A stretch of 64,000 nucleotides of DNA from Fimbriosthenelais zetlandica (lineage: Eukaryota). Every line of letters begins with the position of its first letter. Within the stretch, counting starts at the first letter, position 1. Below, in pieces: positions 1-64,000 of the stretch. A program made the position numbers and the translations under genes. Below the pieces are notes generated by a model. That model did no database searches and was not told where the DNA came from. It saw nothing but the letters and a program-made list of their open reading frames with translations. The stretch is from NCBI GenBank assembly GCA_977030845.1, contig OZ365114.1:25854001-25918000 (forward strand). Reading direction: 5' to 3'.

Positions 1-612
1 ATTAAAAATCTGAATGATTTCCCATTTATTTGCCCCAAAAAATATTGAATTGTCCTGAGGAAAAAGAGGTAAAAAAACGGCAGTCATGAAATGTTGAAAG
101 CAGAGGGGTATAGGAGATAGCAGTGGCAATGGGAGAAGTGTGGTGAGAGGAAGAGGGAAGAGAAAGAGTGTATGAGCATAGAAAGCAACTAATCCTAGTT
201 GAGTCACATATATCAGTACGGGTGAAAGGCTTTAGGATGGCTTGGAATTCACCGCGGGGCACCCCTACACACCTATCTCTGATATTCAGGTGTGAAAACA
301 ATGACACATTTGCATGTTAAGATCTACTTAGGCAATTTTCTCCACCGATTGGATCATGGTAATGCATAGTCTAACATGTGTCATAGGGTTAGAGCCTGGG
401 GCGAGGTTAATTACACTGATCTTAAACAATATATCACTTATACTCAAGTTCAAGTATCAGTAAATACTCGAGATCGTATCATAATCATGACCCCTGCCAT
501 GTCTGAGACTTGACTAATGCATATTTATGTACTAACCATGTACTTCCTCAGATTTCATGATCAATGCGTTTTCCTCTTGTAATAAATATTCAAATTTCTT
601 TTTCTTTTTCAG

Positions 613-3600
613 GACCCTTTACTCGACCTCATCCAGCAATATGGCGTATGGTGTTTGGTAAGTTTGTCAGTCTTACTATTTTACGATATGAATTAGATCA
701 GAAAATATTGGGGTTAGTGTCCCAGACCATCCCAGACTTATTAAACAATTGATGGAAGTGTGAAGAGCAACTCATCAGAGAGCTGGAGCGGTACTTTGAA
801 TGAGGGAGTGAGCAGGTGCTCGCTGTCGACCTAGTTGGTCACTCATACACTCACAGTAACACTGTCTTGGAGGGTCAACAATACCAAGTCCATACAGTAT
901 CTATTTATATAGGCATAGATCATACCTACACTTTTTCTATACATAAAACTCCCCCTTCTTCCCAACTCTCCCCGTGTCTTGTAGTACAACTAGTTTCCAG
1001 CTGAACCATTGTAACTAAGTTAAACCTTGCCAATATTTCTTTTGTAAGTTGTATTTGAAGGTAGAGGTTAGCTATGTAAAACAGTATACAGCTGGTGTGG
1101 ATAAGAAGTTCTCCTCCCATCTATTCTAGCATAATTCCTTCATGCCCAAGTTACTAATTTCAATTCATCCATTCATTCTCATCAATTTTAATGTTAAGAT
1201 AGATCTTTAAGGAAATGGATGTATTAAAATGAACGAACAAAATATCTGTTCTTCTTTTAAATTTTAATAATAATATATAGGATGATTGAGAGGAATTGAT
1301 CGGGTATATACTGTAGTAGGAAATATTCCATACTTGTCGATACAAAGTTACTTGTGTAATACACAGATTGAACCTGTCGGGAACCGCTCCATTTGTACCT
1401 CTCTCCCCTCATTGATTTATCTACTTAGTTGCTATGGCAACTGTCCACAACATAAGTCCAAACGTTATGGTTTTGATGGATGTTGCCTGGGAACTTTTTT
1501 TCTAAATTCTTCCACTCACTTTGATCAATCATCTAGGGATGATTAATGGAACTGGAATTTGATTTAATTCGAAGTTTAGAAATATGGATCCAGATTTGTA
1601 CTCCGTTTCATCCAAAGGTTTTTTTCGCAGTATTCCGAGAAATAAATAACCTGAGAATACATGACAAGGGCCAATAAATATATGATTGAGTTAGGTAGAA
1701 CGCGTGGGTGGTTTTTGAAGCCTGTTCTACATGAGAGAGTGAATGTTTAATATGTAAGAGCAGGATGCATGGAAGCTGTCAATGTACGAGAACTGTATCA
1801 AGCCACCGTCAATCAATAGGCTTTGTCAAAAGCCGGATGAAAAATAGGATGTGTTGACTAGACCCAGGTGGGTCTATCTTCATATTGACATTCATTGACA
1901 GGGTGCCAACAGACACATAGAATGACCCCCATCCCCCATCCCCCATCCCCCATCCCCCACCCACCTGACCTCCATCTCGCCCCCCTCGCCCCCCCCCCCC
2001 CACCAATCTCTGACACCCCCACCTTTCCCCCCTCTGGCCTGCTCCAGTACAAATCCCCACCTATAATAATAATCTGCTTCATTTAGACTGTCCTTGTGCT
2101 GTGTCAGCCAAGGTGAAAGACCCACACTCTCTACTCTACTCACCTGTATCATGGAGTCGGTTCAAAAATGATTTTCCCTCATTCACTCAGGAAATCTCAT
2201 TTAATCTGTCCTGAATTACGTACCTATTATAAAATATAAGTAAGGAAATAAAATATCAGAAATTTATTTTAGCTTTATTTGAATTACAAGATATAGTATG
2301 GTCTAGCCTTTGTTCAGCAGAGATGAATAGACATGAGTGCCAATGACCCTGATCCTGTGTTTCACCCCTGAGTAACAATACTATCCTTATATCATCATCC
2401 TAGCATGCAATGTACCCTAATCCCCAAAGCCCCGACCTCAGGTATACCCACTGTCATGGGGTAAAATATTCATGAAGGTTTATCTACCCAAGAGGCAAGG
2501 ATTCCCTGCTATGTAACCCGTCTAATACTCCCAAGAGAAAACAGTCTTCATTCAAAATATCACTTTGTTGTAGGGCTTATTTGAGTGATATATTTCTTCA
2601 CTAGTTCTTTTATAATATTCCTCTTTATTAACATGTATTTTTTCTCATTTTTCTAGGTGTGTCCGTGCTCTATCTCATGCTACTGGTCTTTATTCTCTGT
2701 CAAAACGTGGAGGATGTACGAGAGATGATGTACTGGCTGTACAACGACCTGCGAGACTTCCACCTGGAGGAGAAAGTCAGTACTAGGCGGATTACATCCA
2801 CCTACTTACACTCATCTCTGCACTATTCTTTAGAGAAAATTTAAAGCAAATCCTGAATGATTTTAGCTACCCATTCTACATTATTGCTGTTACATGCTAA
2901 TTACCTTGCCTTCATTTGAATACACATTGCATTCCCATCTTTGAAATTTTGAATAATTACATTGAACTATGTACTGTAGAGTATTTGTTGATAGATTATA
3001 AATTCCACAATATTTTTTGTGAGTTTTAAAGGTGAATTGCACCGTGTACTGTATGATTTACTTGTGTAATGACTTTCTGTTTTTTTCACATCGTCCAGGA
3101 GTATGCTGTAAACTGTAGTCAACTCACCCCAGAGAGGCTATGGTCTCATATGGATGTCTTTGCCTTTGGTCATTTCTGGGGCTGGGCGTTAAAAGCCCTC
3201 CTTCTCCGTCACTACGGAATCTGCTGGACCATCAGCGTTACCTGGGAAGTCACTGAAGTACGTCTCTAATCCATTCTCAAATATTTGTCAAGTTTTTTAA
3301 AATTCATAATTGTCAATTACCCTCTTTAAAAATAAGTTTGTTACCTTATGTGAAGTCACAAGGTAAAATATGCCTAGTATCTAAAAGTTGGAATTATTCC
3401 TGAATTATAGAAAAGAAATTACTTTAATTCATAATGTTCACTATGGAGTATTTATAATTTAATGTTATGTATTTTCCAGATGGCGTTTGCTCACTTGCTT
3501 CCTAACTTCGCTGAGTGTTGGTGGGATGCCCTCGTGTTGGATGTGATCATCTGTAATGGATGTGGTATTTGGTTTGGTATGTTTATCTGTCGACTACTAG

Positions 3601-5957
3601 AAATGAGAAACTATGCCTGGGAGAGTGTACGGTGAGTAATGGCAACATTTGTAATCAATTTTAAAGATCATATTCTTCTTAATTTTAATTTTCTTATTTT
3701 TCAATTTATATCATTATCAATGCCAATTGAATCCTGCAAAGCCATATGTTTTTTTAAGAAAATAGTGGCAATCAAAGCTGAATGGAATTGAGCTTCTATG
3801 AGATGATCTCTTTTAGTGAGAATGTATTAAAGTAATAATATTTTGTATGTGATTTTCCTCTATTTTCACAGTGATATCCATACTACCACTGGTAAAATCC
3901 GGCGTGCAGCTCTACAGTTCACACCAGCTTCGTGGACTAACGTCAGATGGCTGGACCCTAACTCTACCTACATGCGCATCATAGCTCTCTGTATAATGGT
4001 CGTAGTGTTCCAGGTACGGTCAATAATAATACATACATTTATAAACACTTCTAAATACGATTTAACACAGTGCCTGACGCGTAAAGATCCTAAGGATTTC
4101 AGTCGAAAAAATGTATTTCAAATGCAGCGTCCTGTCAACAATAATTTCTCAGTTTCATGAGGTTCTTTCATTCATTATGGAACACCTGCATTAGATGAGT
4201 ATTTTAAAGACCGAGAAGAAGTGTTCCCTCTTTGTGGATGTGGTCTATAATCAACTTCAAGTAGCCATGATATGTATATTAAAGTTGTATTCCCTTCACA
4301 TTACAGCTGGTAGAACTGAACACCTTCTTCATGAAGCATATACTGGAGCTGGAGACAGACCACCCTCTGTGTATGATCCGTCTGCTCCTTATCTCAGTCG
4401 TATCAGCTCCCAGTATCAGGTAATCCTCAACCCTCTCCTATCTCTTTACTAAACCCAGCAAAACTTAATTTTAATACATTATTTTCAAATCTCTGAAATA
4501 GTTTGATGGGACAGCCTGATTGATTCATAATACTTTAAATATTATTATAATACTTTAAATATTATCCTTGACCAATGTGTCCTTTTAGATGTGCTTTTAG
4601 ATCAATGAGTTCTCATGCTTGTTTCATTTTTCAGGCAATACTATAGTTTTGTGACTGACACACAGTGTAAGAGAGTAGGAACACAATGTTGGGTTTTCTG
4701 GTAAGTTAAAATGTCTTATTTAATCATGATTCAACAATAAGCCTATAGCATAGCTGCGAGTAGACCTTACTGCCTCCAATTAGAGAAATTCAAGCCGAAG
4801 GAATCTGTCCGAATAAAATGATTTGATAATAAAATGTTCTAACAATTTCATTTTCAGTGCTATCACATTTACTGAGGCCATCTGCTGTATTAAGTTTGGG
4901 CAGCCGCTCTTCCAGCAAACAGAGGCTGTCTATGTCATCTTCTGGTTAACATTCCAGGTCAGTTATCCGGAAATTTCCCAATTAAAAAATATCCAAGAAC
5001 TAAATAATCTTCATACCTAATACAACCTTCACTTCATTTGCAAAAGCTTGGGACTCTTCACTAAATTTCCAAAGCAAATATTTTTGCCAATGAAATTATA
5101 TGCATAAAGGTAGAAATATTAAGAATATTTTCTCTTACTTTCAGATGGGCGTCAGTGTCTTAGCCGTGTATTTGTGTGCTCTGGCAACACGGAGGAAAAA
5201 GGTAGGAGAGGTAGTGTAACACTTTAGTATTAAGCATGCCTCTAGTTATAGATTTCCCGTCATAGACATCCCTCTCCCAATACCTCAGCTTTAATCATTT
5301 ATCCCAAATAGAGAGAATTCATCTCATGCAATATATTTTTGAGGTGGTACTGGCAATGTAATTGACGTCATTGATCCCCAGATCTACAGATGTTTCCTTG
5401 AAATAACTTCCTAAATATTCTATATTTTTTCACCAAAATATTTCAGGATAAATAATTCAAGTTTTTTTGTTTATAAAACCCTACATGATACTAATAAAGC
5501 TTCCGAAAATATTATGTAATGTGTAAACTTGTAGATAGCGAGAAACTAATTTATTCTTGATTCCTTGTAGATGGACGATATGGGAACCCCCGTGTCTAAA
5601 CCCACGAGGATGTCTATATTGGATGACAGTCCCTCACATATGATGTCAGCAGATGAAAAGGTAGGCATTGCTAGGCTATCTCATAATAATAATTATAATT
5701 TATTAATAATTTCTGCTCCAGAATAAAGCTACCTGGGGGATTGAATCTGGTTGAATCTTTCAAGACATATTGTGGTGATGTCATTTGATTGTGAATTTTA
5801 TTTTTTTCAGATTGAATGCTGGAATAATGGACAACACATTATCACAGAGGACACAGCGTCACAACCGAACGGTGACGTCAGTCAAGCCGATCATGACGTC
5901 AGTCCTATCAATACACGTCAAAGACGTAACGTCAGACAAGCTAACGGCCACATGTGA
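613..5957 (+). CDS. PTDSS1: Phosphatidylserine synthase 1, multi-exon, 5'-partial (first exons lie upstream of the window)
   Basis: Exon 613-657 = [16 protein letters not shown]; later exons [88 protein letters not shown]; GT-AG introns; stop TGA ends 5957. Confidence 0.95.
1926..1958. repeat. (CCCCCAT)4CCCCC microsatellite followed by further C-runs to ~2030
   Basis: Read directly in the 2-kb PTDSS1 intron. Confidence 0.9.
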
Positions 5958-8900
5958 TACACCCCCTCACTTCATCAGCTCCTCAATATATAGTTTTACT
6001 CAGTCTTTTACCTTCTATACTCTATGCCATCTTTGGGTAGCCATACTAATCCTGTGTAAATCAGACATAGGATGGCATAGGATATAGCCTATACCTAGTG
6101 CTCAGTGGCTAGTCATAACAATTGGCCTTACTCAATGTTGTGTGAGAGCAAGTGTGTTGTGTGAAAGTTTTAAACCCTTTCTACCCCAAGGGCACACATT
6201 GTAATGATATGCTATGGGATTCGGGGGCAGTCAGTCTTTGTAGGGTTAATGTCAGTACTGGTAGAATGAAGCGTGTATGGATTTTGTTGACAGTGTTGCT
6301 GCATGTATGAATGTAATTGTTCTTGAGAGGAAAGTTAAGCTCATGATAATACATGAAGAACTCACCAACGGGCATCCACTGTGGAACGCTCAGGGGAACA
6401 GGAAGCCCCTCAGGGAGGCCTAGACTAACGCTTCATCAATTTAACATTGATAAATGTCACAGTGAGATACAAATAATGACGGAAATGATCGCTATTAATA
6501 ATTTGTATTCACCTCTCTAAGGTATCTATCGGTATTGGCCTGACTCATTTAAGACAACACCCACAGTTGTGGTTTTTGTCTTGTTTTGCCTGATACCTCT
6601 CATAGCTTCACAGCTTGTCAATGTTCTTGTGCCATTCCACTTAGGTATCTTATTAAGATTCTTTTGAAGGATCTGTTAAGGCTTTAACTAGTTAGACGTC
6701 CACGCTGAACTTTATCCTGTTTAATCAGATACCAAGGTATCAATGTATGAAAGACTTCCTGAATTTAGCCTTACGCAAAGGAACGTGTCTCTAGATAAGT
6801 AGGAAATTATATAATTTGCATGAAAAGTATTTCACCATACAAATGTAATCGCCTTTTTAATCCTAGCCGAGTCATAGAACATGCTCACCCCATGTTAATT
6901 ACCAAAGCTAATGCAAATATTAGTTCTAATATGACTGGTATGTTTAAATTGCGTAAACGTATATTAATAAGTTAAAATATTTAGTCATATCAATCTAAGT
7001 GCCACTCATCGTCTAGTCCTGGGCTAAAACTAATTCTGAATCAACAGAAATGGGGTGTATACTGATATTGGGAATTTATTGGACCTATAGATATGCAACC
7101 ATGAAACAAATAATATATGGAATAATATATACTTACCGAAAGAAAAGGGAATGCTGGTTCACTAATGAACGTTTGTAAGTTTAAAAACGTCAATTAAAAT
7201 TAGTAAAATGAGGAGTGTTAAATATAGTGGTATTAGCCTATAATACTCGCATTGACATCATAACAAAAAACCGTCCCTGGTACGAAAGGTTAAATCTCGA
7301 TATTCATAACTTATTAGTCAAAATGCATTAATGCTGCATCTTTAGGCATATAATGTTACCTTAACTTAGCAAGTAATACTACATAGATTCATAGTCATGC
7401 ATATAATGTATGGAAGGAATATTATGCTACAGAAATTGTGATTTCATGTAGGGGAAAAGTCTCGAGTATAGAGGGATAGAAGTACATGTACATCTTTTAG
7501 CAAATTAGATGATGCCATTTGTTTTGGAAATGTAAGAAGCATGTACTGCACAAAATATGTGTTCTCTGTATAAGAACTTTCTGGCATCGATGTCTGTGGT
7601 ATCAGAATCTGTAGATATCAAATTGTACATTTTGTTTGTAATAATTGAGCCTTTACATGTACTGATAACTGTGACATGTGATGGTGAAATAGTGTGTGTG
7701 TACAAGTACATGATGTATCGTACGTAGACCTGTCAGTACATGTAGGAAATACTAGGTATGCATGTTGTCTGTGGGGGTAAGAACGACTCGAAATATATGC
7801 TTACGTCCCTTGTTACCGGTATCGTACATTATACAAATGCACTTTTTAACGTGAATGCTATTTGTATAGAGTCACATTTAGATCTGATTATCTCCACAGA
7901 ATTAAATATTACAGTGGCAATATCATCTGTACTAATTGTAGGTAACTAAATATTAATACACGGTATATTTATAGTGTATAATATTGTACATACATGATAA
8001 CAATTAATGTACATCTCCAGTATTTAGCTTAGTCAATAATAGTCCATTGGAGACTGTCTGGTGTGATGCATTCTTCAGATGTGCACAATGATATTGTAAA
8101 AGGCCAAAATTTGCTGTTACTACATTAATACGTTGAATGGATGGAATAGCCATTTATTAATGTTTTATCCATTCCCCATTAACTAGTGAGTGTCCACTTC
8201 TTCTGTAGGCATTCACTCAGTGTTATTCAGTATTTGAATATGAGTTCCATATATCGTTTTCAACGGTAGTTACCTTTCAACGGTTTGTCTATAATTTTTA
8301 TAGTGATAGACATCATTATATCGATTGACATCATTAGTAAATATCACACGAAAGCCTTGTTTTGTATCTGTTTTGTATCCTTTGGACGAGTAGGTATTAA
8401 CAATATTTTGAACTATTATTCAACTGAAAACTTACAAAAAACATGATTAATTTTATTTTTTTAAACGTTCTGTTATGGACCAACATTTCTGCGGTTCCTG
8501 GGACCAAACTTGTCTGGGTCTAACATGCATATTGATTGGAATTTCTTTGATATATATTCACTCTCCGAAATATATCTTTTTCTGCTCGACAAAGTTGTTT
8601 CTGTTGTGAACCCTGATGATATTTTTCCCTCGTTTTTCCGTTTCTATGAATCTTGCTTTCTCTATTTTATAATGTGGAAGGAAGTTTCCGTTTAATATTT
8701 TCTTGCCAGATTTTTATTTTATATTCCCAGTAGGTCTATTTCCATTAAATCTTGCCAAAGGCACTTTCTACGTTGACTATTACTTTAACGTCTGCATAAT
8801 GATCCTCTGTTAGTCAGTTAATCGACATAAAAACAAGATTGAGGCAAAAAAGTGATAGTTACGGTTGTGAATAGCAAATTCCTGGTAGCATCGAATTACT

Positions 8901-10047
8901 AGTTATCAAAAAATGGGTACGTTCCTGACTAATCATTCACCTTCTCATCTGCCCCACCTTGATCCCTGTTCTACTTGATTTTAACTTCTCTTTGTTTATT
9001 TTGCCCATTTGTGCCTTGTCACCGTTGCATGGATTTCTGAAGAAAAATATCCATGCTACCTTTCATCACAACACTGGAAATTTTGTATCGTTTAAATGTT
9101 TTTTATATTATAAGGGATCGGTTCAATTGATATTAGAAAATATGAAAGCATCCAATATGTGAGAAGTATTAATATGGGGTTTCCTTTGCTTTTCTTATAT
9201 TTAACAAAACCAGATGTGCCAGTTTTACATTGGTCTTGTACTCTTTTAGATAGAATTTGTACATATATTCAATATATGAAATTTGAATAGTTAGCCAAAA
9301 ACAATTAGATACATGTATGGATTTGCCAAAGAAAGAAAATCTAGAAGTTGGAATGATTTGTGTGTAAAAACAAACTTAGTATATATCAACTTTCATTTCA
9401 TTCTTGTTTTTATTGGTCATGAACCCTTCATAGCTAACAGAATCTGGGATTTGTTCAGGCCAGTGTTGGTGGTTAAATATTCATGTTCACTGGTTCTGAC
9501 GTCAATGAACAAATGTTCATGCTGCTCAGGTTTTTACAGTAGTACTCTATCAGGGGCCTTGCTTGGTGAAAATCATGTTTAAAATTTAAAAGGAAATCAT
9601 GTTAAATTCACGCCGATAAAAAAAAATTTCCCCTGCAATATGAATTTCATTTTCATCCTGCTCCAAAAAATTTACGAGAACATGAGTATTTCAAATCCAT
9701 TTAATAACCAGTTTTGTCCATTAACTTACTGGTAGGTTATTTTGGAAGACATGGTCTCAATGTCTAGTGAAGCCAGGAAATGTGTTAAGTGACTGGTATT
9801 GGTTTCTTGTTAATAGTATACGGTGTTGTGATTTGGGGACTGGCCCTTTACACTTAACTTGTGTCCGCTCGTTGAATAAAGATCTGATTCGGGGCCAAAA
9901 TACATCTATTGTGTTTGTTCATTCTATATCTTGGACGGAACATGAGAAAGATGACCATTCATTTCTAGAACGTGGACGGTTTTATTTATAGAATTTATGA
10001 GAATGATGACAGACTAATTTGATTTTATTTTCAGCCATTTTATTGAC

Positions 10048-12786
10048 TTATTGTTGATCACCAGATGGCATGCTGCGGATGATATCAGAGTCACCTGGAA
10101 ACAAAAGTAGACAATATTTATTATTAATAATCTTTAAAAAAAGATAAATGAACAGTAATAGAAATGCAAACTATTTCTACAGTATCACAGGTATAGGTCC
10201 AACAATAAATATATAAAAATATGTATCCCGAATATCTATATATCACATAGATCCTTTTATCTTAAAAAAATAAAGGCAGATAGCACTGTAAATTATCCAT
10301 TTAAACAAGCTAGGCCATAGTGTATTAGGACAGACAAGACTCAGACATCCAAGGAAGGGCTGGGCCTTCTTCGGAGTAGGAAATACTCCTCAGGTGGAAA
10401 CTGCGAATGATGGAATAATAATCATCATCGTCTTGTAACTTACTAATCATAACCACTTGCCCATAGCCATTTAATGGTTTAATAATCCTTGTCTTTTTAC
10501 AAGACAGTTATTACCAGTTAATCTACTACATAAATTAAAAACTTGTATATGAAATAAGTTCTCACCAGGGTCTGTGATGGAGAGGGTGGTAACACGGAAG
10601 AATTTACCGCAGGCTGTGCCCAGCTCGATGTTGTTACCATTGTAATGATGGACGCCTGTCTTGGCCAACATGGCGTAGTACTCGATCTCACTCTTCCTGC
10701 AAAAAAACAATAGGTAATCTTTAGATATTGAAAGACACTTTTAAATGTTTTGCGATTCAAGATTGGCTAAAAAATCTCCATCCACAGCATAGATCTGAAA
10801 AAAATCGTATTAACTGGATCCTGCAAGCTAGGATTTTGGAAAAGGAAATACATGTATAAATTAATATCAAAAATTCAAGGGACTGTCTTCATGCATTCCA
10901 AGTACAGATGTGAAATTATTTGTGGGATCCAAGTGGTTAAGCTTATTTTACCTGAAAACATGATTCAATTTTTTCATACGAGAGAATCACTTGATTAGGG
11001 TTACAGAATTTCGATTCACCACCATTTACCTGAAAAGGCACGAGTGTGGCCTCCCATATTTAGGGCAGCCTTGAGAGATGAACCCTTCAGTTGGTAGTGA
11101 ACCTCAATAATTCCCCATTACCTCTTCATCCAGCTCCGAATCTTGGTGACAGAAAACACTCAATACATTAGATAGGTTTAGACTTCATCGTAATCCACAT
11201 GGACTCCGAAGTCAAGTAACATCAAAAATACCAAATTACCATTTCTTCCACCTTCATAAATTCCTCAATTTTTACGCAATTTCTCCATCTTGCTTTGACT
11301 GTTTTATCTTTTTTAAGTTCAAGACCTTTTAATATTACTTCCAAACTGTGGTATCTTACCAGTCAAATGGCACTGATTAATTTAGCACATTTTAAGGATT
11401 TTAAATTGCAAATTTTGATATATTCAATGGACTCACCTTAGTGGGGGAGTGTTGTTGGCGATGATGACCAGCTTGGCCTTGCCGTTACGCAGTGTTTTCA
11501 GGGTCTGTTTGTAGCCGAGCACGTACTTGCCGCTCTTCATAACCAGAGCAAGGCGAGAGTTGATGCTCTCAATGGCCTTCTTCTGTGAACGGCAAATGAA
11601 ACAATTTAGAACAATTCCTAATAGCAATAATGCACAATATTTTACCAATTACAGACCTACTATGTATAATGTAAGGCCAAATATATCTTCAATTTAATTT
11701 TAATTAATGTATCGAGACCATTAGTTGCGCCTCTCACAGAAGGTGAGGATTGCAGCAGCAGTCTGAATTTCTATCGCCATTTCCCGACCAAGAAAAGTAC
11801 ATAGTCCAAGACCTGGTTTGCGAAACGGCTATTTTGGCCTAGGTCAGATCATATTAGGCAGATACCTTTTTGCTTTAATAGACTTAGGTAATATTTTACA
11901 GACATGCTTCTGCCGTTGCATTACCAAATATAGACATTTTCTACAAGAAATTACAAGGCAAACTTAATGTTCAACTTTAATATTTAGATATATTAAATCA
12001 TGTTATGTATCGAGACCATTAGTTGCGCCTCTCACAGAAGGTGAGGATTGCAGCAGCAGTCTGAATTTCTATCGCCATTTCCCGACCAAGAAAAGTACAT
12101 AGTCCAAGACCTGGTTTGCGAAACGGCTATTTTAGCCTAGGCCAGATTATATTAGGCAGATCCCTTTTTGCTTAAAATTAAATAGGCTTAGGAAATATCA
12201 TTTTACATGCATGTGCCGTGGCATTACCAAATATAGACATGTTCTACAATAAATTACAAGGCAAAATTAATGTTCAACTTTAATATTTAGATATACCGGT
12301 ACCGGGTATATTAAATGTAATGTATCAAGACCATTAGTTGCGCCTCTCACAGAAGGTGAGGATTGCAGCAGCAGTCTGAATTTATATCGCCATTTCCCGA
12401 CCAAGAAAAGTACAGAGAACAAAACCAGGTTTGCGAAACGGCTGCCTATTAAAGCCTAAAGCTTCGATAATATTTTCCATGAATGTATTTGGCAGCTAAA
12501 CATGTGCCATGTGTCACTGTCAACTAGTGTCAGTGTCACAGCACGACCAAATTATTAACCTAGTCTTAAGGACCGTTCATTTCATGGAAGTATTTCAGTG
12601 TAATGCATTGATAATGATTGGTTTCTATGACCGATGATCTAAAACTACAATTTATGTCAGTGATAGGCAATGTGTATTCCATGAGGCAGCTGTCAAACTC
12701 TAAAATGTATGACATTTCCAGCTGTCAAACTGGAAATGGCGGTGGATACCTCCACGTGAACTCACCGTTTTCTTTGTGGCAACCAT
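10048..12786 (-). CDS. RPL30: 60S ribosomal protein L30 (eL30)
   Basis: Coding exons 12786-12766 (MVATKKT), 11582-11437 ([26 protein letters not shown]...), 10696-10566 ([31 protein letters not shown]...), 10094-10048 ([15 protein letters not shown]); AATAAA just downstream. Confidence 0.98.
10334..10436 (-). ncRNA. SNORD14: U14 (SNORD14) box C/D snoRNA in the last RPL30 intron
   Basis: Minus strand: 7-bp terminal stem ACAAGAC/GTCTTGT, C box ATGATGA, domain A CATTCGCAGTTTCCAC, domain B CCTTCCTTGGATGT directly before D box CTGA (complementary to 18S ACAUCCAAGGAAGG). Confidence 0.95.
11705..11831 (-). ncRNA. Box H/ACA snoRNA, tandem copy A (family not assigned)
   Basis: Hairpin GCCGTTTC...GAAATGGC, hinge H box ATAGAA (ANANNA), second hairpin AGAC...GTCT, ACA 3 nt from the end; sense to RPL30. 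Confidence 0.8.
12003..12129 (-). ncRNA. Box H/ACA snoRNA, tandem copy B
   Basis: Essentially identical to copy A, same H and ACA boxes. Confidence 0.8.
12318..12444 (-). ncRNA. Box H/ACA snoRNA, tandem copy C (more diverged)
   Basis: H box changed to ATATAA (still ANANNA); most differences fall in the apical part of hairpin 1; ACA retained. Confidence 0.78.
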
Positions 12787-12958
12787 CTTGGCGGTTATTT
12801 GTGAGCTGCGGTTCCTGAAAATGTCAAATATCAATGGGTGAACATCTGAGCTTTGCCAGGGATGTGAAAAGATTCAAGTAAAGTATAGATCGTGGGAGAA
12901 AATTGATGAAAAGGAGAGAACAGTTTTCACGCACCTGCAACCTCGGCAATCCTGCAAT

Positions 12959-13128
12959 GAAAGAGGCCGGATGTCTCGCGCTTTCTCGCATACCGGCTTC
13001 AGACGAGATTTCCCGCGAGACTTCCGGTGGCATATTTCTAACATGGCGGCCTAGAGGACCAAAACTTGCCGATACAACTTATAAACACTGTCATAGAGTC
13101 GACTTGAAGAGAATAGAAGTGTCTAAAC
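12959..13128. promoter_or_regulatory. Bidirectional RPL30/WDR35 promoter with 5'TOP/TCT initiator
   Basis: Minus-strand CTCTTTC at 12965-12959 followed by non-coding exon and donor GTGCGT; ETS-like CTTCCGG (~13021) and YY1-like AACATGGCGG (~13040); WDR35 ATG at 13129. Confidence 0.7.
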
Positions 13129-24229
<11,101 letters not shown>

Positions 24230-25123
24230 TCACCATGCCTGCAACAATTAATTATTGCAACTTTTTTCTCTTTATTTATTTTTAAAATTGTTGAAAATGC
24301 AAAAATGCATGGGAGTGTTTTTTTTAGTAAGTTATTACTGGTAAAATTCATGTTTCCCAATTAGGAATTCTTTAATTGCTTATTGGGTAAAATTTTGAGA
24401 GCTTTATAGACGTAGAGAAATTATTTAAATTGAATCTTGTACTATTGGAGCTAAGCTAATGAATGATCACACTCGTTTCGAAACATTCCATTCTTCTGTG
24501 ATTATGAATTAATTATTATCCGCCCTCTGCTAGATATGGTTTGAAGAGGAAACGAGATTCCGTCCACTCGATACATGTAATTGTGCTTTGGTATTGCAGA
24601 TCCGTCCAAATTATGAATCTCAGTTTTGGACTAATAAAGACAACTGTTATACAGTATACATATTTATTGATCTATACTAACACAAAGACCAACATTTCAC
24701 TAGTAATAGTTTATACATTGATGTATACAAGGGATATCACAAATATTTGCTTCAACATTAACTGCCAGAGTATTACTGGCACATCTTTACACATTAAGCA
24801 TGGCAGAAAAAACATGCTTAGATATAATTAATTACTATTGAGCACACCCAACTTTAACACTTATGTTCTTTGGCAAAAATGAAATAATTATATCATTACA
24901 GATCGACCTTCTCTGGGGCCTAGAAACAGTAATACCGCTATCTTAAAATTTTGAATAGGATTTAGGATTTCTTTTATGCAGTTTATGCTATCAACCGGCT
25001 TCATAAAATGCGGTCAAATTTAAATACGAGTAGCCCATGTATTTGTAATACATGAATATTTCATGAATTTGTGCGTCACTGGTTTTAAGAAGTACCACTG
25101 GTATAAATAATTGTCCATTTGTT

Positions 25124-26768
25124 TCACAGATCTACGGTACCAATGTCTGATATGTCTATGTCATAGACCTCCACTTGTGGAGCAGCACCAGGATTAACTT
25201 TAGGACCATGTCTATGTTCACGTTTGTAATGTTTATCTCGCTCTCGTTCTTTCTGTCGTGATGTGTCGTTTCGTCGGCGGGACTGCCACCGACGTATGCG
25301 GTCCTTCTCCCTCTCCATCTCTCTGTATATAGGATCCTGCCGCCTCAACCGCATCCTATCTCTAGCCTTACCCTTCTCTACCAACCTGAAATAATGGTTA
25401 ACATTGGTTAAAGTGAGTGGAAAATAATCTGATGGAAACTTACAATTTATTAAGTTACAAATGTAACCATACACAATCAATGTATTAAGTTTCCATACAC
25501 ACATACCAGAAATGATCATTTTAATTTTTTAACAATATCTGAAGGCTATAAATACCTAAATTCTGGGTTCATTCTCAGTTCACGTTTCTTTAATCTGTCT
25601 CTCTGTCTTTTGGTAAGTGCCCGGATGGAAGCCTGGAAGGTGTTTTTTGTCAGTTCTGTGAGATGTTTAGGTACACCGACTAGCTCTATGTTCATGGCAT
25701 CAGGAGGGAGCACAGGTGGTAATTCTATGGTTGCTATAGGGATAGGGACGTTGACTGACGTTGTGTCGGGAGCGACAGCGACGTACCCACCGACGTCATC
25801 TGGCTCTGACGTCAGTACCTCAACCACACCTTGAGTATCCATGGCAACTGAGGAACTGAAATTATGAGAAAAACATTTTAAGTCACAGAAGCAGTGATGT
25901 TTATTCTTTAATTTGTCTTTTTTTTAAATTTATTAATTTTTTTTTGCAATTTAAAAAAAAATATATTCCTACCTAGAAGAGGGATGTTGATCTAGATAGA
26001 GACCGTCGACATGGAGTGTCCATGACGGAGGGTCAGTGGTCTCTGTCTCCTCTATACCCGCCTCCACTACCGGACTCTCAGTCAGGATATGCTCAGTAGT
26101 TAAGTTCTGTTTACGTCTCCTCGGGTGGCAGCTCGTGGTCACCACTGTCTCTGTAGCAACCATGTCTGGTACCTCCTCCTTGTTGTGGAGTAGTTTGAGG
26201 TATTCAGGTATGGATGTGCTATCTATTAAAAGAAACAACAGTTAGTATTATTTTTTTTAATTTTATTTTTCTTGGGGGGAGGGGGGCAGCCTTGTGGTCC
26301 CCCAAAATTAATATTACAGCCTTTACCCTCTGGACCCGCCTATTTTAGGTGTGTTTTAATTTAATACTAAACATTTTAATATTTTAACTAAAGTTAGGTG
26401 TTTGTTAAAGTGGTTTATAGTTAAATCGACATGGAATATTTACCTGCCACCTCTGTTGCTGTGTCTATTTCAATCACATTAGCTGTATCAAAGACTTCCA
26501 CTGGGATATATTGATTGAGTTCTACTTCTTGTTGTATTGTAATCACTGATTGGCCTGTTGGGTCCATTAGATTCAGATCTTCACTGCCCCCATTGAGAGC
26601 ACTGGAGGTGGAGGAAATGACGAGCTGCTCATCGAGTCGGTCGACCGTGCTGGAGATCATCTCACACTGGCCGCCTATCATGAGGGTATCAGCTATAGGT
26701 GAAATGGTATCTTTACAGGTGTCAGGGTCCGAGGACAGCATACTCTGACACGAGTCAGGCTCCTCCAT
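25124..26768 (-). CDS. Uncharacterised ~378-aa protein with acidic low-complexity N-terminus and C-terminal basic charged repeats (STPR-like)
   Basis: Phase-compatible exons 26768-26444, 26222-25973, 25855-25556, 25385-25124 (1137 nt); repeats RQRDRLKKRELRMNPEFR / KARDRMRLRRQDPIYR / EREKDRIRRWQSRR / ERERDKHYKREHR; upstream non-coding exon with donor near 27440. Confidence 0.8.
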
Positions 26769-26981
26769 CACTAAAGCTCTCACGAGTTGAAGCCTACAAA
26801 ATGGATTGAAAAAGGCATATGATATTAATTTTATACGGTATTTCCAAAAACCATTTTTCTTGCCAACCCAGATAGCCTATCAACATTGGAATCTAGGCCT
26901 GTAGACCTACAACTTTGCCGGCTTTGGCTCCTTTTATATCCATTTTTTTTAAAATCAAACTAAAATGATACTGAACTGTGA

Positions 26982-27006
26982 CCCCCCCCCCCCCCCCCCC
27001 CCCCCC
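26982..27006. repeat. C25 homopolymer
   Basis: Read directly. Confidence 0.9.
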
Positions 27007-27152
27007 AACACAGCTTTCTTTAACTTTGCGTGTCACAAAAACCTGTACACCCACCCCCCACCCCCGCCCCCCAAAGGTGTGACGTCCTTTATTTAATTTA
27101 TGGACGGCTACGAGGCTAAAACTAAAAGTTGACACTATCTAGTAAATCTATA

Positions 27153-29406
27153 TACCGGTAGGCCTACCATTTATTTCTATTATTTTGCAATACTATAATT
27201 TAGGTTGTTAACCAAAGAACGGAGAAAAGGGACGCCCCCCGCGTCCATGGCAGAGCGGGGGCGCCTGTGACGCTGTGTGTTTGGTCTGTCTGTGCGTCTG
27301 ACACTGTCAGAAATCGGTCTGTCTGTGCGTCTGACACACCAGCTGCCGGTAATCACAGCATCCAGGCATCTCTAACAGATACACATAGCTCTATAGTCTC
27401 TATATTATTGGATTAACAGCTAAAACCGACAGGCCTTTACCTGAATACTTGTAAAAACCAGGACAACCACCGATGTGCTGCTTCTTCTTTGACGGCGCCT
27501 TGCCGGAAGTACGACCTACTCCGCACTTCATCGCTTACTGAATGCTGATTGGTCAAAGCATTTTCCCGCCTGAGCACCTGTCCAGTCCAGAGGTGTGCTC
27601 ATGGGGTCGGCCTACACGCGCATGGTCTATGGCATGATTAAAGTCCGAGATGACTATACCTATATATAGGATGAAGGAAAAGAAATTTATTAAATGAAAG
27701 AGTTGCAAAATAAAAAGGACTGTAGGCCTAGGGGTACAAATTATTAGACAAAGCCCTATATCTTTACACTTTTGTTACGGTAGGCTACAGCATCCACCAA
27801 GCTAACACACAGTGCACATGTTAGGCCTACTAACAGATTATTTCAGGCTCTCAAGCAAAAGGAGAAAGTCTCTGTATAGGCCTATATAATATATATTCAT
27901 GCCCATAGCTAGGCCTATGATAGAATAAACCTTTAATTGTTTCAAGACTTTCTGGACCCACTCCATCTCTCCTTAGAGTAAAATGATTTTACTCTAAGAT
28001 CTCTCCGACCACATACATGTGTTTTCACTGCCATTGCGGGCAAGGTTTTAACCAACAATTAACATCTCTGTTGTCTAAGCCCCAAAGATTCTTCACAGCT
28101 GCTGCCAACAAACAATAGCTTTGAAACAAGGATGTCGGACGGTTGACGTCCTAACAAAGAAGACAGTGCGCACCCTGCCTGCTATTACATAACGTCAAGT
28201 GGAGACAGGTCTAATAGATGTCATATGGGGAGGGGGCACACTTTTGTCCTAAAAGTTAAAAGCCAAGATTCTCTTGTTCACAAAGGAAAAATAGACCAGT
28301 CCTTCGTTAGTCTCCTAACCTTTAGCCTGTGCACTTTGAACAGCCATGCATAATAAATTAAGCGAGATAGGCCAAACCAAGCCTAACTATTAAGCCGACG
28401 CGTGGGTAGCATATCTATGGCCTATAGCTGTCATTCATTTAGATCTAGGCCTATGCTACATAAGGCAAACACGTGTGCGCTAGGTCTAACCATTTGGAAA
28501 ATTCAGAAATATAAAATCCCGAATAGCCTAGGTCACTCCTTTATTACTGACCGTAGGGGTCAATGGATTAATAAAATAAAAAAGTAACTGAGCTAGGGTA
28601 TATAGATCTATATAGACATATATCATAGGGACCTAAAAAGTAAAATTGAAAAATCCCAACATGGGCTATATAGGCCTACACTGTAGGCATAATTTATAGG
28701 TCAACACAAATGAAAATAATTCGTGTTTTAAACGGTACCGTAGACCTAGACCTACTAGCCTAAATAAAGAAAATAATAGGGCCTAACCTCCCGCGGTATT
28801 TAGAAAATCTGCCAGTCTGAAAAATAGGCCTATAGCCTATACAATTGTAAGCCTACAAGTATATAAAAATCCTTCTAGTCCCATTGTTAGATAGGCCTAC
28901 ATGCACATATATAGGACTATATCCGATCGTATGTCGGGCCAATGTGGAGTTTTTTTTGTGGGTTAAATTTGCCTTCTAATAATAGGGGCCTAAATACATC
29001 CCTAAATTCACAAAGCGATTCGCATGCAATATATAGGTACGACAGCCCACATGTAGCATTGTAGGCCTCTAAGATAATATACACACCTGTAGGCTACATA
29101 TATATAGGCCTAGGCTATAGCCACGTGGCTTACCAGATCTTAACCCTAGCTGTTAGGAATAAAACATTTTTCGGAGAAAAACACGAGGTTAATTCAACTT
29201 TAATATCAGACCTAAACCTACAGGCTCTGGTAGGCCCCATGCCTAAGCTACTATATTTCTTATTCGATAATAGGTCTATTGTCACTAAGTTAGGCCTACG
29301 GTAAGCCTACAACATAAATATGATGAACTACACTTAGAATACATTTAGGTAATTTTATAATGTGATGAAATAAACATTGAAGTGGATCGAGACCTCCGTA
29401 GGCCTA
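27153..29406. other. Cluster of dispersed TAGGCCTA palindromes (12 copies) plus TACCGGTA/TAGATCTA
   Basis: TAGGCCTA at 27159, 27723, 27822, 27877, 27910, 28446, 28671, 28825, 28892, 29105, 29291, 29399. Confidence 0.85.
27283..27337. repeat. 22-bp direct repeat GGTCTGTCTGTGCGTCTGACAC x2
   Basis: Copies at 27283-27304 and 27316-27337. Confidence 0.85.
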
Positions 29407-30357
29407 GATATCTTTTCAGATTAACTTTTACTGATGTTTTGATTAGCCAAATATATTAGATCCCCGGGGCCTAAATAACAAAAGAACTTACAAGACAGGG
29501 AACCACTCGGATGTTTCTTTTTGTTCTGTTAATTTTGCTTCTTTCAGTTTTGCAGGGGTGGGGGCCTGAAAAAAATCTTATTTTGAAACTGGGCCCGGTT
29601 ATATGTTGGCTATATCGGCCTATATTGGCTATAATATGTATATGGGCCTAGCTATATCCCTATACTAGGCCCTAGGCCCCACTCTGGACTAGAAATTAAA
29701 AATATCAAGGCAATTAATGCCTAGGAATATATAGGGAAATAGGTCTATAGACCCTAACATAGCTCTAAATCGACTAACCTTAAAATATTTCATAATGGCT
29801 TGACATGTCCATTGAATAGGCATATACGTATGTATATGTATATCGATCTTGGCTGCTATACATGTGTGTATGGTTGTAGACCTTTCCCTCAATGGTGCAA
29901 CGAGGCCTTAGGGGTTCATCTCATAGAGGTACTGATAGGGGTTTTTTCAAATAAAATGATAAAAGGCCTATGTGTACACATATTTCTGGGGAGTTTATAT
30001 TTTTAGCAAGGGTCAATTTTAGTACATCCCATCTTATGAAAACTGAAGAGAATATTAAATGTGGGCATATTATAATAAAAAAAATATAAATAATATAAGT
30101 ATTGAGAAATTCCCATAGGGGCCTCCTGCTTTGAGTGACGTCATAGGTAGTCCCCGTACCACGTGACATTTCCATCGTGGAAAAATGATAATTATATAAA
30201 TTGTTCGCGATGTAAAATTTGTACCGGGGGTATGTCATATAATTTATTTCTATTTTATTAATTCTGTAGCTTTGATAATGTTATAAGTAACTATTCGCAA
30301 AACAGGTTGTGAAATGTCCCGTATGACGTCAATTCCCGACACCCCCTCTAGCCACCA

Positions 30358-30395
30358 TATATAAACCACGTGATTGTCCATGCTCGGTCCTTTTC
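30358..30395 (+). promoter_or_regulatory. EF1-alpha core promoter: TATA box and TCT/5'TOP initiator
   Basis: TATATAAA at 30358-30365 and CCTTTTC at 30389-30395 about 30 nt downstream; non-coding exon 1 ends at donor GTAGGT (30418). Confidence 0.8.
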
Positions 30396-31482
30396 ACCAC
30401 GACACAGGCACAGAGTGGTAGGTACATTGGGTTCTCCCATCTTTATCCATTTCATCTGCCGTAACCAGTGATCATCGCCTCTCTAAAATTATACTATTTG
30501 ATAGTATAATGTTTTATCTTTGCTGTCCTATAATTATTTTGGGAATTTAGGTTGGAAATATTGACAAAATTGGAGATTTAAAAAAATAGGACATGGCAGT
30601 CGGAAGTGTCTTGATCGTGCAGTATGGCCGACCAGACCACTATCGACATGAAGTTTAAATTGTCCTCTTTTTCTATATCTTTCGATGGGAGGCGATCTTA
30701 ACTGGTATTCATTGTCTTGTAAAAACTGTATTGTTGTATTTTGTGGACCTGATTTGTTCATATTCTACGTTCTTCCCTGGATTTTACCATGTATGTCTGG
30801 GTTGGCTTGGTGTGAAAAAAGCCGGCCGGTGTGAAACGCCATTACGAGTAGCCGGCATTGCATCAGCTTGGATTTTCCCTTACAATATCTTTATTATCGT
30901 GTCTTACCTTTAAAAAAGTAAGAAAATAACACTGGGATAGTGTCACACTCAGGAATATGTACCATGGAGTTTATTTACATCGTGGTCAGGATGACGCATA
31001 CGTTGATATTGGTCATGGATTATAGGTTAGGTGTCTATGGATGAGACAGGAGTGGGGGTAGGGGCCATGTTCTTGTCGCTCATGGGCACGTGGCACCACC
31101 AGCCACATAATAAATTAGCTTCATATGTTGGAACTTAAAGTAGATATACTCGGGCTTTTAAAATTAGGAATTACATATACATATTTAGCCAGCATTGTGA
31201 AGTTTAATATCCAAATCGGGCCGTTTTCACTTTGATTAAGCAGTGAATTTGAAACCTTGTGACTTGTCTTGTTCCAGATTAGTCGGTAGACTAGGTTATT
31301 GTCCCTTTGTACAAACAAGACCCGTGGCTATGGTTGGCCTTATCCTATACATGTTAAAATAAGCTAGAAAGGGACATTCTAGAATTCACAAATATGGTAA
31401 TGAGGGTGACAAATATCAATAATTTCAATTTTTACTTGCAGCATAATATCCCCGTAAAGCATAATCCTAAAGGAAAGCAACC

Positions 31483-34579
<3,097 letters not shown>

Positions 34580-35586
34580 ATAATTGAGGAAGTTTTAACC
34601 ACAGACGAGGGAAACGAGGAGCGGTGCTGCCATCAGAATACCGCTACTTATTGTTGTAGAAACTTACCATCGTCAAACATTGCAGCTAGACGAGCTGTAT
34701 GTAATAATTGCAGACCTCGACATAATAGCTCGACTGTTTATAACAGTCAGTTTCTGTGGAAATCTAAAATCATGTGCCAGAACATTTGTAACGTTGCTTT
34801 GCAGCTTGAACTGTCAGATTGGTTGCTTAGATCTAAAGTTCACCGCAAGGAATTCCGAAGGAAAAACGGGGGTTGCTTAGTAACTTAAGAACATCGTTAA
34901 GATTAAGACCTAAGATAAGAAGGGGGATAAGATCAGAACAACGGGATCGGTGTATTAAGTAAAATAAAAAAAAATCGAGCTAAAGCTAAATGTTTTAGAC
35001 ATTATCTATTATGTAAGATTTATTTGGCAGAAATGCCTAACTATATTTGTGGCCAGATTATTTTTATTCTCTGTGATAAAGAGACGTACAATATTGTGCT
35101 ACATTCACGACGTGCAATTAAAAGCCGACTTGAAAAAAATTGTTTGAAATTGAATTTTCTAAATTGTCCTTTTCCTTTATGATTTAAGTTACCTTTTTTA
35201 AAATAGGAAAATCCATCCCTTAAATGATTTAAAATGAATTTCTGATATAAAATGAGGCCTTTAAACGTGGCCAAGATGAAAAATTAAAATTCATAACTGA
35301 TAGGTAAACGACATAGAGCATTGTCAGTAAATGAAAATATATTCCAAAGCAAATAGTATTAGATATATTATACTAATGTTATTCATGATGGAAACTTGAT
35401 ATGGACCACAAGTAAATAATTTCTAAGTAAATGTAAATTTTAACATTCAATGTAAGAGTTTTTGGTTCAGTAGGCCTAAACTTTTGAATATTTTAATTAC
35501 TAAATAGAACTTCAGACATGCAGGTTTCTGCCCCCCAAAAAGAATTAATATTTGTCCATGTAGCTGGCTTTATAGATGTTACAATA

Positions 35587-37440
35587 TTAGTTGTGGGTGG
35601 AGATGCCAATGGCAGTGACGAAGACATTCATGAGCGTTATAAAGTAAAGCATGTAGAGAGCTAATTGTTGCCACCAGCGGATCTTCTTAAATGTCGCCAT
35701 CTCCTCTTTCTCTTCCTGTTCATCAGCCAGTAGTATAGCCTGCTTGTGACGGGAATCAGCAAACTGGACCTCAGTGTCCGCCTGTTCTTTCTCCCTCCTC
35801 ACACTATTCAGATTCTCCCTCGCCGCCGCCAGCTCTTTCTCGGCCTCTGGGTTTTTCAGTCCTGCTCCCTTTTTGGCCATGTCGGCCTCCAGCCTCTCCA
35901 CATCAGTGGTAGACTTGAGAACATTGGTGACAGCATTGGTCAGTTTCACCTTGGCCTGCTCCAGAGACAGCCTGCTCCTCTCTACAGAGTTACTGGCATC
36001 TTTAGGTGGTTCCTTCTTCAGGATGGACCATTCACAGCAGCCTGCTGCCTCACTCTCATCCTCATTGGTGAAGTATTGAGATGCGGTCATATCCAGTGTG
36101 TCTGCCCGCACCTCAGGAGCACCTACCCCTATAGGAACGCTGATGTAACTCGGGGCACGTTTCCTGTCATCTTTCTTGCAGCATACAGGGTTGCATTTGC
36201 AAATGAAACAGTTGAGAAAACGCCGACAAATGCTGGCCTTCTTCGCCTGGCTTTGATAACGCACATGACCTAAAAGATTAAAAAGAAATCATAGAAATTA
36301 GTAGACCATAAAAATTAGTGGACTACTGATTTTGACGGGCTACTATTACCCCTCTTCATTTTCCCTTCATATTAATTGACATGTTATATCATGGGGGAAA
36401 GATAGTAATCTTAGTTAGCAAAAATCATTTTCAAGTTAATTGAAACTCCGCGAGGGGGAGGCACTGAGTCCATGCATTTTGCTTACCTATATAAATGACG
36501 ATTATTCCCACAATGATCTGTAAGGCTATGGAGCCTATCAGTAAGGCCAGCACAAAATGGTAGAGTTTGTGTTTGCGTCCCACATCTAGCAAGATCTTTA
36601 ATTCTGTAACCTGCAGATAAAGGAGAAAAATATAATTTTTTTGTGTCCCGACATGTGCTTCAATGCTTTATATGAACCTTGTGCTGGATCAGCTCCTGTC
36701 TTTTTTCTTCTTTTAGGCCTACTCAGGCCCTATAGTATTGCGTTATTTAAGTTTGAATTTATTTAAATTAAAAATGAAATAAATTAAAAGCCTAGGGGTG
36801 GATATTATAGATACTCTACCTGAGTGAGGGCGAGTACGGAGAGGAGCGCCCCCTGGGCCTTGTTCTGGCTCTGTTCCAGGTCCGTGTGGCGGGCCAGCAC
36901 CTGACCATCAAAAACCATTAAACTTCATCCTCTATTAACCATCAAACAATGACTCACTAATTTACCTTCATCACTCATGGCTATACATTATATTAAATGA
37001 AAAACAAACCACCCATGTCATGGGACATCTGCATTAAGATCCGGGGAAAAAGTAATTTGGTTGGGATAGGCCTATACATTAGCCCTGTATAAACTTCTTC
37101 TCATTTTCAAAAGTACAAAACTATTCCCTGGTATAAAACAATGTCATACTTCTCATTGACAACATAAGTAAGAGACAGATCCCCACTTCAAACAAAATAA
37201 GAAAAATGTCATAGCCTAATTCTTATAGGCTGTGCATGCGCTTTAAAAATGGACAAATAGAAAACTATCTGGACATGTTCACAATTGGTAATGCATTCAA
37301 CTTTAAAGAATATTCGAAAAAGTCAGTTAATGATCTAGTTGAGACTATTATGTTTTTCAAAGACTTTTAAACAGTAAAAGAAATATGAAGAGTGGACTTA
37401 CCTCCTTCACCTTGGTCCTACGTCCGTTCTCATCCCCCAT
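35587..37440 (-). CDS. Ninjurin-family membrane protein (~308 aa) with a large insert between the two hydrophobic helices
   Basis: Exons 37440-37402, 36900-36820, 36610-36487, 36269-35587 splice in frame (927 nt). ELKILLDVG...YHFVLALLIGSIALQIIVGIIVI and QQLALYMLYFITLMNVFVTAIG match the ninjurin signatures LK..G..Y..LI..S..LQI.VG and LA......I...N.F.TA.G. Confidence 0.85.
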
Positions 37441-39395
37441 TTTGATGCTCAATGATCTTACTGAGAAATACCGCGCGATATCAAGTCATAAAGTTGGACT
37501 TCAATTAAAATCCTGGAAGTTTACTGGCTGAGTCTCATCACATGACCCTGTGGATGGGACAAAGGTGACATGACCTTTAATCGTGATGGCCCGGGGCTTG
37601 AGGAGAGACTTGGAGATGACCTACAGATGGTCGTCTGCTCATGGCAATGAGTCAAGGTCATTGAGGTCAAATGACCAGCTCCCTCATAATATATATATTT
37701 ATCTAGAGACTGATGTAGCCGGAAATAATGTCCCCTTAATCAAATATATCATTGTTGTGGACTCATGCCAATTATATGAGAGCTATTATGAACTAAATCA
37801 CTAGAAATGAAATATAGTTTGTGAATGGCAGTCCAGGGGCTAATATATAAGCCCTTGATATAAGCCTAAACATTAATCTAATTTTATCCGGAAGAATTCC
37901 TCATTCGCGAGGCGCGCTGAATAGATTTCTTATAACAAATGAATGTTTATGGTTGATTGTTTATTTGCCCAGGAAATAAGCAACATATATTTGGAGAAAT
38001 AAATAAAATAATTAGCAAATAAACGACAGAAATATTTAATATAGAAAAGAGGATACCTTGAAAAACTTAGTAAAGCACCCGGCCAATGTGCTGCTAATAT
38101 ATTACATGTACAGCTTTTTGGTAAACAAATACCCGGTATGTTACAATCACAAAGTAACTAAAAAGGGAATAATAAATACCATAGAAAAGTACAAAAGAAA
38201 CTTCAATACCGGTATCGAATAAATAATATAATCACTGTAAGTATCTCGCGGTGGTCATCAACAATAGTGCTTCAACAAGTTAAAATTGTCTATGTATATC
38301 TTCACAACAAGTGTCGCTAATCCTCCGAAATATATTGACTACTATAGGATATAGCTTTTATAACTAGTGAAACATGTATGCATAAGACAGATACCATATT
38401 ATAAGCAGAACGACACTTTGAACTTAAAGAAAGTGATTGTTGGCGCTCAGAATGATACTCTACACATTGCTTATATTAATTGTGTTCATCCACAAAACAT
38501 TTAAGACATCTCTTATTGCCTTTGAATGAATATGATTAAGAATCTGTAAATTCTTGTCTTCAAAACGAAGATGATTACCGTACCTCGGGTGTCAGACATC
38601 AAAGATAGAAGACTAGAAAATGACCACAGCAAAGTTTGGTGAAATGCGAGATGAGATAAGATGAGAGCTAGGTGTTGTGTTCAGTTAGTCAAACAACAGT
38701 TGTTTGTGTATGCAGAGTATTTCCCACAAATGAGGGAAGCAAGAAATATACATACATGTATGTCTACATTCTGTGCAGCAGTGCAAAAATATACTAAGTG
38801 TATTTTTCCCTTTTCCAATCAATTATCCATATTCGAAAGTGTTGTCAATATCAATACAACTGCCTGAGATATACCGGGTATGGAAAAGGGGAAAATAACA
38901 ATGCCATGAACTCCAGACTAACTTCAAGCATTATCAGGAATAAGTGGACATGATTGTGGACACCAGTAGAGGGTGCTGTACCATATACCTACACATCCAT
39001 CACACCTAATGTACATTGTATATATGGTATCGGAGATAAACATTTGAAAAGATGTACTGGCCTTTCAAAGAGTAAAGATCACATATTATACACATTCTTC
39101 AACCCTGATTTGACTATTATCCATTCTTGCTTGACTAATATTCCCCAAAGAAGTCTGAATATTAATTATCTGAAACATTTTTGCCAGATACAAACACACA
39201 TATCACGGACACTCTCCAGTCACGACATGGCCATTTTTTCTATTTGTGAATGAGTATTAAAAATTGGAGAAATCCCAAGCTTTAAACAAATTATTACTCT
39301 CAGAGTATTCTTGTCAAAAGTCCAAATGTTCGAAATCACATTAATCAGTCCTTGAATGAAGAAACCATTACAAACGCAAGTATTGAGAATCACAG

Positions 39396-42300
39396 TTATT
39401 CTTTCTTTTCGGGAGGGCTGTCATCAGTATTTTGCTCTGTTTTGTATTTGGAGAGTATGTCGACCACCTCTTGATGTTTGAAGCTGACAGCGTCGTCTAG
39501 AGGCGTCTGCTGCCACCGGTCCAGTGGGTTAGGATCCACGTGACATTTATCCAGGAGGAAGTTAATACATTCTACATGTCCCTCGGCGGCCGCCAGGTGA
39601 AGGGCGGTCCTCCCGTCATAGTCAGCCATCCCCATATTGATCCCCATACACGCCAACCTGGAAATGGTTTTTTAAATAAAAATTTTATAAATTTAATTTG
39701 GATAATACAGTACATAGGAAACCAAAGGAATTATATACAATTATGTATTGAGGTAAAGACTATTGCGTTTTGAGGTGTCTTTTCTAAACTCGTGACGAAA
39801 TCTAAGTAATTTTTTTGTGGAAAATTACTATCGTGGGACATATTAAATCTTGAAAATGAATACCTTATTAGAATCAGAATTTGTGAAGGAGCATAGAAAG
39901 GTTATTATTAAATATGAATGTATATGGAATATCTTACCTCCGGAGGGCTGTGAGATCACCGTTGGAAGCACCAAATAGTAAAGTCATGATCTCCAGGCCC
40001 TTCTGATCCACCTTCCTCACACGGGGGTCCGTCTTCTGTGGTGTGTGCTTCAGATTATCGTAATTATGGAAATTGAAGGTGTTCACCAAATCCTGTAATT
40101 ATTCAAAGAGAATATGTTCAAAATAATGAACCCAACTTGGAACTAAAATAAGTGTGGGATGGCAAAATCACTCAGTTGTAACATTATAGATACCGATATC
40201 TTATAATAAATATGAAAGATGAAGAAATGATATCATCAATGGATGGGGAACATAACAAACGAGAGAGCAGAGCAGAGAAATCATTAGTTCTAGTATCAGA
40301 TAATGCGTGCCACCTCATATGTGGATGGCACGGCTCCATTTCCCATGAGGAATTTGACAGTACCATTTTATAGTTCCGGTGAGCAGAGCTAATAAAGTGC
40401 TCAAGTATTTCAATGTTTCTTTGAAATCCTGAGGTATAATGAGATGTTATAATAGTGTAGCCTCACCTTACAGAAGTGGATGCCTCTCACACTGTTCCCG
40501 GTCTCATCTAGCGGTGGTGACCACAAACAAACACCCATCACGTTAGGTACCACCAGTAAGATGGCTCCTGATACACCAGACTTAGCTGGTAGACCCACCT
40601 ACAATCATTCACATTCAATAGTATCACATTCATTACTTTTACAAACTATATGAAAAGACATGGCTGAAAAAATTATCAATTTTGGTAATACACATCACAT
40701 AATACATACATATGTGTCATATGTATGTATTATTCTTATTAATAAGAATAACTTCCCGAAGTTAATATTACTTCGATCATTTAAATTTTACCTAGACATC
40801 ATCAAAAGGTTATATGTAAGAGTCCGAGCCATTCAATGTTAAATACATTACATCCAAGCTGTAAACAGCTACCGGGTTACAGCCAGGAAAACCCAAAAGT
40901 GAACCTACAAATCATGTACCATGACGAAACCCAATAAAGGATCGAAAGACCCCAGTATTCCCTTCTCTATTGTTATTATTATTACACCCATAAATCTTTA
41001 TATTTCATGGAAGGAAACTTACAGTGAATGCGAACTGGCCGGAGTAGTCGTACATGCCACATGAATACATGAGAGAGAGGGTGTTACGGACAGCGCCTGC
41101 CCCCAGTACCCGTGTACCAGTTATAGGACAGATACCTCCATTAGCCAAGGTGGCGGCCATTACAGCGCCTGATTCACATGTAACCTCAATAGAACACAGC
41201 TGAAAATAGTCAGAATAACCTCATAATAATAATAATAAATAGCTATACTTAGAATCGATAGCCTCATAATAATAATAAATATCTATACTTAGAATCGGTT
41301 ATGTGTTTATTATACCCTTAACCTCCAGTAAACGAATAAAAACATGAATAAAAGGAATTAATAAATACATAAATAGAAGAAATACAGCTTTTAACCGGCC
41401 TTCACAGTGCCAATGTATATGACTTTACAGAGTGCAATACAGTAAAAATTATGGCACTCTGATTAGTACCAAAGGTATATTAAATACAGGAATGTACAGG
41501 AAGCTGAACATCCAAATGATCCTATAGTACTGACAACATTTGACTACAAGTGGTATTATCTTTGTTTTGAAACGTGTCTATTCCTTATCATTTTTTTTAA
41601 CTTACCTGAAAGTAAAAATCTAATGTCTCCATCAGATGTGTTCCGTCAGGGAAACACTAGAAATCATAAAAAGAATTTTATTGATATAGGTAATAGCCTC
41701 GAATGGTTTATATTCATAATTATTGTAGAAATCATGAGAAATCACTGTGTTTTAGAGTATCATGATACTGGAACAATACTCACCCTGTTCTCTTTCATGT
41801 AATAACCCAGGGCAAAGTTTCTGTCGGCAGTTTCTCGCTCAGATAAAAAGCTGTAATTTATAATTTAAAAATTATTTTAATAAAATATAATTCGGAATAA
41901 AATAGTGACACAATTTATCTTGCAGACTGTTTCATGTTATTTCTCTAGTGGTCGTTTTTTCAAAATAAGTAAGTTACATTTGGGAGAGTCAAATAAATGG
42001 AAAGCTCAACATTTTGCTAAGTATAGTTGATATATCAGAATAAGGAATATACTTACACGGCATTGTTAAAGCCGAGGTACTCGCCCCCTGCCAGTCTCTT
42101 ATAATGGTTACTGACGTAATCAAACCTGTCTGCTAACTTCAGGTCATTCTTTACTAGTGACGTCACCACTATAGCTCCTGCGTTGATCATTGGATTGTGT
42201 GGCTTACCTAAGACAAAATGAAATCAATAATTTAATATTCCATCGATCCTGAGTACAAAGAATATGACCGTAAACAATAATATAATCTATGGTTGAAATA

Positions 42301-45300
42301 CCAGAACATTTCAAAACACTACAGCACTTTAAATTATCGATATAGAATAACGATAAAAATGTAAAGACAATAGTATTTGGGGTTTTTCTATTTTACTAAC
42401 AGATACCTCAAATAAAATTAATGATATTTAATATTTTCAATCATTCTATTAAAACTATGTGACATACATTGACTTGTTATAATTATTTCTTATTGTAAAA
42501 GGGGTAGAGCTTAATAATATGGTACTTTCCGAGCTTTTCTAAAACAATGCAGGATCTTAGCTTACATTAAGACACAAGTCTAGAAGCTGCAATCCATGCA
42601 TCACCAAAGCCCAGGTCTATTTCATAGTACGTAAGAGTATAGTGAATGTTTTATAGACATTTATACCTTACTATGAGCAGATCTAGGATAGCAGAGGTGA
42701 GTGGGTAGAACAAAGCAACTATGTTTCATATTTAACTAAATCTTGATCTCCCAAGTCTCTAGTTTTGACTTGATATATGCAAGATCAACGAGGGGAAATA
42801 ATAGAAACGTGAAAAATATAAAACTGAAAAGTTGTTTTGTTAGAGGATTAAACTATTAATATTGTCATCGTTTGCCAAATGTCTGTAGAATTTCTGTACA
42901 AATCATTACCAAAACTTGTTATCCTCAGGGAGCAAGCAGGTCATGCTTGATGGTAAATTCAGGAAGCAAAAAGTAGAGACAATGCAAACGTTCTGCTTCC
43001 AAACGTAGGCAGTCCAGGTTTAGCCTGGCTTAAAATGTATCAATCATCAGGAAATTAATCAGTAGTACCTCTCCCACCACGTTCTTGATTCCGCCAATTA
43101 TTTTGCTCGTTATGATCCACTGAGGAACAAATAAACACATTCAAATGTGTCCTTCTACTGAGTTCAGTTTTGACTTAATGTTCATTAAGTTTTTTTGTCC
43201 ATATTGTTATTTTAATTGGAAAAATTAGGAGTGTTATATCAGGAACTGTGGTCAATATAATTAGATAGAGCTCACGCAATCATAATTATTGATCATAGTG
43301 CAATATATAGATATCACCAGAATAAAGTTACATCTGATAAATTGAACACCACTTCAGTCTGAAAGTAATGATTTTCAATGTTCAGTGGATGACATGCTGT
43401 TAGTGTGATGTTAAATTAGGATACAGAGCTTTGTAAGCCCTAAAAAGAGAAAGTGGGTGGTAAAAGTAGTTTTATAACCAAGCAAGGAGGAAATAATATG
43501 AAATATTTTGATATGTCCAACCCGTAGGCAAGGTGGGGAGGAGGGGCCACAGAACTCTAGACATGAGATCCACAATGTACCCTGTTATTATATGAGGCCT
43601 TGTTCAGAATAATATTCTAATTCTAAAGTTTTCCATCCATCTAACAAAGTCAAAGCAGTAATTTTTGTTGATACTTAAAATGAAATGATGCTGTGCATGT
43701 TAGACAAGGTAAGCAATAATTCGAGCAGATAATTTCGAGAATCACATTATTTAAATCTATTTAATTTCACTTACATGATTAATGTATTTTAACAAATGAA
43801 CTACAATTGAATATAAAATTCATGAAGAAAACTGAAAATTTCCCGGGAAAGTTTTGGTAGTAGGGACATCTGCCACGAATCTAAATGATCGATTCAAATG
43901 ATGACAGAGAACACAACTCTTTCTAATCCTTGGGGGTAAGAACCAGTAATTAACCAAACTTGTCACAGTCAGTCAATCTGAACAAGGCTTGGGGGTTAAA
44001 GATACTTGGTAAATCCTAATGCTGAGAGTACGCACCGAAACGTTGATCGCGCGAGCCTGGCAAATAACAAGGTTATTCAGCAACGGTCTCAAGTGAGATA
44101 CAATTAGCATTTTACTATAATTATTTCAAGCATAACCAAGGCAAACAAGGTAATAAAATCTAAAAGAAATAAATGTTTTCTACTCTTGGCTAAAATTTGC
44201 CAAAAATGCCAATATAATATGATCCATGTAAAATTGATTAAATGAATTAATCATAATATAAATCATTTCAGTGAGAAATATTCTGATATAGAGGATTCTG
44301 CGGAGTATTCTATGTGTATACATGTATACATAGACATGCCAGGTATGTTAAAGGGTTGACTAATTACTCACCTTTATGATCCAGTTTGATCTCGTTGAAG
44401 ACTTCCCCGCTGGGTTCTTGGCCCACATATTGGTGGGCCACATCTGGGCCCAACTCGTGCAGGACGAGGGCGTAGGTGAGAGGCTTGCTGCATGACTGAA
44501 GGCAGAAGGGCGTCACTGTCTCTCCGATACTGTGTCTGTGACAAAGGAAACAATATTATCTATTACATTTCATTGATGACCAGTGCCTTGTTACATAATA
44601 CCCGGCACATCTATCTCAGAATGCAGTGTTCAGTTATAAACCAAATTGCGGATACTAAATATGATCCTTGATTTAAATATACCAACCTTTGACCATCGAT
44701 GGTGCAGGCAGACACACCCCAATTATCGGCATTAAAGCGTGCAAGTTGAGGTATATAGTCAGCAACCTGTCAATGATAAAACAGAGCAGCCTTCTATAAC
44801 AATTCATCAGGTTTTATAATCTGGATTATTTCAGAGAAATATAAGAGGAAGAGATTGGTGAAGCAAAACAAAATTGATGATGAAAAAGGCCCGAGTAGTA
44901 AAAAGAACACTTAATTATTAATGAAAAAATTAGTTATTAATAAATACTTTGGTATAAGGCGTGCAAGGATGAATAATACTTGTCCCCCAATAATTGTACG
45001 AGAAGAGTTAGCCACCAGATTCCTGATGTGTGAACTTCATACAGAGGCAAACGTCATTTTTTAGTTTAAATATCTTTATCCCAAGCAGTACAACCTTTTC
45101 CTACGATGGGGGCATATTATATACAGGGAAGAAGCATGTAATGCAGTTGAGCACATGAATAAATCTATAATCAAGCTCAGTTTACCTCTGTTCTCTCGTG
45201 CTGTAGCTTTGAAACAAGTTAAAATTACCATTCAGTTCTCGTAAAGCCTTATGAACCAACAATAAATAATGCTTATTGAATGAGAGGGGTACAATACTGG

Positions 45301-48300
45301 CACTGTATAGTATTAGTACAATAGCTATCTAATACAATAGGACAGAGAAGATCTCAATCACAAATGTGAAACATGTGTGCGTGTAATAAATACAGAACTG
45401 CACCTGTTTCCCCGCATATATAACTAAATGCGTAGGTTCATTCCAGTCACATGTATACAAGAAAGAATGCCATTCACTATGGCGAGAAATGTGATCTTAT
45501 ACAATTCTGTATGCATATTGTTATAGAATTGTATAATGTATAGATATATATTAGCTTGGTTTGGGGTTGTTTACTGCCCTTACCTTGCCTCCTGTATTGG
45601 GTTTACAGTCCCAGTACATCTTGTCCAGCATCTCGGTGAATGCAGGGAAGTCTGGGATGACAAAATCATTGGTGAAAGCTCGGTGGATGAGTACTGCATT
45701 ATCCTTAACACACCTGGTGAAATCAAAGATTCAATGAGTAAAAATATAGACACTACACACCCTTTATACTTTACCTACAGTAAATTCATTTCAAATCTAA
45801 TTGGAAATCCACCTACTGATAAGGATTTTTTCTTATTTTTAAAAATATTTTCAGTTCTTTATTCTTTTCTAGATATACTCGGCCATAGACTTTTCAGTAT
45901 ATTCAGGCGATCACGTATTGAAGTGTCTATTACAGCATTTAGTGACAAACTAAGATTCAGTAGATTCAAACAGTTGACTTACTCTTTAAAGGAAGTCCTG
46001 TCTAGTAGCATGGCCTGCTTGATGTCCTGACCTTGTAGCACCTTCTTTACGCCGGCAAATTTCTGCATAGATTCCCTGAGTCGAGGATCATCAAGGCGAA
46101 GACCGGTGGCCTTGAGATCCTGCAGATAAAAACAAAAACAGATATAGACAAAAAATACAACTTTTAGTCACAGTACTGAGTAGAGTTATCTATAGAAGAA
46201 AACATATTATCAACAATTAAAATCTTATATATTCTTACGTTAAGGAATCTTGGCAAGGATATGCTGTCATTGTCCTCCCCGAGGGCGTCAAAGAGATGAT
46301 CTTCAAAACTCTTGAAGGCGAATATTCTGAAAAAAAAGAATGGAGCCCGTTTAAAAAAAAATAGTAACTCATAGTGTTCAATTTTCTCTCAGGGAATTAT
46401 TTTTTTAAATATACTTCCTGAAATAACATGTATACAAATGGTTTCCGATTAGATAATTAATTGCGGCACGAACTCTTGTTCGGTTCATTTGACCAAGTAA
46501 TCTATTGACCTAAATCGATTTTCTGCGTGCTTGCGCTCTCAGAAATAGAGGGAAAGCTGCCAAGGCAGTTTTCAGAAGTGCAATACAAAATCTATCGCTA
46601 CTCTCAGGAAGCTTATCTAAGGCTCGGTGCAAATGTTTGCTCGAAGGTAAATAATAATATAATATGAAGTGACTTCAAGTCTAATAGTCTGCTATCAGAA
46701 TTGTGTATGGGTAATTTCAGCCTATTTGATATTAATTTTAGCAGTAATTTATAAGGCATTAAATACTGGTTAAACGTATTTTTACATTTAATAAATAATT
46801 GTGTTAGATTATCCCAGTTAATCAGAGGCCTGCATGATAATGTTTTTATTAATTATGGCTTACATGTGTGTATATTTAGATTTGAAATGAGATTGTATTA
46901 CCGCTCTACCTTATCAGATTATTTGATGGATAATTAAAAATGCATGTGGAATCATGCAAATAAACAATCGATTGTTTAAATGATATAGATCACGGCAGGC
47001 CGGCACATGAGATAAGATAGGGGGCGGTAGAACAAGGGTTAAAATAGACATAACCCCCTCAGGTCAAATATTCCCGATTTTTACTACATTAATTTACATG
47101 TATTGAACTCACAGAATCTGTTTCCTATAAATTATAAGACTCTAATTCCTTCAAGACTTGGCCAATTAAATGTTCAGTTCTGTTTTCAATTTCCTCTTAC
47201 GCACATTCCAATCCACTCAAGAATGTGGCTGTCATTAAATATGTAGCTGCTAGTCAGTATTTTGGGCCAAATATCAACCCATTCACTGCAAGCACCCTCC
47301 CACGCACCAACCTGTATCAGCACTATTGTACAATGTAATATAAGAGGCAGAAAGCACCAATAACAGCCCGTAGATATTGTACTTATTTACTGATTTCCAT
47401 TCTCAGCAGGGCCATTCATCCTGCGTCAGACGCCCACCCCCTCTACTACTACCACCATAGAGCCTAGAGGTCCGGTGAACAATGAGCCACTCCTACTCAT
47501 CCTCCTAATGAAAATGGCCCTGGTTGCCATGGAAACCATCAAGAAATATCCCCCACCCCCACATCACACACAGGGGGAGCTATTTTTAGCTTTGATTCTT
47601 ACCCAAATAGAAAGAGGGTACATTAATACAACATGGAAGTCACGATGCTGGGCAAGATGTAAATATAGGAATGCAAACTAGCAGAAAATAGAAAATAAGA
47701 GTATTAAATACCTAGGTCCAAACCTAGGCAAGTTTATATTTTTGATATCAATAGTAATACTAATATATAGTATACATGTAAGCTATATTACCACACTTTC
47801 CCATTAGGTTCCCTTTAAGATTGAATCATACGTTTAACGGTTTAATGATCCCAAATTGAAATAAATATGCTCCTATTACACGCATCATGTACTGAGGTAA
47901 GGGGAGCAGGTGGTGCAGACTAATCGATACAGGGGCAAAGCTCAGAGATGAAAGGAAAAACATGGCCCAAATCTTCCTGAAGACTTGAGTAACATGGCAG
48001 TAAACAGTACAAATTAACCCCTTTTTATGGATTCATTTCCTTGGTACACCACCATATAGGTTATATCTCTGCATTCCTTGTGAGCCATGACAAATAAAAA
48101 TAGATGACGTTGAAACGCTCAACTTTCTTTAGGGTACTAGTACCTAGGCAAACAAAAAATCACCATTTCTAGAAGATTAAGACTAGATTAAGGCCAGGTT
48201 CCGCATGCAAAGGATCTATAAAAGATCCCTAATGTACCAGTAACGTGATCACAATTTCTCATCCAATTAAATTAAATTAGTAGTAAACATAATGAAAGAA

Positions 48301-49758
48301 TAACCATTCAAAATTATATTACAAAATACCATTTAAAGATACAAATGACGCCTTAAAATTAAAAAACTGATATAAGTGAGTCCCAAGATTAACATATAAA
48401 ATAAAACTATACGAAAATGGACAGCAGACTGATCAAAATTAAACATTCATTCACCTTACCGTTGCCTCATATTAATTTCTCTTTCGAACAAAATATATTA
48501 TGGATTTTGAACAGAAGTTAACAACAATAAATTAAATATCTAGGGTCTCTACTACTTACTGTTGAGGATCGTCTTCAGCTACCACAAAGCTTGAATAATT
48601 CCTGCCCAACGCAATTGATCAGTACAAAGAGAAATCCAGAAGGACAAGGAATTAATACCATGCCTTACGAGTTTATTAAATGGATAATTAACGCACCAAC
48701 CCATGCAAGCCCTTGATAATTAGGAGTAGGTCCTAATTACTTGATCATTTTCAGTCTCAGCAAATGCCTTGAATGATGGTATGTAATTGATTATGATAGG
48801 TCGCAATAATTGGTGCATGACTAGAACATTTAACCTCAATCAGGCAATTATCTTCTGCCAAAAATAGAATTTCATAAGACTGTTATTATGTCAAGGACGT
48901 TCTTAACAACACTGGTTCACTTTCTGAGTTTCAATTTAAAGGGAATTAATTTATTCCATAAAAAATATCTGAAACTCAGACAAGTTCTCAGTGACAGATC
49001 CAGGGAGAAAAGCATTTCATATCATTTTTTTTCATAATTTAGTAAAGAAACATAGAAGTTTCAGACGTCCCAAGTCATATTTCATTATTTCAAAAAATTA
49101 TACATTAATTAAATAAAAAACCTGGATGAGACAGAAAGGTTAATAACACTCATAGAATTGCTAGAAACACTCAGGTTGGAACTAATAGTAGCCTAATAAT
49201 TTAATACATGTCTAGATCTAGATCTATTAGACTAATTAGTAAGTAACGTTATTAGTAATAAATAGTGAAACTCAGACTCAATAGTACACACAAGAACCAT
49301 CAAGGTGAGTTAGTCTAAAAGAGCAACTCCTGAAATTATGATCTATGAAGGGAAACCAAGTTGTTTTTAGTCACTCACCTCTCACTCCTGTTGGTGAGGG
49401 CTAAACTCTCATGGTGTCGGAGGTGGGGCAGGCTCCACGGGTTGTGTATTGCACGACTAGGCCTACCCGTGAGCCTGGAACTGACATCATTGAGATTTCC
49501 ACTTGTACTTGTTGTGGATTGGGACGGCTGGTTGGGGACATGTGGTAACCCTCCCGAACTGGCAGAAGAACCACTGAATGCCCGAACTGAGCTCAAGAGA
49601 TTTTTTGATGAATTTCTCCATATTGTCTCATATGTCAGTGGTACCACGCCCTTTCTACACAGGGTGTGGAGATGGTTCAATCCACTACAGTGGCCATGTT
49701 TTAACAAAGCATGTTTAACTGCTCTCCATGAGCTCACGAATGAACCGATTATTTTCAT
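39396..49758 (-). CDS. GLS: Glutaminase, kidney (KGA)-type with C-terminal ankyrin repeats
   Basis: Exons [19 protein letters not shown] (catalytic Ser-x-x-Lys), [39 protein letters not shown]; first coding exon 49758-49379 has a basic, acid-free N-terminus resembling a mitochondrial presequence. Confidence 0.97.
41219..41297. repeat. ~42-bp tandem duplication in a GLS intron
   Basis: cctcataataat...ctatacttagaatcg twice. Confidence 0.85.
43069..43119 (-). CDS. Candidate 51-nt GLS cassette exon ([17 protein letters not shown])
   Basis: gtgtttatttgttcctcag|...|gtacta; phase 1/1, open reading frame. Confidence 0.6.
44036..44056 (-). CDS. Candidate 21-nt GLS microexon (GSRDQRF)
   Basis: ccttgttatttgccag|GCTCGCGCGATCAACGTTTCG|gtgcgt; phase 1/1; CpG-rich against an AT-rich intron. 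Confidence 0.65.
47391..47419 (-). CDS. Candidate alternative GLS first coding exon ([10 protein letters not shown])
   Basis: ATG at 47419, donor CA|gtaaat in phase 2 compatible with exon 46326-46239; upstream GC-box/CRE-like sequence and no pyrimidine tract. Confidence 0.45.
48560..48601 (-). CDS. Candidate 42-nt GLS cassette exon ([14 protein letters not shown])
   Basis: cag|GAATTAT...CAACA|gtaagt; phase 2/2, open. Confidence 0.5.
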
Positions 49759-51153
49759 TAGATCCTCAAGTCTGCTTTTATTTTTCCAACGGGCTTAATC
49801 TATGACTTGTAGAGAAGGATGTCCGGGTACTGTAGCTTTCACCTGAACCAGACAGCCCACGTTTGAAGAGAGAGAAGAACTGTGGTTGGAGCAGATCTGG
49901 GGCTATTTTTATAACAGAAGAGCACCCTATCCGCTCCAATAACTCCACGTGTAGTTCGAGGGTCCAACGGCGTTCTCAATGATAGGTAGGTCCCGAGTAG
50001 ATTAAGAGGTAGTGTCCACAGTTGTCAGTATACTTTCCCTCCTGGTAGCTCTACTAAACAAGAACGATGACTAAGGTTAGGCAGACACACATCAATGAAG
50101 GTTAAGCCTCAGACATGCCCCTGTTTACTATGGTGGGAGTGGGAGTGGGATGGGCGAGCCGAGCCTCCCGACACTAGCGTCACCTAGTACAGGGCCAAAT
50201 AATCACTCAATGTTCTCCAAACTTTACCAACCTAGAACAGAAACCTTTACGTCTTGAATGGTAACAGAACCTTTAGGATAATTGTATTGGAAATGATATA
50301 AATTGCCTTGACAACGACGATTCCGAGCGAGTTGACGTTTGACACCACGCTTCGCGTCCCCCTGGTGGTGATGCTGTCAACTATAATCAATCAGGTTCCG
50401 CAATGGTAAATATATTCAAATTTCACAATTATTATATTAATCCGTTTATATAGAAGAGTGATGCCTTAAATATGCTTCATATTGGTTGATATTAAACTTA
50501 AAGCCAATTTTTATTGATATTTTATGAGTAAGAGTTTATATTTTATTTTAAAAATTGATTTGTTTCACTTAATAATATTGTTGATGTTCTGTACCTGAAT
50601 TAGCCGGCTGAGGCTGAAAACGTGGGAGTCCACCTAAACGTAGCACAGATTTGTGAAAAACGACGATCTAACCCATATATACTACAAACACAGTACGTAT
50701 AATCGATCTCTGTAAGTATTGTATTGTAACTACATTGTAATGCTTGGAAATTTGGCCGTATATAGAGACTATAGACATAATTTATGGTACAGTACTACAT
50801 GCAGGTACCGGTAATACCTACCATTACCAATACCGGTAATAGGCAATAGGCCTAGCCTAGGCTTAGGACTAGGCTAGAGTGAAGCCTGAAGGTGAAGCCT
50901 ATAAATTAGCCTATAGATAAGCGTAATGCTATGCTGATAGGCCCCATGTCCAATAATAATAAGGCACTTAAATAGACATAGGGCCTAGTGTTAGAAAATA
51001 TACAGCATTTCAGGGTAATTAATTTAAATAAATGAAAATATTTTCCAAATAATAATTTTAAAGTATACCGGTATTAAAATAGCCTAAAACTGAAGTCTAA
51101 GATGTCAAAATATATGTAAAAAAACCCAAAAAACTTGATTTATTTTACAGGTC

Positions 51154-52602
51154 ATGGAGGAGGATCCATTCAAAGATTTAAAAATATCTGATTCTACTTA
51201 CCTTGATGGGCTAGAAGGGAGAACTACCTGTCCAAAATGTGGGAGAACAAGAAAGTATTACTGCTACGCATGCTACGTACCAATGGAAGGCGTGAAGGAC
51301 CGCCTTCCAAAGATCAAGGTTAGTCTCAGCCACCTATTTGCCAATTTTCATTAAGGCTTACATATTATCCTCTAAAAAACTTGAAAAATAAAAACTCATA
51401 GAATTAAAAGGTAGCCTATTTGTTAGTTGTTGACAATGTGGTATAATATTATTTTCCAGCTGCCTGTAAAAGTGGACATTATCAAACATCCAAGTGAAGT
51501 GGACGGGAAGAGCACAGCAGTTCATGCAGCCATCATATCACCTGATGATGTCACTATATACACCTACCCTGTCATACCTGATTACAAGGACCCTTCTAGG
51601 GTGAGTATATCCAATAAAACTAAATTAATAATCATCTATGTACTTCTACTCACTGAAATTGTACTACCAACAACCTATGACATACCATTCCCTCCTCAAA
51701 CCCAGGCTTATAGTCGAGATGGGAAAAGTCTCATCATTAGTTAGTTTTAACAAAATAAATACTCAAAGACTTGCGCAATATTTGGTAACCATATATTTTC
51801 CAGGTGCTGCTCATGTTTCCTGGTGAAAAGTCTTCCAGCCTTAGTGATATCTATGAGAGATACCAAGAGTCCAAACCCGAGCCGACCTCAGAGGAGGAAA
51901 GTACAGAAGACACAAAATCATCAGTAGATAAAGACTCCGTCCACAAAGATGACGAGGGGAGTTGTGGAAACAAACGGGTGCACGAAGGGACGAGTGAGGA
52001 GGAGCCACCAAGAAAAAAGACCCACTCAGAGAGCTTACCTTTTGATCGTGTGGTTTTCATTGATAGTACTTGGAACCAAACATTGAAAATATACAGAGAC
52101 GAAAGGTTACGAGGTAGGTACATGTTGATGGTATAATATCCTATTGGAGGTTTTGTTACACTATTTTAGCAGAAATCCTTCCATGAATGACATTTTGGTT
52201 ATTCTATTCAATTCCTTGCAGGCCTCCAACAAGTAGAACTCAAGTCTAGATCGACGAAATTCTGGAGACATCAGAAAGAGAAGCCGGATTCCTACCTCGC
52301 CACCATCGAGGCTATTTACTATTTCTTTATGGACTTTCACGAATTGTTTATGAGCGAGCCAGATGAGGGCAGATATGATAATTTACTCTTCTTCTTCGCG
52401 TACATGTACAGAAAGATAAGAACAATTTACAAAGGTGGAAAAGAACTGAAGGCATACCAAAAAAAGGAAACTACTAAGACACAGGTAAATTAATTACCTC
52501 TGTAATTACTGATTAAGGTTACTAATGCCCTACGCAATTTTAAGATATTCAATGAATAATATTTGTATTTCTTCCTTTGTATCTATCTAGATCGTATATT
52601 GA
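51154..52602 (+). CDS. DTWD1: DTW domain-containing protein 1 (tRNA-uridine aminocarboxypropyltransferase)
   Basis: Exons 51154-51318, 51460-51600, 51804-52113, 52222-52484; [43 protein letters not shown]-terminus either reads through to stop at 52493 or splices to 52591-52602. Confidence 0.93.
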
Positions 52603-53266
52603 TCAGATCATTAGTAATTTAACCAATAACAACTGAGTGGGTAAAATTATGTTAGTCGTTTATTCTCGAGTCCTACATTTAAGAAGGGTATCAAAAGGGA
52701 TACCCCACATATAAGTACCATACAAGATAATGTCGGAAATTCAATCGAATTCAATAGTCTCGCAAGTGAGTTCTCTAAGGATGAACAAAAGCCTGCTCCA
52801 CTAGCGTTAGTATGGCGTGGTGTGCATTACAACCAGATAACGTTGAAAAAAGTGCAAGACATAATTGTTAAGTTATATACAGGTAAACATGGAAAAACTC
52901 CATAAAGAAAAACGGTCTGGAACACATGAGATATATCACAGATATGTTGGATTTCTCAAAAGAAGTCACGCGTAGAAATAAAGCGTCTATGAAAGAATTC
53001 TAGAAAGTATGCACCTAGTTCTATCAATAATAAAATTAAAGTTATCTATAATATCGTCAATGTTTCAAAGGCAAGACTAGCAGTTAATACGTTACTTTGT
53101 TTAAGATCAATCTTAAAGCAAAGGAGAAGAATTACAATTTGGCATGCCCCAAGCGGAGGGTCGATTAAGCTGTATAGACTTCCCTGGCTAGACTTATATT
53201 ATCATCAAATGTTGACCAAGTGGGTCCTTAAAAGGAAGCACCATATTTGTATGTGAATGGAAGATG

Positions 53267-54693
53267 TCACAGGATACAACAAAATTTGTCCTGCGGTCGC
53301 TGTTGCCGACAAAGAAGATCCTTAGGCCGTGCCGTGCCCACAGTGACGGTACGGTGCATGATGCGCAGTCCTACCTCTGACGGCGGACGCTGCGTTCCTT
53401 CTGTTGCCAGGTGACCTATAGCCAGGTTATCTGATATTATAAAATCCCCGCTCTTCCACTGCAAGTAAAAATATCATCCGTATCCTTTATTATGAAGAGA
53501 CAGATCCTAATTACTGCTACAGAAGAAAGATGACATAGTTATGACCATATACCCAAGTGATGAATAATTATGTATTTAGGTGTCTTACTTTGTGGTGATA
53601 AAGCAGGGCACCATTATCCCGGCATATAGCGTTATTTACAGCCTCTATCAGGAATGCCGTCTCCTCTTTTGACAGTTGGATCTGCTGTAGCGTTCCCATA
53701 TCCTGTATGAACCGACTCATCTTCCCTAAACTAATACACAATGTCTGGAAAAAAATAACACACTTCAGTTTATAAAAGTGAAAATTCAGATTGACACCTT
53801 ATCTTCCTTTAATTTACTTTATAGAAGTCTTGTTCAAAATTCACATTGATGACAAGATAAGACGGACCTTCTGACCAGTAGTTGGATGGCAGTACACTAA
53901 GGGATGGATAACTTGACCAGGAGTATCTTGATAGCCACGGATATGTTTGAAGGTTTTAAGCATGGCAAGGCGCTTCCATTCATTCTTCTCCCGACGAGAC
54001 AGTCCAGCATAGACATCATTCAGCGAGACAAAAACTGCCGACAAAATAAAATTGTAGTAAACGATCACCATAATTCATAAGCAGATGGGAATACCGTAGA
54101 GAAAATCTATACGTCACACAATTAAATAGGCCCATATTAAACGAACTTTAGGAAGAGAACCGTGTAATAAGGCTTACTTGTTTCTCCCTCAGTTGGAGCT
54201 TGAACCATATGGTAGATAGAGAAATTATTCGGGGCTTTCATAAATGATCCATCCACATGGAATCCTGATGTACCAAAACCAGTGAAGCCATGTTCCTCAT
54301 CGTTGGAGACACGGAGGATGCGCCTGTCAGGGGCTTCAGGATGAAGTTCAAAACCCGCCGTCTCTACTTCCCCAAACCACTGTGTGATCTCAATATGGCG
54401 TTCACCACTCACAACACCCTGATTCTGAAATCAGAAAAATAAATATTATATATAGATCTAGGGATAGAATTATGCTTATAATATCACATAATTTTGGGGG
54501 GAACCTGAATTTTAGGGTTGACATTTTTTTTTTTTTAAATCCAAAAAATACGAACTCTGAATATTAGAAGTTTGTAACGATGGACATCTTTGACGAGCTT
54601 TTTAATCACTTTATCGTCGACTGGTTCCTGGATATTGAGGCCTTCTACTTCTGCTCCCACTGGTTTTATTGGCACCAAAGTATAGGGGGCCAT
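53267..54693 (-). CDS. TauD/TfdA-family Fe(II)/2-oxoglutarate dioxygenase (~299 aa, 5 coding exons)
   Basis: Exons 54693-54556, 54424-54178, 54034-53868, 53744-53589, 53458-53267 (900 nt); N-terminal P.GAEV.G, HxD in GFHVDGSF, W..GD...DNL..GH and HR.TV motifs. Confidence 0.88.
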
Positions 54694-57600
54694 CTCAACG
54701 ACCTCTCACATTTTTCTGTTGGGAAAGAGTATAAATGTTAGTCTAATATTAATGATTCATTGATTCAGATTGAAAACACGAAATGAAACCAAGCACTTTG
54801 TTGTCATATGGAGGAATGAGTTCTATTAGATTCTAGCCTAGCATTGTAGCAAGTACAGCCTTGTCCTTCGGCTTAGCCTTTGCCTGGCCCCGGGACGGGC
54901 GGGGCTGAGCCCAGTGCAGCGGCCGACCAATTCATCGGCCTCTGGCAGAAGTCACTTACTAATATGCCAAAACATACATATATCAATATCTTCTAAACTT
55001 ACCTGACAATCTAATTGGACGTAAATAAGGGCAGGATCTTGCAGATTTAAGGCAGAATCGAGAAAATTTACGTTGGCTGTGGAGGTGATCTGACAGCCAT
55101 ACCGCGACTTCCTGTGTACTACGTCACGCCTTTTGGGGAAGATTGCTGAATATGGATTGTGATATCGAAAGCGTGTCTATAGCCACCATGCGCCCCAAAG
55201 AACCCATATTCTCCTATCACGCGGCGGCGAGAAGAGTGTATTCGCTGTGTCTATGGTCTTAGGAAAATAAATAAAGTGACATATTTTTTCTGACAGAAAT
55301 TTCCTATCCAATAAAAGTAACAGATGGGAAAATCCATATTCTTTTAAATTGTTTTATTCAACATCTGTACGCATTTACAAAAAACTAATTGGTGAGCTTT
55401 ACAATTGGGAATATTTACAAGGGAAATCACAGTGTATTCCCTCTGCGTGGGAGTTCTGTTGCTATATAATTGTGTTAGTCTTTAAGTAGCAAACACTCCA
55501 CCAGCACTTAGTGTACAAGGAAAGTTTTAACCTATGATACAACGTCCCCAAATTTTATAATCTCAATTATAATGTCTACAAATAAATTTCTGGTGCTTCC
55601 TCCATGAGATTAGGACATTTGATTTCTCTGAACAACTTAGTTAGAATTGAAATATAGTTAAATTTAGAACTACCTGTATCCGAAAGCTAAACTGCAAATT
55701 AACATAATTGATCAGGAAAGGAACAATTCAGGCAAATACCTATTAAGGTCTAACACGAAAGTAAATCTAAATTTAAATCCAAAAATATTCAAAATTTACT
55801 TCACAAACACCTTCATTATAAGATAAAACTAGTCACATCTAATTGTCTAGGTCTAAATAAAAATTATTGGAAACTTCATAAATCTACACCTATAATATTT
55901 TGCTATTTAATTTATGTGCCTGGCAGTGGTCTGTAGCACATAAACTCGTACTCATACTCGTGCAGTAATCGTCTTTATAAACGTTCAGTTAAATTCCAAA
56001 TAAATTTAATAAATAATCAGGGCCTGCCCTCCTGAAATTCATTTCAATGGTGAGACGCCAGTAGAAAAGTACGAGGACCATCACCTCATGGAAATTAAGT
56101 GCAAATTGATAAATGATATTTGGGCCACCCGCCTAGACAGCACAAAACAATTGCATATAATGTAACTAAATAAAAAATGTTCAGGGCATTCTGAGGGATT
56201 ATTACTAAGGAAGAATCTATAGACCAAGAACCCAATAAAAATGTTCTCTATATAATTAGAATATACATTCAGTACATTAATTAATACATTCTGAAGTAAA
56301 TTCTGCATCTAAATTAATTTTGACGAGCTATAACACAATATTTTAACTAAACAAACTCGGGCTATTTCAAAGAACCTATAATAATTACTATTGCCAATTT
56401 GCTAATACAATTCTGACGCCTGTCATTAATAAATGTACATCAACTAGCCACACTGGGTAAAACTATTATAAACAGAGCCATGTCCAAACACTCCCGACAT
56501 GAGGTATGGGTAGTCCTTGAATCGTGGCATCGCATAACAAGAGATGAACAAGAACAGGGAAGAATTACAACGACAATTCATTTCATAATAAGTGTAAAAT
56601 TTCCATTAAGGATACTCCAAATTTCAACCGGAGTTTTGGTGTCAATTTTGACCGAAAGGGAGGTATTAATGTCTTAAAAGGACCCCTCTACAATAGGATT
56701 CTATATGATGAACAGCTAAAACTCAGGAGCAGTTCATCTTGTTTAATCTTTAGAAAATCAACATTGTTTACTCCACCCCCATTCATTATAGGATCATATA
56801 GTAATTCATATATTGGGAATATCAAAACTGAATATGGACTACAATCCTACCCTACACTCCAACAATCTGTCTCTCGCCTGTTGTCATACAGGTTCTTAAA
56901 CCCATTGGATTAAAATCACAATATTTTCCAGGGATCCATTAGCCTAACTAGCTGACCACGTGAGTTGTCGTACTATGTACAAAGGTCCAATTATTATCAA
57001 AATTAAAATCAACTCTACTTGTAATTTGCCTAAAATTGGTGGCTTACACACACCAATATTAAAATGAAAATTCATGCTCATCACCAATTTTCTGGAACAC
57101 CAATAACTGGTACATTAGTTCAGGAAAAAAAATAATCAATATCCTCACTTCAAATCTTCGACCACTAATTCAGCGCATAAAGAGAGACCAATGAAACAAT
57201 AAGTTTCAATATCATGTAGGACTTGAGTTGAGCCACTTAACAATGCATTCCTTCAACTTATCTAATCTTAAAACCACACAATTTTATCACTCGATTAACT
57301 GAAAGAAAATCGAGTCATTTTAAAAGCTGCTCCTCCCGTGCTGAACATAAAACTGTTGAGCACATATTATTCCGGTTTACATCTTAACTTTTTGCGTCAT
57401 GGTATCACTATAAACAGTCCTCCTCTGTATTGGGTAAGAGTTAGTTCAGTATAATCTAATTATGTACAGTCACATATATATACAACATCACAACTATGTA
57501 CAACTATAATTCATCCTTCATACCATTGCCATACAGAAGGAAAGTCTATACAAAATACCATTCTTTCTTATTAATCAACTCCCAGACCCAAAGTCTCTCT

Positions 57601-58530
57601 CTTGACCTAAGGCCCTCGCACTCCGTTAAGTGACCTACATTATGCTGATTATAACTACAATCAGATTGCATATTAACATTAACATGCATATATTTTCTTT
57701 ATAAATATATATAAATATGGATTTTCTATTAAGTTCTTTGTAAACAAATAACTTTTAGCATATATATCTTTGGCACATTAGCAGGTGCCGATATGAAATG
57801 ATTCCTCTCGTCAGCACATGATAAACATCATCAGGTTTAAGGCCTTCTCCTACAATTCCAGGTCATTTATAACAATATAACGAACTTTCTTAAACCCTTA
57901 TTGTATGATAACGTGTGGTGAATTTTCATTCCAGAGGATATATTTTCTTTTCCAATATCGCCGATATTTACAAGATCTCTTAATAATGTTAACAAAATAT
58001 GTCTATCCTTGACCTCCAATGGAGATACTGGGAATTCATTCCTAAGATGCACTTCACAAACCAAACTAGGCTAATATCTACTTTACCAAAATTCTATGAA
58101 TTCCTGTCAATACAGCTTTTCCATAAATTAGCCTAATCCAAGCCTTGGGTATACAACAATTTTTGTATTCATAATTGCACTGTGGCACGTGACTTCTAGT
58201 ATATTCAACACACAACTCTTTTTGATGATGCGAGACACTCTGTTTCCTCTGTATACTATGGTATAATTATTAACCCCTTAAAATTGCAATAATTCCTAAT
58301 ATCCCGAAGCATCAGAAATTGTAATTTCAGTCTAAATATGAATTTTATTTCACATTTAGACTGAAAATGAGCAGTAACAATGTAATATCTCTAGGCATAG
58401 CCAGAATGTCCTATGTACAAATATGACAAATATACATGTCTAGGGTACCTAACATGAATTAGTGCATAGATGGCAAGCCATCCAGATAAGTATACACAAA
58501 TGACGTGTCACCATAGAAACCTGATGACGG

Positions 58531-61034
58531 TCATACTTGGGTTGGTCGGCTGGCGCCAGGGCTGAAGGTAGTATCTGGGGAAGCATCCATTGATAGGTTT
58601 AACATATCACTATGGGTACTGTCCCTGTCCATAGAGGCCACGCCTACATCACTATGATTACTTTCTCTGTCCACATTGCTATGGTTACTCTCTCTGTCCA
58701 GGTCACTGGTTGCCATGTTTATACTGTTGTCATGGGGATGGCTCTGACCAGGCTCAGTGGGTGGTCTGAGAGGCCTGAACATGAAGGCGGAGGTGGAGGA
58801 GTTGATACTACTGGTGAGGGTATAGGCTGGCGAGATGCTCGCTGAGTGTCCCATGTTAGGTACCTGCTGCTCAGGGCTGCCACTGTCTGACGGACTCGAG
58901 GAAGATATACTGCAACAAAAACCATTCACATTTGTATAGCCATGTCCAAAATCTTCCATCGAATTTCATTGTAATATATGTATACCTATACCTATGTATC
59001 TGCAGGCCTCATTTAAAACTATATATGTTTATAACTAAAAATTTTTATTTTTTATAACTAAAAGTTTCAATATTCAGAATCTTGGAGAAATTTACATAGA
59101 AGGAATTGGTTATGGCAGTATAAATAATGCTATTGGACGTACCAGTGGATGAGCGGGTGGCTCATGACAGTACTGAGTTGTTCTGGTGTGGAGCTTCCTG
59201 GTATTTGTTGATGAGGACGCTTTGGTGGTGAAAGGTACGACTCAGGGTCATCAAAATCCCCACCCGAAGCCACTACATAAACCAAACATTTTATTTTAAT
59301 AATAATTATTAGGTATTTGTGAAATATATTTTTTAGCCTACATGCATTCAGGCAAATAAAGCAATAGACTAGAACTACTAAATTTTAATTTCATTAATAC
59401 TAATACAAAAATATGTCACTTACATTTTCTTTTAATACTAAGAGGACTAGGTCGGAAGGACATGGGACTACCGCTCCGTCGGCTGTAAAAAAATAAACCA
59501 AAATTATAGAACAATAATTGGAGGAATAAATTTATGAAATGATCAATGAAATTGGCTTAAAGATCGTTAGAAATTATCTTCACCTGACTGATTTCTTACG
59601 AGGACTTGGCGTTGTCCCTGTGCCCGATGACACTGCAGCTTGCAAGGATGGTGAGAAGCATTGCTGAAAGTAAGAAAATGTAAAAAGGTTCAACATGATT
59701 TCAATTCGGTGTAAATATTTAAAAGTGTAAAGGTCTATAAATGATAGGTCCGTTTACTCTGTTAGGTAGATGCGGTACCTTGCCAAGGCGTGTGGGAGAA
59801 GGTGAGCTGGATAAGTGGTAGGGAGGGGTGAGGACGTGTAGAGGTTCTGAGAAGTTAGCTGGTCGTTTATTCTGTGTCGGTGTGACCTCATCCTGCTGTA
59901 ACAGAAGAGAAACATGGATATTTTAACTAAATTACAAACAAATATTCTAAAAATACCTTAACAAATAAACTTACAATAAATAGTCTAAAAATACACATTA
60001 ACAAATAAACTTACAATAAATAGTCTAAAAATACACTAAATACCTACAATTCTCACATATCATAACCATTCATTTTAGGGAGATAGATCTACTTCCATAA
60101 TGAATTACTTACCAGTCGCAAGTCATCAACAGACAGGGACATCTGCATCGCAGATTGCACTTCTCTGTAAACCAATAATTATTTTTTCAGTCACAAAGTA
60201 TAAAATCCAAATTTTGACATAATTTATGCAAATAAATTATTGGAAACAAGATACTCAATCATTATTTTTGTCTTTTGGCTCTGTTTTGAATTTAACCTTA
60301 AAGAGAAATACAGAGCAGTGAGTGTACCGTAGGCCTATCGTTACTTACTTTTCATGAGCAGCTTCACGCTCAGCTACATGAATGCGTTCCTCATGTTTTA
60401 GTTGATTGAGACGATTAGGCGTCTTCAATGCAGCCTGGAAAAAGTAAAAATTAACTTTATCATCTGTTGAAATCGCACTGAGAATTACTAAAAGTCCTGG
60501 AAATATTATAGTTTATACCTGTAGGTCAGACCGTATACTTACATTAGGAGAATGAAGTCCCACACTGCAACTCGCACTGTACCTTCTGATACGAGCACTG
60601 TCTCCAGATTTGAAAATTGACGTTGGAGAACTGAAATTTGAACAATTAAAAAAAATATATTAGGAAAGGAACCATGTCTTCAGGTATAACAATAAATGAC
60701 ATAGGCCTATTAATGATTATGAGATAAAGAAAATCTTTAGGTTTAAGTTCTTTTAATTTTATTTAATAAAAAAATTAGTTAAGATAAAATTCTGGAGGAG
60801 GACATACCTGGCAAAATTACTTAATGTTGGTGTAATTGTGCCCGTTAGTCCACTTGATGAGGTAGTGGAGGAGAAAAGGCCATATTCATTGCGTCTCGGT
60901 GTGGGTGAACTTGGACAGACGCTGGCCAGTAGGTTGATCATAGGCGCACTGTTTGAACGTTTAAGGGGTGGGCCTGATGTCATTGGTACAGAGGTGGTAG
61001 TGGGAGGATCCACCTCCATCCCACTCCCTGCCAT
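58531..61034 (-). CDS. FAM122A: PABIR/FAM122-family PP2A-B55 inhibitor
   Basis: LKRSNSAPMI motif, RLNQLKHEE...EREAAHEKEVQSAMQMS, KQCFSPSLQ, RRSGSP..RPSPL.IKRK; GT-AG exons; stop ends 58531. Confidence 0.88.
59946..60036. repeat. 40-bp tandem repeat (~2.3 units) in a PABIR intron
   Basis: taacaaataaacttacaataaatagtctaaaaatacac repeated. Confidence 0.85.
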
Positions 61035-62429
61035 CCCCACAGGGAGCAATTATATATCCTGGAAAAAATGGAGAAATATGAAATTGATTAGAACATGGAT
61101 ATACATGTAAGTGCATTTAAGCTATGTACGACCTCAAAATACATGATACATATCTAAATAATTTTAAGCTATTTCTGAAAGTCTCGAGTGTAAAGTTGGG
61201 TTATTTAACAATATAACAGTTTTTTTAATTAATTCCAAGAATTTAAAGATGAATTAATTTACTATAATGAAATAATCAGTAGGCCTAGATGGCAGATGTT
61301 ATATAAAATGGGAATAAACTCAAATAAACGGCGAAGATTATTTTTTGATACAGTGTACAATAGATCATGATCCCCAGTCGGCTGAGCACTACCTATGTCT
61401 ATGTACCTACTCAGGCTACTGCATGGTAGGCCTGCCATTGACAATGTGTATTCACACATGGGTCTGGGTCTACCATCTAAACTTTTATTTGGCTTAGAAC
61501 TGTGGACTGGGCTCAGGCCATATCAAAATAACTTAATCTGCTTAGAGTAATTAGAAGATATAGACAGCGATAAAAACGCAGCATCTGCAAATTTCTTGAC
61601 CCAAAGAGGTGTAGAAATAATGAAAATTCCAATGAATGAAATCAAAAATACAGGTATTGTTTTGCAGCTTTCTTCTTGACAATGCATGGATGTCCTTCAC
61701 AACTGATCAGAACTTACCTTTAGAATGTAGTTTTTCTGTAACAAGCAGAATGGAAAAGTTTCATCGAAGAAGATTGAGGCATGTAGAGAGTTTTCTCTCA
61801 GCAAGGAGGTCACTTTTTTGTTATTAAGTCCTAGAAAACTTGAGTGCGCATGTGTCTCACCATTCGCTCATTCTGCGTGAGAACTTCACGGCCATTGGCT
61901 GCACACCTCTGTACCTTGAAAACAGCAGGTTGAAAATCTCAACTTCAATACACTTTCCACGACATAAAAGATACTGTATGACATGGTGCATCCTAACTCT
62001 AACTTTCCATAGTTTCCGAATCATAGAAAATATTGAATAAAATTGTTCCAGAGGCGAAATTCCAATACATTCTCTTCGTCTTCAGCCAATAAGACAGCGG
62101 CTTACGGCCAGGCTCCCCTCGCCGCCTCAAGTCGGTCATTTTACGACATTGAATTTCCCTGAAAATACGGTATTATTTAATATCTAATATTGTATTCACC
62201 TTTTAGAATATACCACATGCATTTCTATCATTTCTGAACCTAGATTATAGATAATAAGAAAATGTTATTCAAATCTATTATCGTAAAATTTTAGCCGTTT
62301 TCCGTCATTACCATAAGTTGTTCACATGGCCGTCATGGCGGACTTTTGAATTCTCGCTTACCGGCTTGATTTGTCACAGAAATTTCACTCGATTTACGCA
62401 TCAAACAAGCAGGACAGAAACCGACAACG

Positions 62430-64000
62430 ATGCACGGAAGCAAGCAGCACGTAGATAAACATGTGGCAAATATCCTTGGTCGCATCAAAGACGCAAAAGA
62501 GGTGAGAAATTTGCCCGGTATTTTCATGTCGTCATCGATCTACTTCGCAACGTCTGAACTGGCACTATAAGTCCAAGTTGCGCAGTTCCTTCCTCATATA
62601 TGATTGTAGTTTTACCCTGCCTGTCACGCTGTGGGGCATCTTTAAGAAGAATATATTCCGATTGATCTTAATATGTCATTTTAATCGGTTAAAATTAAAT
62701 ATAATTTCGTTATGAATGTAGGTTTACCGTCTCCTTTGTTGGGATCAAGTCTGTCTATTCTATAACTATAATGTATAAGCCTATGAGGCTGTGTTATCTA
62801 TCTAGACAGTCTACTAGTTAGGTCTTCATGTTTTATCTTTCTTGATAAGAATATCAATGAATAATTGATTGGTTCCCCATTGTTATTCCCTATTTCCAAC
62901 CGTGGACAATTTCAATACTCATTTGTGGAAGCATTCCATTTAATATTAGTCCTATTAAAATAAATTAATTAGCCTAATTAGGACTGGTATTTTAAATTGA
63001 GTCATTTGTCAATGGTCATATGTTTGATAAATACATTTTTATTTGTTACAGAGAAATGGCCGAGGCTACCAAATAGCTAAACTTTACGTGGATGTTCAGG
63101 AATACGAAGTTGCTAAAAGGTGTGACTTTATAATAATTTAGTCATTTAGAAACTAAAATGATTCAATTTAGCATGTAATGATATCTAAACATTAAAGAGA
63201 CGTAATTTGCCTCCAGGGCTGATTGGTTAATGTTAATTATTTCTGCCTTCTTTAAATATTCTTTACTGATCTAAAACTTTACAATTTCTACCTTCATTTC
63301 ATTTTTAGGTACGTTTCTGGATTTCTGACGGTTCGGGAAAACTTTGCAGCTGGCCACAAGCTCCATGGACAGATTCTGGAACACCTGGGTCAAACCGATG
63401 ATGCCATCACAGCCTACAAACGTTCACTCGATATAGACGACAGACAGAAGGATATAGTTGTGAAAGGTAACCTTTCAACTCTCTTCCTCCATTTGATGGA
63501 TCACAGTTAATGACTGAAAATAAAAAAATTAATGTGTGTGCTTTGATTAATATATATATGTAAAATAATTATTAAATTTATTTTCAGTATGTGAACTTTA
63601 CTTAAAAGAAGGACGGAATGCAGAGGTTTTAAAGGTTAGTGTTGTGCAATATTAAAGGCATTTTATCTGACGTAATTATCTATATCTATATTAATCACTA
63701 GCGTACCAGTTAAATTCTATATATCATTGTAAATTAAGCTCTTTTTAATTGCTATTATTTTATCAAATTCCAGTACTGGTCTGAACGAGCAGATAAGCTC
63801 TCTCCGGGCAATCCTGTCGTTTTTAAAATAAGGGTAAGTTATTATGTAATACTATGCTGACAAAGCTGAAACCTCTTTGTTTATATCAAATATATATATA
63901 ATTTGAAATAATCCTGGTGTGTCAGTATCTGAATAGCTGTAAAAAGTTTGTATTTTCATTTTTAGGAAAAAATTGCAAACTTACAAAATGAAGGGGAATC
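62430..64000 (+). CDS. RANBP2: RANBP2/Nup358 N-terminal TPR region, 3'-partial
   Basis: Exon 1 62430-62501 MHGSKQHVDKHVANILGRIKDAKE (72 nt), then RNGRGYQIAKLYVDVQEYEVAKR, AYKRSLDIDDRQKDIVVK, YWSERADKLSPGNPVVFKIREKL, collinear with recalled human RANBP2 N-terminus. Confidence 0.85.

What the first reader, a model, noticed from the sequence alone, without database searches (positions are those of the whole stretch)
35587..37440. Ninjurin with a ~197-aa Cys-rich plus coiled-coil insert between its two membrane helices
Seen: both ninjurin hydrophobic helices are recognisable, but the connecting loop (about 15 aa in human NINJ1, K103-F117 as recalled) is ~197 aa, encoded in the same exon as helix 4. 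It starts with a juxtamembrane Cys cluster (CRRFLNCFICKCNPVCC) and continues into a long predicted coiled coil (SVERSRLSLEQAKVKL...ADEQEEKEE). Established: NINJ1 polymerises through these helices to rupture the plasma membrane in lytic cell death. Inference: a new ninjurin architecture in which a palmitoylated coiled-coil module gates, clusters or anchors the membrane-rupture fold, or acts as a signal-sensing adaptor.
Basis: partly seen in the sequence, partly recalled or inferred. Interest (0 to 1): 0.82.

Follow-up and report, generated by a model that had tools for sequence, protein, structure and literature searches.

The report
Long-loop ninjurin with cytosolic hairpin stalk
This worm-like animal has a real gene for a ninjurin (the family whose human member NINJ1 tears open dying cells) in which the tiny turn between the two membrane helices is replaced by about 190 residues: a cysteine string, a sorting signal and a rigid helical hairpin. 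The layout is shared by at least 150 unnamed database proteins, and I found no paper that describes it.

Summary
A four-exon minus-strand gene (37440..35587, canonical GT-AG) encodes a 308-aa protein.

- **Ninjurin identity:** exon 3 passes Pfam Ninjurin (36.1 bits, cut-off 26). At family-profile level both halves match solved NINJ1/NINJ2 co-linearly.
- **The insert:** residues 83-272 stand where NINJ1 has about 10. They hold a six-Cys string, a YISV (YxxPhi) motif, a GCCEW motif and a 42-residue helix. A tight turn then leads into a 50-residue helix that runs straight into alpha4 (AlphaFold pLDDT 90-98).
- **It is coding:** against a related species, pN is 0.13 while synonymous sites are saturated. 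In two other species alpha1 to alpha4 plus the insert form one uninterrupted genomic frame.
- **It is not unique:** at least 154 database proteins share the layout. The only named ones are 'hypothetical' proteins of Capitella teleta and Intoshia linei. I found no paper on them.
- **Topology:** glycosylation sequons are 15-fold enriched in relatives' C-terminal tails, which puts the loop in the cytosol.

Most likely this is an undescribed long-loop ninjurin subfamily. Its lipid-anchored cytosolic stalk probably gives sorting or clustering machinery a handle on the ninjurin core. Palmitoylation, gating and lytic activity are untested inferences. The scan noted a second long-loop ninjurin elsewhere in this genome.

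The parts
37402..37440 (-). Exon 1: start codon and 13 N-terminal residues
   Evidence: ATG followed by a GTAAGT donor. A similar exon ending ...KVKE plus a GT donor is present in the related species, locus L001.
36820..36900 (-). Exon 2: amphipathic N-terminal ninjurin helix region (residues 14-40)
   Evidence: AG acceptor and GT donor. Conserved in L001. The family profile aligns this region to NINJ1 50 onwards and NINJ2 62 onwards.
36487..36610 (-). Exon 3: end of alpha2 plus transmembrane helix alpha3 (residues 41-82)
   Evidence: Pfam PF04923 Ninjurin, E 6.6e-9, 36.1 bits against a cut-off of 26, profile positions 25-64 of 102. Aligns to NINJ1 62-101.
35587..36269 (-). Exon 4: whole insert plus alpha4 and the stop codon (residues 82/83-308)
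   Evidence: One open frame. 79% identical to P0001 with synonymous sites saturated: pN 0.13, pS about 0.95.
36178..36228 (-). Juxtamembrane Cys string, six Cys in 17 residues (96-112), flanked by basic residues
   Evidence: At least 3 Cys in the first 60 loop residues in 48 of 55 relatives. pN 0.067 over the first 60 loop residues, about as low as in alpha4.
36136..36147 (-). YISV: YxxPhi-type motif (residues 123-126)
   Evidence: Tyr at this aligned column is at least 90% conserved. Y-x-x-hydrophobic is present in 50 of 60 relatives.
36028..36042 (-). GCCEW motif (residues 158-162), about 11 residues before helix A
   Evidence: G-C-C-E-W is invariant in the three closest proteins. A downstream CC pair is present in 37 of 55 relatives.
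35872..35997 (-). Helix A of the hairpin (residues 173-214)
   Evidence: AlphaFold helix 91-132 of exon 4, pLDDT 90-98. Heptad register significant.
35851..35871 (-). Hairpin turn (residues 215-221)
   Evidence: Non-helical residues 133-139 in the model. Corresponds to the conserved P-G-N turn of relatives.
35698..35850 (-). Helix B, the cytosolic extension of alpha4 (residues 222-272)
   Evidence: A single helix 140-223 of exon 4 runs into alpha4. Superposes on antiparallel two-helix hairpins at rmsd 1.2-2.4 A in the full-length relative.
35599..35697 (-). Ninjurin alpha4 transmembrane helix with its basic cytosolic start (residues 273-305)
   Evidence: The best PDB hits of the last 44 residues are NINJ1 110-142. 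The family profile matches NINJ1 113-142 with i-E 0.008 and NINJ2 130-153.

Best explanation
This is an intact, selected gene for a two-pass membrane protein of the ninjurin family. It belongs to an undescribed 'long-loop' subfamily. Named members come only from an annelid and an orthonectid; the rest are unlabelled contigs. The ninjurin core (amphipathic N-terminal helices, alpha3, alpha4) is kept. The roughly 10-residue cytosolic alpha3-alpha4 turn is replaced by about 190 residues, in this order. (i) A basic, Cys-rich juxtamembrane string. (ii) A poorly ordered linker carrying a conserved YxxPhi motif and, near its end, a CC-x-W motif. (iii) An antiparallel two-helix coiled-coil hairpin about 6-7 nm long, whose second helix is continuous with alpha4. 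Shown here: the gene model, ninjurin homology of both halves, purifying selection on the insert, family-wide conservation of the layout, the hairpin prediction, and a sequon distribution that places the C-terminus outside and the loop inside. Inferred: both Cys clusters sit at the membrane-proximal ends of the linker and are S-acylated. This would pin the base of the stalk to the inner leaflet. The YxxPhi motif would recruit adaptor complexes for sorting. The rigid stalk, being one helix with alpha4, would couple cytosolic events (partner binding or stalk-stalk association) to the packing of the alpha3/alpha4 hairpins that drives ninjurin self-assembly. Confidence is about 0.9 for the architecture and family placement and about 0.3-0.35 for the functional reading. 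The figure given blends the two.
For: Gene model with canonical splice sites, with the same exon structure and junctions in a related species. Pfam Ninjurin above the gathering score for exon 3 and for 9 of 10 full-length relatives. The family profile hits NINJ2 8szb at E 2.1e-7 and NINJ1 8uip/8cqr at E 1.6e-5, each with two co-linear stretches flanking the insert. Selection: pN 0.13 against pS about 0.95 for exon 4; pN 0.143 in the insert and 0.067 in the Cys region. 62 cluster representatives and at least 154 proteins share the insert plus alpha4. Loop length is 172-250 aa in 55 members. In genomic contigs L004 and L008 one uninterrupted frame runs from alpha1 to alpha4 through the insert. 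AlphaFold gives hairpin pLDDT 90-98, with helix B continuous with alpha4, both in the window's exon 4 and in full-length P0017. The model superposes on known antiparallel hairpins at rmsd 1.2-2.4 A. The heptad register is significant. Topology: N-x-S/T sequons occur at 2.91 per 100 aa in C-terminal tails (51 of 53 tails) against 0.19 per 100 aa in loops. The first 45 loop residues have net charge +9. NINJ1 termini are extracellular (PMC10307626; PMC12547243). YxxPhi is present in 50 of 60 members.
Against: There is no transcript evidence for this species. Acylation, adaptor binding, oligomerisation and lysis were not and cannot be tested here. The Cys region is modelled at low confidence (pLDDT 42-66), so its state is unknown. 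Its core spacing (C-x2-C-x-C ... CC) is fairly conserved, which also fits metal binding. The window's protein lacks the glycosylated C-terminal tail on which the topology argument rests, so its topology is inferred from relatives. A few relatives (P0025, P0031, P0121) have no Cys string, so the string is not essential to the fold. Foldseek did not retrieve NINJ1 for the full-length model.
Confidence: 0.6

Rival explanations
1. Gene-model artefact: the insert is retained intron or untranslated sequence, or an internal acceptor normally skips it to give an ordinary short-loop ninjurin.
For: No RNA evidence for this species. In-frame AG dinucleotides exist in the purine-rich end of the insert (reading).
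Against: A 190-residue open frame is kept at pN 0.14 with saturated synonymous sites. The same insert occurs in at least 154 proteins. One uninterrupted frame runs from alpha1 to alpha4 in genomic contigs of two other species. No alternative alpha4-like exon exists anywhere in the 64-kb window. A 1.5-kb Logan contig carries a complete 324-aa ORF of a relative with short flanks, as an mRNA would.
Confidence: 0.03
2. Inverted reading of the loop: it is extracellular or lumenal and the cysteines form disulfides in a folded ectodomain.
For: Eight Cys in the loop. Basic residues also precede alpha3 on the other side (G-R-K-H-K).
Against: Sequons are nearly absent from loops and present in 51 of 53 C-terminal tails. 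The first 45 loop residues have net charge +9. Cys number and spacing vary widely across the family (0-10), and the region is modelled as disordered. A conserved YxxPhi motif makes sense only in the cytosol. NINJ1 termini are extracellular.
Confidence: 0.06
3. The Cys string (with or without the CC-x-W pair) is a metal-binding (zinc or iron-sulfur) knuckle rather than an acylation site. The rest of the architecture is as in the best explanation.
For: The C-x2-C-x-C...CC core is conserved within the window's clade, and a similar core is seen in the main clade. A short helix is predicted over it.
Against: The count varies from 0 to 10 Cys and the spacing is not fixed. pLDDT is low even with 41-60 aligned sequences. 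No Pfam zinc-binding family is hit. The position directly after a transmembrane helix among basic residues is the usual context for S-acylation (established knowledge, not tested).
Confidence: 0.2
4. The protein does not rupture membranes. The bulky stalk on alpha4, plus a very short N-terminus, makes it an NINJ2-like non-lytic ninjurin. It would act in adhesion, signalling or trafficking, or as a regulator of other ninjurins.
For: NINJ2 forms filaments yet is non-lytic, and the NINJ1 N-terminal region is needed for activity (PMC12547243). Here only 13 residues precede the first helix. The best PDB profile hit is NINJ2. Another first-stage note says the core carries substitutions like non-lytic NINJ1 mutants (s1-217100, not tested). 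PMR-independent ninjurin functions exist (PMC13503662 abstract).
Against: Nothing here measures activity. The residue aligned with human F117 / NINJ2 Q103 is a conserved Trp, closer to the NINJ1 state.
Confidence: 0.35

Closest known systems
Vertebrate NINJ1 / NINJ2 (Pfam PF04923; PDB 8cqr, 8uip, 8sza, 9bia, 8szb)
   Same: Amphipathic N-terminal helices followed by two hydrophobic helices. Homology is co-linear on both sides of the insert, including the N-[IV]-F-[IV]-T-A-[FI]-G signature of alpha4.
   Different: The alpha3-alpha4 turn is about 190 residues instead of about 10. The N-terminus is only 13 residues before the first helix, where NINJ1 has about 44 disordered residues. Alpha4 is prolonged about 50 residues into the cytosol as one helix. 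Activity is unknown.
Capitella teleta CAPTEDRAFT_205572 (ELT98459.1, R7TXK0) and Intoshia linei A3Q56_00693 (OAF71566.1): unnamed 'long-loop ninjurins'
   Same: The same order of parts: ninjurin core, Cys string, YxxPhi, (G)CC motif, hairpin, W-Q-[HQ] and alpha4.
   Different: The window's protein sits with P0001 and P0002 in a separate clade (SH-aLRT 99), outside the 58-row main clade with support 100. It is 25-36% identical to main-clade members over exon 4. It lacks their Ser/Thr-rich C-terminal tail with its single sequon. Its turn reads G-A-G-L-K-N-P instead of P-G-N.
Antiparallel alpha-helical hairpin stalks (AcrA/MacA/HlyD adaptors, FliJ, YscO, prefoldin, ROP, p85 iSH2)
   Same: Geometry only: residues 170-270 of the model superpose at rmsd 1.2-2.4 A over 85-116 residues.
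   Different: No sequence relationship. Foldseek E-values are all above 0.03 and Z of 10-12 lies within the range of common helical arrangements. None of these is fused to a ninjurin helix.
Cysteine-string / juxtamembrane multi-Cys S-acylation sites (e.g. CSP-alpha, SNAP-25; recalled from general knowledge)
   Same: A dense run of Cys next to the membrane on the cytosolic side, among basic and hydrophobic residues.
   Different: This is a resemblance only. No homology and no test of acylation.

Membership tests
Ninjurin (Pfam PF04923) | Score above the Pfam gathering threshold | tested here: met
   Exon 3 alone scores 36.1 bits against a cut-off of 26, E 6.6e-9. 9 of 10 full-length relatives pass, and so does Capitella P0072.
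Ninjurin (Pfam PF04923) | Second hydrophobic helix (alpha4) homologous to ninjurin alpha4 and co-linear with alpha3 | tested here: met
   The window's last 44 residues have NINJ1 110-142 as best PDB hits, though weakly on their own (E 0.23). The family profile matches NINJ1 113-142 at i-E 0.008 and NINJ2 130-153, in the same hits as the alpha1-alpha3 stretch.
Ninjurin (Pfam PF04923) | Amphipathic helices alpha1/alpha2 before alpha3 | tested here: met
   The profile aligns to NINJ1 50-104 and NINJ2 62-123. AlphaFold gives helix 2-46 in relative P0017. The window's own N-terminal part was not modelled.
Ninjurin (Pfam PF04923) | Short (about 10-residue) turn joining alpha3 and alpha4 | tested here: not met
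   191 residues stand for NINJ1 102-109.
Ninjurin (Pfam PF04923) | Self-assembly into filaments; membrane rupture (NINJ1 only) | not testable with these tools
   Needs expression and assay, or multimer modelling of the spliced protein.
Long-loop ninjurin subfamily (defined here; Capitella CAPTEDRAFT_205572-like) | Loop of about 170-250 residues with a Cys string just after alpha3 | tested here: met
   The loop is 197 aa, with six Cys at residues 96-112.
Long-loop ninjurin subfamily (defined here; Capitella CAPTEDRAFT_205572-like) | YxxPhi motif at the conserved Tyr column | tested here: met
   YISV at residues 123-126. The motif is present in 50 of 60 relatives.
Long-loop ninjurin subfamily (defined here; Capitella CAPTEDRAFT_205572-like) | Antiparallel coiled-coil hairpin continuous with alpha4, followed by the W-Q-[HQ] entry into the membrane | tested here: met
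   Profile E-values down to 1e-47 over this part. AlphaFold pLDDT 90-98. Heptad test.
Long-loop ninjurin subfamily (defined here; Capitella CAPTEDRAFT_205572-like) | Ser/Thr-rich C-terminal tail with one N-x-S/T sequon | tested here: not met
   The window's protein ends 4 residues after alpha4. P0003 also has only a short tail of 6 residues.

The most novel reading that the evidence does not exclude
The stalk is a built-in cytosolic switch. Because helix B and alpha4 are one helix, acylation state, adaptor binding or stalk-stalk zippering would set the tilt and packing of the alpha3/alpha4 hairpin. That would license or block ninjurin polymerisation from inside the cell. This would be the first ninjurin with its own intracellular control domain, and a natural tool for asking how ninjurin assembly is triggered.
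Probability: 0.15. Interest if true: 0.8.

Novelty: new variant of a known kind. Interest (0 to 1): 0.55.

Why it matters
How NINJ1 senses that a cell is dying and switches from idle dimers to membrane-cutting filaments is still open (PMC12547243). All studied ninjurins are about 150-residue proteins with essentially nothing in the cytosol. A conserved subfamily carries a large, partly rigid cytosolic module fused directly to alpha4. This shows that evolution has coupled the ninjurin hairpin to intracellular machinery at least once. It gives a concrete construct set (with stalk, without stalk, Cys-to-Ser, Tyr-to-Ala) for testing whether cytosolic inputs can control ninjurin assembly. It also flags a family, present in public databases for years as 'hypothetical protein', that has not been recognised as a distinct ninjurin class.

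Tried and rejected
- **Word-indexed search, alpha4 region only**: only the two close relatives came back and no canonical ninjurins.
- **Pfam on the last 37 residues and on the whole of exon 4**: no Ninjurin hit for alpha4 alone. The insert gave only a meaningless TMF_TATA_bd hit at E 6.1.
- **PDB sequence search with exon 4**: chance-level hits only (FCF1, V-ATPase D).
- **Profile hits P0053, P0054, P0057 and P0059**, which matched alpha4 alone: I first hoped these were canonical ninjurins. They are exon-level ORFs of the same long-loop family, read through an intron.
- **Fold searches for an origin of the insert** (AFDB clusters; PDB Foldseek; VIA wide): generic helical hairpins only, and NINJ1 was not retrieved.
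- **ESM Atlas**: canonical chordate ninjurin clusters are nearest to the Capitella protein (score 0.82, a lead only). Nothing is related to the insert, and there is no large cluster with this layout.
- **Organism names:** searching papers for the assembly and run accessions gave nothing. DNA for P0002 and P0017 could not be fetched because the files are too large.
- **Alternative short-loop last exon in the window:** none found.
- **Not attempted:** Pfam, AlphaFold or multimer runs on the spliced 308-aa protein. It has no reference and I did not type it.

Full report
**1. What is there**

On the minus strand between 37440 and 35587 I rebuilt a four-exon gene. Every junction is GT-AG and the frame is continuous. 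The exons are 37440..37402, 36900..36820, 36610..36487 and 36269..35587, giving 308 aa.

Two strongly hydrophobic helices stand out, at residues 56-82 and about 282-305. The quoted Cys cluster is at residues 96-112. All eight cysteines of the protein lie in the loop: 96, 102, 105, 107, 111, 112, 159 and 160. No other alpha4-like coding piece exists anywhere in the 64-kb window, so there is no alternative short-loop last exon.

**2. Is it a ninjurin?**

- Exon 3 alone passes the Pfam Ninjurin model (36.1 bits, cut-off 26, E 6.6e-9, profile positions 25-64 of 102). It aligns to NINJ1 residues 62-101.
- The last 44 residues have NINJ1 110-142 as their best PDB hits (four of the five hits listed), but weakly on their own (E 0.23).
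- The decisive test came from the family. A profile of 18 relatives hits NINJ2 (8szb) at E 2.1e-7 and NINJ1 (8uip, 8cqr, 8sza, 9bia) at E 1.6e-5 to 6e-5.
- Most of these hits have two co-linear stretches. Profile 7-70 matches NINJ 50-123, and profile 245-274 matches NINJ1 113-142 (i-E 0.008).

So both hydrophobic segments are ninjurin helices. About 180 profile positions between them have no counterpart. In human NINJ1, alpha3 is residues 79-103 and alpha4 is 114-138, with both termini extracellular (PMC10307626). The window's residues 82-272 therefore stand in for a turn of about 10 residues that faces the cytosol.

**3. Is the insert real protein?**

The closest relative (P0001, 79% identical) lies on a genomic contig of another species. 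That contig has the same four exons and the same splice junctions.

Between the two species, synonymous sites are saturated (pS about 0.95) while pN is 0.13. By region, pN is 0.143 over the insert, 0.067 over the first 60 loop residues with the Cys string, and 0.059 in alpha4.

In genomic contigs of two further assemblies (L004 from GCA_022702875.1 and L008 from GCA_013332715.1), one uninterrupted frame runs from the first amphipathic helix through alpha3, the insert and alpha4. The insert cannot be an intron there. I have no transcript of the window's own species.

**4. It is a family**

A profile of the three exon-4 proteins found 62 cluster representatives among 1.84 billion proteins, 34 of them below E 1e-10. 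Many are complete 270-400-aa proteins with the ninjurin core in front, and Pfam confirms Ninjurin in 9 of 10 tested.

A second profile search found at least 154 proteins. Only two carry names, and both are filed as hypothetical or uncharacterised:
- Capitella teleta CAPTEDRAFT_205572 (ELT98459.1, R7TXK0)
- Intoshia linei A3Q56_00693 (OAF71566.1)

Other agents' notes call this genome probably annelid. That fits these names, but I did not test it independently.

On a tree, the window's protein groups with P0001 and P0002 (SH-aLRT 99). This group lies outside a well-supported main clade of 58 rows that holds Capitella and Intoshia. A protein from outside the main clade (P0009) and a main-clade one (P0076) occur in the same assembly. 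The scan also noted a second long-loop ninjurin elsewhere in this genome (s1-193496). The window's lineage is therefore probably a paralogue. This is suggestive, not proven.

**5. Anatomy of the insert**

Across 55-60 full-length members:
- The loop is 172-250 residues long.
- 48 of 55 have at least 3 Cys within 60 residues of alpha3. The count ranges from 0 to 10.
- 50 of 60 have Y-x-x-hydrophobic at a Tyr column that is at least 90% conserved. In the window this is YISV.
- 37 of 55 have a later CC pair. In the window this is GCCEW.

AlphaFold on the window's exon 4, with 41 aligned sequences, gives low confidence for the first 80 residues. After that it predicts helix 91-132, a 7-residue turn, and one helix 140-223 that runs straight into alpha4, at pLDDT 90-98. 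The full-length relative P0017 gives the same picture together with the ninjurin helices.

Residues 170-270 of the full-length model superpose on solved antiparallel two-helix hairpins at rmsd 1.2-2.4 A. Examples are ROP, prefoldin, FliJ, MacA and p85 iSH2. This confirms the geometry but shows no kinship: E-values are above 0.03 and Z of 10-12 is ordinary for long helices.

Both helices keep a single heptad register with small hydrophobic cores. No Pfam family, PDB sequence or Atlas cluster matches the insert.

**6. Topology**

In relatives, the tail after alpha4 almost always carries one N-x-S/T sequon (51 of 53 tails, 2.91 per 100 aa). The loops are nearly free of sequons (0.19 per 100 aa). 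The first 45 loop residues have net charge +9.

Together with the published NINJ1 topology, this puts the loop in the cytosol and the C-terminus outside. The window's own protein has no tail, so for this gene the topology is inferred from its kin.

**7. How it most likely works (inference)**

Helix B is the extension of alpha4, so the hairpin's open end sits at the membrane and its turn lies about 6-7 nm away. Helix A therefore starts near the membrane. That places the GCCEW pair, about 11 residues upstream of helix A, close to the bilayer, just as the Cys string is close to it after alpha3.

I read both Cys clusters as S-acylation sites that staple the two ends of the flexible linker to the inner leaflet. 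The YxxPhi motif would be presented on the loop between them for adaptor binding. The stalk would be a rigid lever on alpha4 through which partners, or neighbouring stalks, can influence packing of the ninjurin hairpins.

Nothing here shows acylation, sorting, oligomerisation or lysis. A metal-binding role for the cysteines and a non-lytic, NINJ2-like role for the protein both remain open. The residue aligned with human F117 / NINJ2 Q103, which governs cholesterol-dependent filament bending, is a conserved Trp.

**8. Novelty**

No paper in the library holds both 'ninjurin' and 'annelid'. None cites the two named accessions. Broader searches on ninjurin evolution or invertebrate orthologues turned up nothing on long loops.

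The sequences themselves have been public since the Capitella genome. The gene is therefore a new, divergent member of an existing but undescribed architectural variant of a known family.

**9. Verdict**

- This is a new variant of a known kind.
- Interest is moderate: a natural construct for probing cytosolic control of ninjurin assembly, in a lineage where no functional work exists.

Noticed in passing
window 34400-34579 (+): Last coding exon of an eEF1A gene lies about 1 kb from the ninjurin gene's 3' end, on the opposite strand (convergent). Pfam GTP-eEF1A_C, E 1.6e-13.
   Followed up: partly
window 35674-35676 (-), residue 280: The residue aligned with human NINJ1 F117 / NINJ2 Q103, the position reported to decide cholesterol binding and filament bending, is Trp here. 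It is at least 90% conserved as W in the W-Q-H/Q entry to alpha4 across the family.
   Followed up: partly
L004:1910-2797, L008:1233-2210, L010:3001-3933: Intron content differs between species. The window and L001 have three introns. L004 and L008 keep alpha1 to alpha4 in one exon. L010 has the whole 310-aa protein as one ORF on a 546-kb contig. Other species (P0053, P0054, P0057, P0059) appear to have an intron just before the E-R-x-T-F-R-K entry to alpha4.
   Followed up: partly
L008 and L011 (both GCA_013332715.1): One assembly holds both a protein from outside the main clade (P0009) and a main-clade long-loop ninjurin (P0076). This suggests two paralogues per genome. The record name of the same contig in ENA marks it as a metagenome, so one host organism is assumed, not shown.
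   Followed up: no
C-terminal tails of relatives (alignment A3): Nearly every relative ends in a Ser/Thr/Pro-rich tail with exactly one N-x-S/T sequon close to the C-terminus. The window's clade (window, P0001, P0003) has lost or never had this tail.
   Followed up: partly
window 36820-36900 (-), residues 14-40: Only 13 residues precede the first amphipathic helix, against about 44 disordered residues in NINJ1 that are reported to matter for lytic activity. Another first-stage note (s1-217100) claims non-lytic-type substitutions in this core. I did not test this.
   Followed up: no
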